Of a DNA stretch of 64,000 bases, positions 1 through 64,000 are shown piece by piece. The DNA comes from Xylanimonas sp. McL0601 (GTDB taxonomy: Bacteria; Actinomycetota; Actinomycetes; Actinomycetales; Cellulomonadaceae). The notes beneath the pieces are model-generated. The model had not been told where the DNA came from. It saw nothing but the letters and a program-made list of their open reading frames with translations, and searched no databases. Positions within the stretch are counted from its first letter, which is position 1. Every line of letters starts with the position of its first letter. The stretch is from NCBI RefSeq assembly GCF_049852175.1, contig NZ_CP187527.1, positions 181,104-245,103 of the forward strand, given 5' to 3'. The position numbers were made by a program, and so were the translations under genes.

Positions 1-267
1 GCACGCTCGCGCACGACGTCGGACGCACCCGTGGACGGCTCGCCCGCGCAGAGGTTGAGCACGTCGCGCCCCAGGGCCCGCCGCTGGTTGGCTGCGGCGA
101 GGATCTCCATGACCGCAAAGGCCGGGACGTGGGAGCGACGCGAGACCTTCATGGGGCCATCTTCGCCGAGGACGCGGCCGGGCGGGCCGCGGCATGTCGC
201 CCGATCGTTGCCAGACCGTTGCGCGCCGGTGCTGGACGGCGCCTGGACGCGACGTCACAGTGACGCC

Positions 268-1581
268 ATGAGGTCGCACGGTCGCCCCTCGCGCGCCGCC
301 CTGATCGTCCCCGTGGCGGTCGCCGGCGTCGGCCTGCTGCTGAGCGGGTGCGGCGCCCCCGACCCGGCCCGCGGGCTCGAGATCGCCCCCGACATCCACG
401 CCCGCCAGGTCGCGGTCTCCGACGCCGATGCCCTGCCCGCCGTCGTCGACGCGACCCGCCGCATCGGCACCACGATGCTGCAGGACGCGCCCGGTGACGC
501 CAACGCCGTCGTCTCCCCTTCGAGCGTCACTGTCGCGCTGTCGATGCTGGCCGACGGCGCGCGCGCCAGCACGCTCACGGAGCTCGAGCAGGTGCTGGGT
601 GCGTCCGGCAAGGGGCGGCGCGACGCCGTCGCCGCCCTGCGCGGGGTGCTGCTGAGGTACGACGGCGACCCCGGCGTCGTCCGGGCCAAGACGCTTCCGG
701 CCCAGCCCATGGTGCACCTGGCCACCCAGGTCGCGGTGGACGACCAGCTCCGGCCGTCCGCCGAGTACCTGGGCGCCCTGGCCGACGGCTACGGCGTCGG
801 GGTGCAGCACGTCGATCTCGGGTCGGGCGCCGGGAAGTCGGCGCTCGACGACTGGGTCAGGTACCACTCGGGCGGTCTCGCCGAGAAATCGGCGATCCGG
901 CCGGGCCCCGACCTGCGGCTGGTGCTGCAGGACGCGATCGTCCTCGCCGCCCGCTGGGAGACCCCGTTCGCCGAGTACGCCACCTCGGACCGGCCGTTCA
1001 CCCTGGCCGACGGCACGCAGGTCGACACCCAGACCATGGCCAACGGCGTGACGGCGGCGTTCGCCGAGGTCGACGGATGGCGGGCGCTCCGCCTGCCGTA
1101 CGTCGGCGGGCAGCTGCACGCCGACCTCGTGCTCCCGCCGTCGGGCACCGACCCCGCCTACGCGACGCCCGAGCTGCTCGCCGCGCTCGACGAGGCGCTC
1201 GCCGGCGCGGAGAACCAGCGGGTCGAGCTCTGGCTGCCGACGCTCGATGTCAAGTCCGAGGGGCTCGACCTCCGCGAGACGATCGGGGCGCTCGGTGCAC
1301 CCTCGGTCCTCGACCCGGACGCCGCCGACCTCACCGGGATGGGCACCGACGTCGACGGGAACCGCCTCTTCCTCGGACAGGCCGTGCAGCAGGCCGTGCT
1401 CCAGGTCGACGAGGAGGGCACGCGCGCCGCGGCCGTCACCGAGCTCGGCGCGACGGGGTCCGGCGCCCCCGCGGAGCCCACCGTCACGCTGCACCTGGAC
1501 CGCCCGTTCCTCGTCGAGCTCGCGCACACGTCGACGTCCTGGCCGCTGTTCCTGGCGGCGATCCCCGACCCGCGGCACTGA
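268..1581 (+). CDS. Serpin-family protease inhibitor, probable lipoprotein
   Basis: Serpin N-terminal motif (VVSPSSVTVALSMLADGARASTLTELEQVLG) and C-terminal hinge/end (DRPFLVELAHTSTSWPLFLAAIPDP). Start taken at MRSHG (ATG 268), followed by signal peptide plus lipobox LLLSGC. The 31..267 in-frame extension is R-rich and discarded. Confidence 0.7.
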   Translation: MRSHGRPSRAALIVPVAVAGVGLLLSGCGAPDPARGLEIAPDIHARQVAVSDADALPAVVDATRRIGTTMLQDAPGDANAVVSPSSVTVALSMLADGARASTLTELEQVLGASGKGRRDAVAALRGVLLRYDGDPGVVRAKTLPAQPMVHLATQVAVDDQLRPSAEYLGALADGYGVGVQHVDLGSGAGKSALDDWVRYHSGGLAEKSAIRPGPDLRLVLQDAIVLAARWETPFAEYATSDRPFTLADGTQVDTQTMANGVTAAFAEVDGWRALRLPYVGGQLHADLVLPPSGTDPAYATPELLAALDEALAGAENQRVELWLPTLDVKSEGLDLRETIGALGAPSVLDPDAADLTGMGTDVDGNRLFLGQAVQQAVLQVDEEGTRAAAVTELGATGSGAPAEPTVTLHLDRPFLVELAHTSTSWPLFLAAIPDPRH

Positions 1582-1616
1582 ACGCGCCCCGCTAGCGTGG
1601 ACCCGCGGGCTCTACG

Positions 1617-2441
1617 GTGGTCACCGTGACCACCGCCGCCGACGTCGTCGCCGCCATCCGCTCCGCCACCCCTGCCGCGCCCCGCCCCACGACGGTCGAC
1701 GCGTTCCTCGACGGCGACCCAGCCACCGAGGTCACCGGGATCGCCGTCACGACGATGGCCTCGCTGGACGTCCTGCGCCGTGCCGCCGACGCCGGCGCGA
1801 ACCTGGTGATCACGCACGAGCCGCTCTACTTCGACCACGCAGACAACGCCCGCGGCGACCTCGAGACCGAGGCCGACCCCGTGTACGTCGCCAAGAGAGC
1901 GTTTGTACAGAAGGCGGGCTTCGTCGTCTGGCACCTCCACGACCAGTGGCACGACCAGCGCCCGGACGGCATCGACGCCGCCACCGCCGCAGAGCTCGGC
2001 TGGACGCTCGACGCCACGGAGGCGGCCACCGGCATCAGCGTCGCCACCATCGAGCCGACGACCCTCCGCGACCTGGCCCGCCACGTCGCCGCCACGCTCG
2101 ACGCCACGGCTCTGCGCTTCATCGGCGACCCGGACGCCGTCGTCACACGGGTGGGCCTCGACCTCGGCTTCCGCGGCTTCGGCCGCAACCGCGCCCTGCT
2201 GCGCCGCGCCGACGTGGACGTCGCCGTCGTCGGCGAGCTGCACGAGTGGGAGACGGGGGAGTACGCCGTCGACGCCGTCGCCGCCGGCGTCAGCAAGGGC
2301 CTGATCGCCATCGGCCACGTGCCCAGCGAGCAAGCGGGCATGCGCGCCGTCGCCGCGTGGCTGCCGGGCGTGCTCGCGGCCGCCGGGCGTGTTATCCCGG
2401 TCACCTACGTCACGACGCCGGACACTTTCCGCACGCTCTGA
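1617..2441 (+). CDS. Nif3-family dinuclear metal centre protein (YbgI/YqfO-like)
   Basis: GANLVITHEPLYF and WHLHDQWHDQ motifs resemble the Nif3 GADxVIxHH...WHLPLD signature. Confidence 0.55.
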   Translation: MVTVTTAADVVAAIRSATPAAPRPTTVDAFLDGDPATEVTGIAVTTMASLDVLRRAADAGANLVITHEPLYFDHADNARGDLETEADPVYVAKRAFVQKAGFVVWHLHDQWHDQRPDGIDAATAAELGWTLDATEAATGISVATIEPTTLRDLARHVAATLDATALRFIGDPDAVVTRVGLDLGFRGFGRNRALLRRADVDVAVVGELHEWETGEYAVDAVAAGVSKGLIAIGHVPSEQAGMRAVAAWLPGVLAAAGRVIPVTYVTTPDTFRTL

Positions 2442-2466
2442 CCTGCGCGTTGCTACCTTGCGAAGG

Positions 2467-3555
2467 GTGAGCGACGCACCCGGAGGCTGGGAGCCCGACG
2501 TCCTGCCGGGCTTCGAGCGGCTCACGCTGCCGCTCGCGCCCGACGACGAGGGCGAGGTCGTCGCGACGCTGGTGCGCCGCGCCCGGCCCGCCGACGGTAC
2601 GCCGGCGGCGAGGGACGCCGGCGTCGACCTCCTCTACGTCCACGGCTGGATCGACTACTTCTTCCAGGCGCACCTCGCCGACTTCTGGGAGGGTCTGGGC
2701 GTCCGCTTCCACGCCCTGGACCTGCGGAAATACGGCCGCAGCCTGCGCCCGCACCAGACGCCGGGCTACACGCACGACCTGTCCCTCTACGACGAGGAGC
2801 TGGACGAGGCGCTGGCGATCATGGGCCATGTCGCGCTCCCCGCCGACCTGTCAGCGCCAGACGGCGCCGCAGCGCTCCCTGGACCTGACAAGCAGAAGCG
2901 CAGGCTGCTGCTCATGGGCCACTCCACCGGCGGCCTCACTCTCGCCCTGTGGACCGACCGCCACCCCGGCCGCGCCGACGGCCTCGTGCTCAACAGCCCC
3001 TGGCTCGAGTTCCAGACCCGCTACCTGGGCCGCCGCGTGCTCGAGGGTCCGGTCCGCGCCCAGGCCGCTGTCGCACCGCGCAGCCATCTCGTCAACGTCG
3101 ACCAGGGCTTCTACGTGCGCTCCATCTCGAACCGTTACGACGGCGAGTGGGACTACAGCCCGGCGTGGCGGCCCGACGTCGGCTGGCGGGCCACCCCGGC
3201 GTGGCTCGCCGCCGTGTTCCAAGGCCACGAGCGCGTGGCGAACGGCCTGCACATCGACGTGCCGATCCTCGTGCTGCTCTCGGCCCGCTCGACGACGCCG
3301 GTGCGCTGGCACGACGACATGATGCGCACGGACTCGGTGCTCGACGTCCCGGGCGTGGCCCGGCGCGTCCCCAACCTGGGCTCGGTGGTCACGCTCGTGC
3401 GGATCGAAGGCGCCCTGCACGACGTGACGTTGTCGGCCCCCGAGGTCCGCGCGGAGGTGTGGCGCGAGACGGCCCGCTGGTTCCGGGGCTACGTCGCCCC
3501 GCCCCCGCCACCGTCGTCCGCACGCGACCCCTGGTGGCGCCGGCTGCTCAGCTGA
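2467..3555 (+). CDS. alpha/beta-fold hydrolase (lysophospholipase-like)
   Basis: Nucleophile elbow GHSTGG, LLYVHGW, C-terminal His motif. Start uncertain (GTG 2467 or TTG 2458 within ORF 2389..3555). Confidence 0.6.
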   Translation: MSDAPGGWEPDVLPGFERLTLPLAPDDEGEVVATLVRRARPADGTPAARDAGVDLLYVHGWIDYFFQAHLADFWEGLGVRFHALDLRKYGRSLRPHQTPGYTHDLSLYDEELDEALAIMGHVALPADLSAPDGAAALPGPDKQKRRLLLMGHSTGGLTLALWTDRHPGRADGLVLNSPWLEFQTRYLGRRVLEGPVRAQAAVAPRSHLVNVDQGFYVRSISNRYDGEWDYSPAWRPDVGWRATPAWLAAVFQGHERVANGLHIDVPILVLLSARSTTPVRWHDDMMRTDSVLDVPGVARRVPNLGSVVTLVRIEGALHDVTLSAPEVRAEVWRETARWFRGYVAPPPPPSSARDPWWRRLLS

Positions 3556-4081
3556 CGGGTCGCGCCAGCTCCTCCTCGCGGCCGATCGAGCCCTCGAACG
3601 CCTCACCCGACGGCACGAAACCATCCTTGAGGTAGGCCGCGCGCGCCCGCGCGTTGTCGGCGTGCACGTACAGGCGGGCGCGCTCGGCCCCCTGCTCGCG
3701 GGCCCACTCGACGACGGCGTCGATCGCCCGCTGGATCAGCCCGCGGCCGCGGTGCCCGGGGTTCAGCCACACGCCGACCACGTGGACCTGACGCTGCTCG
3801 ACGGGCCGTCCCTCGAAGTCGGCGGAGCCCGGCTCCTCCAGCAGCCCGGTGGCCGTGCCGACCCAGCGCCCGTCGTCGTCCACCACGACGTAGTGCGCGA
3901 CGGCGCCGCCGGTCGCGGCGTTCGCGGCGCGCTCCTGCCAGAACAGGTCAGGACGCGCGGACGCGTCCTCGAAGGTGTCGAGGAAGGCCAGGTGCGCGTC
4001 CGGGTCCTGCAAGGACTCGAGCCGGATCGCCCGGACGGCCTGCCACTCGTCGGAACGGACACGTCGCACGGTGTAGGCCAT
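3548..4081 (-). CDS. GNAT family N-acetyltransferase
   Basis: MAYTVRRVRSDEW... with acetyl-CoA motif VWLNPGHRGRGLIQRAID. ATG at 4081; upstream 270 nt of the ORF is R/S-rich junk. Confidence 0.7.
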   Translation of the reverse strand: MAYTVRRVRSDEWQAVRAIRLESLQDPDAHLAFLDTFEDASARPDLFWQERAANAATGGAVAHYVVVDDDGRWVGTATGLLEEPGSADFEGRPVEQRQVHVVGVWLNPGHRGRGLIQRAIDAVVEWAREQGAERARLYVHADNARARAAYLKDGFVPSGEAFEGSIGREEELARPVS

Positions 4082-4124
4082 GCGCGGCATCCTTGCAGAC
4101 GCACCGGCGGGGTGATGCCCCCGG

Positions 4125-4658
4125 TCAGGCCGCCGCGTGCACCCCGAGCCGCTCACGCACGTACGCCACGATCCCCGGCGTCGCCGCCTCGAGCTCGCGC
4201 AGGCAGACCTCGAAGTCCTCCATGCCCCCGTACCAGGGGTCTTCGACGTCAAGCACGTGCTCACCCTCGCCGGCCCGCAGCTCGGACGCCTCGGGGTCGA
4301 ACGAGCGGAACATGCGGATCTCGGGGCCCGCGTCGCCGTCCGTGGGGGCAAGCCGGCGCAGCGCCCGCGCGTGGTGCGCCGTCATCGGCAGCAGCAGGTC
4401 GCGCCGAGCCACCTCGTCCGAGGTGACGCGGTGCGCCCGGTGACCGTCACCAGCGGGGTACCCGTGGGCGGCCATCACGGTCCGCGCGCGCGCGTCCATG
4501 GGGTTGCCCTCCTCCTCGGCGCTGACGCCCGAGGAGTCCACGACCACGTCCTGGTCCAGGCCCTCGGCGGCGAATGCCTCGCGCAGCAGGATCTCGGCCA
4601 TGGGGGACCGGCAGATGTTGCCGGTGCACACCGTCATCACACGGAAGGACACGTTCAT
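4125..4658 (-). CDS. low-molecular-weight protein-tyrosine phosphatase
   Basis: P-loop CTGNICRSP and the DPWYGG DP motif. ATG 4658 preceded by GGGGGAAG RBS. Confidence 0.8.
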   Translation of the reverse strand: MNVSFRVMTVCTGNICRSPMAEILLREAFAAEGLDQDVVVDSSGVSAEEEGNPMDARARTVMAAHGYPAGDGHRAHRVTSDEVARRDLLLPMTAHHARALRRLAPTDGDAGPEIRMFRSFDPEASELRAGEGEHVLDVEDPWYGGMEDFEVCLRELEAATPGIVAYVRERLGVHAAA

Positions 4659-4730
4659 GTCAGCATCTTCCCCCACGTCCATCGACCGGGAGGCCGCGCG
4701 GCGCGTCGAGCACCGTCCTACGGTGAGGTC

Positions 4731-5636
4731 ATGACTCGCCGGGCCGACGACGTCGTGGCAGTGACGGGCGCGAGCGGCAGGCTCGGCGCCCGCCTCGCGC
4801 TGCGCCTCGCCGCGGAGGCTGCCCAGCAGCGCCTGATCGTCAGGGACCGAGCGCGCGCCCCACGACTCCCGGACGGCGCCGCGCTGCCCGACTCGGAGGT
4901 CGCCGTCGTCGCGTCGTACTCCGACGGCGAGGGCATGCGCCGCGCGCTCGACGGCGTCCGCGTGCTGTTCCTGGTCAGCGCCCAGGAGGGGGGCGACCGG
5001 GTGGCCGCGCACGTGTCCGCGATCGACGCGGCGGTCGCGGCCGGGGTCGAGCGTGTCGTGTACACGTCGTTCGTCGGCGCCGCCCCGGACTCCGTCTTCA
5101 CCTTCGCGCGCGACCACTGGTACACCGAGCAGCACCTGCGCGCGTCGGGTCTGCGCTGGACCTTCCTGCGCGACAACCTGTACCACCACGCGCTGACCGT
5201 GTTCGTCGGCGCCGACGGCGTCATCCGCGGCCCGGCGGCTGAGGGTCGCGTCGCGTCGGTCTCGCACGACGACGTCGCCGACGTCGCCACGGCCGTCCTG
5301 CTCGACGAGCGCCCGCACGCGCACGACGCGCGCACCTATGAGCTGACCGGCCCGGAGGCGATCACGCTGGCGGAGGCGGCCGCGACGCTCACCGAGCTGA
5401 CCGGCCGGCCGATCCGTTACGAGGCCGAGTCGGTGGAGCAGGCCTACGCCGCGCGCGCGGGGTACGGCGTCGGACCTGAGGTCGTGGAGGGGTGGGTCAC
5501 CTCGTACACGGCGATCGCCGAGGGCGCGATGGAGCACGTCTCGGCCGACGTCGAGCGGCTGGTGGGACGCCCGGCGCGCTCGTTCGCCGCGTGGTTCGAC
5601 GACTACCCGGACCAGTGGCAGCACCTGGTGGCGTGA
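4731..5636 (+). CDS. NmrA-like / SDR-family NAD(P)-binding protein
   Basis: Rossmann motif VAVTGASGRLG at the N-terminus. ATG 4731. Antisense-overlapping ORF 4125..5624 rejected. Confidence 0.7.
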   Translation: MTRRADDVVAVTGASGRLGARLALRLAAEAAQQRLIVRDRARAPRLPDGAALPDSEVAVVASYSDGEGMRRALDGVRVLFLVSAQEGGDRVAAHVSAIDAAVAAGVERVVYTSFVGAAPDSVFTFARDHWYTEQHLRASGLRWTFLRDNLYHHALTVFVGADGVIRGPAAEGRVASVSHDDVADVATAVLLDERPHAHDARTYELTGPEAITLAEAAATLTELTGRPIRYEAESVEQAYAARAGYGVGPEVVEGWVTSYTAIAEGAMEHVSADVERLVGRPARSFAAWFDDYPDQWQHLVA

Positions 5637-5944
5637 GGGCGGCCGAGGTTCGCCCTGGGTGTAATTCCGTAGACCTCCCCACGGGCCGGGCGTAGCGTCG
5701 CCGATACATCAGAAGGGAGGTGATCCGAGCAGATGAAGTCTCTTCGGACCGATGAGGTGGTCGCGCGCTAGCGCGTCCTGATCTTCCCGCCGCCGGCACC
5801 CGTCAGGGCCGACGGCGACCGGGACAAGGTGGCGAGTACCTACGCGACCACCGGAGCCCGCGGGTGCCGCGCCCTCGTCCAGCGCGGCAGGAGCCAACGC
5901 TCCGACCCGCGGGCTTTTCACTGCCCGCGCCTGATCGCCCGCGG

Positions 5945-6110
5945 CTACAGGCCGGGTCCGATGCCCGGCTCGCCTGCGGCGGCCTCGTGGTACGCCTGCG
6001 CCAGCCGCGCCAGCGCCAGCGCCCCGACCAGCAGGCCGAAGTCGCGCAGCGCGACGTCGTAGTACTCGCCCAGCGTGAGCAGGTTGACGATGATGCCCGC
6101 GAGCCACAAC
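5945..6110 (-). pseudogene. C-terminal remnant of a membrane protein (about 50 aa, no plausible N-terminus)
   Basis: Minus frame gives a coherent TM-like peptide ...YVVALWLAGIIVNLLTLGEYYDVALRDFGLLVGALALARLAQAYHEAAAGEPG* with high GC3. Upstream in-frame sequence is antisense of the 6075..6515 gene and non-protein-like. Confidence 0.25.
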
Positions 6111-6515
6111 GCGACGACGTACGCCGGTCGGCTGGTGGCTGCAGCGGTCGCCGAGGCCACGAGCACGGGCGTGACCGTGGGGGAGGCGCTGCACCGCAGA
6201 GCCGCGGAGCACGGCGCCACGCTGGGCGAGGCGGCGACGGCCGGCGACGGCCGACCGGCCACCCCGACGGCGGCCCTGGACCTCGCCGTCCGGACGCTCG
6301 CCGAGCACGGCTACGAGCCGCGGCGCGACGGCGCGAGCGCCGTGCTGGCCAACTGCCCGTTCCTGGCGCTCGCCGAGGCGCAGCGGGATCTGGTGTGCGG
6401 CATGAACCACGCGCTGGTCACCGGGGTGGTCGAGGGCATCGCTCCTGGAACCGTCAGCGCCCGGCTGGAGCCCGCGCCCGGCCGCTGCTGCGTGACCCTC
6501 GCCGTCGGCTCCTAG
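6075..6515 (+). CDS. hypothetical protein, probably the C-terminal effector domain of an HTH regulator that has lost its N-terminal HTH
   Basis: Very high GC3 coding frame and conserved-looking block LANCPFLALAEAQRDLVCGMNHALVTGVVEGI. In-frame TAG at 6060-6062 immediately upstream of the GTG start; no DNA-binding domain present. Confidence 0.4.
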   Translation: MSRLTMMPASHNATTYAGRLVAAAVAEATSTGVTVGEALHRRAAEHGATLGEAATAGDGRPATPTAALDLAVRTLAEHGYEPRRDGASAVLANCPFLALAEAQRDLVCGMNHALVTGVVEGIAPGTVSARLEPAPGRCCVTLAVGS

Positions 6516-6662
6516 CCTCGGCTCCTAGCCCCGGCTCCGGCGACCCCGGTCACCGACGTCGGAGACAGCGATTGCCTGCGGACCGCGCCACCAGCAGGCT
6601 GGACCGATGATCGCCCCGAGAGTGCCGGCCCAGCGCGGGCGCGGGACCGCGAGGCCGCTCGC

Positions 6663-7085
6663 ATGACCCGCCGTCTGGGCGGCCTCGTGCTCGGCTGGAC
6701 GCTCGTCGTGCTGGGCGTCGCGGCACTCGTTCTTCCAGGACCGGGACTGCTGCTGCTCGCGGGCGGGCTGGTGGTGCTGTCCCAGGAGTACGAATGGGCG
6801 GAACGCCGCGTCGAGCCCGTGCGGGCCAAGGCCTTCGAGCTGGCGCAAGCAGGCGTGCGGGACTGGCGAAGCGTGGCGTTGAGCCTTGTCCTGGCATTGG
6901 GGCTGATCGCGCTCGGCGTGATCTGGGGGCTCGGCCCGCCCGCGCCCGACTGGTGGCCGCTCGAGGAGCGGTGGTGGCTCCCGGGCGGCTGGGGCACGGG
7001 GTCGAGCCTGATCGGATCGGGGCTGATCGCCCTCGGGCTGCTGGTCTACAGCTATCGCCGGTTCCGGGGTGACGCGGCGCGCTGA
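6663..7085 (+). CDS. PGPGW-domain small membrane protein
   Basis: LVLPGPGLLLLAGGLVVLS motif, two TM pairs, W-rich C-terminus. Confidence 0.7.
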   Translation: MTRRLGGLVLGWTLVVLGVAALVLPGPGLLLLAGGLVVLSQEYEWAERRVEPVRAKAFELAQAGVRDWRSVALSLVLALGLIALGVIWGLGPPAPDWWPLEERWWLPGGWGTGSSLIGSGLIALGLLVYSYRRFRGDAAR

Positions 7086-7126
7086 CGACGTGTCGAGCTG
7101 GCCGGGATCGAGCCGCGCCGGTGCTG

Positions 7127-8560
7127 CTACCTCAGCCGCCTGTAGGTCGTCGTGCGCCCCTTCCCGCCGATCTGTTCGACGAGCCCGGCTTCGCGCAGGG
7201 AGCGCAGCGTCTTGCGCAGCGCGGGCGCGGACTTCCCGGTTCGCTCGGTGAGTTCGTGGATCGTCACCGGTGCGCCGCCTAGCGCTTCGATCACCGCCCG
7301 CTCGGCCGGTGTTGGTGACCTGGCGCCGAGGTTTGATGTCGTCGCGGCCGTCTGCGGCGCCGAGCGCAGGATGGCGGTGAATGCGATGCCTTCGTCATTG
7401 AACTGTGGCTCCCGGAGCCCTGCCTCGGCGAGCGTGCGCCGCACGGTTGCGATCCCGGTGGCAAGCAGCTCGACGACGCGGGCGTCCGTTGGCGTGCGGG
7501 CGTAGCGGCAGATCTCCACGAGTCTGCCGTTGCGCGCCGAGGTCGCGTCGGGTTGTCCCAAGCGGTCGACTGTGAGCCCGTACAGCCCGCCCGGATTCGT
7601 CACCACGAGCCGGTCGGGAAGGAGCCTGACCTCGATCGCCCGCCCCTGCGACCAGGCATCCAGGTCGCGGTGGATGAGCGCGTTCGAGATCAGCTCGCGG
7701 AACGCTTCCAAGGGGTAGGCCCACTGGTCGCGGACTGCTCCGGCGTCGTCGGCGACAACGTGTTGGGGGAAGTTGGCGCGAGCCCAGGCGACCGACTCCT
7801 CGAGCATCACCGGGATCGGTCCGGTCACGGTACGCGTTGCGGACGCGCGCACCCCGGGGCGGTCGACGACGGCGAGGTTGACCACGAAACGCTCGAAGAA
7901 TTGTTGGGGATGGACTCCTAGCGCGAGGAGTCCTGCCGTTGTGACCTTGCCATCGGGAGTCACAATTCCCGCCCGGACCACCCGGTCCTCGGGAGTGAAC
8001 CGGCCCAGACCAGCCGGATCACGCTCGACAACGGTGCGGTGCCACACCCCCAGGAGCTCCAGATCGAGGTCAGCGATCGCTGCCCCGGACACGGGTACAC
8101 GATCCGCGCGCGGTTGCTCGCGCTGGCGCAAGAAGCCCTGGACCTCGACGTCGGACATCCGGAAATCGCCGTCCCAATTGCGCAGCCAGGCCTCACCCGT
8201 TGCCCGCACCCGCGCGGGCTTCGCTGACGGCGGGCACTCGGGGACCCGGGCGACCACGACCGCCTCGCCGTCGAGGTCCACCTGGCGGATTTCCAACGTG
8301 ACCGGCGGCTCGAGCGCCCGCGCCACGCCAGCGAGACCTTGCTTGATCGCCTGGGGGTGCATCAGCCCGGAGGGCCTGAAGCCCGCGCGCTCGTCCAGTC
8401 CGAGCACGATTCGCCCACCGCCAGGCAGGTTCGCCAAAGCGCACAGAGTCCCGGCGAGATCGGTCGGAAGGCCGCCAGCCGCAGACTTCACCTCGATGTC
8501 CGAGGTGTCGCCACCGTTGCGGCGGAGGAGGTCGAGGATCTCAGCAAGCTCAGGGTCCAC
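7127..8560 (-). CDS. ATP-binding protein with Schlafen/AlbA_2-like N-terminal domain, HATPase_c_4 domain and C-terminal winged HTH
   Basis: DIEVKSAAGGLP (AlbA_2-like E..K motif), ELISNALIHRDLDAWS...VTNPGGLYG (HATPase_c_4-like), C-terminal HELTERTGKSAPALRKTLRSLREAGLVEQ wHTH. Codon third positions clearly less GC-rich than neighbours (aat gta act gga caa ...). Start set at GTG 8560; ORF extends to 8842 but that part overlaps repeat A and a terminator hairpin. Confidence 0.65.
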   Translation of the reverse strand: MDPELAEILDLLRRNGGDTSDIEVKSAAGGLPTDLAGTLCALANLPGGGRIVLGLDERAGFRPSGLMHPQAIKQGLAGVARALEPPVTLEIRQVDLDGEAVVVARVPECPPSAKPARVRATGEAWLRNWDGDFRMSDVEVQGFLRQREQPRADRVPVSGAAIADLDLELLGVWHRTVVERDPAGLGRFTPEDRVVRAGIVTPDGKVTTAGLLALGVHPQQFFERFVVNLAVVDRPGVRASATRTVTGPIPVMLEESVAWARANFPQHVVADDAGAVRDQWAYPLEAFRELISNALIHRDLDAWSQGRAIEVRLLPDRLVVTNPGGLYGLTVDRLGQPDATSARNGRLVEICRYARTPTDARVVELLATGIATVRRTLAEAGLREPQFNDEGIAFTAILRSAPQTAATTSNLGARSPTPAERAVIEALGGAPVTIHELTERTGKSAPALRKTLRSLREAGLVEQIGGKGRTTTYRRLR

Positions 8561-8565
8561 GAACC

Positions 8566-8603
8566 AAATGTAACCCCGGAGAGTTACATTTTCGGTTACA
8601 TTT
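8566..8603. promoter_or_regulatory. AT-rich operator-like inverted repeat AAATGTAACC-N18-GGTTACATTT immediately upstream of the 7127..8560 gene
   Basis: Perfect 10-bp inverted repeat in an unusually AT-rich stretch for this genome, positioned just 5' of the GTG start on the minus strand. Confidence 0.4.
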
Positions 8604-8711
8604 CGCCGCAAGGAGCGCAATTGCAGGGCTGAAGGTCTCCCGAAGCACAGGGACAGTGCCCAGGACGCCTGAGGAATGGTGCCCACAACGCGCCCCACGG
8701 CCAACAACAAA

Positions 8712-8845
8712 GGCCCCGGAATTGTTGGACTTCCAACGATTCCGGGGCCTTGCTCACGTGGGAGGTTTCCGAAACACCCTGGCCTCCATGAACACGACCG
8801 TTTCAGGATGCCCAGGCACACCTCAACCAGTCCTCCAGGCACATC
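8712..8845. repeat. Repeat copy A: GC hairpin (8712..8749), CTCACGTG core, GGAGGTTTCCGAAA, GCCCAGGCACA, CCTCCAGGCACA
   Basis: Shares about 95 bp of conserved blocks with copy B (14000..14090). Hairpin ggccccggaattgttgga/tccaacgattccggggcc followed on the minus strand by a T-rich run (terminator-like). Confidence 0.6.
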
Positions 8846-9046
8846 TACTCGTCGCCGTGCCCCTACACGCCTCGCGGAACTGGCTGGGCCCCGCTCGGCC
8901 GCGACGATTCGATGCGTAATCCGGGAGGCTCCCGTCTAGCAGGTCGGGTCCGGGTTGCCGCGGCCATGGCTGCGGCACCCGGTCCACACCCGGGCGCGAC
9001 GTCCCGGGTTCCCGTCCATCCCACCACCATCGAAAGAAGGTTCCTG

Positions 9047-9949
9047 ATGACCCACGCTGTCGCTCTGACCGGTTTCGGCAATCCTGAGGTGCTGCGGCCC
9101 ATAGACGTCGCGGTGCCGGATCCAGGTCCAGGCCAGATCCGTGTGGCCCTGCGACTCGCCGGCGTCGGCCCGACCGACCTGGCGCTGCGGTCCGGGAGGC
9201 TCAAGGCCTTCGGCGTCCAGGAGGGCACGTTGCTCGGGTTCGAGGGCGCGGGCACCGTCGAGTCCGTCGGGGCCGGCATCGACGACGTCGCGCCCGGAGA
9301 CGAGGTGGCGGTCTTCCTGCCCGGCGTCGGCGGTTATGCGGAGCTCGCCATCGCCGAGTTCTGGGTCCGCAAGCCCGCCACCGTCTCCTGGGAGGACGCT
9401 GCCGCACTGCCCGCGTCCGGCGAAGCCGCCGTCAGGGTCCTCGACCAGGTCTCGGTGGCCGACGGTGACACCCTGCTGGTGCTTGGCGCAGCGGGTTCGG
9501 TCGGCACCATCGTGACGCAGCTCGCCATCGCCCGCGGTGCGACCGTGATCGCTGCTGTACGACCGGCGGACTTCGAGACCGTGAAGGGCTTCGGTGCGGT
9601 TCCGGTGGCCTACGGAACGGACCTCGTGGCGAACGTGCGCGCCCGTGCTACGCACGTCGATGCGGTGGTCGACGCCGGAACCCACTCAGATCTCGGGGCT
9701 GCGGTCACTCTGACTGGCGGCCCTGAGCGTGTCGTCACCCTGACCGGCTCGAGCGGAGCTGCGCTCGGCGTGCGGTTGTCCGGCCCGGAGCCGGACGGAA
9801 TCTTCGACGCCCTGTCTGAAGCGATGAGCCGTCTTGCCGACGGACGCCTGGTCCTCCGGTCACGGACCGTGATCCCTCTCGACGCAGCGGCCGAAGCGCA
9901 CAGGCGGCTCGAAGCGGGCGAACGGTCGAAGTTCCTGCTCGTTCCCTGA
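9047..9949 (+). CDS. zinc-binding alcohol dehydrogenase / NADPH:quinone oxidoreductase (MDR family)
   Basis: MTHAVALTGFGNPEVL..., GxGxxG-like LVLGAAGSVGTIVTQLA. ATG 9047 with GAAAGAAGG RBS. Confidence 0.7.
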   Translation: MTHAVALTGFGNPEVLRPIDVAVPDPGPGQIRVALRLAGVGPTDLALRSGRLKAFGVQEGTLLGFEGAGTVESVGAGIDDVAPGDEVAVFLPGVGGYAELAIAEFWVRKPATVSWEDAAALPASGEAAVRVLDQVSVADGDTLLVLGAAGSVGTIVTQLAIARGATVIAAVRPADFETVKGFGAVPVAYGTDLVANVRARATHVDAVVDAGTHSDLGAAVTLTGGPERVVTLTGSSGAALGVRLSGPEPDGIFDALSEAMSRLADGRLVLRSRTVIPLDAAAEAHRRLEAGERSKFLLVP

Positions 9950-10092
9950 CGCTCGCCGCTGATCCGCCCGGGGGTTTCGTCGTCCTCCGGGGCGGCCCCG
10001 GGCTGCTGGGCCCGGTCAGATGTCCACGGCTCCGGCGCTCTGGCGCTGAGCCAGGCGGAATAAAACCCGCGGACGGTGACGCTTGGCCCGGC

Positions 10093-10503
10093 ATGAGCGA
10101 CTGGAACGCCGACATCATCGAGGAGTTCCGCGCGAACGAGGGCCGAGTGGGCGGCCCTTTCGAGGGCGCGAACATGATTCTGATCAGCACGGTCGGGGCG
10201 CGGACCGGAGCCGTCCGCACCACCCCGGTGGTCTACTTCCCGCAGGAGGACGGTTCGATGCTGATCGTCGCATCCAAGGGCGGCGCACCGACCAACCCGG
10301 ACTGGTACCACAACGTGCGCGCGAACCCGGTGTTCGAGGTGGAGGTCGGCGCCCGGCGCTTCGCGGTGGAGGCGGCCGTACTCACGCCGGAGGAGCGTGC
10401 CGTGGCGTGGCCACGCATCGTCGAGGCCGCGCCCGGGTTCGGCGACTACCAGAGGAAGACCGACCGCATCATCCCGGTCGTCCGGCTCACACCCAAGGAC
10501 TGA
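10093..10503 (+). CDS. deazaflavin (F420H2)-dependent nitroreductase family protein (DUF385/Ddn-like)
   Basis: 136-aa protein with NADIIEEFRANEGRVGGPFEG, GARTG, PDWYHNVRANP motifs characteristic of the family. Confidence 0.7.
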   Translation: MSDWNADIIEEFRANEGRVGGPFEGANMILISTVGARTGAVRTTPVVYFPQEDGSMLIVASKGGAPTNPDWYHNVRANPVFEVEVGARRFAVEAAVLTPEERAVAWPRIVEAAPGFGDYQRKTDRIIPVVRLTPKD

Positions 10504-10782
10504 CGCTGCGCCCGCGCCGCAGGCCCACAACGGACGGCGCCACGCCACCCCTATAGGTGCCGCAGCACCACCCCGGAACGCAGAAGGTCCCGGCCAGCAG
10601 CGCACCTCTGCGCCATCGTCGCCGTCGACCTCGACCTCGATGACGGGCAGCCGCCGCGGCCGTCGCTGCTCCGGAGCGAGATGCGAGAGTCGAGATTTCG
10701 GCATCTCCTATGACAGTTCGCTGAGCGATGGTGCATGGCGGCAGCCGGCCGCGCGGATATCACCCCATAGGAGGCACTCCCC

Positions 10783-12366
10783 GTGTCAAAGCGCATCCCC
10801 ACCCTCGCTGTCGCCGCAGCCCTCGCCGTCGCGAGCGCGATGGTCCCCGCGGGCGCGGCCCTCGGTCATCCAGGAGGATCACATTCCGGCGACCATCCCT
10901 CGACGATCCCCGGTGGGTTCAAGCACCTCGTCGTGATCTACGAGGAGAACCACTCGTTCGACAACGTCTACGGACGGTGGGGTTCGGTCGCCGGCGACGC
11001 CGTCAACGGCGCCCGCAGCGTGCCGCAGGTCACGCAAGACGGTACGCCGTACAAGTGCCTGCCCCAGGTAGACGTGAACCTCGCGACGCCGCCGCTGACG
11101 TCGGTGTGCGAGGACGCCGTGCACGGCATCGCGGCCAGCCACTTCCCCAACCACACGTTCACGATCGACGACTACATCGCTCCGAGCGATACGACCTGCC
11201 CGCCGGCCGTCCCGGGCACGCCCTACCAGCCGAACGGATGGCTGAAGGGCACCGGCGCGCCCGGCGGCTGCACACGAGACCTCGTCCACCGCTTCTACCA
11301 GGAGCAGTACCAGCTCGACGGCGGCCGCATGGACCGGTATACGACCGGGTCAGACGCGGTCGGACTCACCCAAGGCCAGTACGACACGACGAAGCTCCCG
11401 ATCTACCGGTACCTCCACAGCGTCGGTGCGCCGCACTACGTGATCGCCGACGACTTCTTCCAGGCGGCGTTCGGTGGCTCGTTCCTCAACCATCAGTGGC
11501 TCATCGCCGCGCGGACGCCCCTTGACACGTCCGCGACGGTCGCCAACTCGGTGCTCGACGGCAGCGGGATGCCGACCAGCTACCCGCAGTACACGGCGAC
11601 CGGGGCGGTGAAGGACACTCAGTGGACGGTGGCATGCCCGAGTGCGGGCAACGACTACGCCGCCGCTTGCGGGAACTTCGCCGTGAACACGATCCAGCCG
11701 GAGTCGGCTCCGCATAGCGGCGGCGCGCAGCTCCCGCTCATCGACGACCGCGTCTACCCCAACATCGGCGACCGGATGTCGGCGGCCGGGATCTCGTGGA
11801 ACTGGTACGCGGGTGGCTGGGACGATGCGGAGGCCGGGCACCCCGGCGTCAACTTCCAGTACCACCACCAGCCGTTCAACTACTTCGCCGCCTATGCACC
11901 CGGGCGGCCGGGCCGCAGCCACCTGAAGGACGAGAAGGACTTCATCGCAGCGGCAAAGAACGGGTCGCTGCCCACGGTCAGCTTCGTGAAACCGTACGGC
12001 GACGAGAACGAGCACCCCGGCTACGCCAGCGAGCCGGACGGCAGCGACCATCTGGTTGACCTGCTGAGGACGATCACGAACGGTCCTGACGGCAAGAGCA
12101 CCCTCGTCGTGGTCACCTACGACGAGTTCGGCGGTCAGGCAGACCACGTCGCACCGCCCGTGGTGGACAAGTGGGGTCCTGGCACCCGCATCCCGGCCCT
12201 GCTCGTGAGCAAGAAGTTCGAGTCCTCCGGGGTCGACCACACGCGATACGACACCACGTCGATCGTGGCCACGATCGAGAAGGCGTTCCACCTCCATCCG
12301 CTCGGCACGCGCGACGCCTCGGTGAACCCGCTGTTCGCCGGCATCCGCATCGGCACGGACGGCTGA
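10783..12366 (+). CDS. secreted phosphoesterase-family protein (phospholipase C / AcpA-like)
   Basis: Signal peptide, HLVVIYEENHSFDNVYG N-terminal catalytic motif and TYDEFGGQADHV C-terminal motif. Confidence 0.75.
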   Translation: MSKRIPTLAVAAALAVASAMVPAGAALGHPGGSHSGDHPSTIPGGFKHLVVIYEENHSFDNVYGRWGSVAGDAVNGARSVPQVTQDGTPYKCLPQVDVNLATPPLTSVCEDAVHGIAASHFPNHTFTIDDYIAPSDTTCPPAVPGTPYQPNGWLKGTGAPGGCTRDLVHRFYQEQYQLDGGRMDRYTTGSDAVGLTQGQYDTTKLPIYRYLHSVGAPHYVIADDFFQAAFGGSFLNHQWLIAARTPLDTSATVANSVLDGSGMPTSYPQYTATGAVKDTQWTVACPSAGNDYAAACGNFAVNTIQPESAPHSGGAQLPLIDDRVYPNIGDRMSAAGISWNWYAGGWDDAEAGHPGVNFQYHHQPFNYFAAYAPGRPGRSHLKDEKDFIAAAKNGSLPTVSFVKPYGDENEHPGYASEPDGSDHLVDLLRTITNGPDGKSTLVVVTYDEFGGQADHVAPPVVDKWGPGTRIPALLVSKKFESSGVDHTRYDTTSIVATIEKAFHLHPLGTRDASVNPLFAGIRIGTDG

Positions 12367-12477
12367 GACCCGATCGGGTAATGAGGCGGATGCCGCGATC
12401 CAGCGGGTCGCGGCGTCCGCTTGTCTGCACCACTGCCATCAGGACTCCTCGCCGAATGCGACGAGACCTCACCCTCG

Positions 12478-13830
12478 TGGCGGTACCCAGGGCCTCGGCG
12501 TTCTTAACCGTTCTGTTATCTGACCAGGGCGAACGCTTGCGCGGGGTCTCGTGCGAGGGCGCGGAGTGCGGCGGCGATGTTGGTGTGGCCGGCGAGGCGC
12601 AGGACGCTGATGGCGAGGTTGCGGATGGTGGCGAGCACGGCGGGTAGATGGCCGGTGCGGGCCTGGTGGCGGTCTTCGTCGAAGGTGACGTCGCGGACCC
12701 AGTGCAGGCGGTTCTCGATACCCCAGTGCCCGCGGATCGCGTCGGCGAGCTCGGCTGCGGTGGTCTGGTCGTAGTCCAGGGAGGTGATCAGGTGCACGGT
12801 CTCGACTCGCCAGCGCCCGCCCTTCTTCACGCGGCGGATCAGGCGCAGCGCCTGCTTCGCGCCGGGGAAGTCGATCGGGGTGTGCGGGATCACGGCGCGC
12901 AGGATACGGGTCTCGAGGCGGCCGTGGCCCTTGCCGCGGGTGACGTCGATGTCCGGCACGTGCGGCCAGGGCAGCGCCTTCAGGGTTGCGAGCAGGGTGG
13001 GCTGGTTGCCCTTGACGGTCATGACGTAGTGGCCCCCGCGGCCGGTCAGCCAGGCGGCGTGGGCGCGCTGGGTGTGCAGCGCGTCGGCGGTCACGAGCAC
13101 GCCGGCGAGGTCGAAGCGGTCCAGCAGCCGCGGGATCGCGCCGATCTCCGAGTCGGCGCCGCCGTCCTTGCCCGCTACCTGCACCTGCCCAATGACCGTG
13201 CCGGTGGCGTGGTCCAGAGCGGCGACCACGTGGGCCTGACGGGTCTTGCCGCCGGTGCGGGTGCGGGCGCCGCGGATCGTCTTGCCGTCCACCGCGAGCA
13301 CTCGCCGAGCACCAGGGGCAGGCACGTGCCGGGTGGCGAGCCAGGCACCGACGACCTGGTCGAGGACGCCTGGCTCCACGCGGCCCAGCAGCCGGCGCAC
13401 CGTCGTCTCCGACGGGCGACGCGAACCGGTCAGCCCCGCATCGTGAACCACCCGCGCGGGCGCGGCGGCGAGCCACTCGCTGATCTCGGTCAACGTCTTG
13501 GCCCCGGCCAGGACCGCGCAGACCGTCAGCGTGAGCACGCCGGCCAGCGGGTAACGGCGGCCCTCGCGGCGACGAGGATCCACCACAGCGCCGAGCGCAG
13601 CGGCCAGCCCGGGCGGAACCTGATCACCAGCCGGGACCTCGTGGCCAGCCGGCACAGCAATGGGCAAGGATGAGGGCACGGACGCGGCACCAGCTTCCGG
13701 ATGTCGATCGGTGTAGGAACCTCGATCATCCCGCAGGTGCCGCGTTCGCCTGCATCTACACCACTACGCCCGATCTGTCACGGGTTATGCCCACCATCCG
13801 AGAACGCCGGAGCCCTGTGGCGGTACCAGT
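12478..13830 (-). mobile_element. ISAs1-family insertion sequence with imperfect terminal inverted repeats
   Basis: Left end GGTACCCAGGGCCTCGGCGTTCT (12482..12504) matches the reverse complement of the right end (13803..13828, GGTACCGCCACAGGGCTCCGGCGTTCT). Contains a single transposase ORF. Confidence 0.65.
12516..13679 (-). CDS. ISAs1-family (H-repeat-associated, DDE) transposase
   Basis: 387 aa; LAGVLTLTVCAVLAGAKTLTEISEW, VDGKTIRGA, HWGIENRLHWVRDVTFDEDR motifs typical of ISAs1 transposases. Confidence 0.7.
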   Translation of the reverse strand: MPSSLPIAVPAGHEVPAGDQVPPGLAAALGAVVDPRRREGRRYPLAGVLTLTVCAVLAGAKTLTEISEWLAAAPARVVHDAGLTGSRRPSETTVRRLLGRVEPGVLDQVVGAWLATRHVPAPGARRVLAVDGKTIRGARTRTGGKTRQAHVVAALDHATGTVIGQVQVAGKDGGADSEIGAIPRLLDRFDLAGVLVTADALHTQRAHAAWLTGRGGHYVMTVKGNQPTLLATLKALPWPHVPDIDVTRGKGHGRLETRILRAVIPHTPIDFPGAKQALRLIRRVKKGGRWRVETVHLITSLDYDQTTAAELADAIRGHWGIENRLHWVRDVTFDEDRHQARTGHLPAVLATIRNLAISVLRLAGHTNIAAALRALARDPAQAFALVR

Positions 13831-13925
13831 CCCGCCAAACGAGCCGGTGGACCGGGTCGCGATCGCGCTCGCCAGCTACTTCTGACGTCGGCTTTGACAG
13901 GCTCAACCACGGTCTGGGCGGTCCG

Positions 13926-14090
13926 GAAACGACGAGACCCCCGGCCGGATCAACCGGCCGAGGGTTTCGGCAACAGGATCGCTTTCCACTGGAACGTCCC
14001 TCACGTGGGAGGTTTCCGAAAAGCGATGGCCTGCGGCAGCACGAGCGCACCGAAGCGCCCAGGCACAGCCCGAGGACGCCTCCAGGCACA
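13926..14090. repeat. Repeat copy B (composite): left arm as in copy C with hairpin CCCCGGCCGG-ATCAA-CCGGCCGAGGG, CTCACGTG core, right arm as in copy A
   Basis: 13926..14007 is about 85% identical to 15132..15215; 14000..14090 matches the copy A conserved blocks. Confidence 0.6.
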
Positions 14091-14248
14091 CCCGGCGATC
14101 CCGGGCGGGCCACCCGTCACGTCCAGAGGCGTTCGATGGGAGCACATGGATCCGTCGCGAACTCCCGGGCGAGGGGCCACACCCCCGCGACGTCGTCGGG
14201 CCGAGCGCGGCGAACTATGAACCGGAGGGGAGCAGGCACGCGCACTGT

Positions 14249-15127
14249 CTACTCCCTCCGCAGCAGCTCCGCGGTGAGGCGGGTCCGCGTCAGCGGCAGC
14301 GTGGCGAGCGCAACCAGCGCGACGCCCGCGACGACCACACCCACGAGGGTCGCCCAGACCTGCGGCGCGACGATTCCCGTCACCCCCGTCAGATGGGCTA
14401 TGACCTGCACGGACAGCGCCCCGAGCGCGAGGCCTCCGGCGACGAGCGCCGGGAACATGACCTGGATCGTCTGGCCGCGCCGCAGCACGGACCCCGGCAC
14501 GCCGATCATCGCCTGGTGGGCGACGTTGCGTCGGCGTTCGCGTGCCCGGTCGACGGCCGCGAGCGCCACGGTGAGGACGGCGACGGATATCGCGATGGCG
14601 CCGACCCCGTAGACGACGGCGCGCACCTCGTGGAACGCGGTGAGCGCTTTCGCGGTGGGGTCGGTGGCGGTGAGTCCGAGGGCGTGGGCGCGGGCTTCGA
14701 CGGCTTGCAGGGCGGTGGGGCCGCCGTCGGCGACGACGTCGGCGCGCGTGAACGTGGAGAGCCCGCCGGAAACCCGTGCGGCGACGAGTGCCGCGGGCAC
14801 GAAAGCGACGGGGTCGCTCTGCTCGGGTGTTGTCCGGCCGTGCACGGTGATGGGTGTGCTCGACGGCGTGTAGGTGCCGGCGGGCGGGGCGTCGTCGGTC
14901 GATCCCAGGCGGACGTCGAACCGCTGCCCGACTGGCAGCGGCGCCAAGTGGTACGGCGTCGAGAATGCGGCGTCCCACCGGGTGTGGCGGTCGCCGGTGA
15001 CGATCCATGCGGGGGCGTCGTCGTCGCACCCGGCGACGTCGAACCCCTGGACCTGCTCGGTGAGAGCGAAGCTGTCCGGGGAGCGTTGCCGCGCGGTTCT
15101 GACGCGGCTCAGCGGCCCCTTGGACAT
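14249..15127 (-). pseudogene. 5'-truncated FtsX-family ABC permease fragment (C-terminal FtsX domain only)
   Basis: Three C-terminal TM helices and the FtsX-like loop (RNVAHQAMIGVPGSVLRRGQTI). The ORF opens inside repeat C next to tRNA-Leu, with no N-terminal domain and no partner ATPase. Confidence 0.4.
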
Positions 15128-15131
15128 CCCA

Positions 15132-15213
15132 GAAACGACGAAACCCCCGGCCGGATCAACCGGCCGAGGGTTTCGGCAACGGAACCGCCTCCCATTGGGA
15201 AACGTCCCTCACG
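15132..15213. repeat. Repeat copy C: left arm plus CTCACGTG core directly abutting the tRNA-Leu 3' end (doubles as the tRNA terminator hairpin)
   Basis: Identical hairpin CCCCGGCCGGATCAACCGGCCGAGGGTTTCGG as copy B; core CTCACGTG overlaps the tRNA discriminator region. Confidence 0.6.
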
Positions 15214-15297
15214 TGCGCGAGGGGGGAGTTGAACCCCCACGCCCTTTCGGGCACACGGACCTGAACCGTGCGCGTCTGCCTGTTCCGCCACTCGCGC
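15214..15297 (-). tRNA. tRNA-Leu (anticodon CAG)
   Basis: Reverse complement folds as GCGCGAG/CTCGCGC acceptor, D-arm TGGCGGAACAGGCAGACGCGC (E. coli tRNA-Leu-like), anticodon stem-loop CACGG-TTCAGGT-CCGTG, long variable arm, T-arm GGGGGTTCAACTCCCCC; 84 nt, no encoded CCA. Confidence 0.85.
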
Positions 15298-15611
15298 GTG
15301 CCGGAGCACAGTAGCACGGTGACGGGGGCGGTTCCGAATCGCCGTCGGCGACCCCCGAGGCCGTCGTCGCAGAGGGTCCCCACCGCACGTCGGCACCTCG
15401 ATTTCCCCCGACCGTACGCCAGTCGTTCACACGAATACGAGTCATCACCCTGTGCCGCTGCCTACGATCTAGGTAGTCTGCCCGCGGTGTTGCCCGTGCC
15501 CGGCGACCTGCGATGTCGGGCCCGCTCGGGTCCGGACACCGGCGCAGGGACCGGGCACTCCGGCGACAGACGGCACGAGACACGTGCGACGGGCACGCGA
15601 GAGGAGGTGGC

Positions 15612-16325
15612 ATGGGCGTCCTGGACCGCTTCGAGAAAGGCGTCGAGCGCGCGATGAACAACGCGTTCGCCAAGATCGGTCGTAGCGAGGTGAAGCCGGT
15701 CGAGCTGGCGAGCCGCCTGCGCCGTGAGCTCGACGACCGCGCCGCCGTGATGGGCCGCGACCGCACCGTCGCGCCCAACGATTTCACCGTCGAGCTCTCG
15801 CCCGAGGACTTCGCGCAGATCGAGGCCTGGGGTGCGGAGACGCTGGCGGACGAGCTCGCGACCAACCTCACCGAGTACGCCGTGAGCCAGCACTACGCGT
15901 TCGTGGGTCCCGTCAGCGTGTCCTTCGAGGAGCACGAGGACCTGACCGGCGGCCGCTTCCAGGTGCGCTCCGCGTCCGTGCGAGGCGCCGTCGCCCCCGC
16001 GACCACCTCTTCCCCGAGCACGCGCCACCCGCTCATCGACATCGACGGCCAGCGCTACCTGCTCACGGGTCCGGTCACGGTCATCGGCCGTGATGCCGAC
16101 GCCGACATCGTCGTCGACGACCCGGGCGTCTCGCGCCGGCACCTCGAGATCCGTGTGACGCCCGACGGCGTCGTCGCGACGGACCTCGGCTCCACGAACG
16201 GCCTGTACGTCGAGGGGCACCAGGTCCCGGCCGCGACCCTGCTCGACGGCAACACCCTGACCATCGGCCGCACCCGGATCATGTTCTGGTCCGGATCGGC
16301 CGCCACCGAGACCGAGGACTGGTGA
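15612..16325 (+). CDS. fhaA: FHA-domain protein FhaA (DUF3662 N-domain plus C-terminal FHA)
   Basis: MGVLDRFEKGVERAMNNAFAKIG N-terminus, C-terminal FHA (YLLTGPVTVIGRDADADIVVDDPGVSRRHLEI...GSTNGLYVEG). ATG 15612 with GAGGAGG RBS. Confidence 0.8.
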   Translation: MGVLDRFEKGVERAMNNAFAKIGRSEVKPVELASRLRRELDDRAAVMGRDRTVAPNDFTVELSPEDFAQIEAWGAETLADELATNLTEYAVSQHYAFVGPVSVSFEEHEDLTGGRFQVRSASVRGAVAPATTSSPSTRHPLIDIDGQRYLLTGPVTVIGRDADADIVVDDPGVSRRHLEIRVTPDGVVATDLGSTNGLYVEGHQVPAATLLDGNTLTIGRTRIMFWSGSAATETEDW

Positions 16326-16335
16326 TCCGGTCGAC

Positions 16336-16848
16336 ATGAGTGAGCTGACGTTCACCCTGCTGCGGCTGGGTTACCTGGTGCTGCTCTGGGTGTTCGTGCT
16401 CACCGCGATCGGCGTGCTGCGCCGTGACCTGTCGACACGCGCCGCGACGAGCGGGCGGACGGACCGCAAGCGTTCACGTGGCCCGGCAGCGGCCCCGCAC
16501 GGCGCCCGCGCGGGCTCCCCGTCGACCGGCGCGGCCGCCGCGGCGCGCGGCACCGGGACGCCGAACCGTCTCGTCGTGGTCGCGGGCCCGCTGCAGGGCA
16601 CGTCCCTGCCGCTCACGGGCTCGTCGATCCTCATCGGCCGCTCGCCCGGGTCCACGCTGGTGCTCGACGACGACTACTCGTCGAGCCGCCACGCCCGGAT
16701 CTTCCCGCAGGGCGGGCAGTGGTACCTCGAGGACCTCGGCTCCACCAACGGCACGTTTCTGGGCGACCAGCAGGTGACCGGCGTCGTGCTCCTGCCCCCG
16801 GGGGTCGGCGTGCAGATCGGCCGCTCCGTCGTCGAGCTGCAGGGATGA
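16336..16848 (+). CDS. fhaB: membrane-anchored FHA-domain protein FhaB/FipA
   Basis: N-terminal TM helix plus FHA domain (ILIGRSPGSTLVLDDDYSSSRHARI...GSTNGTFL). Confidence 0.8.
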   Translation: MSELTFTLLRLGYLVLLWVFVLTAIGVLRRDLSTRAATSGRTDRKRSRGPAAAPHGARAGSPSTGAAAAARGTGTPNRLVVVAGPLQGTSLPLTGSSILIGRSPGSTLVLDDDYSSSRHARIFPQGGQWYLEDLGSTNGTFLGDQQVTGVVLLPPGVGVQIGRSVVELQG

Positions 16849-16855
16849 CCACCAC

Positions 16856-18304
16856 GTGACCGTCTCACTGCGCTACGCGGCACGTTCCGACGTCGGGCTC
16901 GTCCGCTCCAACAACCAGGACTCCGCCTACGCGGGGCCGAACCTGCTGGTGGTCGCCGACGGCATGGGCGGGCACGCGGGCGGCGACGTCGCCTCGAGCA
17001 TCGCGATCGCGTCGCTGCGGCACCTCGACACCGACTCGCACACCCCCGACGCCGCCCTCGCCGACCTCGAGGCGGCCGTCGAGGACGCGCGCCGGGGCCT
17101 GGTGCGCGCCAGCGCCGCCGAGCCCGACCTGGCCGGCATGGGCACCACCGTGACCGCGCTGCTGCGCACGGGGTCGACGCTGGTCATGGCCCACATGGGC
17201 GACTCGCGCGCCTACCTGCTGCGCGACGGCGCGCTGACGCAGGTCACGGTGGACCACACCTTCGTCCAGCACCTGGTGGACACGGGCCGCATCTCGCCCG
17301 ACGAGGCCGAGCACCACCCGCAGCGCAACGTCGTCATGCGGGTGCTCAGCGACTTCGACCTGGATCTGCACCCCGACATGTCGATCCGTGAGGCCAAGAC
17401 CGGCGACCGCTGGCTGCTGTGCTCCGACGGGCTGTCGGGCTTCGTGCACGTCGACCTTCTCGGCGAGATCCTCGTCGAGGCCGACGACCCCGGCGAGGCT
17501 GCGGACCTGCTGCTGCTCGCCGCGATGCGCGGCGGCAGCACGGACAACATCACCGTGGTGGTCGCCGACGTGATCGACGACTCCAGCCTCGAGACCGCGA
17601 GCGCCGCGGCCGCCCTCGGTGACGACCCGGGCCTGCCTGCCGCGGCCGATGCCGGCGTCGGCGGCATCCAGGTGGTCGGCGCGGCCGCAGGCGGTGCGCC
17701 CATCCCCGGCCTGCCGGGCACGCTGTCCGACGACGGAACCGCGGCGCCGTCGAACGGCGTCGGCCACGGCAACCACGCGCCGGCCACCCTCGCCGAGGGC
17801 ACCGCAGCCCACGACGAGGAGTCCGACGACGACGGGGACGACGCCGACGACTCCGACGCCCGCCCCGCGCCCCGGCAGCACCCGGTCATCACGACGCTCG
17901 TCGCGCTGCTCGTGCTCGCCGGCATCGGCCTGGGCGGCTGGGCGGCATGGGGCTGGACGCAGCGGCAGTACTACGTCGGTGTCTCGGACGACCAGGTCGC
18001 GGTGTTCCGCGGCGTCCCTGCGTCCGCCGGGCCGATCAAGCTGTCGCATGCCGTCGAGCTGACGGGCACGCACGTCAGCGACCTCCCCCCGTTCTTCGTC
18101 GCGCGGCTCGACGGCACCATCCGGGCCTCGTCGCTCGAGGACGCCCGCGCCCGCGCCCAGCGGCTGATCGAGCAGGCGCTGCCCGAACCGGAGCCGACAC
18201 CGACCCCGACGCCGAGGCCGACCCCCAAGCCCACGCCCACGCCCACGCCGAAGGCCTCCGCCCAGGCGGCTGCCACCGCGACGCCCGCGGAGCCGGCCGG
18301 ATGA
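16856..18304 (+). CDS. pstP: PP2C-family Ser/Thr phosphatase
   Basis: VVADGMGGHAGGDVAS, MGTTVTAL, DGLS motifs; C-terminal TM and Pro/Thr-rich extracellular tail. GTG start 16856. Confidence 0.85.
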   Translation: MTVSLRYAARSDVGLVRSNNQDSAYAGPNLLVVADGMGGHAGGDVASSIAIASLRHLDTDSHTPDAALADLEAAVEDARRGLVRASAAEPDLAGMGTTVTALLRTGSTLVMAHMGDSRAYLLRDGALTQVTVDHTFVQHLVDTGRISPDEAEHHPQRNVVMRVLSDFDLDLHPDMSIREAKTGDRWLLCSDGLSGFVHVDLLGEILVEADDPGEAADLLLLAAMRGGSTDNITVVVADVIDDSSLETASAAAALGDDPGLPAAADAGVGGIQVVGAAAGGAPIPGLPGTLSDDGTAAPSNGVGHGNHAPATLAEGTAAHDEESDDDGDDADDSDARPAPRQHPVITTLVALLVLAGIGLGGWAAWGWTQRQYYVGVSDDQVAVFRGVPASAGPIKLSHAVELTGTHVSDLPPFFVARLDGTIRASSLEDARARAQRLIEQALPEPEPTPTPTPRPTPKPTPTPTPKASAQAAATATPAEPAG

Positions 18305-19821
18305 GCGCCGTCGAGACCCTCGACCAGGTCGAGCCCCGGGTGCGGCGCCCGTTGCGCCTCGCCGAGCTCTGGCTGCTGGTCCTCGCGGTCGCGGCCGGCA
18401 TCGGCGCGTTCGTGATGGTCGGGCTGGCGATCGACGACGCGCTGCCGGAGCACTTCTGGTTCGAGTCGTTCGCCCTCGTCGTCCTGGCGCTCGTCGCGCA
18501 CGTCGTCGTCCGGATCCGTGCACCGTTCGCGGACCAGACGATCCTGCCCGCGGCCGTACTGCTCAACGGGGTGGGCCTCGCGATGATCCTGCGCATCCAG
18601 GAGTCGGGCGCGCGCGGCGCGGCGGGCGCCGACGTCGTACGCAACACGCAGTGGTCGGCGCTCGGCGTCGCCGTCGCGTGCCTGGTGATCTGGTTCCTCA
18701 AGGACCACCGCAGCCTGCGCAAGCTGACCTACACGGCGATGTTCGTGAGCCTCGTGCTCCTGGCGCTGCCGCTGGTCCCGGGCATCGGCCGCAACATCAA
18801 CGGCGCCCAGATCTGGATCCATGTCGGCGGGTTCTCGATGCAGCCCGCCGAGTTCGCGAAGATCACGCTCACGATCTTCTTTGCCGGGTACCTGGTGTCC
18901 AACCGGGACACGCTCGCCCTTGCGGGGCCCAAGGTGCTGGGCCTGCAGCTGCCGCGTGTCCGCGACCTCGGTCCGATCCTCGTCGTCTGGGCGGCCTCGC
19001 TCGCCGTGCTCGTGTTCCAGCGCGACCTGGGCACGTCGCTGCTGCTCTTCGGTCTCTTCGTGGCGATGCTCTACCTCGCGACCGAACGTTTCAGCTGGGT
19101 GCTCATCGGCCTGGTGCTGTTCGCGGGCGGCGCCGTCGTGGCCGCCGAGACGTTCCCGCACGTCAGCCAGCGCATGACGGGGTGGCTGCACGCGTTCGAC
19201 CCGGCCGTGTTCAACGCGCGCGGCGGCTCGGGGCAGCTCGTCTCGGGTCTGTTCGGCATGGCGAACGGCGGCATGTTCGGCGCCGGCTGGGGCCAGGGCT
19301 TCCCGTACCTCGTTCCGTTCTCCTTCTCCGACTTCATCTACACGTCGCTCGCCGAGGAGCTCGGGCTCACCGGCATGCTGGCGGTGCTGCTCGTCTTCCT
19401 GATCCTCGTGGAGCGCGGCCTGCGCACCGCGATCACGGTGCGCGACGGGTTCGGCAAGCTGCTCGCCGGCGGCCTCGCGTTCACCATCGCACTGCAGACG
19501 TTCGTCGTCGTCGGTGGTGTCACGCGGCTCATCCCGCTGACCGGCCTGACCCTGCCCTTCATGGCACAGGGCGGGTCCTCGCTGCTGGCCAACTGGATCA
19601 TCGTCGCGATCCTCATCCGGATCTCCGACAGCGCCCGGCGTCCGTCGGCGCTGCCGGTCCGCGGGCAGGTCGGCCAGGGCCGCATCGCCGCGGCCGACGG
19701 CGACCAGCCGGTCGTCGTCGGGCCCGAGAACGGTGCGGACGGCGGCGCGGTCGGCGCCCACCCCGGCACGAACCCGACCCAGATCATCCACCCTGAGACG
19801 AACGATGGAGGTGACCGGTGA
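18301..19821 (+). CDS. rodA: SEDS-family peptidoglycan glycosyltransferase FtsW/RodA
   Basis: Polytopic membrane protein with SEDS motifs (GAQIWIHVGGFSMQPAEFAKI). ATG 18301 overlaps the pstP stop (ATGA). Confidence 0.8.
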   Translation: MSAVETLDQVEPRVRRPLRLAELWLLVLAVAAGIGAFVMVGLAIDDALPEHFWFESFALVVLALVAHVVVRIRAPFADQTILPAAVLLNGVGLAMILRIQESGARGAAGADVVRNTQWSALGVAVACLVIWFLKDHRSLRKLTYTAMFVSLVLLALPLVPGIGRNINGAQIWIHVGGFSMQPAEFAKITLTIFFAGYLVSNRDTLALAGPKVLGLQLPRVRDLGPILVVWAASLAVLVFQRDLGTSLLLFGLFVAMLYLATERFSWVLIGLVLFAGGAVVAAETFPHVSQRMTGWLHAFDPAVFNARGGSGQLVSGLFGMANGGMFGAGWGQGFPYLVPFSFSDFIYTSLAEELGLTGMLAVLLVFLILVERGLRTAITVRDGFGKLLAGGLAFTIALQTFVVVGGVTRLIPLTGLTLPFMAQGGSSLLANWIIVAILIRISDSARRPSALPVRGQVGQGRIAAADGDQPVVVGPENGADGGAVGAHPGTNPTQIIHPETNDGGDR

Positions 19822-21293
19822 ACACGACGCTCCGACGGCTCTCGTCCGTCGTCATGGTGATGTTCCTGGCCCTCATGGTGTCCACGACCTACGTCCAGTA
19901 CTGGCGCGCCGACAGGCTCAACAACGACGGGCGAAACGTCCGCAGCATCTTCCGCGAGTTCAACAACGCGCGCGGCCCGATCGTGGTGGCCGGCCAGCCG
20001 ATCGCGGAGTCGGTCCCTGTGGACACACCGTTCGGCTTCCAGCGCGTGTACTCCGGCGGTGATCCTGAGAAGGCGCAGATGTACGCGCCCGTCACGGGAT
20101 TCTTCTCGCTGGTCAACGGCTCGTCGGCGATCGAGAGCGCGGAGAACTCGTTCCTCAACGGCCAGGCCGACGCCCTGTGGATCAACCGGCTGCAGGACAT
20201 GCTCACGGGCCGCAAGACGCAGGGCTCGTCGGTCGAGCTCACCATCGACCCCGCGATCCAGCAGGCCGCGTGGGACGCCCTCGACGGGCAGCGCGGCTCG
20301 ATCGTCGCCGTCGACCCGAAGACGGGCGCCATCCTCGCGATGGTCTCCAAGCCGTCGTTCGACCCGAACGTGCTGGCCGTGCACTCCACGGGTCAGGCGG
20401 GCCAGGCGTTCCAGGACCTGGTGAACGCCGATGGCAACCCGATGATCAACCGCGCGATCGCTGCGCTGTACCCGCCGGGATCGACGTTCAAGCTGATCGG
20501 CGCCGCGGCCGCGATCGAGTCGGGCAAGCACCAGGCCGACTCGCAGATCCCCGCACCGCACCGCTACACGCTCCCGGGCACGCGCACCGAGCTGCGCAAC
20601 TTCGGCGACGAGATCTGCTCGCGCAGCAACCAGATGTCGATCCACGACGCCATGGTGATGTCGTGCAACACCGCGTTCGCGGCCCTCGCCGTCGACCTCG
20701 GCGGTGACGCGATGCGCGCCCAGGCGGCCAAGTTCGGGTTCGACGACGTCTTCCGCGTCCCCATGCGCTCGGCCGTCAGCGCGTTCCCGAGCGCGGGCGA
20801 CAAGTTCACGCCCGACCGGGTCGCGCTCTCCGGCATCGGCCAGGGCGACGTCACCTCGACGCCGCTGCAGATGGCGATGGTCTCGGCCGCCATCGCCAAC
20901 CACGGCGCGCTCATGGAGCCGCACCTGGTGCAGACCATCCGCGACCCCGAGCTCGAGGTCGTCGAGCAGACCGAGCCGAACAAGCTCCGCGACGCGATCT
21001 CCCCGTCCACCGCGGACGCGCTCAAGCAGATGATGGTCGACACGGTCCGGAGCGGTACGGGCACCGGCGCGCAGATCTCCGGCGTCCAGGTGGCCGGCAA
21101 GACGGGCACCGCGCAGACCGCGCCGGGCGTCGCCCCGCACGCCTGGTTCACCGCGTTCGCGCCTGCTGACGACCCGCAGATCGCCGTCGCCGTCATCGTC
21201 GAGAACGGCGGCAACATGGCCAGCGAGGCGACCGGTGGCCGGCTGGCCGCGCCGATGGCGCGGTCCGTGATCCAGGCGGCGCTGAACCGATGA
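19818..21293 (+). CDS. pbpA: class B penicillin-binding protein (transpeptidase)
   Basis: SxxK (GSTFK), SxN (SCN), KTG (GKTGTAQ) motifs; N-terminal TM anchor. GTG 19818 overlaps the rodA stop. Confidence 0.8.
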   Translation: MNTTLRRLSSVVMVMFLALMVSTTYVQYWRADRLNNDGRNVRSIFREFNNARGPIVVAGQPIAESVPVDTPFGFQRVYSGGDPEKAQMYAPVTGFFSLVNGSSAIESAENSFLNGQADALWINRLQDMLTGRKTQGSSVELTIDPAIQQAAWDALDGQRGSIVAVDPKTGAILAMVSKPSFDPNVLAVHSTGQAGQAFQDLVNADGNPMINRAIAALYPPGSTFKLIGAAAAIESGKHQADSQIPAPHRYTLPGTRTELRNFGDEICSRSNQMSIHDAMVMSCNTAFAALAVDLGGDAMRAQAAKFGFDDVFRVPMRSAVSAFPSAGDKFTPDRVALSGIGQGDVTSTPLQMAMVSAAIANHGALMEPHLVQTIRDPELEVVEQTEPNKLRDAISPSTADALKQMMVDTVRSGTGTGAQISGVQVAGKTGTAQTAPGVAPHAWFTAFAPADDPQIAVAVIVENGGNMASEATGGRLAAPMARSVIQAALNR

Positions 21294-21300
21294 GGACCCG

Positions 21301-22920
21301 ATGAGGCCCGCTGCCGGGATCGCCCTCGGGGAGCGCTACCGCCTCGCCCGCCGCCTTGCCGTCGGCGGCATGGGCGAGGTGTGGATCGCGGACGACACGT
21401 TCCTGGGCCGCGAGGTCGCGGTGAAGGTGCTGCGCGAGGAGTACACCGGCCACGAGGACTTCCTGCGCCGGCTGCGTACCGAGGCGCGCAACAGCGCCGC
21501 GCTGTCGCACCCGAACATCGCGCAGATGTACGACTACGGCGAGCAGGACGGCACCGGCTACCTGGTCATGGAGCTCGTGCTGGGCGAGCCGCTCGCCGAC
21601 CTGCTCGAGCGCGAGCCGGTGCTGGCCCCCAAACGGCTGCTGCCTCTCCTGGCGCAGACGGCGCGCGGGCTGCACCACGCGCACGAGGCCGGCGTCGTGC
21701 ACCGCGACGTCAAGCCGGGCAACATCCTGCTGGAGCACCCGGGCCGGTCGGCGGCGCACGCCACCGTGAAGATCACCGACTTCGGCGTCTCGCTCGCGGC
21801 CAACCAGGCCCCGATGACGGCCACGGGCATGGTCATGGGCACTGCCCAGTACCTCTCGCCCGAGCAGGCCGTCGGCCAGCCGGCCACAGCGGTCTCGGAC
21901 GTCTACGCGCTCGGCGTCGTCGCCTACGAGGCGACGGCGGGCAAGCGCCCGTTCACCGGGAACACGCCGGTGGACATCGCCGTCGCGCACGTCAACAGCC
22001 CCGTGCCGCCCCTCCCGACGACGGTTCACCCCGGGCTGTCCGGCCTCATCGTGCGGATGCTCGAGAAGGACCCGGCCAAGCGGCCGCGGTCGGCGGGTGC
22101 TCTCGCCGAGGAGCTCGACGAGCTAGCGCTCGAGATCGCTGCGGACCCGCTCGGGGCGCGCTCGCGCACCGCGCGCCGCCTGCGGAGCACGCCCTCGGCG
22201 CCGCACAGCGCGACGCCGGCGACGGCGACGCCGGGCGGGCGCCCGATCGGCAGCGTCGCGGCGCCGAGCGAGGCGCCCCGGCAGCACGCCGGCGGGCGAC
22301 CGGCGGCCCTGGCCCCGGCGCGCACCACCGGCGCCCCGCATCGCGGTGAGCCGACGCCCGAGGACGTGACCCTCGCCGGGACCTCCGGCGAGTCGCGTAC
22401 CGCTCGCTCGGGCCACGCGGCCCGCGCCGCACACGCGAGCGAGCCGGCGGCCCGCGCGCTGCCGCTCCGTCGCGACGTCCACGGGCCGCGAGCCACGGGT
22501 CTCTCGGAGGACGCGGCACGGACGGTCGACGCGCTGCGCCGCGACCTCGCCCGACGGCGTCCGCCCGACCCGGCGGCGTCGCACCGTCACGCCGCCCGGG
22601 AGCCGGCCGTCCGCGACGCGGGCTCGTCGGACACCGGCGGCCCGCAGCGCACCTCGACGACCACCGGCCTGCGCCTTGGCCCGCTGGGCCGGCTCTCGTG
22701 GCCGCTCGTCGGGCTGCTCGTGCTGCTGGTCGTCCTCCTGCTCGCCACGCTCCTCAGCAGCGTCACGGGCGGCGGGGGCAACGCCGGTGCGCAGGCTCCG
22801 TACCCCACATCCACAATCTCCGGGACAGCCTCGACGTCGAGCCTCGGCGGCTCTGGGATGATGCTCCGTAACGCGTCGCACGGCGAGTCCGCGGCGACCA
22901 TGACATCGAAGGACATTTGA
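21301..22920 (+). CDS. pknA: Ser/Thr protein kinase PknA-like
   Basis: Hanks kinase subdomains (GGMGEVW, VAVK, HRDVKPGNILL, DFG, SPE); Pro/Ala-rich linker and a single TM. Confidence 0.8.
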   Translation: MRPAAGIALGERYRLARRLAVGGMGEVWIADDTFLGREVAVKVLREEYTGHEDFLRRLRTEARNSAALSHPNIAQMYDYGEQDGTGYLVMELVLGEPLADLLEREPVLAPKRLLPLLAQTARGLHHAHEAGVVHRDVKPGNILLEHPGRSAAHATVKITDFGVSLAANQAPMTATGMVMGTAQYLSPEQAVGQPATAVSDVYALGVVAYEATAGKRPFTGNTPVDIAVAHVNSPVPPLPTTVHPGLSGLIVRMLEKDPAKRPRSAGALAEELDELALEIAADPLGARSRTARRLRSTPSAPHSATPATATPGGRPIGSVAAPSEAPRQHAGGRPAALAPARTTGAPHRGEPTPEDVTLAGTSGESRTARSGHAARAAHASEPAARALPLRRDVHGPRATGLSEDAARTVDALRRDLARRRPPDPAASHRHAAREPAVRDAGSSDTGGPQRTSTTTGLRLGPLGRLSWPLVGLLVLLVVLLLATLLSSVTGGGGNAGAQAPYPTSTISGTASTSSLGGSGMMLRNASHGESAATMTSKDI

Positions 22921-22921
22921 G

Positions 22922-25015
<2,094 letters not shown>

Positions 25016-25112
25016 CGCCTCCTGACGTCGAAGGGCTCGACCACCTTCCCGGTGGTCGAGCCCTTCGTCGTTGGTAGAGGTGGCAGAGCCGCACGAGACC
25101 CGGCGGCAAGGG

Positions 25113-25787
25113 TCAGGCCGTGTGCACCAGCGGCGCCATGCCCGCGGACCGCTCCACGGCCCCGGCGTCGCCGCACAGCTCGAGCCAGTTGGCGAGCAGC
25201 CGATGCCCGCCCTGCGTGAGCACCGACTCCGGGTGGAACTGCACCCCGTGCAGCGGAAGGTCGCGGTGCTGGAGCCCCATGACGATGCCCGACGCCGTCG
25301 CGCACGTGACCTCGAGCTCGGCCGGGACGGTCTCGGGCTCGACGGCCAGCGAGTGGTAGCGGGTCGCGGTGAACGGCTGCGCGAGCCCGGCGACGACGCC
25401 GACGCCGTCGTGCTCCACGAGGCTGGTCTTGCCGTGCATGAGCTCGGGCGCGTGCGACACGGTCGCCCCGAACACCTCGGCCAGGGCCTGATGTCCCAGG
25501 CAGACGCCGAGCATCGGGGTGCGGGTGCGGGCGCACGCACGGATGACGTCCTCGGACGAGCCGGCGTCGTGCGGCGTACCGGGGCCGGGGGAGACGAGCA
25601 CGCCGTCGAACGGGACGCCGTCGGCGTCGACGATGCGCTCGCCGTCGCGGGCCCCGAGCACCGAGGCGGGCACGGCGTCGTTGCGCACCACCACGGTGCG
25701 CGCGCCGAGCTGGTCGAGGTAGCCCACGATCGTGTAGACGAACGAGTCGTAGTTGTCGACGACGAGGATCCGTGGCCCGGTGTTCAC
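25113..25787 (-). CDS. trpG: glutamine amidotransferase, anthranilate/aminodeoxychorismate synthase component II
   Basis: ILVVDNYDSFVYTIV, catalytic GVCLGHQ, His/Glu pair in HGVQFHPES. Confidence 0.8.
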   Translation of the reverse strand: MNTGPRILVVDNYDSFVYTIVGYLDQLGARTVVVRNDAVPASVLGARDGERIVDADGVPFDGVLVSPGPGTPHDAGSSEDVIRACARTRTPMLGVCLGHQALAEVFGATVSHAPELMHGKTSLVEHDGVGVVAGLAQPFTATRYHSLAVEPETVPAELEVTCATASGIVMGLQHRDLPLHGVQFHPESVLTQGGHRLLANWLELCGDAGAVERSAGMAPLVHTA

Positions 25788-25791
25788 GGCG

Positions 25792-25947
25792 TCAGCCTAC
25801 GGTGTTGGCGTTGAGCGCCAGGTACTCCGAGATCCAGGGGAAGACCCACTCGAAGCACGCGACGACAACTCCCGCGGCGAGCACCAGCATGATCATGGCC
25901 CGCACCCACGCGGGCCCGGGCAGCACCCTCCACAGCGCCCCGTACAT
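25792..25947 (-). CDS. small membrane protein (51 aa) translationally coupled to sortase
   Basis: MYGALWRVLPGPAWVRAMIMLVLAAGVVVACFEWVFPWISEYLALNANTVG. Its ATG overlaps the sortase TGA (ATGA). Confidence 0.45.
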   Translation of the reverse strand: MYGALWRVLPGPAWVRAMIMLVLAAGVVVACFEWVFPWISEYLALNANTVG

Positions 25948-26762
25948 CAGGATCCCCCTCCCTCGGCACCGATGACGTTCACGCCGGCGTCGGTGAGGTC
26001 GCGCGGGATGCCCTCGCTCACCGGCATCCAGTAGTCGAGCTCCGCGTGCACCACATAGCGCTGCCGCGCCGAGAACATCGGGTGGCACGCCGTCATGGTC
26101 ATGAAGCGCTGCGTGAGCTGCGGCAGCGGCTCGCCCGGCTTGAGCCCGGGGATCGGGGAGACCACCTCGATCTGCGTGGGCCAGACGATCTCATGGCTGG
26201 TCACGCGGTAGACGTACCAGGTGGTCCGGGTACGCACGACGACGGCGTCGCCATGCCGCAGCTCGGCGATCTGGTTGTAGGGCTTGCCGAACGTGGTGCG
26301 GTGGCCGGCCGTGGCGAAGTTGCCCAGGCCGCCGGGCATGGCCGTGCCCGGGTAGTGCCCGATGCCGAGGCGGTCGAGGACCTCGCGGCGGTCGACGCCG
26401 CCGGCGATGGGGGCCACGTAGTCCGGGCCGAAGCGCGGCACGTAGAGCTGTGCGAACACCTCGCCGAACGCGGGCTCGGGGTCGACAGGCGGCTCGTCGC
26501 GTCGCTCGACGGGCGCGGGCGCGGCCGGGGCCGCCGCAGCGGGCGGCTCCCACTGGAGCGCGTGCAGCACCTGCGTGTGCTCGCGGTGCGCGACGACGTC
26601 GGTCCACCAGAGCTGCCACACCACGAACAGCCCCAGGAGCACGCCGGCGGTGATGAGGAGCTCGCCGAGGACGCCGACGGCGGCGCTGCCGGCGCTCGGT
26701 CGGCGGCGTCCGGCGTGGCGGCGCGTGGCAGGCTGCGGCCACGCCGCGGCAGGTGCGGTCAT
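25947..26762 (-). CDS. class E sortase
   Basis: TM anchor, catalytic His (GNFATAGHRTTFG) and TLxTC-type Cys motif (MTMTACHP). ATG 26762 overlaps the upstream DUF881 stop. Confidence 0.75.
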   Translation of the reverse strand: MTAPAAAWPQPATRRHAGRRRPSAGSAAVGVLGELLITAGVLLGLFVVWQLWWTDVVAHREHTQVLHALQWEPPAAAAPAAPAPVERRDEPPVDPEPAFGEVFAQLYVPRFGPDYVAPIAGGVDRREVLDRLGIGHYPGTAMPGGLGNFATAGHRTTFGKPYNQIAELRHGDAVVVRTRTTWYVYRVTSHEIVWPTQIEVVSPIPGLKPGEPLPQLTQRFMTMTACHPMFSARQRYVVHAELDYWMPVSEGIPRDLTDAGVNVIGAEGGGS

Positions 26763-27538
26763 CGCAACGGGTCGGTGCCGGCGGGGAGCTCCGCGAACCG
26801 CAGGTCCGTCGACCCGGTGTACGCGGGCAGCTCGAGGGAGTCGAAGGACCGTTCGCTCCACCCGAGGCCCACGCTCGCGACGTACCGGAGGTAGGTCGAC
26901 ACACCGTCCGAGGCGTCGAGCGCGGCCCGAAGGCTTGCCGGGTCGCCGATGGCCTCGACGACATAGGGCGGGCTGAACACCTTGCCGTGCAGCAGCAGGA
27001 TGTTCCCGGAGCACCGGAACGCCGAGGTCATCGTCACGCGCTCGCCCTGGAGCGTCATGGCCTCGGCGCCCCCGGCCCACAGCGCGTTGATGACGTGCTG
27101 GATGTCCTGCTGGTGCACGACCAGGTCGTCCGGGCTGACCCCTGGGATCGTCGAGCTCGAGGCGGGGGCGTCGTCGAGCTGTACCTGCAGCCCGGTGCCC
27201 CTGACGGCGACCGACCCGACAGCCATGCCCTCGCGCTGGGCCAGGGCGGTGTCCTCGGCGGGCGCGACCGAAGACGACTCGCTGAGGTCGTCCACCTCGG
27301 TGCGCAGCGACTCGACCTTGGCGCTCAGCCTGTCCACGCGCCGGGACTCGGCGCTGACCAGCTCCACGAGGTCGGCGGGGTGGCGCAGGGAGGAGCTGCC
27401 GTGCGCGAGCTGCGCGCTCGCCGCAAACATGATCCCGGCCAGGCCGGCGACGACGGCGACGGTGATCGCGGGCCGCACGCGACGCCCGGTCTCCGGGAGC
27501 CCAGGCAGACGGAAGAACACACGTCGCGTCACGGTCAC
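26759..27538 (-). CDS. DUF881-family membrane protein
   Basis: N-terminal TM, coiled-coil segment, conserved C-terminal domain typical of DUF881 proteins found with sortase/crgA near actinobacterial origins. Confidence 0.65.
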   Translation of the reverse strand: MTVTRRVFFRLPGLPETGRRVRPAITVAVVAGLAGIMFAASAQLAHGSSSLRHPADLVELVSAESRRVDRLSAKVESLRTEVDDLSESSSVAPAEDTALAQREGMAVGSVAVRGTGLQVQLDDAPASSSTIPGVSPDDLVVHQQDIQHVINALWAGGAEAMTLQGERVTMTSAFRCSGNILLLHGKVFSPPYVVEAIGDPASLRAALDASDGVSTYLRYVASVGLGWSERSFDSLELPAYTGSTDLRFAELPAGTDPLR

Positions 27539-27656
27539 ACCTCCAGTCGTGCAGCTTGTCGGGGCCGCATCGGCCTGGCCACTACGCTAGTCGACGGAAT
27601 GTCGTCTACGACCGGCCCGGCGCCGGTCGTCACCCGAGAACGAGGAGCGCGTCGCC

Positions 27657-27941
27657 GTGCCCGAGTCGAAGTCCCGCAAGAAGAAGGCCGCCCGCGTCTC
27701 CCCGGAGTACGTCGAGCACGAGGCGAAGGCCGCCAAGGCCGCCAAGACGGGCAACCCGGCTTGGCTCGTGCCCGTCATGCTGACGCTGATGATCATGGGC
27801 CTGGCCTGGATCGTCATCTACTACCTGACGGCCAACCGGGCGGGCGGCGGGTTCCCGATCCCGCCGCTGCACCAGTGGAACCTGCTCATCGGCTTCGTGC
27901 TGATCATCGCCGGGTTCGGGCTCACCACGCAGTGGAAGTGA
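27657..27941 (+). CDS. crgA: cell division protein CrgA
   Basis: 94 aa, MPESKSRKKK... basic N-terminus and two TM helices. Confidence 0.8.
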   Translation: MPESKSRKKKAARVSPEYVEHEAKAAKAAKTGNPAWLVPVMLTLMIMGLAWIVIYYLTANRAGGGFPIPPLHQWNLLIGFVLIIAGFGLTTQWK

Positions 27942-27990
27942 CGGCTCCCGAGCCGATCCTGCCCAGGCCGTCGGCGGCGTAGCCGGAGGC

Positions 27991-28824
27991 TCAGAGCCAG
28001 ACCGTGGAGCTGTACTTCAGCAGCGTCACGGCCACGAGCACGACCGCGACCGCGGCCGGCAACAGCCATGCGACGAGCTTCTGCCGGCCGCGGGGCGCGT
28101 GCGAGAACCCCCACCCCAGCACGAACCCGGTCACGAGGCCGCCCAGGTGGGCCTGCCACGCAATGCCCGGCACCACGAACCCGAGGACCGCGTTGACGGC
28201 GATGAGGCCGATCACCTGCGCGGCGTTCGAGCCCAGCCGGCGCAGCACCGGGACCATCGCGCCGAACAGGCCGAACACCATCCCCGACGCCCCGACGACG
28301 GCGGGCCCCCACACCCAGCCGTGGGTGGTGAGCACGGGGTTGGTCAGCAGCACGACCCCGACCGACGCGCCGACCGCGCTCAACAGGCAGAGCGTGATGA
28401 ACCGCGCGCGCCCCAGCACCGGCTCGAGGAACTGCCCCGTGATGTACAGGGCCCACATGTTGAACAGGATGTGGCCGTAGAAGCTCGTCGAGTGCAGGAA
28501 CGCCGCGGTGAGGAACCGCCACGGCTCGGCGATCCCCACGCCGGGGGCGAACAGGAACCGGGTGGTCCACGCGCCCCCCGTCGCGAGCTGCAGCAGGAAG
28601 CTCCCGACGCAGATCCCGATGAGGGTGAACGTCACCACGGGCCGGCCGTGCCGCACGCGCCCGCCGACCGCCGTCGTCGTCCGCGGGGCAGCCTTGGCGG
28701 CCTCCCGCACGCAGTCGACGCACTGGATGCCGACGGCGGCCGGGCGCTGGCACTCCGGGCACGCCGGGCGCCCGCACCGCTGGCAGCGCACGTACGCGAC
28801 GCGGTCCGGGTGCCGCGGGCACAC
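27991..28824 (-). CDS. rhomboid-family intramembrane serine protease with N-terminal zinc ribbon
   Basis: Cys4 ribbon (CQRCGRPACPECQ...CVDC); catalytic GASGMVFGLFGA Ser and HLGGLVTG His motifs. Confidence 0.75.
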   Translation of the reverse strand: MCPRHPDRVAYVRCQRCGRPACPECQRPAAVGIQCVDCVREAAKAAPRTTTAVGGRVRHGRPVVTFTLIGICVGSFLLQLATGGAWTTRFLFAPGVGIAEPWRFLTAAFLHSTSFYGHILFNMWALYITGQFLEPVLGRARFITLCLLSAVGASVGVVLLTNPVLTTHGWVWGPAVVGASGMVFGLFGAMVPVLRRLGSNAAQVIGLIAVNAVLGFVVPGIAWQAHLGGLVTGFVLGWGFSHAPRGRQKLVAWLLPAAVAVVLVAVTLLKYSSTVWL

Positions 28825-28885
28825 GGGGACGGTCTCAGGGGCGCTGGGCCCCGGCTGGTCCGTGGTGATCGCTCGGCCCTCTGCC

Positions 28886-29425
28886 TCAGTCCTCGATCGT
28901 GATGCTGGTGATCACGATGTCCTCGACCGGGCGGTCGCCCGGGCGGGTGCGCACGTTTCCGATGGTGTCGACGACGGCCCTCGACTCGTCGTCAGCGACC
29001 TTGCCGAAGATCGTGTGCTTGCCGTTGAGCCACGGCGTCTCGGTGGTGGTGATGAAGAACTGCGAGCCGTTCGTGCCGCCGGTCTCGCCCGTCACCGGGT
29101 TGCGGCGCTTGCCCGCGTTGGCCATTGCCAGCAGGTACTTCTCGGAGAAGCCGAGCTCCGGGTGGATCTCGTCGTCGAACGTGTAGCCCGGGCCGCCGGT
29201 GCCGGTGCCCAGCGGGTCGCCGCCCTGGATCATGAAGTTGTCGATGACGCGGTGGAAGATGACGCCGTCGTAGAGCGGCGTGGTCTTCTCCTCGCCCGAG
29301 CGCGGGTCGGTCCACGGCTGCGCCCCGGTGGCGAGGCCGACGAAGTTCTTGACCGTCTTGGGCGCGTGGTTCGGCAGCAGTTCGATACGGATGTCGCCGA
29401 GCGTCGTGTGCAGGGTTGCAAACAT
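28886..29425 (-). CDS. ppiA: peptidyl-prolyl cis-trans isomerase, cyclophilin type
   Basis: Cyclophilin signature YDGVIFHRVIDNFMIQGGDP and SQFFITT. ATG 29425 with GGGAGGA RBS. Confidence 0.85.
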   Translation of the reverse strand: MFATLHTTLGDIRIELLPNHAPKTVKNFVGLATGAQPWTDPRSGEEKTTPLYDGVIFHRVIDNFMIQGGDPLGTGTGGPGYTFDDEIHPELGFSEKYLLAMANAGKRRNPVTGETGGTNGSQFFITTTETPWLNGKHTIFGKVADDESRAVVDTIGNVRTRPGDRPVEDIVITSITIED

Positions 29426-29571
29426 GCGCCCATCCTCCCACGGGGCGGGCTGCCGGCCGGAGTACGGGCGGGCGCACGGCGGCGTGACGTCACAACGCCG
29501 CAGGCACGGGGCTCGCGACGTGGTCCGCCTCACCTCGCGCGGCCTCGCGGAGGCGGTGGCAGAGTGAGGCC

Positions 29572-30573
29572 ATGGTGCGAAAGAGCGTGAGCGACACGAT
29601 GCAGTCGATCGACACCGAGGCGATCAAGGACTCCGCCGCCAAGACCGCGGCGACACTGTCCGACGCCGCAAGCCGGGCCGCGAAGGAGGCCGGCGCGCTC
29701 GCCTTGCAGGCGAAGGACGCCGCCGTGCACGCGAAGGAGTGGGCCGAGCCTCACGCGAAGGACTTCGTCGCCTGGCTCCAGCCCCGCGCCGAGAAGGCGT
29801 GGCACGACTCCTTGCAGGCGGCTGCCCCGCGGTTCGAGAAGATCGCGGACCGGGCGGTCCCGCTCGCCGACACCGCGAAAGACCGGCTGCACCCCATGGT
29901 CGACACCGCGCACGAGCGCGTGGGCGAGGCCGTCGACGTCGCGCACGACAAGCTGGTGGACGAGTACCTCCCGAAGCTCGTCGCGGCATTCAACGACGCC
30001 GCGGCCAAGGCGGCCTCCGCCGGCTCGGCGACCGCCGCTGCGGCGGCGGCGGCCGCCGCCGCAGCGGCGAAGCCCTCGAAGCGCAAGCGCAAGGGCCTGT
30101 TCTGGCTGCTCATCGCCGGCGCCGCGGCCGTCGCCGGGTACTGGTTCTGGCGCCGGGCGCAGCCGCAGAACGACCCGTGGGCCGAACCGTGGGAGCAGAC
30201 CACGACACCTGACTACGAGGGCGCCGCGCGCGATGCCCGGGTGCGGGCAGGCGACACCGCCGAAGCCGTGGGCGAGGCGGCCGGCGCCGCCGTCGCCCGC
30301 TCGCGCGAGGCGAGCGAGAAGTTCGCCGAGCGCGCCGCGGAGGTGCGCGAGGACCTGGCCGGGCGTGCCGCCGAGGCGCAGGAGAAGCTCTCCGAGCGGG
30401 TCGAGGAGGCCGTCGACAAGGCGACGGGGGCGGCCAAGAAGGCGACGAGCCGGGCGCGATCGACGACGCGGAAGAATGACGACGCGGCGGAGGACAACGC
30501 CGAGCAGGAGAAGCCCGCGGACACGGCCGCAGCGGACGACGCCGAGAAGGCCGAGGACACCAAGTCCGAGTGA
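29572..30573 (+). CDS. hypothetical Ala/Lys-rich coiled-coil protein with a central TM helix
   Basis: Low-complexity amphipathic repeats (apolipoprotein-like) and GLFWLLIAGAAAVAGYWFW TM. Good GC3 bias; no recognisable catalytic motif. Confidence 0.5.
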   Translation: MVRKSVSDTMQSIDTEAIKDSAAKTAATLSDAASRAAKEAGALALQAKDAAVHAKEWAEPHAKDFVAWLQPRAEKAWHDSLQAAAPRFEKIADRAVPLADTAKDRLHPMVDTAHERVGEAVDVAHDKLVDEYLPKLVAAFNDAAAKAASAGSATAAAAAAAAAAAAKPSKRKRKGLFWLLIAGAAAVAGYWFWRRAQPQNDPWAEPWEQTTTPDYEGAARDARVRAGDTAEAVGEAAGAAVARSREASEKFAERAAEVREDLAGRAAEAQEKLSERVEEAVDKATGAAKKATSRARSTTRKNDDAAEDNAEQEKPADTAAADDAEKAEDTKSE

Positions 30574-30598
30574 CGACCTCAGGCGGGGCGGCCTGACC

Positions 30599-30936
30599 TC
30601 AGCCGCGACGCCGGCTCGAGCCACCCGCCGCGCCGCCCACCGAGCACAAGAGCCCGAGCACGAACCCGACGTCGTACCAGTTGCCACTGTTGTGGACCTC
30701 GTACACCGACACGTTGTCCGTGAACAACGAGACGATGAACGTGATCGGCAGGATGAAGCCGTGCCACAGGCCGAGCCAGAAGCCGGCAGGGCTGGTGCTG
30801 CCGGGCACCGGGGTGTCGAGCTCGGGGTTGGCGCCGGCCGCGCATGCGGCGAGCACGAGCACGCCGACGGCGAGCACCGCCGTCGCGGTGATGATCCGGC
30901 GATTCCGCGTCGAGCGCGGCGTTGAGCTCTGGTCCA
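30599..30936 (-). CDS. putative small lipoprotein
   Basis: Signal peptide plus lipobox LVLAACAAG. Start approximate (GTG near 30936); longer ORF to 31069 has an R/S-rich prefix. Confidence 0.35.
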
Positions 30937-31095
30937 CGTCAGCCTCCGTCACAGGTCCGGTCCGGTCTGGTCTCGACCGCCTCGACCGTAACCAGCAGGC
31001 AGCGCCCGCGCCCCCGGAGCCTCCGCGCGCGAGGCGCGACTGTGCGCTGGACCGGGTGTGACCGGCCACGACGGGCGACGTCGTCCCAGGACGGA

Positions 31096-31127
31096 GAAGG
31101 GCCGCTGACCAGCGTCAGCGGCCCTTC
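31096..31127. terminator. palindromic terminator GAAGGGCCGCTGAC-cagc-GTCAGCGGCCCTTC (copy 1 of 2)
   Basis: 14-bp perfect stem downstream of the flotillin gene; near-identical copy at 35030..35061. Confidence 0.55.
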
Positions 31128-31142
31128 TCGACGGTGGGAGCG

Positions 31143-32617
31143 TCAGTTGGCGTGCACGCCGTTGACCGACCCGTCGGTGACGGCCTTGTGGCCGCCGTCG
31201 ACGTGACCCGCCAGGAACGTCGCCAGCAGGCCCATCACGTCCAGCCCGGTGGCCGCTTTGGCGATCGCCGGGACCTGGGTGAGCAGGTCCGTCGCAAGGC
31301 CGGTGATCTTCGAGGCGCCCTGCGCATCGCCGAGCACCGTGATGCTGTCGATGTCCCCGAGCGGCTTGGCGGCGGCCGCGATCATCAGCGGGAGCGCAGC
31401 CAGGACCCGGTCGATGACGGCCTGCTGCCCGTACTTCTCGTACGCCTCCGCGAGCAGCGCGTTCGTCGCTGCCTCGGCCTCACCCTTGGCCCTGATCGCC
31501 TCGGCGTTGGCCTGGCCAGTCGCGCGCGTCGCCTCAGCCTCGGCGAAGCCTGCGACTTCAGCGAGTTGGCCATGCCGGTACCCACGGACTCCAGGCGCAC
31601 CCTCTCGGCGGCAGCGGCACGCTCGACCGCGACGGCCCGCGCCGCGGCGTCCTTCTCGGCGGCGTAGAGCGCGGCGTCGGCCGCCTTCTGCGCCGCGTAC
31701 TGCTTGGCGTCGGCGTCCTTCTGCGCCGCGTACAGCTCAGCGTCCGCCTTGGCGCGCACGTCCGAGTCCAGACGGAGCTTGGTCAGCGTGGCGGTCTGCT
31801 CGGCGTTGCCCTGCTCGGCGCGGGTGATCTCAGCGGCCTGGGAGGCAGCCACCTTGGGCCCGACGGCGGCGGCCTCGGCCTGCGCCGCGTCGGTCTCCTT
31901 CTTGAACTGCGCCTCGCGCAGGGCCGCCTCCTTGTTCGCCTCGGCGATGGCGATCCGGGCGTCCGCCTGCGCCTTGGCCGACTCCTGGGCGTTCGCCGCT
32001 TCGGCGATCTCGGCCTGACGGCGGACGGCGGAGGCCTGCGGGCGACCCAGGTTGACGATGTAGTCCGACGGGTCGGACTGGATGGCGTTGATCTGGAGAG
32101 TGTCGATGCGAAGGCCCGACTCCGACAGCGCCTTGGCGGCCTCGTCCTTGATCTCCGTCGCGAACTTGGCGCGGTCGGCGAGCACCTCCTCGACCGTCAT
32201 GTTGCCGACCACGCCGCGGAGCGCGCCCGCGAGCACGGTGGCGACCACGCCCGGCACCTCGGTCTCGCGACCCAGGAAGCGCTGGGCGGCCGCCCGCACG
32301 CCTTCGGGGGTGCCGTCGATCTTGGCGAGCGCGACCGCGTCCACCGTGACCTTGATCTTGTCCGACGTCACGCCCTCGTCCACGCGCATCGGCACCTCGG
32401 TCGCGTCCAGGGAGATGGACGCCGAGCGCTGGATGAACGGCACGACGAACACGCCCGACCCGATCACGACCTTGACCCCGCCATCACCGCCCTTGCCGCC
32501 GGTGATGACCAGCGCCTCGTTGGCCTTCGGGATGCGGTAGCGCGAGACGACCGTGGCGATGACGATCACCACGACCACCACGAGGGCGGCGACGGCGAGG
32601 ATTCCGGTGGTAGGCAT
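31143..32617 (-). pseudogene. flotillin-like SPFH/band-7 protein with an apparent single-base frameshift near 31548-31556
   Basis: N-terminal TM plus SPFH domain in frame ending 31385; the authentic flotillin C-terminus (...AEAEATRATGQANAEAIRAKGEAEAATNALLAEAYEKYGQQAVIDRVLAALPLMIAAAAKPLGDIDSITVLG...) continues in another frame ending 31143. Confidence 0.6.
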
Positions 32618-32660
32618 TGCGGTGAGTCCTCCTGGGACTGGTCGGAACAGCAGAGAAGAG

Positions 32661-33167
32661 TCAGGCTCCGGCGGGTGCGACCCGGACGACGTCGCCCGAG
32701 ACCACGGCCGCGACGGTGACGAGCGCGCCGGCGGCGATCTCGGTGGTGGTGTGGGCGGTCATGGTGCGCGGGGACCCGGCGTAGCTGACCCGGACGACGC
32801 CCGGCTTGCCGGGACCGGCGGGAGTGTCCATGACCCCATCGACGCCGACGAGGCCGCTCACGCTGCCTGCGCCGTCCGGGGTGGACTGGCGGCGCAGCAT
32901 CCCGGTCAGCCACGCGGCCCCGGCCGTGATCACGACGCCGACCCCGGCCGCGGCCAGCAGCACCGCCCCGTCGGGCAGGTCGGTCAGCGTCGACACGGCC
33001 AGCCCAGCCCAGCCGAAGGCGCCCAGGCCGCCGGAGAGCGCGAGGACGGACACCGAGCCGTCACCCGGCAGGCCGACGTCGAGGGCCTCGAGCGTCCCGT
33101 CGAAGATCAGTGCGAGCAGTGCGATGGCCGTGGCGACGATGCCGATGGTCAGAAATGCGGCGTGCAT
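32661..33167 (-). CDS. NfeD-family membrane protein (flotillin partner)
   Basis: N-terminal TM helices and C-terminal OB-fold-like GVVRVSYAGSPRTMTAHTTTEIAAGALVTV. Immediately downstream of flotillin, the classic operon. Confidence 0.7.
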   Translation of the reverse strand: MHAAFLTIGIVATAIALLALIFDGTLEALDVGLPGDGSVSVLALSGGLGAFGWAGLAVSTLTDLPDGAVLLAAAGVGVVITAGAAWLTGMLRRQSTPDGAGSVSGLVGVDGVMDTPAGPGKPGVVRVSYAGSPRTMTAHTTTEIAAGALVTVAAVVSGDVVRVAPAGA

Positions 33168-33352
33168 GGGTCGGAGTTTCACACAGTGGGTCCGCGCCGG
33201 GAAGAGTCCGCGGGCATTCACGAACCTCCCAGGTACGCGACACACTCGCGCGTCCTGTGAACCCGGGGTCAGCGCGGTCTACCTTGACGAGCGTGCCCGG
33301 GCCAACTGGTCCCTGGGCGCTCTACTGCTCTTCAACGCCGGAGGGAAGTTCC

Positions 33353-34894
33353 ATGCGCTCATCCGCTCTCCCCGCCACCGCGGGAGCGGCCGCACTGCTC
33401 GCGGCCGCTCTACTCGGTACACCTGTCGCCGCGAGCGTGGCTACCGTCACGCCGTTCGCAGCCCAGGCGCCCGAGTCCGCGTTCACCGACGCCGCCGCGA
33501 CAGACGCCCAGGTCGCCTGCGCCCGACCCGCACCGGACAACCGCGTGTCCACCACGATCCACTGCTACCGGCCCAACGACATCCGCGCGTTCTACGGGCT
33601 GCCGCCGCTCACGTCCGCGACCACCGACGGCGCAGGCCAGACCATCGTCCTCGCCGACTCCTACGGCAGCCCGACGGCGGCGGAGGACCTCGCGATGTTC
33701 GCGCAGACGTTCGGTGGCCCGACGCCGGACTTCGAGGCCTACTTCCCGTTCGGCGAGCCCGGCTTCAAGAACCCGCCGGGCAACGGCTCCGGGACGTCCG
33801 GCCCTGCGGCCGCAGCGGGCTGGGCCGGCGAGGCCAACCTCGACGTGCAGTGGGCCTACGCGATCGCCCCCAAGGCTCACATCGTCCTGCTCGGCACGGC
33901 TCCCGCCGAGACCCAGGGCGTCCAGGGTCTGACCAACCTGATGAACGGCATCGACAAGGCCATCGACCGGTACCCGGCCGGCACCGTCTACTCGATGTCG
34001 TTCGGCACCAGCGAGACGGCCTTCGGCTCCACCGCCGCGGCCAAGCAGGCCTTCGACCGGTATGACCAGACCTTCAAGCGCGGTCTGGCCAAGCACGACA
34101 CCTTCTTCTCGTCCTCCGGCGACGACGGGTCGCTCGGCGTCGACAGGTCGCATCACCAGACCGGGACGGTCGACCACCCCGCGGTCAGCTACCCCAACGC
34201 CTCGCCGTACGTCACCTCCGTGGGTGGCACCCAGGTCCAGTCCGGCTGGACGTGGAACCCGACCACCGACGTCCCGTTCAACGCGGACGGCACGCGCAGC
34301 GCGGCCTACTTCGGCTGGACCAAGGGCGGCAGCTCCGAGGCCGTGTGGAACGAGGCGTGGGGGCCGATCGGGACAGGTGGTGGCGTCTCGAGCGTCTACG
34401 GCCGGCCTGCCTTCCAGAACGGCGTCGCCAGCGTCGTCGGTGACCACCGCGGTGTCCCGGACCTGGCCTGGAACGCCGCCGTGAACGGCGGCGTGCTCGT
34501 CTACTCGAGCTACTACCCGCGTGCGGTCGGCGGACCCGTGTGGGGCGTCTACGGCGGAACGTCGGCCTCGTCCCCGCAGGTCGCGGCGCTGACGGCGATC
34601 GCCAACCAGCAGCGTGCGACGGCCGGCAAGAGCGGGATCGGCGACCTGAACTCGGTGATCTACGGCTCCGGGTTCGACCACGCCTCGGCGTTCTCCGACA
34701 TCGTGCCGCAGACCTACGGCACGGCCGCGAGCGGCGTGCTGGCCAACAACCGGATGTGGGACCTCACCGCCGACGGCACCCTGACCCCCGGCGCGGTGCC
34801 GGGGTACCCCACCACCACCGGCTATGACCTCACCACCGGGTGGGGCTCGCCGAAGGCCGCCGGGTACCTCGCCCAGCTGGTCGCAGCTCACTAG
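33353..34894 (+). CDS. secreted S8/S53-family serine peptidase (sedolisin-like)
   Basis: Signal peptide, pro-domain, catalytic Ser motif GGTSASSPQVAA. ATG 33353 with GGAGGGAAG RBS. Confidence 0.65.
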   Translation: MRSSALPATAGAAALLAAALLGTPVAASVATVTPFAAQAPESAFTDAAATDAQVACARPAPDNRVSTTIHCYRPNDIRAFYGLPPLTSATTDGAGQTIVLADSYGSPTAAEDLAMFAQTFGGPTPDFEAYFPFGEPGFKNPPGNGSGTSGPAAAAGWAGEANLDVQWAYAIAPKAHIVLLGTAPAETQGVQGLTNLMNGIDKAIDRYPAGTVYSMSFGTSETAFGSTAAAKQAFDRYDQTFKRGLAKHDTFFSSSGDDGSLGVDRSHHQTGTVDHPAVSYPNASPYVTSVGGTQVQSGWTWNPTTDVPFNADGTRSAAYFGWTKGGSSEAVWNEAWGPIGTGGGVSSVYGRPAFQNGVASVVGDHRGVPDLAWNAAVNGGVLVYSSYYPRAVGGPVWGVYGGTSASSPQVAALTAIANQQRATAGKSGIGDLNSVIYGSGFDHASAFSDIVPQTYGTAASGVLANNRMWDLTADGTLTPGAVPGYPTTTGYDLTTGWGSPKAAGYLAQLVAAH

Positions 34895-35029
34895 CGCCTC
34901 CCCCTGGGGCCCGCGGTTCAGCGGCGTCGACGCCGGGCGGGACGGGCTCGCCAGTCCGTGTCACATTCCCCGTCACTCGGGGGAACTTCATAACAGATCG
35001 CCCCTCCGGCGTCCGCCCTCCGGGAAGCA

Positions 35030-35061
35030 CGAAGGGCCGCTGACCTGCGTCAGCGGCCCTT
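35030..35061. terminator. palindromic terminator GAAGGGCCGCTGAC-ctgc-GTCAGCGGCCCTTC (copy 2 of 2)
   Basis: Same stem as 31096..31127; lies between the peptidase gene and the tRNA-Ala 3' repeat. Confidence 0.55.
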
Positions 35062-35066
35062 CGTGG

Positions 35067-35106
35067 TGGTGAAGCCAAGGGGACTCGAACCCCTAACCCC
35101 CTGCTT
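35067..35106 (-). repeat. 40-nt direct repeat of the tRNA-Ala 3' end (attL/attR-type island boundary)
   Basis: tggtgaagccaaggggactcgaacccctaaccccctgctt matches 37186..37225 (tggtggagccaagg...ctgctt) with one mismatch, then diverges inside the anticodon stem. Confidence 0.65.
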
Positions 35107-35194
35107 CAAAGGAACCTCAGCCGGGACGCGCGCCTCGGAGTTGGCGGAATTCCACCGGATCAGCCCTGGCGCCGTCGACTGTCGTCGTGGTCGG

Positions 35195-35218
35195 TAGACA
35201 GACTGCTAGACAGACTGT
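35195..35218. repeat. tandem 12-bp direct repeat TAGACAGACTGC/TAGACAGACTGT just inside the island boundary
   Basis: Read directly; possible recombinase or regulator binding site. Confidence 0.3.
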
Positions 35219-35237
35219 CCCCTCGATCGTGAAACCG

Positions 35238-37004
35238 TCAGGCCGTCGAGCGAGAGAGCCGGTACCTCCGACTCCTGCTCGTCGGCGGTGCGGTGGCTAC
35301 GATCGCACCCTCTGCCACGAGAACACGCAGTCGTGGGCGAAGCGACCCGGCGGTCGTGCCGAGTCGCTCCGCGATCTCGCGGACCGACAGCTCCGGTCCA
35401 GGGGTCAGCGCTTCGATGATCCTCTCGTCGAGGGTCCCCTCCGGTCGGATGTCGGCCACGGGCTCCGAGAAGAGGGTCTCGGCAGCCTCGAGGCGCTGAC
35501 CCTCGCGATAGGCGCCGTCCGTTCGCCGTGGGTACTGGAGCCATCCCTCGTCGACGAGCCCGCGGAGGACTGCCCTTGCGTCCGCGGAGTCAAGGGCAAG
35601 TTGAGCCCGCAGGACTTGGTCGTCGACCGCGTAGCCACGGTGAACAAGAACGAGCGCGCGTCGCGCGTCAGGCTCGAGCGAGTCGGCCCCGATGCTGGCG
35701 AGCCACTGATCGGTCTCCGGGTTGAGCAGGCCATGCCGATCCAGCACGACAGTCATCGAGGTCACGGAGGCGAGGTAGCGGGGCGCGGCGAGTCCCGCGC
35801 GCCCGAGCGCGCCCGTCATCGTCGGAATCCCAGATCCCGCGTTCTCGGACACGGACTCGTCACGGTCGAGCATCGGGACGTCGGCGAGCATGGCGGAGAG
35901 CACGGCGTTGCGGGAACGCGAGGACCCGTCGAAGAGATCGAGAACGCGGCGTCCACCCCAGATGCCTCCTGGGTTCGTGACCTCAAGACGATCGGGGTAC
36001 AGCTCCATGCGCACCTGATCTCCGAGTGCCCACGGGCTGTAGTCACGGTGCGTGAGCGCATTCGTGACAGCCTCGCGGATCGCCACCTCAGGGATCTCTG
36101 GTTCGTCACGAGCTCCAGCGCCGACGACGACGCGACGCACCTGGATGTTCTGCAGCACCGCCCGGACACAGTCGTCGACGATGGCCGGGATCGGGCCCTC
36201 GATCACCCGGCGGTCCAGCATGCGCGTCTCGCCGACGTAGACGTCCTTCGCCTTTCCTGGATAGACCGCGAACGTCACCATCGCCTGCGGGAGCGAGTGC
36301 TGCGGGTAGCGCCCAAAGGCGAGCAGTCCGGCAAGGGTGGGCGTCCGTCCGTCTGCCGCCAGCACGTTGTGGCGCTTCAAGATGTCGACCGTGGAAGTCA
36401 GGTCCGCAACGGATCGCGGGCGACGACGACGCAGCCGCGCGATGAACCGCTCCAACTGTTCCTTGTCAAGGTCGTCGAGGGACGCGCCACGGACAGGCTC
36501 GGTGTCGACACGCGGCTGCGCGCCGTCGGTCGAGAGCAGGAAGACGCCATAGGTACTCATCCGACGATCGCCGTCACCGACCCGCTCGTAGGTTCCGCCC
36601 TCCTTACCTTGCGTCGTCACGAAGGCGGGCTTCATCGCCGCCGGTAGAGGCTCAACGTCGGCGACGACGATCGAAGCATCGTCGACGACCGCGATGTCGA
36701 TTGAGCCAAGCGGCCGAGGGCTCACCGGGCCGGGCGACTCACCTCCACCACGAGGCCTGAAGCCTTCACTCAGGCCATCACGAATGGCGGCGGCGTCGAA
36801 ACCTTGCGTCGGAGCGAACCCGGTCGACTCGTCGAGCCCGAGGATGATGAGCCCGCCGTCGCCGTTGGAGAACGCGCTCACCGTCGGCCAGACATCCTTG
36901 GGGAGTCCTCCCGCAGCGTTCTTCACCTCGACGAACGAGAGATCCGTCGCCGCTGCGCGCAGTCGCGCAACGACGTGCTCGAGCGGACCCTGGCTCGTCT
37001 CCAT
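35238..37004 (-). CDS. ATP-binding protein with Schlafen/AlbA_2-like domain, HATPase_c_4 domain and C-terminal wHTH (paralog of 7127..8560)
   Basis: SFVEVKNAAGGLPKD, EAVTNALTHRDYSPWALGDQVRMELYPDRLEVTNPGGIWG, C-terminal SVREIAERLGTTAGSLRPRLRVLVAEGAI wHTH. ATG 37004 with GAGGG RBS; upstream ORF extension rejected. Confidence 0.65.
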   Translation of the reverse strand: METSQGPLEHVVARLRAAATDLSFVEVKNAAGGLPKDVWPTVSAFSNGDGGLIILGLDESTGFAPTQGFDAAAIRDGLSEGFRPRGGGESPGPVSPRPLGSIDIAVVDDASIVVADVEPLPAAMKPAFVTTQGKEGGTYERVGDGDRRMSTYGVFLLSTDGAQPRVDTEPVRGASLDDLDKEQLERFIARLRRRRPRSVADLTSTVDILKRHNVLAADGRTPTLAGLLAFGRYPQHSLPQAMVTFAVYPGKAKDVYVGETRMLDRRVIEGPIPAIVDDCVRAVLQNIQVRRVVVGAGARDEPEIPEVAIREAVTNALTHRDYSPWALGDQVRMELYPDRLEVTNPGGIWGGRRVLDLFDGSSRSRNAVLSAMLADVPMLDRDESVSENAGSGIPTMTGALGRAGLAAPRYLASVTSMTVVLDRHGLLNPETDQWLASIGADSLEPDARRALVLVHRGYAVDDQVLRAQLALDSADARAVLRGLVDEGWLQYPRRTDGAYREGQRLEAAETLFSEPVADIRPEGTLDERIIEALTPGPELSVREIAERLGTTAGSLRPRLRVLVAEGAIVATAPPTSRSRRYRLSRSTA

Positions 37005-37019
37005 GACACCCTCACTGTA

Positions 37020-37068
37020 GTTCACTGTCGTCACTACAGGTGTCACTGTAGTTGCGACATGAGGCAGG
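37020..37068. promoter_or_regulatory. operator-like palindrome ACTACAG-gtgtca-CTGTAGT flanked by CACTGTAGTT direct repeats, 5' of the island gene
   Basis: tcactgtagttcactgtcgtcactacaggtgtcactgtagttgcgac read directly upstream of the ATG at 37004. Confidence 0.35.
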
Positions 37069-37185
37069 CGCTGCACCAACCGCTGGTGCGTGCCCGCGTA
37101 CGGGTGGACACTGCGCCGCGAACATGGGGGGCGGACGTCTGACAAATACAGAAGGACCCGGGACGACGCATCATCCCAGGTCACG

Positions 37186-37261
37186 TGGTGGAGCCAAGGG
37201 GACTCGAACCCCTAACCCCCTGCTTGCAAAGCAGGTGCGCTACCAATTGCGCCATGGCCCC
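37186..37261 (-). tRNA. tRNA-Ala (anticodon TGC)
   Basis: GGGGCCATGGCGCAATTGGTAGCGCACCTGCTTTGCAAGCAGGGGGTTAGGGGTTCGAGTCCCCTTGGCTCCACCA; G3:U70 identity pair, encoded CCA. Confidence 0.9.
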
Positions 37262-37306
37262 GCGCACGCTCTCGCGTGCGCCTCGCGCCCCGAGGGGCGC
37301 GAGAGA

Positions 37307-37426
37307 TCAGTCGAGCGCGTCCGTGACCTCCGACCAGAGGTCGCGCTCTGCCTTGCCGCCGGACACCCGGCGCCAGACGGCGTAGCCCGCCGCTGCCGCG
37401 ATCAGGAGCAGGAACAGCTTCTTCAT
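37307..37426 (-). CDS. DLW-39-family small membrane protein (39 aa)
   Basis: MKKLFLLLIAAAAGYAVWRRVSGGKAERDLWSEVTDALD; GGAGG RBS 7 nt upstream. Sits between tRNA-Ala and tRNA-Ile. Confidence 0.55.
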   Translation of the reverse strand: MKKLFLLLIAAAAGYAVWRRVSGGKAERDLWSEVTDALD

Positions 37427-37505
37427 CAACGCCTCCACGTCATCGTCATGCGTGCTTCGTTGCGGCGACGGCGCCCTCGCGAGACTCGCCAGGACGCCGT
37501 GTGGG

Positions 37506-37579
37506 TGGGGCTAGGAGGACTTGAACCTCCGACCTCTTCCTTATCAGGGAAGCGCTCTAACCGTCTGAGCTATAGCCCC
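37506..37579 (-). tRNA. tRNA-Ile (anticodon GAT)
   Basis: GGGGCTATAGCTCAGACGGTTAGAGCGCTTCCCTGATAAGGAAGAGGTCGGAGGTTCAAGTCCTCCTAGCCCCA. Confidence 0.9.
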
Positions 37580-37685
37580 TTGCCCGCGCGTTTGTGCGGC
37601 GCGTGCAGCACGAAACCATACCGTAGGCCCGGCCCGCTACCAAAACGGTCCGGGCCTTGCGGCCTGTGACATCCGCCGGGTGGCG

Positions 37686-38507
37686 TCAGTCGTCCGTGAG
37701 GGTCACGTGCACCCCGCCGACCAGGGCCGCCGTGATGTTGTACAGCAGCGCCATGATCGTGGTGATGGCCGTCAGCAGCACGACGTTGACCACCGCGATG
37801 AGCGTCGCGAGCGAGACCAGCCTGTCGAAGGCGACGAACTGCGTGATGTCGACGTTGGCCTGCTGACCGACGACGTCGCTGATGAAGGTCTGGATCGTGC
37901 CGAAGATTCCCAGCCCGTCGATGACGTACCAGAACACGGCCGACGCGACGACGGTCATGATCCCGATCGCCACGGCGAGCAGGAACGCCAGCTTCATCAC
38001 CGACCACGGGTCGATGCGCGAGACGGTGAGGCGCACGCGACGCGGCCCGCCGACCCCCGCCGGCTGCGCGGAATGGACGGACGGCGACTGCCCGGCTCCG
38101 GGACCACCAGGGGCCCCCGGCTCGGGTGCCGGCCGGCCGTCCGGCGTCAGACGCACACCGCCGGTCGCGTAGTGCATCTGCGGCTGGGGAGCCGCGGAAC
38201 GGCCCTTCTTCCCGTCCGCCGCCCCACCGGCCGGAGCCGGAACCGGCGTCAGGTCGTCGACCGGGTCGTGCGCGCCGGTCGCGACGGTCTGGACGCGCTT
38301 GGCGGCATCACGTGCCACGGCGAGGGCCGCGCGAGCGGCCTTCACGGCACCGGCGCGGACGCCGTCGCCGTCGGGCTCCTCGATGCCCTCGGGCGCGTCG
38401 ACGCCGTCCGCCGGCACCTGCACGGTACCGAGGCCGCTCCCGGGCGGCGGCGGGACCGGCGGCACCGATTGAACGGTGCTCGGCGGGGTGTCGTTCTCGG
38501 TCGTCAT
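37686..38507 (-). CDS. DUF3566-family membrane protein (conserved downstream of gyrA)
   Basis: Pro/Ala-rich N-terminal region then conserved C-terminal TM domain (VSRIDPWSVMKLAFLL...NITAALVGGVHVTLTDD). ATG 38507 with AAGGGGA RBS. Confidence 0.7.
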   Translation of the reverse strand: MTTENDTPPSTVQSVPPVPPPPGSGLGTVQVPADGVDAPEGIEEPDGDGVRAGAVKAARAALAVARDAAKRVQTVATGAHDPVDDLTPVPAPAGGAADGKKGRSAAPQPQMHYATGGVRLTPDGRPAPEPGAPGGPGAGQSPSVHSAQPAGVGGPRRVRLTVSRIDPWSVMKLAFLLAVAIGIMTVVASAVFWYVIDGLGIFGTIQTFISDVVGQQANVDITQFVAFDRLVSLATLIAVVNVVLLTAITTIMALLYNITAALVGGVHVTLTDD

Positions 38508-38526
38508 CGTTCCCCTTGCGTCCATG

Positions 38527-41097
38527 TCACTTCTCGTCGGCGTCCCCAGGCTCGGAGGACATGACCGTCCCGTCCACGCTAGCCGACTCGACGTCGTCAC
38601 GTCGCTCGACGTTCCGGGCCACCGCGATGATGCGGTCGCCGCGGTCGGGCTTCGCGAACGTGACGCCCTGCGTGGTACGGCCGGTGGCTCGGACCTGGTT
38701 CACCGCGGAGCGGACGATCTTGCCGCGCTCCATGATGACCAGCACCTCGTCGTCCTCGTCTACCACGAGAGCGCCGACGAGGTCACCCCGCTCCTCCGGA
38801 AGGTTCGCCACGCGGATGCCCAGGCCACCGCGGCCCTGCTGCCGGTAGTTCTCGACCGACAGCTCCGTGCGCTTGGCCATGCCGGCCTCGGTGACCGTGA
38901 ACAGGTAGGCGTCCTCGCGCACGACGGCGGCAGTGAGCACCTCGTCGCCCTCGCGGAACTTCATGCCGGTCACGCCCGACGTCGCGCGACCCAGCGCACG
39001 GATGCTCTCGTCGTTCGCCGGGAAGCGGATCGACTGACCCTTGCGGGAGACCAGGATGATGTCGTTGCCGGAGTCGACCAGCATCGCGCCGATGAGCTCG
39101 TCGGGCGTGCCGCCCTCGTCCTCGCGCAGGTTGATGGCGATGAGACCGGCCGAGCGCGGGGAGTTGTACTCCTGAAGCCTCGTCTTCTTGACCAGGCCCC
39201 GGCGCGTGGCGAGCACCAGGTACTCGGCGGCGTCGTAGTCGCGCAGGTCCAGCACCTGGGCGATGCGCTCGCCCGGCTGGAATGCGAGCATGTTGGCCAC
39301 GTGCTGGCCCTTGGCGTCGCGCGACCCCTCCGGCAGCTCGTAGCCCTTCGCCCGGTAGACGCGGCCGAAGTTCGTGAAGAACAGCAGCCAGTGGTGCGTC
39401 GTCGTGACGAAGAAGTGCTCGACGATGTCGTCCTCGCGCAGCTGCGTGCCGCGCACACCCTTGCCGCCGCGCTTCTGCTGGCGGTAGGCGTCGCTGCGGG
39501 TCCGCTTGGCGTAGCCGCCGCGCGTGATCGTGACGACGACCTCCTCCTCGGGGATGAGGTCCTCGATCGACATGTCGCCGTCGTACGGGAGGATGTGCGT
39601 GCGGCGCTCGTCGCCATACTTGTCGACGATGCTGTCGAGCTCCTCGCGCACGATCGTGCGCTGGCGCTCGGGCTTGGCGAGGATGTCGCGCAGGTCGGCG
39701 ATCTCGGTCTCGATCTCGTCGTGCTCGTCGATGATCCGCTGCCGCTCGAGGGCCGCGAGCCGCCGCAGCTGCAGCTGCAGGATCGCGTTCGCCTGCGCCT
39801 CGTCGACGTCGAGCAGCTCCATGAGACCGACCCGGGCCCGCTCGGCGTCGGGGGAACGGCGGATGAGTGCGATGACCTCGTCGAGCGCGTCGAGCGCCTT
39901 GAGGTACCCGCGCAGGATGTGGATCCGCTTCTCGGCGTCGCTCAGGAGGTACTCGGTGCGACGGCGGACGACGTCGATCTGGTGTGTCGTCCAGTGCCGG
40001 ATGAACGCGTCGAGGCTCAGCGTGCGCGGGACGCCGTCGACCAGCGCGAGCATGTTCGCGCCGAACGTGTCCTGCAGCTGCGTGTGCTTGTAGAGGTTGT
40101 TGAGCACGACCTTCGCGACGGCGTCGCGCTTGAGCACGATGACGAGCCGCTGGCCGGTGCGGCCCGAGGTCTCGTCGCGGATGTCCGCGATGCCCTGCAG
40201 CCGGCCGTCGTTGACCAGGTCGGCGATCTTCGCGGCGAGGTTGTCGGGGTTGACCTGGTAGGGCAGCTCGGTGATCACGAGGCAGATCCGGTTCTGGATC
40301 TCCTCGACGTTGACGACCGCGCGCATCGTGATCGACCCGCGCCCGGTGCGGTACGCCTCCTCGATGCCCTTGGTGCCGAGGATCTGCGCACCGGTGGGGA
40401 AGTCCGGGCCCTTGATGCGCTGCAGCAGCGCCGCGAGAAGCTCCTCGCGGCTGGCCTCCGGGTTCGCCAGGTGCCAGCGGGCACCCTCCGCGACCTCGCG
40501 CAGGTTGTGCGGCGGGATGTTCGTGGCCATGCCGACGGCGATGCCCGCCGAGCCGTTGACCAGCAGGTTCGGGAAACGGGCCGGCAGGATGACCGGCTCC
40601 TGCTCCTCGCCGTCGTAGTTGTCCTGGAAGTCGACGGTGTCCTTGTCGATGTCCCGGACCATCTCCATGGCGATGGGGGCCATGCGGCACTCGGTGTACC
40701 GCGGGGCGGCCGCGGGGTCGTTGCCGGGGGAGCCGAAGTTGCCCTGGCCGGCCACCAGCGGGTACCGCAGCGACCAGTCCTGGACCAGGCGGACGAGGGT
40801 GTCGTAGATCGCCGAGTCGCCGTGCGGGTGGTACTTGCCCATGACGTCGCCGACGACGCGGGCGCACTTGCTGAAGCCGCGGTCGGGGCGGTACCCGCCG
40901 TCGTACATCGCGTAGATGACGCGGCGGTGGACGGGCTTGAGGCCGTCGCGCACGTCGGGCAGCGCGCGGCCGACGATGACGCTCATCGCGTAGTCGAGGT
41001 AGCTGCGCTGCATCTCGAGGTTGAGGTCGACCTGCTCGATGCGGCCGTGGTGGACCTCGGGGAGCTCCGGGATGCCGCCGGTGGTCTCGTCCGTCAT
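38527..41097 (-). CDS. gyrA: DNA gyrase subunit A
   Basis: AAPRYTE active-site Tyr motif, QRDD region, C-terminal beta-pinwheel repeats; 856 aa. Confidence 0.9.
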
Positions 41098-41143
41098 TGA
41101 TCAATACCTTCCTAGTTCCTGTGGATCACCGGGCGGGGTGTGC

Positions 41144-43189
41144 TCAGATGTCGAGGAACCGGACGTCCTTGGCGTTGCGCTGGATGAAGCTGCGGCGGGA
41201 CTCGACGTCCTCGCCCATGAGCATCGAGAAGACCTCGTCCGCCGCCGCGGCGTCGTCCATGGTGACCTGCCGCAGAGTGCGGTGGGCCGGGTCCATGGTG
41301 GTCTCCCAGAGCTCCTGGTAGTCCATCTCGCCGAGGCCCTTGTAGCGCTGGATGCCCTTGTCCTTCGGCATCCGCTTGCCGGCGGCGAGACCCTCGCGGA
41401 TGTAGGCGTCGCGCTCCTTGTCGGAGTACACGTAGTCGTGCGGCGAGTTCGACCACTTGAGGCGGTACAGGGGCGGCATCGCGAGGTACACGTACCCGTA
41501 CTCGATGAGCGGGCGCATGTACCGGAAGAGCAGCGTGAGCAGCAGGGTCGCGATGTGCTGGCCGTCGACGTCGGCGTCGGCCATCAGGATGACCTTGTGG
41601 TACCGCAGCTTGGTGAGGTCGAAGTCCTCGCCGATGCCGGTGCCGAACGCCGTGATGAGGGACTGGACCTCCTGGTTCGACAGCGCCTTGTCGAGGCGCG
41701 CGCGCTCGACGTTGAGGATCTTGCCGCGGATCGGGAGGATCGCCTGGTTGTGCGGGTTGCGGCCGCGCACCGCCGAACCACCGGCCGAGTCGCCCTCGAC
41801 GATGTAGATCTCGCACTCTTCGGGGCGGTTCGACTGGCAGTCCTTGAGCTTGCCGGGCATGCCGCCGCTGCTCAGGAGGCCCTTGCGCCGCGTGGCCTCG
41901 CGCGCCTTGCGGGCCGCCATCCGCGCCTGCGACGCCTGGATGGCCTTGCGGATGATGTCCTTGGCCTCGTTCGGGTGGGAGTCGAACCAGTCGGTGAGCT
42001 GCTCGCGCACCACACGCTGGACGAACGTCTTGGCCTCGGTGTTGCCGAGCTTGGTCTTGGTCTGGCCCTCGAACTGCGGCTCGCCCAGCTTGACGGAGAT
42101 GACGGCGGTCAGGCCCTCGCGGATGTCGTCACCCGTGAGGTTGTCCTCCTTCTCCTTGAGGATCGCCTTCTCGCGCGCGTAGGAGTTGACCAGCGTGGTC
42201 ATCGCCGCGCGGAAGCCCTCCTCGTGCGTACCGCCCTCGGTCGTCGAGATGGTGTTGGCGTAGGTGTGGACCGACTCGCTGTAGGCGCTGGTCCACTGCA
42301 TCGCGACCTCGACCGAGATGCGCCGCTCGGTGTCCTCCGCCTCGAAGTCGATGACCTCGGGGTGGATCAGCTCGACCTTCTTGCCCGCGTTGAGGTGCTT
42401 CACGTAGTCCATGAGGCCGCCGTCGTAGCGGTAGGTGACGGTGCGCGTGGCCGAGCCCTCCGGCTCGGACGCGACGAGGACGCCGTCGGCGTCCGGCGTG
42501 TGCTCGCCGTCCGGGGAGCCCACCACCTCGTCCTCGATGTCGGCGTGACCTGCGCGCACGTCGGTGAGCGTGATGGTCAGGCCCTTGTTGAGGAACGCCA
42601 TCTGCTGGAAGCGGGCGCGGAGCGTCTCGAAGTCGAACTCGGTGGTCTCGAAGATCTCCGGGTCGGCCCAGAAGGTCTGGGTGGTGCCGGTCTCCTCAGT
42701 CGCCTCGAGCTGTTCGAGCTCGGTGACCGGGTGGCCTCCGCCGCCGAACTCCATGCGCCAGCGGTACCCGTCGCGGGCGACCTCGGTGACCACGCGGGTC
42801 GACAGGGCGTTGACGACCGAGATGCCGACGCCGTGCAGGCCGCCGGAGACGGCGTAGCCGCCGCCCCCGAACTTGCCGCCGGCGTGGAGGATCGTCATGA
42901 CGACCTCGACGGTCGGCCGGCCCTCGGTGGGGTGGATCGCGACGGGGATGCCGCGGCCGTTGTCGACGACGCGGACGCCGCCGTCGGCCAGCAGGGTCAC
43001 GTCGATGGCGTCGGCGTACCCGGCGAGGGCCTCGTCGACGGAGTTGTCCACCACCTCGTAGACCAGGTGGTGGAGGCCGCGCTCACCGGTCGAACCGATG
43101 TACATGCCCGGACGCTTGCGGACGGCCTCGAGACCTTCCAGGACGGTGATGTTCCCGGCGTCGTATCCGCCGTCGTTCCGATTCGCCAC
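41144..43189 (-). CDS. gyrB: DNA gyrase subunit B
   Basis: GHKL ATPase ([37 protein letters not shown]), TOPRIM (EGDSAGG), [13 protein letters not shown] 43189 chosen to match the canonical GyrB N-terminus; the ORF's 83-codon 5' extension was discarded. Confidence 0.9.
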
Positions 43190-43599
43190 AGGCCGGTTCG
43201 CTCCTCGCTGTCCGTTCGCACCGCGGGACCGGTGCACGCCACCCACGGCGTCAGGGGCCCGCGGGAGGCGCAGCACGAGCCGGGGGTGGCATCGGGAAGC
43301 GGTTCCGAGAGGGGCCCGGGAGTGCCCGGGGCGACCTTCCCAGTCTACCTTCTCGGGGCTGATTTCCGCGGATCGGGGCGCCTTTGGCCTGGGGAGACAA
43401 CCCAGATCAGAGCACTCCGTCCACAAGGTTCTCCACATCTGCGGATGATCGTCCGCAAGGTTGCGGAATGCTTGGGGACAAGACGGCCGAAATCCCCTTT
43501 TTCCCTGCTATTTCCCACCCAGCTCCCGGACTGCTTCAATGCGCGAATCATCCATGCGGACGGCAGCGACGCCGTCCCCTTCCGTGAAGGAAGCACCGC

Positions 43600-45960
43600 G
43601 TGAAGAAGTTCTTGGCAGGTGCCGTGTCCGCGGCACTCGGCCTGGTCGGTCTCGGGATAGCGACGGCAGCCCCCGCGGCCGCGACCGAGCCCGCGATCTC
43701 GGCGTCCTGCTCCAGCCTCGACGTCTACCTCTGGGACACCTCCCCGGGCACCGTCGTCACGGTGTCCGTCGACGGCGAGGTCGTGGCCGTCGACTCCCAG
43801 ATGGACTCGTACTACTCGAACAGCTTCGGGCTGACCTGGTCGCAGGCGCACGAATGGACCGTGGACGTCGACGTTCCCGACGGCGACTCGGCCGACGTCA
43901 GCCAGTCCGGGACGACGCAGCCCTGTGACTCCGACCCGAACGTGTGGGCGACGTCGTGGGACTCGTGCAAGGACGTCACCCTGAACGTCGCCGAGTACCC
44001 CGACGGGACGCATGCGACGGTGGTCGTCGACGGCGCGACGGTCGTGGACGAGGTGTTCGACCAGTCGTACTACACGACGCAGTCGTTCGACTGGGCGGTG
44101 AGCCACACCTGGTCGATCACGGTCGACGCCCCCGACGATGCCCTCGACCGGGCGATGCGGGGCGTCACGTCACCGTGTGAGTCCAACCCCGACATCGTGC
44201 TCGAGGCCCAGGCCTGGTGTGGCTCGGTCGACGGCTGGGGCTGGGGCTACCCGGCCGGTTCGCAGGTGGCGATCACCGTCGACGGGGCGATGATCTCCTC
44301 CACCACCGTCGACGAGGGGGGCTACTTCTCGCTCTCGGCACAGCCCGATCCCGCTGTGGACTACACGTGGCAGGTGACGGTCCAGGACGACGCCGGGCAG
44401 CTTCTGGGCGAACGGTCCGACTCTGTGAGCGGTTGCGCACCCTGGGTTCCTCCGGTGGTCCAGGCGTCCACCACCTGCTCGTCCGTGATCACGTGGGTCG
44501 ACGGCGCGGCCGTCGAGGACGGGAGCACCATCGAGGTGCAGGTCGACGGACAGGTCGTCGCCAGCGAGGCGGTGGGCTCGTACTACTACCGGATCTTCGA
44601 TGTCTCCTGGGACGCCGCACACGCCTGGACGGCACGCGTGATCGCCCCCGACGGCTCCGAGACCGGGTCGGACGCCGGTATGACCGAGCCGTGCTCGGAG
44701 GACCCGGACCCGCCGCTGAGCGTCTCGTCGTCGTGCGGCGATGTCTGGGCCGCCGCCCAGGACCCGGTCTTCACCGCGGGCAGCCGTTTCGAGCTCGTGG
44801 TGGACGGCGAGGTCGTGAGCTCCCAGGAGTTCGCGGTCCACGCCGATGCGTCGGTGACGGTCGATCACCTCCTGCCCCACACGTACTCCGCGACGGCGAC
44901 CACCCCCGACGGCACGACCTTCGAGGCCACCGGTTCGACCGAGCCGTGCAGCCAGGGCGAGCACGCCGTGCACGTCACCACGGGTTGTGAGGCCATCGCG
45001 GTCCACCTCTACGACCCCTACCTGGGTGACGGCGCGCGTGCACGGCTCGAGATCGACGGCGTCACGGTGCTCGACGAGTCCGTGCCGACGTACTACGACA
45101 CGGCCGTCCCGGTCGACCAGTCGGTCGACCACACGTGGACCTTCACGCTCGACGCGCAGGACGACCGTCGCGACTGGACCGAGTCGGGAACGACGATGAA
45201 CTGCTCCTGGGGCCCGACCCTCGTCACACCTGAGCGGCCCGACGCGCTCACCACCTGCGATGCGACGCCCGGCGACGTCGTCGTGCCGCCCAGCACGGAG
45301 GCCGTCACATACACGCTGACGCCCGACGGGCTGCTCGCCACGGCCAACCCGGGCTACGCGTTCTCGTGGCTGCTCAAGGACTCGCAGTACTGGCAGATGA
45401 GCGACACCGAGGCCGTCGTCTCGCTGCGCACGCTGCTGGCGCCCCGGTGCGGGCTGACCGGCACCGTCACCGCGACGCCCGTCTGCGAGTCCGGCGAGGC
45501 GTTCCTGGACTACGCCGTCGAGCCGCCGGAGGGTGCGGTCGAGGAAGGGTTCACCATCGGCTTTGAGGGCCCTGGTCATGCGCGGGAGTCCCTCACCGGC
45601 GACGGCGGCTTCGGTCATCCGTTCTCCGGGCGCCTTCCGTGGCCGAACCTCGTGAGGAACGACGACGGCACCATCTCGAACACTGCGGACCCGGAGATCC
45701 GCGCGACGTCGGTCCACGTGCACTTCTACGTCGCGGTTCCCATGATGTCGGAGTGGGGCAGCTACTCCCGCCTGTACGACGCGGCGAGCCCTGATCTCGA
45801 GACGATCGCCCCGTGCGGCCCGACGACGGACGCCGGCGATGACGACGGGTCGCCTGCCGGGCACGCCTTCGGGCGCGGCCACGTGGGGCACCCGCTGGCG
45901 GCCGGCCACCCCGTGTTCCCGCAGTTCCCCGGTCAGGGGGTAACGCGCCAGCACGCCTGA
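43600..45960 (+). CDS. secreted protein with about seven tandem 100-aa Cys-pair beta-sandwich-like repeats and a distinct C-terminal domain
   Basis: Signal peptide, repeats of the form S/TxCSS-L/V-DVYLWD...VTVxVDGxVV...W-T/A-VDV...PDG...SGTT-E/Q-PC repeated through 43.7-45.2 kb, then a non-repetitive 250-aa tail. GTG 43600 with GAAGGA RBS. Confidence 0.6.
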   Translation: MKKFLAGAVSAALGLVGLGIATAAPAAATEPAISASCSSLDVYLWDTSPGTVVTVSVDGEVVAVDSQMDSYYSNSFGLTWSQAHEWTVDVDVPDGDSADVSQSGTTQPCDSDPNVWATSWDSCKDVTLNVAEYPDGTHATVVVDGATVVDEVFDQSYYTTQSFDWAVSHTWSITVDAPDDALDRAMRGVTSPCESNPDIVLEAQAWCGSVDGWGWGYPAGSQVAITVDGAMISSTTVDEGGYFSLSAQPDPAVDYTWQVTVQDDAGQLLGERSDSVSGCAPWVPPVVQASTTCSSVITWVDGAAVEDGSTIEVQVDGQVVASEAVGSYYYRIFDVSWDAAHAWTARVIAPDGSETGSDAGMTEPCSEDPDPPLSVSSSCGDVWAAAQDPVFTAGSRFELVVDGEVVSSQEFAVHADASVTVDHLLPHTYSATATTPDGTTFEATGSTEPCSQGEHAVHVTTGCEAIAVHLYDPYLGDGARARLEIDGVTVLDESVPTYYDTAVPVDQSVDHTWTFTLDAQDDRRDWTESGTTMNCSWGPTLVTPERPDALTTCDATPGDVVVPPSTEAVTYTLTPDGLLATANPGYAFSWLLKDSQYWQMSDTEAVVSLRTLLAPRCGLTGTVTATPVCESGEAFLDYAVEPPEGAVEEGFTIGFEGPGHARESLTGDGGFGHPFSGRLPWPNLVRNDDGTISNTADPEIRATSVHVHFYVAVPMMSEWGSYSRLYDAASPDLETIAPCGPTTDAGDDDGSPAGHAFGRGHVGHPLAAGHPVFPQFPGQGVTRQHA

Positions 45961-45972
45961 CCGGCAGACGAC

Positions 45973-46012
45973 CGAGGGCGGGCACCTGGTTCAGGTGCCC
46001 GTCCTCGGTCGT
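45973..46012. terminator. bidirectional hairpin GACCGAGGGCGGGCACCTG-gttc-AGGTGCCCGTCCTCGGTC
   Basis: Perfect 18-bp stem between the convergent 43600..45960 and dciA genes. Confidence 0.6.
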
Positions 46013-46064
46013 CGATGCGGCGGCGTGCCAGTGGCAGCAGCCGGACTGGCCGATGCCAAGGCCG

Positions 46065-46613
46065 TCAGCCCCAGGTGTCCCGCGGCCCCCGTCCGCCGCG
46101 TACCGAGCGCGGGCCCTTGCCGAAGCCCGGCCCGGCCGGCCCCAGCACCTTGACCTCCTCGACCACGCCCTCGCCGACCTCCTCGGCGAGCCGGCGCAGC
46201 AGCGTGGGCGCGAGCAGGCGCACCTGCGTGGCCCAGGCCGTCGAGCTGGCACGCACCACGAGCACCTTGTCCTCGAAGGTCTCGGGCGTGCAGTGGTCCG
46301 CGATCTGCTCACCGACGACCTCGCGCCAGCGACCCATGACCCCGCCCACCGAGACCTCCGCACGCCAGCCCTTGTCGCGCAGCAGCCGGCCGACGACGTC
46401 GGAGAGCATCTGGGGGTCGCGCGCGCTCGGGCCCGAACCCGAGGTGCGCGGCTCGACAAGCGGTGATCGGCGCGCCGGGGAGCCGGGACGCAGACCCTTG
46501 GCACGGGCGGCCGCGCGGGCACGGTTGAGGGCCTCGCGGGCGACCTCTGCCGGTGGCCTGATCGGGACCTCGTCCGGGTCGGGCGCCGCGGTCGCTTCGG
46601 GGTCAGGACGCAC
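46065..46613 (-). CDS. dciA: DciA (DUF721) helicase-loader-like protein
   Basis: C-terminal DUF721 block ([31 protein letters not shown]...GPRDTWG) and position between recF and gyrB as in Mycobacterium. GTG start approximate; the ORF's long 5' extension overlapping recF was rejected. Confidence 0.65.
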
Positions 46614-47916
46614 GGGACACCTGACCTGTGGATACCTCGAAGCGCGTGGCGAGGAGGCCCGGGGGGACGTCGCCGGGGACGGCCGCCGTGACGAGCACCT
46701 GACGGGCTGGGGCCACGAGCTCCGCCAAGCGCTCGCGACGGCGGACGTCGAGCTCGGCGAACACGTCGTCGAGGATGAGCACGGGGTCGGCGTCGGGGCC
46801 GAAGTCGTCGGTCCAGAAGCGTGCCGTCGACGCTTGCCGGTCTGTCGGGGCCGAGCCCACGTGGTCGGCTGTGGTCCCGGCCGGCGCGATCGGCGGGGTG
46901 GGCGCGTCCCCGCCCAGCAGGTGGTAGGACGCCAGCCGGAGCGCGAGCGCGAACGACCACGACTCGCCATGGCTGGCGTACCCCTTCGCCGGGAGACCGC
47001 CGAGCGTAAGGACGAGATCGTCGCGGTGCGGACCGACGAGGCTCATCCCGCGCTCGACCTCGCGAGAATGCGCAGCGGCCATGCCGTCGAGCAGCGCCTT
47101 CTCGAGCTCGGCCGCCGTCGGCGCCGGAGCCGCCGGGTCAGCCGGCAGCAGGCCTGCTCCCGCAGCGGACGCGGCGGAGCCCACCGTGTCTGCGTCGTCG
47201 GGCGCGAACGCGTCCAGGCTCGCCCGGTAGCCGAGCTCCGCGTCGCCGTCGGAGTCGCTGACCTGCGCGTACGCCGCGTGGACGTGGGGGCGCAGCGCCT
47301 GGACCAGCTGGAGCCGCATGGCGAGGATCTGGCCGCCGAGCTGGGCGGCCTTGGCGTCCCAGACCTCAAGGGTCGACAGGTCGGCGCTACGCCCCGAAGC
47401 CTTGAGCCCACGCAGGGACTTCAGCAGCGCGGAGCGCTGGCGGATCACACGCTCGTAGTCGCTGAGCAGCCCCGCGGCGCGCGGGAGGAGCTGCACGACG
47501 AGCTGGTCGAGAAGCCGACGGCGGCCGTCGGGGTCGCCCTTGACCAGCGTCAGGTCTTCCGGGGCAAAGAGGACGGTGCGAAGGATCCCCAGGACGTCCC
47601 GTGCGCGGCCCAGCTGGCCGCGGTTGATGCGGGCGCGGTTGGCGCGACCGGGCGTGATCTCGAGCTCGACAGTCGAGGCACGATCCCCGCGGACGATGCG
47701 CGTGCGGACGACCGCGCGCTCGGCGCCGGCGCGGACGAGCGGGGAGTCGCTCGCGACGCGGTGCGAACCGAGCGTCGCCACGTAGGCGATCGCCTCGACG
47801 AGGTTCGTCTTGCCCTGTCCGTTGCGCCCCACGAACGCGTTCGGTCCCGGCTCCAGCTCGACGTCGACGGAGGCGTACGAGCGGAAGTCCAGGAGCGACA
47901 AGTGGGAGACGTACAT
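46603..47916 (-). CDS. recF: DNA replication/repair protein RecF
   Basis: Walker [17 protein letters not shown] signature and Walker B ([11 protein letters not shown]). ATG 47916. Confidence 0.85.
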
Positions 47917-47998
47917 GGGCCCTCTCGGTGGTTCAGCCTGTCGGAACCACCCTCCGCGCAGCAGGGGTGGTCTCGACAGGCTCAACCACCGTGGCGGG

Positions 47999-48892
47999 TC
48001 ACCCCGCGGACTTGACCGCGTGACCGCCGAACTGCTGGCGCAGCGCGGCCACGGCCTTCATCGCGGGCGAAGCCTCCTGGCGGGAGGCGAAGCGCGCGAA
48101 CAGCGCCGCCGAGATGACGGGAAGCGGGACGGCCGCGCCGATCGCCTCGTCGACGGTCCAGCGGCCCTCGCCCGAGTCCTCGACCCAGTCGTCGAGCTTC
48201 GCGAGCTTGGGGTCGTCCTCGAGCGCGCGGACCATGAGGTCGAGCAGCCAGGACCGCACCACGGTGCCGCGCTGCCAGGCCTTGAAGGTGCCGTGGACGT
48301 CGGTGATGAGGTCCTTGGCCGCGAGGAGCTCATAGCCCTCGGCGTATGCCTGCATGAGGCCGTACTCGATGCCGTTGTGGACCATCTTGGCGAAGTGGCC
48401 TGCGCCGACGGGGCCAGCGTGCACGAAGCCCTCCTCGCGCGGACCCTCGGGACGCAGCGCGTCGAACACGGGCATGAGCGTCTCGATGTCCTCGGCCGAG
48501 CCTCCGGCCATGAGGCCGTAGCCGTTATCGAGGCCCCACACGCCGCCCGAGACCCCGACGTCGACGTAGCCGACACCCTTCTCGGCGAGCTCGGCGGCCC
48601 GCTCCTGGTCCTCGACGTAGTGCGAGTTGCCGCCCTCGACGACGATGTCGCCCTCGGTCAGGACCTTGCCGAGCTCGGCGAGGACGCCGCGCGTCGGCTC
48701 ACCAGCGGGGACCATGACCCAGACCACGCGCTTGCCGGCCGGCAGCGCCTCGACCAGCGCCGCGAGCGTCGGGACGTCGGTCACGTCGGGCCGCGGGTCG
48801 TAGCCCGTGACCTCGATGCCGCCCTGGCGGAGACGGGCGCGCATGTTGTGGCCCATCTTGCCGAGACCGACAAGACCGATGTGGCTGACCAT
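47999..48892 (-). CDS. gnd: 6-phosphogluconate dehydrogenase (decarboxylating)-like, NAD(P)-binding
   Basis: [13 protein letters not shown] Rossmann motif; 6PGDH C-domain. Typical actinobacterial position between dnaN and recF. Confidence 0.75.
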
Positions 48893-48962
48893 GCTTGCTC
48901 CTTGGATGAGAACAGAGTGGTAGAGCGAACACGCCACCGGCCGGGACCGGCGGTGCCGCCGG

Positions 48963-50096
48963 TCAGCCGGCGAAGCGGATGGGGACCAGCAGGTACCGGT
49001 AGTCGGCCGAGTCCTCGCCGTCCAGGGACCCCTGGCCGGTGAACTCGACGGGCTTGTTCGGGTGCGTGAACGACAGGCGCACGAAGTCTGTTCCCAGCGC
49101 CGTCAGGCCGTCGAGCAGGAACTGCGGGTTGAACGCCACGGTGATGTCCTCGCCGACCAGCACGGCCTCGAGCGCCTCCGACGCCTGCGCGTCGTCGCCC
49201 TGCCCGGCGTCGAGCACGACCTGCCCCTCGGTGAACGAGAGGCGGATGGGCGTGTTGCGCTCGGCCACGAGCGCGACGCGGCGCGCGGCGTCGATCAGCG
49301 CCTGCGTGGGCACGACGGCGTGGATCGGCGTCGCATCCGGGAACAGGCGGCGGACGGCGGGGTAGTCGCCGTCGACGAGCTGCGACGTCGTATGGCGGCC
49401 GCCGGCCTCGAAGCCGATGAGGTCCAGGCCCGAGCCTGTGGACAACCCGATGTTGACGAGCCCGCCACCGGCGCCGAGCGACTTGGCGACATCGGTGAGC
49501 GTCTTCGCCTTGACGAGGGCGACGGCGGAGAAGCCCGGCGTGGACGGGGTCCATGTCAGCTCGCGCAGCGCGAGGCGGTAGCGGTCCGTCGAGAGCATCG
49601 TGATGCGCTCGCCCTCGATCTCCATCCGGACGCCCGTCAGGAGCGGCAGGGTCTCGTCGCGGCTTGCCGCCACGGACACCTGCGCGACCGCGTGGGTGAG
49701 CGCGTCGCCCGAGACGGTGCCGCTCAGCTCGGGCATCTGCGGCAGCGTCGGGTAATCCTCCACCGGCATGGTGAGGAGCGTGAAGCGTGAGGCTCCACAG
49801 GTGACGACCACCTTGGTGCCGTCGAGCGTGACGTCCACAGGCTTGTGGGGGAGAGCGCGCGCGATGTCGGCCAGGAGGCGCCCCGAGACCAGCACCGTGC
49901 CGGGCTCGGCGACCTCGGCCGGGATCTCCGAGCGTGCCGACACCTCGTAGTCAAAGCTCGACAGGCTGATGACGCCGGTGGGGTCCGCCTCGATGCGGAC
50001 GCCGGCGAGCACGGGTGCGGGCGGGCGCGTGGGAAGCGTACGCGCGGTCCAGGTCACGGCATCTGCCAGGACGTCACGGTCGACCCGGAACTTCAT
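48963..50096 (-). CDS. dnaN: DNA polymerase III beta sliding clamp
   Basis: Three-domain beta-clamp, MKFRVDRDVLADAV... N-terminus; conserved position. Confidence 0.9.
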   Translation of the reverse strand: MKFRVDRDVLADAVTWTARTLPTRPPAPVLAGVRIEADPTGVISLSSFDYEVSARSEIPAEVAEPGTVLVSGRLLADIARALPHKPVDVTLDGTKVVVTCGASRFTLLTMPVEDYPTLPQMPELSGTVSGDALTHAVAQVSVAASRDETLPLLTGVRMEIEGERITMLSTDRYRLALRELTWTPSTPGFSAVALVKAKTLTDVAKSLGAGGGLVNIGLSTGSGLDLIGFEAGGRHTTSQLVDGDYPAVRRLFPDATPIHAVVPTQALIDAARRVALVAERNTPIRLSFTEGQVVLDAGQGDDAQASEALEAVLVGEDITVAFNPQFLLDGLTALGTDFVRLSFTHPNKPVEFTGQGSLDGEDSADYRYLLVPIRFAG

Positions 50097-50099
50097 CCC

Positions 50100-50605
50100 A
50101 CTCCTTCGCTCATGGCTAGTCGTAGTCGCACCCTACGCGAGTCACGCGCTCCGCGGCACGTGGGAATGCCCGTCTGTTCATGGCGTCGTCGTCAGGGTGC
50201 TGCTCGGGTCGGCCTGTCGCCCGATGAAGGCGAGGTGGATTCCTTCTTCGAGATCAGTCGTCGTAGTAGTAGCACTTGTGGATCTTGGGGAAATCCTGTG
50301 TTCCTGCAGGTCAGACGCACATTTCCCGTGTGGACGAGCTGGGGGTGCGGCTGTGGGTGAACTGCGAGGCGGTGTGGATGTGCGTTTCGTCCCCCACAGC
50401 CATCCACCGATCGAGGGCCCTGGATCCACAAAGGGAGGGCCGCTCGTCCACACCTGTCCACAGGTTTATCCACAGCTGTGCATGGATGCACTGCGACCAG
50501 GGCGACTGTGTGTCCACATGCTTGTCCACACCTGTGGGTAGAACTTGTACGCCGACGGCGTCGCTCAGGGCCCCTCGCGCGGCGAGGGCTGTGGACGGCT
50601 CGGGG
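50100..50605. promoter_or_regulatory. oriC: dnaA-dnaN intergenic DnaA-box cluster
   Basis: At least 10 TTGTCCACA/TGTGGAYAA-type boxes (e.g. cgtccacacctgtccacaggtttatccacagc, tgtgtccacatgcttgtccacacc, ttgtggatc) and a locally AT-richer stretch at about 50230-50290. Confidence 0.7.
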
Positions 50606-50609
50606 AGCT

Positions 50610-52022
50610 CTAGCCGCGGTGCTGCTGCCGGATGCGGCTCGTCAGCTCGGTCACCTGGTTGTAGGTCGAGCGACGCTCCGCCATCTGGCCGGCGATCTTC
50701 TTGTTGGCGTGCATGACCGTCGTGTGGTCGCGGCCGCCGAACTGCTGGCCGATCTTCGGCAGCGAGAGGTCGGTCAGCTCCCGGCACAGGTACATCGCGA
50801 TCTGCCGGGCAGTGACGAGGACGCGGGAGCGCGAGCTGCCGCACAGGTCCTCGATCGTCAGCCCGAAGTACGCGGCCGTCTGGGCGATGACCATGGCCGG
50901 CGTGACCTCGGCGGGGTCGTCGTCGATGATCAGGTCGCGCAGGACGATCTCGGCGAGCGGAAGGTCGACCAGCTGGCGGTTGAGGTTCGCGAACGCCGTC
51001 ACGCGGATCAGGGCGCCCTCGAGCTCGCGGATGTTGGTCGAGATGCGCGACCCGATGTAGCTGAGCACGTCCTGCGGCACGTCGAGCTTCTCGCTCGCGG
51101 CCTTCTTGCGGAGGATCGCGATACGGGTCTCGAGGTCGGGCGGCTGGACGTCCGTGATGAGGCCCCACTCGAACCGGGAGCGCAGCCGGTCCTCGAACCC
51201 GTTGAGCTGCTTGGGCGGGACGTCGGACGTGATCACGACCTGCTTGTTGGCGTTGTGCAGCGCGTTGAACGTGTGGAAGAACTCCTCCATCGTCTGTTCC
51301 TTGCCCTGCAGGAACTGGATGTCGTCGATGAGCAGGACGTCGACGTCGCGGTACCGCCGCTGGAACGCACCCTGCTTGTTGTCGCCGATGCTGTTGATGA
51401 AGTCGTTGGTGAACTCCTCGGAGTTCACGTACCGCACGCGGACGTGTGGATAGAGGTTGTGGGCGTAGTGCCCGATGGCATGCAGCAGGTGGGTCTTCCC
51501 CAGGCCCGAGTCGCCGTAGATGAAGAGCGGGTTGTACGCCTTGGCCGGCGCCTCGGCGACGGCGACTGCCGCCGCGTGCGCGAACCGGTTGGACGACCCG
51601 ATGACGAAGCTCTCGAAGACGTAGCGCGGGTTGAGCCGCGTCGGCTCGGCCGACGGGCGCGGCGACGGCGGCAGGTTCAGGACTGGCTGGACGGCCGGAG
51701 TGTCGTCCTCGTCCTCCGGCTCGATGTAGTCCTGCGTCGGGCCGGTGAGGCTCTCCGCGCTGAGCTCCGGGTCCACGGTGATCCCGAAGCGCACGTCATA
51801 GCCGAGCACCGACGACATCGCGGAGATGAGCTGATCACGCACGCTGGTCTCGAGGTAGGTGCGAGTCTGCTCGTGCGGGACGGCGATGAACGCGGTGCCG
51901 TTGACCACCGCCATGGGCTTCGCGAGGCGGACGAACGCAAGCTGGCGCGCGGTCATGTCGGGCCGCTGCTCGAGCACGTCGAGCGTCTGCGACCAGACCT
52001 TGTTGATGTCCTCGTCCGGCAC
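50610..52022 (-). CDS. dnaA: chromosomal replication initiator DnaA
   Basis: AAA+ Walker [12 protein letters not shown], box VII, C-terminal DNA-binding domain. GTG 52022 with GAAGGAG RBS; the ORF's 68-codon 5' extension was discarded. Confidence 0.9.
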
Positions 52023-52149
52023 CGGGGCGCTCCTTCTCTCGCGTATTCGTGTCTCGTGAGCCTGCTCGTGCCCCCGTGCGCACGAGCAGGCCTCGAGTTG
52101 CGCATGAGAGGTGAGAACTGGGAGTGTGTCACGCCGCGAGCCGCCGCAC

Positions 52150-52215
52150 ATACCCACTGTCCACAATGTTCTCCACAACCTGTGGAACCTGTGGAGCGTG
52201 TTGTGGGAAGCCACG
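52150..52215. promoter_or_regulatory. dnaA promoter-region DnaA boxes
   Basis: ctgtccacaatgttctccacaacctgtggaacctgtggagcgtgttgtggg: five box-like elements in 66 bp. Confidence 0.6.
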
Positions 52216-52472
52216 TATTCGTTCAACGGGCGGACCGTGTGGTGAGAGTCTCCTGCGTGCGGGCACCGTGGGGTTTGACCACCGAGGGTCGCGCCACGTA
52301 GCGTTGGACAGCCGTTCCGGGTATTTTTGCGCGCCTACTTCCCGAGGCGTGGTTCCTGGAGCGGTACGGTCGGTCCTCCGTCCGGACACCAGGTCCGGGC
52401 ACCCGGCCTGGACCAGCATCGTCGACCCCCGTCGGGCGGCATGCCCCGACCCGACGTCATCAGGAGCATCTC

Positions 52473-52610
52473 GTGAGCAAGCGGACCTTCCAGCCGAACA
52501 ACCGTCGTCGCGCGAAGACCCACGGCTTCCGGCTGCGCATGCGCACCCGCGCCGGCCGCGCAATCCTCGCTGCGCGCCGCCGCAAGGGCCGCGCCGAGCT
52601 GTCTGCCTGA
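52473..52610 (+). CDS. rpmH: 50S ribosomal protein L34
   Basis: Translates to [45 protein letters not shown]; CAGGAG RBS. Not in the ORF track (under 60 aa). Confidence 0.85.
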
Positions 52611-52620
52611 CGACCCTCAC

Positions 52621-52998
52621 GTGCTGCCCTCGACGCACCGGTTGCGTCGTCCCGCCGAGTTCGGGCGGACGGTGCGCCGGGGCGCGCGTGCTGGACGATC
52701 GACCGTGGTGGTGCATCTCCTTGTGGACAACGAGGGGGCTGCCGCACCACAGGTCGGTTTTGTCGTATCCAAGGCTGTGGGAAACGCCGTGCAGCGAAAC
52801 CTGGTGAAGCGCCGACTCCGCGAGATCGTGCGATCCCTCGTTGCTGAGCCCGGAAGCCCTTCGTTCCCTGAGCGTTCGCGCGCCGTCGTGCGCGCATTGC
52901 CGGCGTCGTCGACGGCGACGTTCGCCGAGCTCGGACGCGACGTCGACGCCGCGCTCGAGAAGGCCGCCCATCGGGCGACGTCGATGAGGCCGGCATGA
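52621..52998 (+). CDS. rnpA: ribonuclease P protein component
   Basis: Basic 125-aa protein, conserved RNR-like motif ([21 protein letters not shown]). Confidence 0.8.
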
Positions 52999-53324
52999 AG
53001 CTCGAGAGTCTTCGTGGCATCCCCGCCAGCGTGCTGGTGGGGATGATCCGCGTCTACCAGGTCGTGATCTCCCCGATGACCGGGCCGACCTGCAAGTACT
53101 ACCCGTCCTGCTCCCACTACGCCGTCCAGGCGATCCGCACGCACGGTGCGCTGCGGGGGACAGGGCTGGCGCTCTGGCGCATCCTGCGCTGCAACCCGTG
53201 GAGCCTCGGCGGCGTGGACGACGTCCCGCCCGCCAGACCGCGCCGACACACCCTGACCAGGGACGACGTCGCGGCCGCAGCAGGCGCCCAGGCTGACGCA
53301 GCGACGCACGCGCACCAGCACTGA
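52995..53324 (+). CDS. yidD: membrane protein insertion efficiency factor YidD
   Basis: [31 protein letters not shown] signature. Confidence 0.8.
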
Positions 53325-53385
53325 ACCCCCCGGCCCGCGCCCCGGGTCCCCAGATTTCTGACGAGCCCAAGGAGACACGACCGTT

Positions 53386-54330
53386 ATGGACGGGCTATTC
53401 ACACTGCTCTACCCCATCGAGTGGGTAGTTGCCTGGATCATGACCGGGGCCCACTGGGTCTTCGCGAACCTCGGGTTCGGCGAGGGCCCCGGCGGCGCGT
53501 GGGTGATCGCCATCGTCATGCTGACCGTGGTCATCCGGGTCGCGCTGATCCCGCTCTTCGTCAAGCAGATCAAGGCCTCGCGCGGCATGCAGCTCATGCA
53601 GCCCGAGCTGCAGGCGGTGCAGAAGAAGTACAAGGGGAAGACGGACCCGGCGTCTCGCGAGGCGATGACCCGCGAGACGATGGACCTCTACAAGAAGCAC
53701 GGGACGAACCCGTTCGCGTCCTGCCTCCCGATCCTGCTGCAGTCACCGATCTTCTTCGCGCTGTTCCGCGTGCTCAACAGTCTGGGCAAGATCTCGTCGG
53801 GCGATCTCTCGGCCATCGGGCCGATCGACCAGAGGGTCGCGCACGACATCGAGAACTCGACGTTCTTCGGTGCGCGCCTCTCAGAGGTCTTCCTCCAGAC
53901 CGACAGCCTCCAGGCTCGCATCGTCATCATCGTGCTCATCGCCGCGATGTCCGTGACGACGTTCACGACGCAGCGCCAGCTCACGATGAAGAACATGCCG
54001 AAGGCCGCGCTCGAGGGCCCGATGGCGAGCACGCAGAAGATGATGCTCTACGTGCTCCCGCTGATCTTCGCGGTCTCCGGCGTGAACTTCCCGGTCGGTG
54101 TGCTCATCTACTGGACCGTCACCAACCTGTGGTCGATGGGGCAGCAGTACTACACCATCAAGCGCATGCCGGCGCCGGGCTCGGAGGCCGAACGCCTCTA
54201 CAACGAGCGCAAGGCCCGCAAGCTCGCCGCGAAGGGGATCGCTCCCGAGGCAGTCGCCGAGCTCGAGGGGCCGAAGGCAACCGGCCAGCGCGTGCAGCCG
54301 CAGCGCAAGAACCGCAAGAAGAAGGGCTGA
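53386..54330 (+). CDS. yidC: membrane protein insertase YidC
   Basis: YidC/Oxa1 core TMs and conserved positive C-tail. Confidence 0.85.
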   Translation: MDGLFTLLYPIEWVVAWIMTGAHWVFANLGFGEGPGGAWVIAIVMLTVVIRVALIPLFVKQIKASRGMQLMQPELQAVQKKYKGKTDPASREAMTRETMDLYKKHGTNPFASCLPILLQSPIFFALFRVLNSLGKISSGDLSAIGPIDQRVAHDIENSTFFGARLSEVFLQTDSLQARIVIIVLIAAMSVTTFTTQRQLTMKNMPKAALEGPMASTQKMMLYVLPLIFAVSGVNFPVGVLIYWTVTNLWSMGQQYYTIKRMPAPGSEAERLYNERKARKLAAKGIAPEAVAELEGPKATGQRVQPQRKNRKKKG

Positions 54331-54336
54331 CCGGCC

Positions 54337-54843
54337 ATGACGAACCCCACGCCGGAAAACGGGCTCGACCGCACCTCGCAGCTCGAGGAGGAGGGCGAGA
54401 TCGCTGCCGACTACCTCGAGGAGCTGCTCGACATTGCTGACCTCGACGGTGACATCGACATCGACGTCCGTCACGGACGCGCTGCCGTCGAGATCGTCGC
54501 CGAGGACAAGGGCTCGCTGAAGCACCTGGTCGGGCGCGACGGTGAGGTGCTCGAGGCCCTCCAGGACCTCACCCGTCTCGCTGTCCAGGCCCGGACGGGC
54601 GAGCGAAGCCGGCTCATGCTGGACGTCGCAGGCTTTCGCGCGCAGCGCCGTACCGAGCTGACTGAGATTGCCGAGAAGGCAGTGGCTCAGGTCAAGGAGT
54701 CGGGTTCGGAGGTCGCGCTCGACCCGCTGAACGCTTTCGAGCGCAAGGTCGTGCACGATGTCGTTGCCGCTGCAGGCCTGGCGAGTGACTCTCGGGGCGT
54801 CGAGCCCCAGCGGTATGTCGTGGTCCAGCCCGCCAGTGAGTGA
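54337..54843 (+). CDS. jag: Jag/KhpB RNA-binding protein (KH plus R3H)
   Basis: Acidic N-terminus, KH-like and R3H (LNAFERKVVHDVVAA) motifs. Confidence 0.75.
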   Translation: MTNPTPENGLDRTSQLEEEGEIAADYLEELLDIADLDGDIDIDVRHGRAAVEIVAEDKGSLKHLVGRDGEVLEALQDLTRLAVQARTGERSRLMLDVAGFRAQRRTELTEIAEKAVAQVKESGSEVALDPLNAFERKVVHDVVAAAGLASDSRGVEPQRYVVVQPASE

Positions 54844-54854
54844 CGTCGCGACGA

Positions 54855-54870
54855 CGTTTCACGTGAAACA
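54855..54870. promoter_or_regulatory. parS site 1 (cGTTTCACGTGAAACa)
   Basis: Match to the canonical tGTTTCACGTGAAACa parS palindrome. Confidence 0.75.
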
Positions 54871-54890
54871 CGACGGGCGGTGATCGCGAG

Positions 54891-55598
54891 GTGAGTGACG
54901 AGGACGTGCGCGGCAGGGCACAGCGCGCCGAGGCCGGGCTCGATGCCGACAGCGTGGTGGACGACGCGGCGGATCGTGCGCTCGGCGACAGTGCTCCTGT
55001 GCGGGCGTACTTCGCGGAGGCGTACGACCAGGTCGCGGGTTTCGGCGAGCTCCTGCGCGAGCAAGGCGAGCTGCGCGGGCTGATAGGGCCGCGTGAGGTC
55101 TCCCGGCTGTGGGAACGACACCTGCTCAACTCCGCCGCGGTGGTGCCGTACCTGCCGGAGTCGGGCGTCCTGGTCGACGTCGGGTCGGGTGCCGGTCTCC
55201 CCGGGATCGTCGTCGCGATGATGCGACCTCGTCTCGAGGTGGCACTGATCGAGCCGATGGAGCGCAGGACGACGTGGCTCGACGAGATTGTGGATCGCTA
55301 CGGTCTCTCCAACGTGCAGGTCAAGCGGGGCCGCGCCGAGGAGTTTCACGGCGCCTTCGAGGCGGACGTGGTGACATCGCGTGCTGTGGCTAACCTGGCG
55401 AAGCTTGCGCGCATGAGCATGCCGTTGCTGCGCAAGGGTGGCGAGATGGTGGTGCTGAAGGGCCGCAACGTCGTTCAGGAGATCGACCCTGCGCGGAAGA
55501 CCCTGCGATCCTTCAAGGCGACCGAGCCAGAGATTCTCTCAGGGACGACGGTCGACGGGGTGGAACCCACCACGATTCTGCGGGTCCGCCGCGGCTAG
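54891..55598 (+). CDS. rsmG: 16S rRNA (guanine527-N7)-methyltransferase
   Basis: SAM motif VDVGSGAGLPG, GidB family. Confidence 0.8.
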   Translation: MSDEDVRGRAQRAEAGLDADSVVDDAADRALGDSAPVRAYFAEAYDQVAGFGELLREQGELRGLIGPREVSRLWERHLLNSAAVVPYLPESGVLVDVGSGAGLPGIVVAMMRPRLEVALIEPMERRTTWLDEIVDRYGLSNVQVKRGRAEEFHGAFEADVVTSRAVANLAKLARMSMPLLRKGGEMVVLKGRNVVQEIDPARKTLRSFKATEPEILSGTTVDGVEPTTILRVRRG

Positions 55599-55642
55599 AC
55601 GCACAGCGACGCCGCGTTCTGACACGCGCCACACAGCCCGGC

Positions 55643-55669
55643 AAGGCCCTGCCCCGATGGCAGGGCCTT
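55643..55669. terminator. hairpin AAGGCCCTGCC-ccgat-GGCAGGGCCTT after rsmG
   Basis: 11-bp perfect stem, immediately followed by parS site 2. Confidence 0.6.
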
Positions 55670-55673
55670 CCGT

Positions 55674-55689
55674 GTTTCACGTGAAACAC
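55674..55689. promoter_or_regulatory. parS site 2 (TGTTTCACGTGAAACA, perfect)
   Basis: Perfect 16-mer. Confidence 0.8.
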
Positions 55690-55851
55690 CGTGGCGTCGC
55701 GACTCTGTCCACAGCGGAGTGGATTCCCGTGCGCCGCCGGTGCGAGGCCGTAGGCTGTGCGCGTGGCTGTGGCGCAACGCCGTAGATGCGCCCCTGACGT
55801 GCACGAACGGTCCCGCAGCCGAGATCGCCATCGACGAGAAGGACGTAGAGC

Positions 55852-57150
55852 ATGGGATCCGAGGAGCGCAGGTGGCCGTGGAATCGCGTGACCTCGCACC
55901 CTGCCGCTGACGGACAGTCAGAGGCGATCGACGGCGAGCCCGTGACCGACGTGATCCCCACAGACGGTCCCGGCGACCCTCGCGACCCTCGCGACCCTCG
56001 CGACTCTCGCGCCGCCGAGGTCAGCGAGCCGCAGAGCTGGCCTGGATTTGGAACGGTGACACCGACTGCACCCGTCGTTCCAGCGACGCCGGTGGGCGCG
56101 CTGTCCGTGAAGGCCAGCGCGGTCGACCCCGGCGAGCCGTCGGTGCCCGCGCGCACGGAGGCCAACGACCTCGAAACTGCGGGGGAGTGGGCGGAGAGCC
56201 GAGACGGGCATCGTGCCGCTCTGATCGACAACATTCCGGTGGTCGATGATGAGACGCCACTCGCTGCGCAGCTCGCTTTCGATGCTCGTCGTCGGATCGA
56301 CCTTCAAGGCCGAAGGTTCCCGCGCCCGGACCGCACGCGCATCCTGACGGTGGCGAACCAGAAGGGTGGCGTCGGCAAGACGACGACAACCGTGAATCTG
56401 GCCGCCGGCCTCGCTCAGGCCGGTCTGAACGTCCTCGTCATTGACAACGACCCGCAGGGCAACGCGTCGACCGCTCTGGGGATCGAGCACCGGGCCGGAA
56501 CGCAGTCGATCTACGAGGTTCTCGTCGACGACGCGCCGCTGGCATCCGCGGTCCAGGCCTGCCCTGACGTCCCCGGCCTGTGGGCCGTGCCGGCCACGAT
56601 CGATCTCTCTGGGGCGGAGATCGAGCTTGTCTCGCTGGTTTCACGTGAAACACGACTCCGCCGAGCGGTCGACCAGTACCTCGCCGATCGGGTGGCGAAC
56701 GGCGAGGAGCGGATCGACTACGTACTCGTCGATTGCCCTCCGAGTCTCGGGCTGCTCACCGTGAATGCCTTTGTCGTTGGTCGCGAAGTGCTCATCCCGA
56801 TCCAGTGCGAGTACTACGCGCTCGAGGGCTTGAGCCAGCTGCTGAAGACGATCGAGCTCATCAAGGCGCACCTCAATCCGGAACTGACGGTCTCGACCAT
56901 CCTGCTGACGATGTACGACGGGCGCACGAACCTCGCACAGCAGGTCGCCGAGGAGGTCCGGACGCACTTCCCGGCGCAGACGCTCAAGACGAGCGTGCCA
57001 AGGTCGGTCCGCATCTCCGAAGCGCCCAGCCACGGGCAGACGGTGATGACCTACGACCCGACCTCGACGGGTGCACTTGCCTATCTTGAGGCTGCACGCG
57101 AACTGTCCGAACGGTTCGTTCAACGCGCTGACCTGCAGGAACGCGCGTAG
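55852..57150 (+). CDS. parA: chromosome partitioning ATPase ParA/Soj with N-terminal extension
   Basis: Deviant Walker A KGGVGKTTTTVNLA, ParA fold; about 150-aa acidic/Pro-rich N-terminal extension. Confidence 0.85.
   Translation: MGSEERRWPWNRVTSHPAADGQSEAIDGEPVTDVIPTDGPGDPRDPRDPRDSRAAEVSEPQSWPGFGTVTPTAPVVPATPVGALSVKASAVDPGEPSVPARTEANDLETAGEWAESRDGHRAALIDNIPVVDDETPLAAQLAFDARRRIDLQGRRFPRPDRTRILTVANQKGGVGKTTTTVNLAAGLAQAGLNVLVIDNDPQGNASTALGIEHRAGTQSIYEVLVDDAPLASAVQACPDVPGLWAVPATIDLSGAEIELVSLVSRETRLRRAVDQYLADRVANGEERIDYVLVDCPPSLGLLTVNAFVVGREVLIPIQCEYYALEGLSQLLKTIELIKAHLNPELTVSTILLTMYDGRTNLAQQVAEEVRTHFPAQTLKTSVPRSVRISEAPSHGQTVMTYDPTSTGALAYLEAARELSERFVQRADLQERA
56637..56652. promoter_or_regulatory. 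parS site 3 (gGTTTCACGTGAAACA) inside parA
   Basis: 15/16 match. Confidence 0.65.
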
Positions 57151-57282
57151 CCTCGAGGGAAAGACACACGCGAGCGGGGTTCCCGCGAGGCGTTCCGACC
57201 GTCGGCCGAGAGGCCTTGAAGGGCGCCGGAGGCGATCGACGATGAGGTTGACAGAGTTGTGGAGCGAGACGAAGGAGCGGCC

Positions 57283-58752
57283 ATGAGTGCTCAGAAGAAG
57301 CGGGGGTTGGGGCGCGGACTCGGCGCGCTGATTCCTTCAGGTCCCGAGGGCGAGCGTCCGGTCGATGTCTTCTTCCCTGCTGTCGATAGGGCAGACGCCC
57401 GGGACGCCGGGCAGTCGAGCGACGCGTCTGAGGTCGACGCCGGCAGTGCCGACGACGTGGGCAAGGGCGCAGCTTCGAGTGCGCGCTCGACGTCGTGGGA
57501 CGCGGCCATGTCGAGCGGGCGGCTGGCGATCCGCACCGGCGGGGCGGCTCGTCCGGCACTTGCGATGGGCAACATGGACGAGGCCACCGCTGACGACGAG
57601 CCGGATCGCGTCGCGCTCGCCCTGGCCGACCTCCCCGACTCGGACGACGTTGGCACGGCCGTGCTGGCAGCGAGCGAAGTCGACCCTGCGGAGATCGGGG
57701 TCGTCACTAGACCTGTCGCGCCGGCGGGCGATGGCCTCGCGACGGTGACCCCGATCGCTTCGGTGCGCGTGCCCCACGACGCGCTTGCCAGCAGGGGAGC
57801 GACAGACGCTGCGGTCGATGCAGCCTTCGCCCAGCTTGGCGCCGACACTGTTTCACGTGAAACGGCGCCCGATGCTGTGCGCCTGTTTGACGACGAGCTG
57901 ATCGCTGCCGACGAGCTGTTGCCCGTTCCGGGTGCGTGGTTCGCCGAGCTTCCGGTCGCGGCGATCAGGCCGAACACGTGGCAGCCCCGCACCGTCTTCG
58001 ATGAGGCCGAGCTCGACGAGCTGGTCGACTCGATCAAGGAGATCGGTGTCCTCCAGCCGATCGTTGTGCGGCCCGACCGGAACAGTGACGGGCAGTACGA
58101 ACTGATCATGGGCGAGCGCCGCTGGCGCGCCACTGAGCTCGCCGGCCTCGACACGATTCCCGCAATCATTCGCGAGACCGACGACGCGGACATGCTTCGC
58201 GACGCTCTCCTCGAGAACCTGCACCGAGCCCAGCTGAACCCGCTCGAGGAGGCAGCCGCCTACCGGCAGCTGCTCGACGACTTCGGATGCACGCACGAGG
58301 AGCTCGCGAGTCGGATCGCGCGGAGCCGCCCGCAGATCTCGAACACGCTGCGCCTGCTCAAACTGCCTCCGCTGGTGCAGCGACGTGTCGCCGCGGGCAT
58401 TCTGTCGGCAGGGCACGCGCGCGCCCTGCTCAGCCTCTCTGACGGCGCGGAGATCGAACGGCTCGCGCAGAGGATCGTGTCGGAGGGTCTGTCGGTCCGG
58501 GCGACCGAGGAGATCGTCACGCTGATCGCGTCCGGTGGCGAAGACAACCGCCGACGTGCGCCGCGTGCAGGGCAGCGAAGCGTGGCGGTCGAGGATCTGG
58601 CCGGCCGCCTTTCGGACCTGTTTGAGACCCGGGTCAAGGTGCAGGTTGGCAAGTCGAAGGGTCGGCTGACGGTCGAGTTCGCGTCTGTCGAGGACCTCAA
58701 CCGGATCCTCTCAGTGATGGCGCCGGAGGATCCTGGACTCCTGAAGTCGTAG
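57283..58752 (+). CDS. parB: chromosome partitioning protein ParB
   Basis: ParB box GERRWRA, HTH, long low-complexity N-terminal region. ATG 57283 with GAAGGAG RBS. Confidence 0.85.
57849..57864. promoter_or_regulatory. parS site 4 (TGTTTCACGTGAAACg) inside parB
   Basis: 15/16 match. Confidence 0.65.
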
Positions 58753-58776
58753 TCGACTCCTGACCGCAAGCGCCGA

Positions 58777-58806
58777 GGGCCCCCGTTTCACGTGAAACGG
58801 GGGCCC
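58777..58806. promoter_or_regulatory. parS site 5 embedded in a 30-bp perfect palindrome GGGCCCCCGTTTCACGTGAAACGGGGGCCC (also a potential bidirectional terminator)
   Basis: Read directly; parS core extended by 8-bp GC arms between the convergent parB and ddl. Confidence 0.7.
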
Positions 58807-58838
58807 TCGGGCGTGGTCGAGCAGATCGTGGCACGCCG

Positions 58839-58854
58839 TGTTTCACGTGAAACA
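58839..58854. promoter_or_regulatory. parS site 6 (TGTTTCACGTGAAACA, perfect)
   Basis: Perfect 16-mer. Confidence 0.8.
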
Positions 58855-58864
58855 CCGGCGCTGG

Positions 58865-59920
58865 CTAGGCCGTCGGAACCACCGCGGCGGCCTCGACGAT
58901 CTGCCGGTAGAGCTTGGCCAGATCATGACCCGCAGCGGTTGCTGCCTGCGGGAACAGCGAGGTCTCCGTCATGCCCGGTGCGACGTTGACCTCGAGCACC
59001 TGAGGGGTGCCGTCTTGCTGAAGGATGAGGTCGGTCCGCGAAAGATGCCGCAGGTCAAGCGCCAGGTGCGCGGTGACGGCGACGTTCGCGACACGGTCCG
59101 CCTCGTCCTGAGTGAGGCGGGCCGGGACGAAGTACTCCACCCGGCCCGGGTTGTAACGCGCGTCGTAGTCGTATCCGCCCTCGGCGACGATCTCGACCGC
59201 CGGCAGAGCGACGGGGCCGTCCGGGCCGTCTACCACCGAGACCGCAAGCTCGACACCGTCGATGGCACGCTCAATGAGGGCATTTCCCCCGTAAGCAAAG
59301 CAATCGACCATCGCGCGCGCTAGATCCTCCGGCCGGGTGACGCGGGTGACTCCGAGCGCCGAGCCGCCTCGGGTCGGCTTGACCACCACGGGAAGACCGA
59401 AGCGCTCGACGACGATGGTCAGAACGCCCTGGGCGCCGAGGTCGCGGAACAGCTCCTGCGGGAGCGTGAGCCAGTCGGGCGTGGCCAGACCTGCGCCGAG
59501 CAGCCGTTCCTTGGCGATCGGTTTGTCCCAGGCGAGCCGGCTGGCGCGCGGACCGGTGCCGACGTAGGGGACTCCCGCCAGCTCGAGCACGTCGCGGAGC
59601 GAGCCGTCCTCGCCGCCCGCGCCGTGGAGCAACGGCCACACGACGTCGGGGCGGTGCTGGTCGAGGTAGGCGAGGAGATGCGAGTCGACGTCGTGAACGT
59701 CGACGTCGACACCCGCGGCACGCAGCGCCTCGGCGACACGGCGGCCCGAACGGAGCGACACGTCGCGCTCGTGGGAGAGCCCGCCGGCGAGCACGACGAC
59801 GCTGGGTCCGCCGCGCGCGGTGCCCCGCTCGCGCGCCGGCGCGTCCCCGAGACCCGGGGCGACGACGTCGGGTACAGCGGTGGCGGCGGGGCCGGGGGTG
59901 GACGGCATCGGGAAGGTCAT
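58865..59920 (-). CDS. ddl: D-alanine--D-alanine ligase
   Basis: ATP-grasp motifs, conserved LHGAGGEDGSLRDVLELAGVPYVG and VVKPTRGGSALGV. Confidence 0.8.
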   Translation of the reverse strand: MTFPMPSTPGPAATAVPDVVAPGLGDAPARERGTARGGPSVVVLAGGLSHERDVSLRSGRRVAEALRAAGVDVDVHDVDSHLLAYLDQHRPDVVWPLLHGAGGEDGSLRDVLELAGVPYVGTGPRASRLAWDKPIAKERLLGAGLATPDWLTLPQELFRDLGAQGVLTIVVERFGLPVVVKPTRGGSALGVTRVTRPEDLARAMVDCFAYGGNALIERAIDGVELAVSVVDGPDGPVALPAVEIVAEGGYDYDARYNPGRVEYFVPARLTQDEADRVANVAVTAHLALDLRHLSRTDLILQQDGTPQVLEVNVAPGMTETSLFPQAATAAGHDLAKLYRQIVEAAAVVPTA

Positions 59921-59976
59921 GAACGCTTCACCTGCTCGGGTCGGGGTTGGAGGTGGCGTGAGCCGCGACCTGGAGA

Positions 59977-61380
59977 TCAGGCCAGGTCAGGGGACGGATA
60001 CTCGGCATCGCGCGGGTCGTCGTCGAGCCGGGCGTGGGTACCGAAGAGCTGAACCAGGTCGGACTCCGCGTTGACCACCGAGGCCAGCCTCCGGACGCCC
60101 TCACGGATGCGGTCGGGCGTGGGGTAGCAGAACGACAGGCGCATGTGGTCGGCGCCCTGACCGTCGTAGAAGAAGGCCGTCCCGGGGACGTACGCGACGC
60201 GCTCGGTGACGGCGCGCGGAAGCATCGACCGCGCGTCGAGGCCCTCGGGCAGCTTGACCCACACGTAGAAGCCGCCGTCGGGCACGTTCCACGTGGCGGT
60301 GGGCAGGTGCTCGGCGAGCGAGCCGATCATCGCGTCGCGCCGCTCGCGGTACAGCTCGCGGTACGCCTTGATCTGTCCCTTCCAGTCGCAGGTCTCCAGG
60401 TAGGTGGTGATGGCCATCTGGGACGCGTTGGAGGGCGACAGAATCGACGATTCGCTGGCAAGGACGAGCTTTTCGCGCACCGCGTGCGGGGCGATGACCC
60501 AGCCGACGCGATAGCCGGGGGCGAACGTCTTCGAGAACGAGCCGAGGTAGAGCACGCCCTCGTCGTCGAACGCGCGCATCGCCGGGAGAGGCTCCCGGTC
60601 GAACCCGAGCAAGCCGTACGGGTTGTCCTCGACGATGAGCACGCCGAACCGCTTGCAGATCTCGAGCACTCGGCGGCGGCGCTCGAGGGTCAGCGTCACA
60701 CCGGCCGGATTGTGGTAGTTCGGGATGGTGTAGAGGAACTTGACCGTCTTGCCCGCGGCGCGAGCCTCGACGAGAGCGCGCTCGAGCGCCTCGGGCACCA
60801 AGCCGTCCGCATCCATCTCGACGTGCTCGACCTGAGCCTCATATGAGCGGAACACACCGAGGGCACCCACGTACGACGGCGCCTCGGCCAGCACGACGTC
60901 GCCCGGGTCCACGAAGATGCGCGTCACGAGGTCGAGCGCCTGCTGCGAGCCGGTGGTCACGACGACGTCGTCCGGGTGGGCGTTCGTGATGCCCTCGAGC
61001 GCGACCACCTCGAGGATCCGCTCGCGGAGCTCCTCGTCGCCCTGGCCCGAGCCGTACTGCAGCGCGGTCGCGCCCTTGGTCGTGATGAGGCGCTGCATCG
61101 CCTCGCCGATGACCTCGAGCGGGAGGCCCTGGATGAACGGCATCCCCCCGGCGAGCGAGACGACCTCGGGGCGGTTGGCCACGGAGAAGAGCGCGCGGAT
61201 CTCCGACGCACGCATCCCGTGCGCGCGCTGGGCATAAGCGCCGAACCAGGGGTCGAGCCGAGTGCCGGCGGCTGCCTCGCGCCGCCCTGCGGACGCAGGA
61301 GCACCGGTTGCCGCCGCGGCGCCGAGGCGCTGCGGCGTCGTGGGGTGCTCCGTCGTCGGATGCACGGCCTGCTCGTTCAT
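59977..61380 (-). CDS. PLP-dependent aminotransferase (class I/II fold)
   Basis: SFSKTFAPGYRVGW Lys-containing motif, NPYG...; ATG 61380 with GGAGG RBS. The ORF is open for a further 171 codons upstream (to 61893) encoding an HTH-like segment, so a longer MocR-like fusion cannot be excluded. Confidence 0.6.
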   Translation of the reverse strand: MNEQAVHPTTEHPTTPQRLGAAAATGAPASAGRREAAAGTRLDPWFGAYAQRAHGMRASEIRALFSVANRPEVVSLAGGMPFIQGLPLEVIGEAMQRLITTKGATALQYGSGQGDEELRERILEVVALEGITNAHPDDVVVTTGSQQALDLVTRIFVDPGDVVLAEAPSYVGALGVFRSYEAQVEHVEMDADGLVPEALERALVEARAAGKTVKFLYTIPNYHNPAGVTLTLERRRRVLEICKRFGVLIVEDNPYGLLGFDREPLPAMRAFDDEGVLYLGSFSKTFAPGYRVGWVIAPHAVREKLVLASESSILSPSNASQMAITTYLETCDWKGQIKAYRELYRERRDAMIGSLAEHLPTATWNVPDGGFYVWVKLPEGLDARSMLPRAVTERVAYVPGTAFFYDGQGADHMRLSFCYPTPDRIREGVRRLASVVNAESDLVQLFGTHARLDDDPRDAEYPSPDLA

Positions 61381-61956
61381 CGAGGCCTCCGGCTCTCTCA
61401 CGATCCCGGTGTCGATCCCGGGTCGGGCGGGGACGAGGAGCCATCCCTCGTCCTGGTGGTAGGTGATGACCTGGCCTGTCTCGCGCAGCGTGCGCTCGAC
61501 ATGGTCGAGGTTCCGGCGCTCTTCGCCGGTGAGCGTGCGGCCCTGGGCCCGCCTGTGGAAAGCGAGGATGGCCCGTCGGTAGCCGCTCGAGCGGTGTTCC
61601 GGGCGCACTTCCCATGGGACCACTCGGCGCGTCGAGTGCTGCGCCGGCACGTCCGTGTGCCGCTTCCGGAACGTCGAGATCGCCTGAGGGGAGACCTCGA
61701 TGCCCTCGTGCTCGCGCAGGTGCTCGACGATCGCGCGCGGGCCGAGGCCCTCCTCGAGGAGGCGGATGACGAGGGCAGCCGGGAGCTTTCGGGCCATGTG
61801 CGGCACACTACACCGGGACAGTTCATTCACAAAGCGGAACTGGCGCGGAACCGTTCCTTGAACGTGAGTGTGTTGTGATACGCGTGCGGACAATGAACGA
61901 CAGAGGCCGGCGACCCGCTGTGCAGGTCACCGGCCTCGTCGTGCTGGAAGGTGCGC

Positions 61957-62292
61957 TCAGACGAGCACGGGCTCGATCTCCGCGAGCAGCGCCTTCTTGG
62001 GACGCGCGCCCACGATCGACTTCACCAGCTCGCCGTCCTTGTAGACGTTGAGGGTCGGGATCGAGACGACGCCGTACGCCATCGTCGTGGCCGGGTTGGC
62101 GTCGGTGTCGAGCTTGGCCACCTTGAGCTTGCCCGCGTACTCCTCGGCGATCTCCTCGAGGATCGGGGCCACCATGCGGCACGGGCCGCACCAGGTCGCC
62201 CAGAAGTCCACGAGGACGACGCCGTCGGCGTCGAGGACCTCGGTCTTGAACGTGTCGTCGGTGACGGCGACGGTCGCGTGGTTGTCGGTCAT
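61957..62292 (-). CDS. trxA: thioredoxin
   Basis: WCGPC active site; 111 aa. ATG overlaps the trxB stop (ATGA). Confidence 0.9.
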
Positions 62293-63296
62293 GCGTACTC
62301 CTTCGCAAGCTCCGGCGTGGTGTCGCCGGGGACGTCGTCCAGCGCGGTCAGGTAGGCCTGCGCGTCGAGGGCCGCAGAGCAGCCGGAACCGGCCGCGGTG
62401 ATCGCCTGGCGGTAGGTGTGGTCGACGGCGTCGCCGCACGCGAACACGCCCGGGAGGTTCGTGCGGGTCGACCGGCCCTCGACCAGGATGTAACCCTCGT
62501 CGTCCAGGTCGACCTGGCCCTTGACCAGCTCCGTGCGGGGCTCGTGGCCGATGGCGACGAACAGGCCCGTCACGGACATCTCGCGCTCCTCGCCCGTGAC
62601 GGTGTCGCGCAGCGTCAGCGCCGAGACCTGGTTCTCGCCCGTGATGCCCGCGACCTCGCTGTTCCACGCGAAGTCGATCTTCGGGTTCGCCAGGGCGCGC
62701 TCAGCCATGATCTTCGAGGCACGCAGCGAGTCACGGCGGTGCACGACGGTCACCTTCGAGGCGAACCGGGTGAGGAACGTGGCCTCTTCCATCGCGGAGT
62801 CGCCACCGCCGACGACGGCGATGTTCTGCTCGCGGAAGAAGAACCCGTCACAGGTGGCGCACCAGGAGACGCCACGGCCGGAGAGGCGCTTCTCGTCCTC
62901 GAGGCCCAGCTCACGGTAGGCGGAGCCGGTCGCGAGGATGACGCTGCGGGCGAGGTACGTCTCGTCGCTGCCCGTGACGATCGTCTTCACGTCGCCCGTC
63001 AGGTCGACGCGCTCGGCGTCGTCCCACACCACCTCGGCGCCGAACTTCTCGGCCTGCTCACGCATCTTGTCCATGAGGTCGGGGCCCATGACGGCCTCGG
63101 GGAACCCGGGGAAGTTCTCGACCTCGGTGGTGTTCATGAGCGCGCCGCCAGCGGTCACGGACCCGGCGATCACGACGGGCGCCAGACCGGCGCGCGCCGC
63201 GTACACGGCGGCCGTGTAACCGGCGGGACCCGAGCCGACGATGACGACGTCGTGGATCGTGGGCGTAGTGACGTTCTCGGTCACGCTGTCAGTCAC
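62289..63296 (-). CDS. trxB: thioredoxin-disulfide reductase
   Basis: GSGPAG FAD motif, CATC redox centre, GGGDSA NADPH motif. GTG 63296 with GAAGGAG RBS. Confidence 0.9.
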
Positions 63297-63434
63297 AGTG
63301 TCTCCTTCTTGCGGTGGTCGCCGGCCGTCCGGCGCACGGCGACGGCGTTGCACCGCCTGCGTAACACGCCCGGGGGCGCCGATGTTCCGTGCGACCGGTC
63401 ACCGCCAGGCAAGGGGGCAGGCCGCGCCGGGTTC

Positions 63435-64000
63435 CTACTGCACGGTGATCTCGTTGAGCTCGAGCCGGTTCTTGCCCGACGACTGCGGCAGCTCCGTGAC
63501 CCAGACCACGAACGAGTCGCCCACCTCGGGCTGCGCGAACGTCAGCTCGGTGGTCGGCGAGATCGGGCCTTCGGCGAGCACCGGGCCCTCGGTCGGCTTG
63601 TCGACGGTGGTCTTCCGGATCTCGACGTGCCCGCCCTGGCTGTTGGTCAGCAGCGTGATCTTGGTGACCGGGGCCGCCTCGCGCAGCGTCACCGCGAGGC
63701 CGACGCCCTGGCGGAGGCCGGAGAAGTCCGGCTGGTTGTACGTGCAGGTGAACCAAAACGTCGACGGGTCGCCGTCGACGGCGAGCGGAGCCGCCTCGGG
63801 CTGCTCGCCGCGGCAGTTCGCGGCCGGGCCGATCTGCTGGGCGCCGGCGATGATCGGCCGGGCCTCTGCGGGTGTCGCCGAGGGGGAGGTCGTCTTCCCG
63901 TCCGAGGCACCGGGCGACGGCGAAGCCGCGGTCGTCACGCTGGTTGCGGGGGAGAACGGCGCGAGGGCCTGCGTGATCGCCCAGCCTGCGCCGACGATCA
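63435..64000 (-). CDS. partial CDS (5' end beyond window): secreted protein with C-terminal discoidin/F5-8-type-C-like beta-sandwich domain
   Basis: C-terminal 120 aa looks like a carbohydrate-binding beta-sandwich (DGDPSTFWFT...VTLRE...VVWVTEL); open to the window edge. Confidence 0.3.
   Translation of the reverse strand, partial: IVGAGWAITQALAPFSPATSVTTAASPSPGASDGKTTSPSATPAEARPIIAGAQQIGPAANCRGEQPEAAPLAVDGDPSTFWFTCTYNQPDFSGLRQGVGLAVTLREAAPVTKITLLTNSQGGHVEIRKTTVDKPTEGPVLAEGPISPTTELTFAQPEVGDSFVVWVTELPQSSGKNRLELNEITVQ

Follow-up and report, generated by a model that had tools for sequence, protein, structure and literature searches.

The window analysed here is a 64,000-nt stretch of the Xylanimonas sp. 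McL0601 genome. On its minus strand, positions 7127..8560 encode a protein of 477 residues (GTG start at 8560-8558, stop at 7129-7127) that shows 100% identity with a Xylanimonas sp. McL0601 protein annotated "ATP-binding protein". Three domains follow one another on this strand: an N-terminal SLFN_AlbA_2 domain (8159..8506, residues 19-134; Pfam E 3e-10, PF04326 score 41.0 bits against a gathering cut-off of 25.3); a GHKL (Bergerat-fold) ATPase domain (7361..7723, approximately residues 280-400), within which HATPase_c_4 (PF13749) matches residues 306-398 (E 2e-16, 60.5 bits against a cut-off of 26); and a C-terminal ArsR/SmtB-like winged helix-turn-helix (wHTH; 7139..7324, residues 413-474, recognition helix SAPALRKTLR), matched by the Pfam models HTH_20, MarR_2, HTH_5, and DprA_WH. 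The three-part architecture described in the first-pass annotation is borne out by these Pfam domains and by the motifs IEVK (residues 22-25), SNALIHRD (292-299), and TNPGG (321-325), and the N-to-C order of SLFN_AlbA_2 and GHKL is that of the Schlatpase supradomain.

The candidate catalytic motif of the nuclease domain is D18-x4-E23-x-K25 (8486-8509, minus strand), with an invariant D56/E57 downstream. Its spacing matches the pSlfn catalytic consensus Ex4(E/D)xK (PMC13056530), but the first acid is Asp, not Glu; Dx4ExK was found in 193/202 homologs from two sets (115/120 and 78/82). The ATPase domain carries an N-box (E289/N293), HRD at 297-299, and NPGG at 322-325. Homolog-wide, the pattern is ExxxN...HxD, the N-box (ExxxN) being kept in all but one of the 202 homologs, and E23, D56, E57, E289, N293, H297, R298, D299, P323, G324, and G325 are invariant across 25 homologs. 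Foldseek placed the ATPase part of a monomeric structure model (pLDDT 78, pTM 0.48) near histidine kinases and PDKs, and the wHTH near SmtB, CzrA, and ArsR (approximately 2 Å rmsd, probability 1.0); the N-terminal domain has a profile match to 2kyy. No model in PADLOC-DB v2 and no NCBIfam family matched this protein over its full length, the partial PADLOC matches being the pAgo model at residues 121-398, Aga_SIR2 in the linker, and Csa3 and CasR on the wHTH alone. The gene belongs to a class already catalogued in 2026 papers, as "Schlatpase-HTH" or pSlfn "HisKinase-HTH"; the class itself is known, and the regulatory and mobility anatomy of this gene is the new part.

The neighbors of the gene are those first annotated, namely a PGPGW gene (6663-7085, plus strand), "repeat copy A" of approximately 90 nt (8753..8843, no strand assigned), and an ISAs1-type DDE transposase gene (12516-13679) at a distance of approximately 4 kb. 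Repeat copy A is 72.5% identical to positions 14000-14090, is not tRNA-like, and is without an Rfam match. We considered whether repeats A and B might be att fragments of tRNA-Leu that have decayed, and rejected this on the basis of an alignment score no better than that of shuffles, and Rfam over 6900-15400 returned only the true tRNA-Leu, the tRNA nearest to the gene at 6.6 kb. No defense gene was identified adjoining it in the window, and a search for flanking direct repeats found none. The GC3 of the gene is 0.822, compared with a window mean of 0.902 (sd 0.063, z = -1.3), and five of the 42 other ORFs have lower values. Claims that its third positions are less GC-rich than those of any neighboring gene, and that it is the lower-GC3 member of a pair of paralogs, were overstated because the deviation is this small and both the adjacent ADH gene (0.79) and the tRNA-Ala paralog described below (0.784) are lower. 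We discarded codon usage as a sign of foreign origin, the GC3 deviation being too weak.

Upstream of the start codon, the most AT-rich 40-nt stretch of the window (GC 0.40 versus 0.707) holds an array of three sites, two direct copies of AAATGTAAC and one inverted copy, GTTACATTT, as read on the coding strand. The first-pass annotation had correctly reported a perfect inverted repeat, AAATGTAACC (8566-8575)-N18-GGTTACATTT (8594-8603), but missed the copy at 8583-8591, and the conserved palindrome is the N8 pair formed by the predicted proximal operator half-site GTTACATTT (8566..8574, minus strand) and the half-site F2, AAATGTAAC (8583..8591, minus strand). An auxiliary direct copy of AAATGTAAC, F1, lies upstream of F2 (8595..8603, minus strand). 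The 9-mer occurs three times in the window, always at this promoter, against an expectation of 0.29, and 0/100 shuffles reached three. Since the inverted site stops 5 nt short of the GTG and contains a -10 hexamer, TACATT (8567-8572, ending 6 nt before G8560), the mRNA is probably leaderless, the start of transcription being placed from spacing only. The forward repeats are a misfit as -35 boxes, the array geometry putting them approximately 11, 21, or 32 nt from TACATT. A sigma-70 consensus scan gave 0 promoters; because it demands a -35 box, it says nothing about a leaderless promoter of the actinobacterial -10-only kind. The sequence at 8710..8751 (minus strand) can form a hairpin with a 20-bp stem (95% complementary, fold z -3.9), followed by TTTGTTG on the minus strand, and looks like a terminator that would insulate the cassette from upstream transcription.

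The same array, with the same spacing, is found upstream of 61 of the 80 genomic homologs from other genera. At 53 of these 61 loci the inverted site stops 4-6 nt short of the start codon, and at nearly all of them a forward site begins 17-18 nt upstream of the inverted one; a second forward copy is placed 27-29 or 38-39 nt upstream of the inverted one, at a distance from F2 of one or two helical turns. Over the 80 loci, exact 9-mers number 130 in promoter windows versus 5 in the remaining 1.46 Mb. Homologs with a different recognition helix have different repeat words, such as the CCCATTT type of homolog L061, and this covariation of operator word and helix (53/58 versus 1/19, Fisher p 4e-12) comes from a statistic that ignores phylogeny and is confounded by shared ancestry. 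In a search of metagenomes for the palindrome, AT-rich contigs dominated the hits, a result in line with chance given the great size of the collection, and the informative set comprises 14 high-GC contigs, in 10 of which the gene abuts the palindrome; three orphan palindromes without the gene were also seen in high-GC metagenome contigs. One homolog locus (L008) has a second array 200-250 nt upstream.

Autorepression by the protein's own wHTH is the best reading of this promoter, because the array is so widely shared, helix variants change the words, and the 9-mer is nearly absent elsewhere. The comparative evidence strongly supports the autoregulation that the first-pass annotation had proposed, and on sequence and fold grounds the gene has both hallmarks of an autorepressor, a winged helix and a palindromic operator overlapping its own promoter. 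The half-site spacing of approximately 17-18 bp, with the auxiliary site at one or two turns, suggests that the DNA is bound by an assembly with three or four subunits and not by a compact dimer of the ArsR kind. The same observations bear on a different view of the protein, as mainly a transcription factor (the old COG2865 "putative transcriptional regulator") in which AlbA_2 and GHKL would form a ligand or ATP sensor and the wHTH would act on its own promoter and also on a regulon located elsewhere in the genome. A clearly ArsR/MarR-like wHTH with an operator would be expected of such a protein, the orphan palindromes and the second array of L008 could be further targets, and our scan of the protein's own genome for the operator word spans 64 kb only. 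That scan found the word nowhere else, however, and the 9-mers of the 80 loci are similarly concentrated in the gene's own promoter. With no conserved neighbor, and with the gene often alone in its insert, the only consistent target is the gene itself. The strong conservation of nuclease-type and ATPase residues is also not required of a pure sensor, and we regard this view as unlikely.

The window contains a second, diverged gene of the same kind (35238..37004, minus strand), whose product of 588 aa has the same three domains and an extra wHTH. The proposed paralogy was upheld by pairwise alignment (33% identity over 489 aa, E 1e-50). The paralog has an array of its own, ACTACAG / CTGTAGT / ACTACAG, at 37012-37052, and occupies a 2.1-kb single-gene island bounded by 41-nt repeats of the tRNA-Ala 3' end, the distal copy at 35066..35106 (minus strand) pairing with 37185-37225 at 98% identity. 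The island is without an integrase. Neither gene has all the marks of an integrase-mediated tRNA-linked island, 7127-8560 having no flanking repeats and the paralog having repeats but no integrase. A DUF3566 look-up for a strain-level empty site of the paralog found nothing, and a look-up of the paralog itself gave only a 2,145-bp contig, as expected because assembly breaks at repeats.

Close homologs of the 7127-8560 gene occur in unrelated contexts. The first-pass annotation had named conserved synteny of the homologs among its grounds for refutation, and the closest ones (87%, 76%, and 57% identity) have no synteny in common. A co-travelling unit of operator, promoter, and CDS (7112..8606, minus strand) is delimited by the nucleotide homology to the 87% relative (L003), which begins at the operator and runs 15 nt beyond the stop codon at 86.5% nucleotide identity over 1500 nt; outside it the flanks do not align. 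A relative that shares the left flank (NIF3...NmrA-PGPGW) carries other genes after PGPGW, which marks a synteny break. Of the homolog loci, 17/78 have the gene bracketed by direct repeats, versus 0/134 controls; in these inserts it is the sole ORF, the inserts measuring 1.56-2.08 kb and the repeats 36-266 nt, and the targets comprise at least eleven distinct sequences. Examples of repeat-flanked inserts are those at tRNA-Arg in Cellulomonas triticagri and Pseudofrankia. The repeats often take in terminator hairpins and tRNA 3' halves, vary widely in length, and are imperfect copies of each other, and the insert termini have no conserved ends or inverted repeats. The inserts contain no recombinase gene, and no type of recombinase recurs commonly in the 143 neighboring ORFs. 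A tRNA lies within 400 bp at 9/80 loci, with the gene always on its 3' side, and at one locus (L017) the tRNA-Val site is also used by an element with a tyrosine integrase.

The horizontally spreading single-gene module put forward in the first-pass annotation is supported by these unrelated contexts, homology limits, and repeat-bounded inserts, and on this comparative evidence the gene behaves as such a module. Recombinases acting in trans are, we think, the most likely cause of the spread of the approximately 1.5-kb unit. Its own nuclease, ATPase, and DNA binder might instead make it a selfish mobile unit, promoting insertion of its own DNA at structured tRNA 3' ends, at CDS 3' ends, or at terminators in a homing- or transposase-like manner and producing long target duplications. 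Such a unit would be consistent with a sole ORF between direct repeats at the loci above and in the window paralog, with the diversity of targets, with the scarcity of recombinases in and around the inserts, and with the terminator hairpins and tRNA 3' halves in the repeats. The binding sites are confined to one end, however, and neither the unconserved termini nor the variable, imperfect repeats are as this explanation would have them. The integrase element at the tRNA-Val site of L017 means that the tRNA cases can be explained by integrases in trans or by accretion at att hot spots. Moreover, the 7127-8560 gene itself is without flanking repeats and characterized Schlafen domains all cut RNA, not DNA, so that we consider insertion by the protein's own activity very improbable.

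No neighboring gene is conserved among the 143 neighbor ORFs from 75 loci, which are mostly housekeeping genes, with MFS, NUDIX, and hydrolase families the most frequent. Approximately 7/143 of the immediate-neighbor ORFs match PADLOC at E <= 1e-10 (pPIWI_RE, PDC-S01, AbiEi, MTase III, DrmD, and DRT), a count covering immediate neighbors only, whereas the published figure of 69.6% of pSlfns within 10 kb of a defense gene, the other 30.4% being unlinked, uses a 10-kb radius (PMC13056530). The first-pass annotation had asked about enrichment near tRNA or defense genes; tRNAs are nearby at the 9/80 loci noted above, and defense genes are few among the immediate neighbors. In a search for phage or plasmid carriage of the clade we found only homologs at 29% identity or less. 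Distant homologs reside in the accessory region of temperate actinophages, where Squirty gp31 adjoins an integrase gene and a RelA/SpoT-like gene.

We think it fairly probable that the gene was acquired horizontally as a self-contained cassette, comprising a Schlafen nuclease, a GHKL ATPase switch, and an ArsR-like wHTH through which it is self-repressed. The wHTH would bind the three-site operator and repress its own leaderless promoter, and would thereby keep the amount of a potentially toxic enzyme low and constant wherever in a genome the gene sits. By analogy with the RzAgo SLFN-pAgo system and Cash, a tetramer-type assembly would bring Schlafen domains together in pairs to give an endonuclease active on tRNA (or RNA), and RNA cleavage would stop translation in an abortive-infection type of response. 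Operator and ORF would move together as the approximately 1.5-kb unit, which would often end in small direct-repeat-bounded inserts at the 3' ends of tRNA or other genes. The SLFN and GHKL supradomain of SLFN-pAgo tetramerizes on ATP binding and cleaves tRNA, with residues E314 and N318 (bioRxiv 10.64898/2026.05.29.728809), and pSlfn proteins act in phage defense (PMC13056530); we infer from these analogies a defense role for the gene and tetramerization and tRNA cleavage for its product. The earlier statement that this architecture has no assigned mechanism accordingly no longer applies to the supradomain as found in SLFN-pAgo, and still holds for the HTH form. Against the defense reading, the two HisKinase-Slfn proteins assayed in E. 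coli conferred no protection (PMC13056530). The Asp as first acid, the housekeeping neighbors, the lack of a full-length PADLOC match, and the three orphan palindromes also count against this explanation.

The gene might instead encode an RNase of the stress-responsive or toxin-like kind, kept as an autoregulated module for growth arrest in the manner of a fused toxin-antitoxin and not for phage defense; the tight autorepression predicted for a nuclease that is probably toxic would suit this. Its solitary position among housekeeping genes, outside defense islands, and the published fraction of pSlfn genes unlinked to defense genes (PMC13056530) are in keeping with such a role. Yet patchy, horizontally transferred, tRNA-linked islets are typical of defense or accessory cargo, the distant phage homologs such as Squirty gp31 lie in accessory regions, and the characterized prokaryotic Schlafens all act in defense (PMC13056530, PMC13462974). 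We give the growth-arrest role a low probability. Returning to the self-repressed defense cassette, a bolder form of it, which we consider unlikely, envisages autonomous "plug-and-play" immune cassettes of approximately 1.5 kb, self-sufficient, with a leaderless promoter inside their own operator, hopping as single genes into the 3' ends of tRNA genes and other genes and into terminators. At its boldest, the protein would take part in insertion as a recombinase-free mobile element, and ATP-dependent oligomerization on the operator would couple dosage control to enzyme activation.

The Schlafen-GHKL-HTH form is the most abundant prokaryotic Schlafen architecture (approximately 19% of pSlfns in one survey), and in a second survey >90% of Schlatpase C-terminal tails are HTH. 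For one large actinobacterial clade, the present analysis predicts the role of this HTH, as the reader of a conserved operator of three sites which also serves as a leaderless promoter. It predicts both the exact word on the DNA and the residues of the recognition helix, and natural specificity variants exist for swaps. The recurrent one-gene inserts between direct repeats represent an unexplained mode of spread.

Among known systems, the gene agrees with the pSlfn "HisKinase-HTH" class, which accounts for 19.2% of 5,930 Schlafens from prokaryotes (Nat Microbiol 2026, PMC13056530), in domain composition and in its acidic-x4-acidic-x-K motif, but that motif begins with Asp and the gene's own clade is not embedded in defense islands. 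The published account of the class, in which the HTH comes up a single time, is without the operator, predicted leaderless promoter, and repeat-flanked inserts reported here. Cash, a CRISPR-associated Schlafen with an E-D-K catalytic center that is activated by oligomerization, was described in a paper that also noted Schlafen homologs with ATPase and DNA-binding parts (PMC13462974); it senses cA4 via Csx15 and is linked to type III CRISPR, in contrast to 7127-8560, which is without a CRISPR, BREX, or RM partner. RzAgo SLFN-pAgo of Runella zeae has the same N-terminal SLFN_AlbA_2 followed by PF13749 GHKL, E289/N293 corresponding to its E314/N318, and the PADLOC pAgo model aligns to residues 121-398 of the 477-residue protein. 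The Argonaute sensor of that system is replaced here by a 65-residue wHTH, so that sensing by guide RNA, target DNA, and filament cannot apply. DIP2311 of Corynebacterium diphtheriae (PDB 3LMM), with the NE domain 2KYY, provides the sole solved structures with this architecture (Foldseek E 5e-20, profile search E 6e-10, identity only approximately 17%), though as structural-genomics entries without an assigned function.

The paralog and many homologs resemble integrase-less att-flanked islets, which we take to be comparable to CIME-like elements at tRNA genes. Shared features are the direct repeats of tRNA 3' ends, the absence of an integrase, and the integrase-bearing element at the same site in L017; the differences are that each insert holds one gene, that the repeats reach into terminators and are also seen at non-tRNA sites, and that the 7127-8560 gene has none. 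With the ArsR/SmtB and MarR autorepressors the protein shares a winged-helix fold and a palindromic operator over its own promoter. It differs from the ArsR/SmtB proteins in that their dimerization helices and metal sites are not evident, and in half-sites that lie approximately 17-18 bp apart with a third phased site. Because of these wide half-sites, the third site, and the lack of evident ArsR dimerization helices, the DNA-binding unit is probably set by the ATPase oligomer.

The target gene lies on the minus strand (7127-8560; GTG start, 477 aa) in the origin-proximal part of an actinobacterial chromosome of 71% GC, in a window carrying gyrB, gyrA, DUF3566, tRNA-Ile and tRNA-Ala, then FhaA/PstP and tRNA-Leu. 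Its product matches an "ATP-binding protein" of Xylanimonas sp. McL0601 at 100% identity and comprises, according to Pfam, SLFN_AlbA_2 (residues 19-134), HATPase_c_4 (residues 306-398), and a set of winged-helix models (residues 413-474). The first-pass annotation described this three-part architecture as common to a second gene beside tRNA-Ala (35238-37004), and that paralog indeed has its domains in the same order, with 33% identity over 489 aa. The surroundings it listed are all present: an ISAs1-type transposase at a distance of 4 kb, the PGPGW gene, and repeat A (8753-8843), which shares 72.5% identity with 14000-14090. Its statement that third codon positions are less GC-rich than in any neighbor was overstated; GC3 of the target is 0.822 versus 0.902 ± 0.063 for 42 other ORFs, but the adjoining ADH gene (0.79) and the paralog (0.784) are lower.

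On the coding strand, the target is preceded by AAATGTAACC-ga-AAATGTAACT-ctccgg-GGTTACATTT-ggttc-GTG. The AT-rich stretch noted ahead of the gene is the lowest-GC 40 nt anywhere in the window, and the inverted repeat reported within it is exact; its arms also enclose a third copy, which had been missed. All three copies of the operator 9-mer in the 64 kb are upstream of the target, versus 0.29 expected. TACATT, within the proximal site, stops 6 nt short of the first base of the start codon, and there is no space for a ribosome-binding site between it and GTG. Actinobacterial promoters have a TANNNT box at positions -12 to -7, and leaderless mRNAs are abundant. Because the position of TACATT fits this layout, we infer from the spacing that the target transcript is leaderless, starting at G8560. 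The forward copies of the word were ruled out as a -35 box by their wrong position. A separate three-word array stands immediately ahead of the paralog's ATG.

Across 80 genomic loci fetched from the target's clade (46-76% identity, mostly Actinomycetota), the inverted site GTTACATTT occurs upstream of the gene in 61 with one mismatch allowed, and ends 4-6 nt ahead of the start codon in 53 of those. A forward copy begins 17-18 nt upstream of the inverted site; a second lies one or two helical turns beyond the first, with its start at 27-29 or 38-39 nt. The promoter windows contain 130 exact 9-mers versus 5 in the other 1.46 Mb, counts that argue against one of the main rival explanations, a transcription factor controlling a regulon. 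Some homologs have other upstream words (CCCATTT, AAACGCAAC, AAATGGG, ATGGACAGTTC) together with a recognition helix beginning with different residues; a P-[NTAS]-[ILV]-R helix is found in 53/58 loci with the canonical word versus 1/19 with other words (Fisher p 4e-12, uncorrected for shared ancestry). In the simplest interpretation, the protein represses its own promoter by binding these sites through the wHTH, and the autoregulation that the first-pass annotation offered as one option is backed by the conserved array, its position, and the helix-word covariation. A palindrome search of metagenomes returned mostly AT-rich contigs, in line with chance. In 14 contigs with GC ≥ 0.62, an intact gene abuts the palindrome in nine and a pseudogene in one; these contigs also include two cut by contig ends and three orphans. 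Rugosimonospora africana (L008:9749-9807) has a second full operator-like array of three forward sites and one inverted site, 200-250 nt upstream of the normal array, which may be left over from an earlier copy or act as an additional regulatory site.

The closest homologs, at 87% (a metagenome), 76% (Cellulomonas triticagri), and 57% identity (Janibacter), have neighborhoods unrelated to one another. Nucleotide homology between the target and the 87% copy spans 8606 to 7112: it begins 3 nt ahead of the first operator word and ends 15 nt beyond the stop codon. Other homolog pairs have the same limits. The target is at a synteny break within a variable stretch extending to tRNA-Leu, and a relative sharing its left flank (NIF3, hydrolase, GNAT, LMWPc, NmrA, PGPGW) has unrelated genes after PGPGW; no flanking direct repeats were found at the target. 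The lack of common synteny and the confinement of homology to operator and ORF agree with the suggestion of a horizontally moving single-gene module, and the comparison supports transfer of operator and ORF as one unit. Known phages and plasmids are without this clade and contain only homologs of ≤29% identity. One of these, gp31 of Mycobacterium phage Squirty (L090, 26096-27532; 26% identity, annotated "RecG-like DNA helicase"), lies between an integrase with an integrase fragment and the RelA/SpoT-like gp29, and a similar gene is gene 38 of Gordonia phages. Such a region of temperate actinophages often holds prophage-encoded defense genes.

Two copies of the final 41 nt of tRNA-Ala, 2,119 nt apart, bound a segment whose sole gene is the paralog. 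The repeats of this 2.1-kb islet (35066-37225) are 98% identical, with C71->T in the distal copy, and no integrase was found within it. A public assembly of this organism has the islet as a separate 2,145-bp contig. Direct repeats surround the gene in 17/78 loci versus 0/134 shifted controls. They are 36-266 nt long with 77-100% identity, and consist of 3' halves of tRNA-Arg, tRNA-Val, or tRNA-Ala with terminators, 3' ends of coding genes, or intergenic hairpins; the inserts they bound are 1.56-2.08 kb, with no other gene inside and no conserved termini. As to enrichment of homologs beside tRNA genes, a check proposed in the first-pass annotation, a tRNA is found within 400 bp in 9/80 loci (one of the nine, a 91-nt "tRNA-Ala" call in L041, is doubtful by eye), and tRNA density near the gene is ~10-fold that of the remaining flanks. 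In all nine the gene lies 3' of the tRNA. The common families of the 143 immediate neighbors do not include integrases, an observation that counts in favor of a second main rival, a self-mobilizing element. At one Nonomuraea locus the same tRNA-Val site holds an element with a tyrosine integrase, so the tRNA cases are most economically read as the work of recombinases supplied in trans at att hot spots.

Individual loci illustrate further states. The Frankia torreyi cassette (L010) comes after a 2,322-aa ORF whose last 147 nt are duplicated beyond it (9686-9832 vs. 11512-11658; 96% identity, 79-nt exact core). Nonomuraea sp. CA-141351 (L020:2085-11641) has a decayed copy, its ORF truncated at 120 aa, inside a 9.4-kb IS-rich stretch between 47-nt tRNA-Val repeats, and a metagenome contig (L204:2439-2464) has kept the operator with just 52 codons of the gene.

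The window contains other repeats. A family of 75-120 nt (72-80% identity) lies between PGPGW and tRNA-Leu, pairing 13889-14007 with 15094-15215, 14000-14090 with repeat A, and 9949-10020 (inverted) with 15098-15171. It takes in the hairpin immediately 3' of tRNA-Leu, is not tRNA-like, and has no Rfam match. On the minus strand, repeat A and the 8710-8751 hairpin fold well (z -3.9) and could represent either a REP-like element or a small RNA with its terminator. The palindrome GTTTCACGTGAAAC occurs three times (54838-54885, 55671-55705, 58824-58861); we take it to match the parS consensus, which its place beside origin-region genes would fit. A hairpin, GAAGGGCCGCTGACC(A/T)GCGTCAGCGGCCCTTC, occurs twice, 3.9 kb apart (31096-31136 and 35031-35071; 41 nt at 88% identity). 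One copy immediately follows the distal tRNA-Ala repeat; the hairpin may be a reused terminator or further repeat boundary.

Architecture, catalytic-type residues, and the operator with its position are established from sequence. An alignment of the target with 25 homologs shows little or no variation at D18, E23, K25, D56, E57, E289, N293, HRD, and NPGG; of 202 clade members, 193 have Dx4ExK and all but one have the GHKL N-box. In SLFN-pAgo, tetramerization upon ATP binding brings Schlafen domains together in pairs as a tRNA nuclease (bioRxiv 10.64898/2026.05.29.728809), and Cash cuts tRNA loops by an E-D-K center (PMC13462974). By analogy, ATP-driven oligomerization would switch on an RNA or tRNA nuclease, possibly with an abortive-infection type of outcome; a stress or toxin-like RNase is the third main rival. 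The immediate neighbors are mostly housekeeping genes, at odds with enrichment beside defense genes, and neither of two HisKinase-Slfn proteins tried, the nearest tested relatives, gave protection in E. coli (PMC13056530), both of which count against a defense role.

A PADLOC search with the target gave partial matches only. The family is large, with 5,307 clusters (50% identity) matching the target at E ≤ 0.001 and 421 at E ≤ 1e-30. SLFN_AlbA_2 paired with the PF13749 GHKL domain forms the "Schlatpase" supradomain, present in 60,692/103,533 prokaryotic Schlafen proteins, most Schlatpase proteins ending in a short C-terminal HTH (bioRxiv 10.64898/2026.05.29.728809); "HisKinase-HTH" ranks second by abundance among 55 pSlfn architectures (PMC13056530). 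The AlphaFold model of the target (pLDDT 78) resembles DIP2311 (3lmm), whose architecture is identical, as well as 2kyy, GHKL kinases, and ArsR/SmtB repressors. The target is a new member of an already catalogued class; new here are a conserved operator of three sites, fused to an apparently leaderless promoter and covarying with the recognition helix, and the recurrence of inserts that hold one gene and are flanked by direct repeats.
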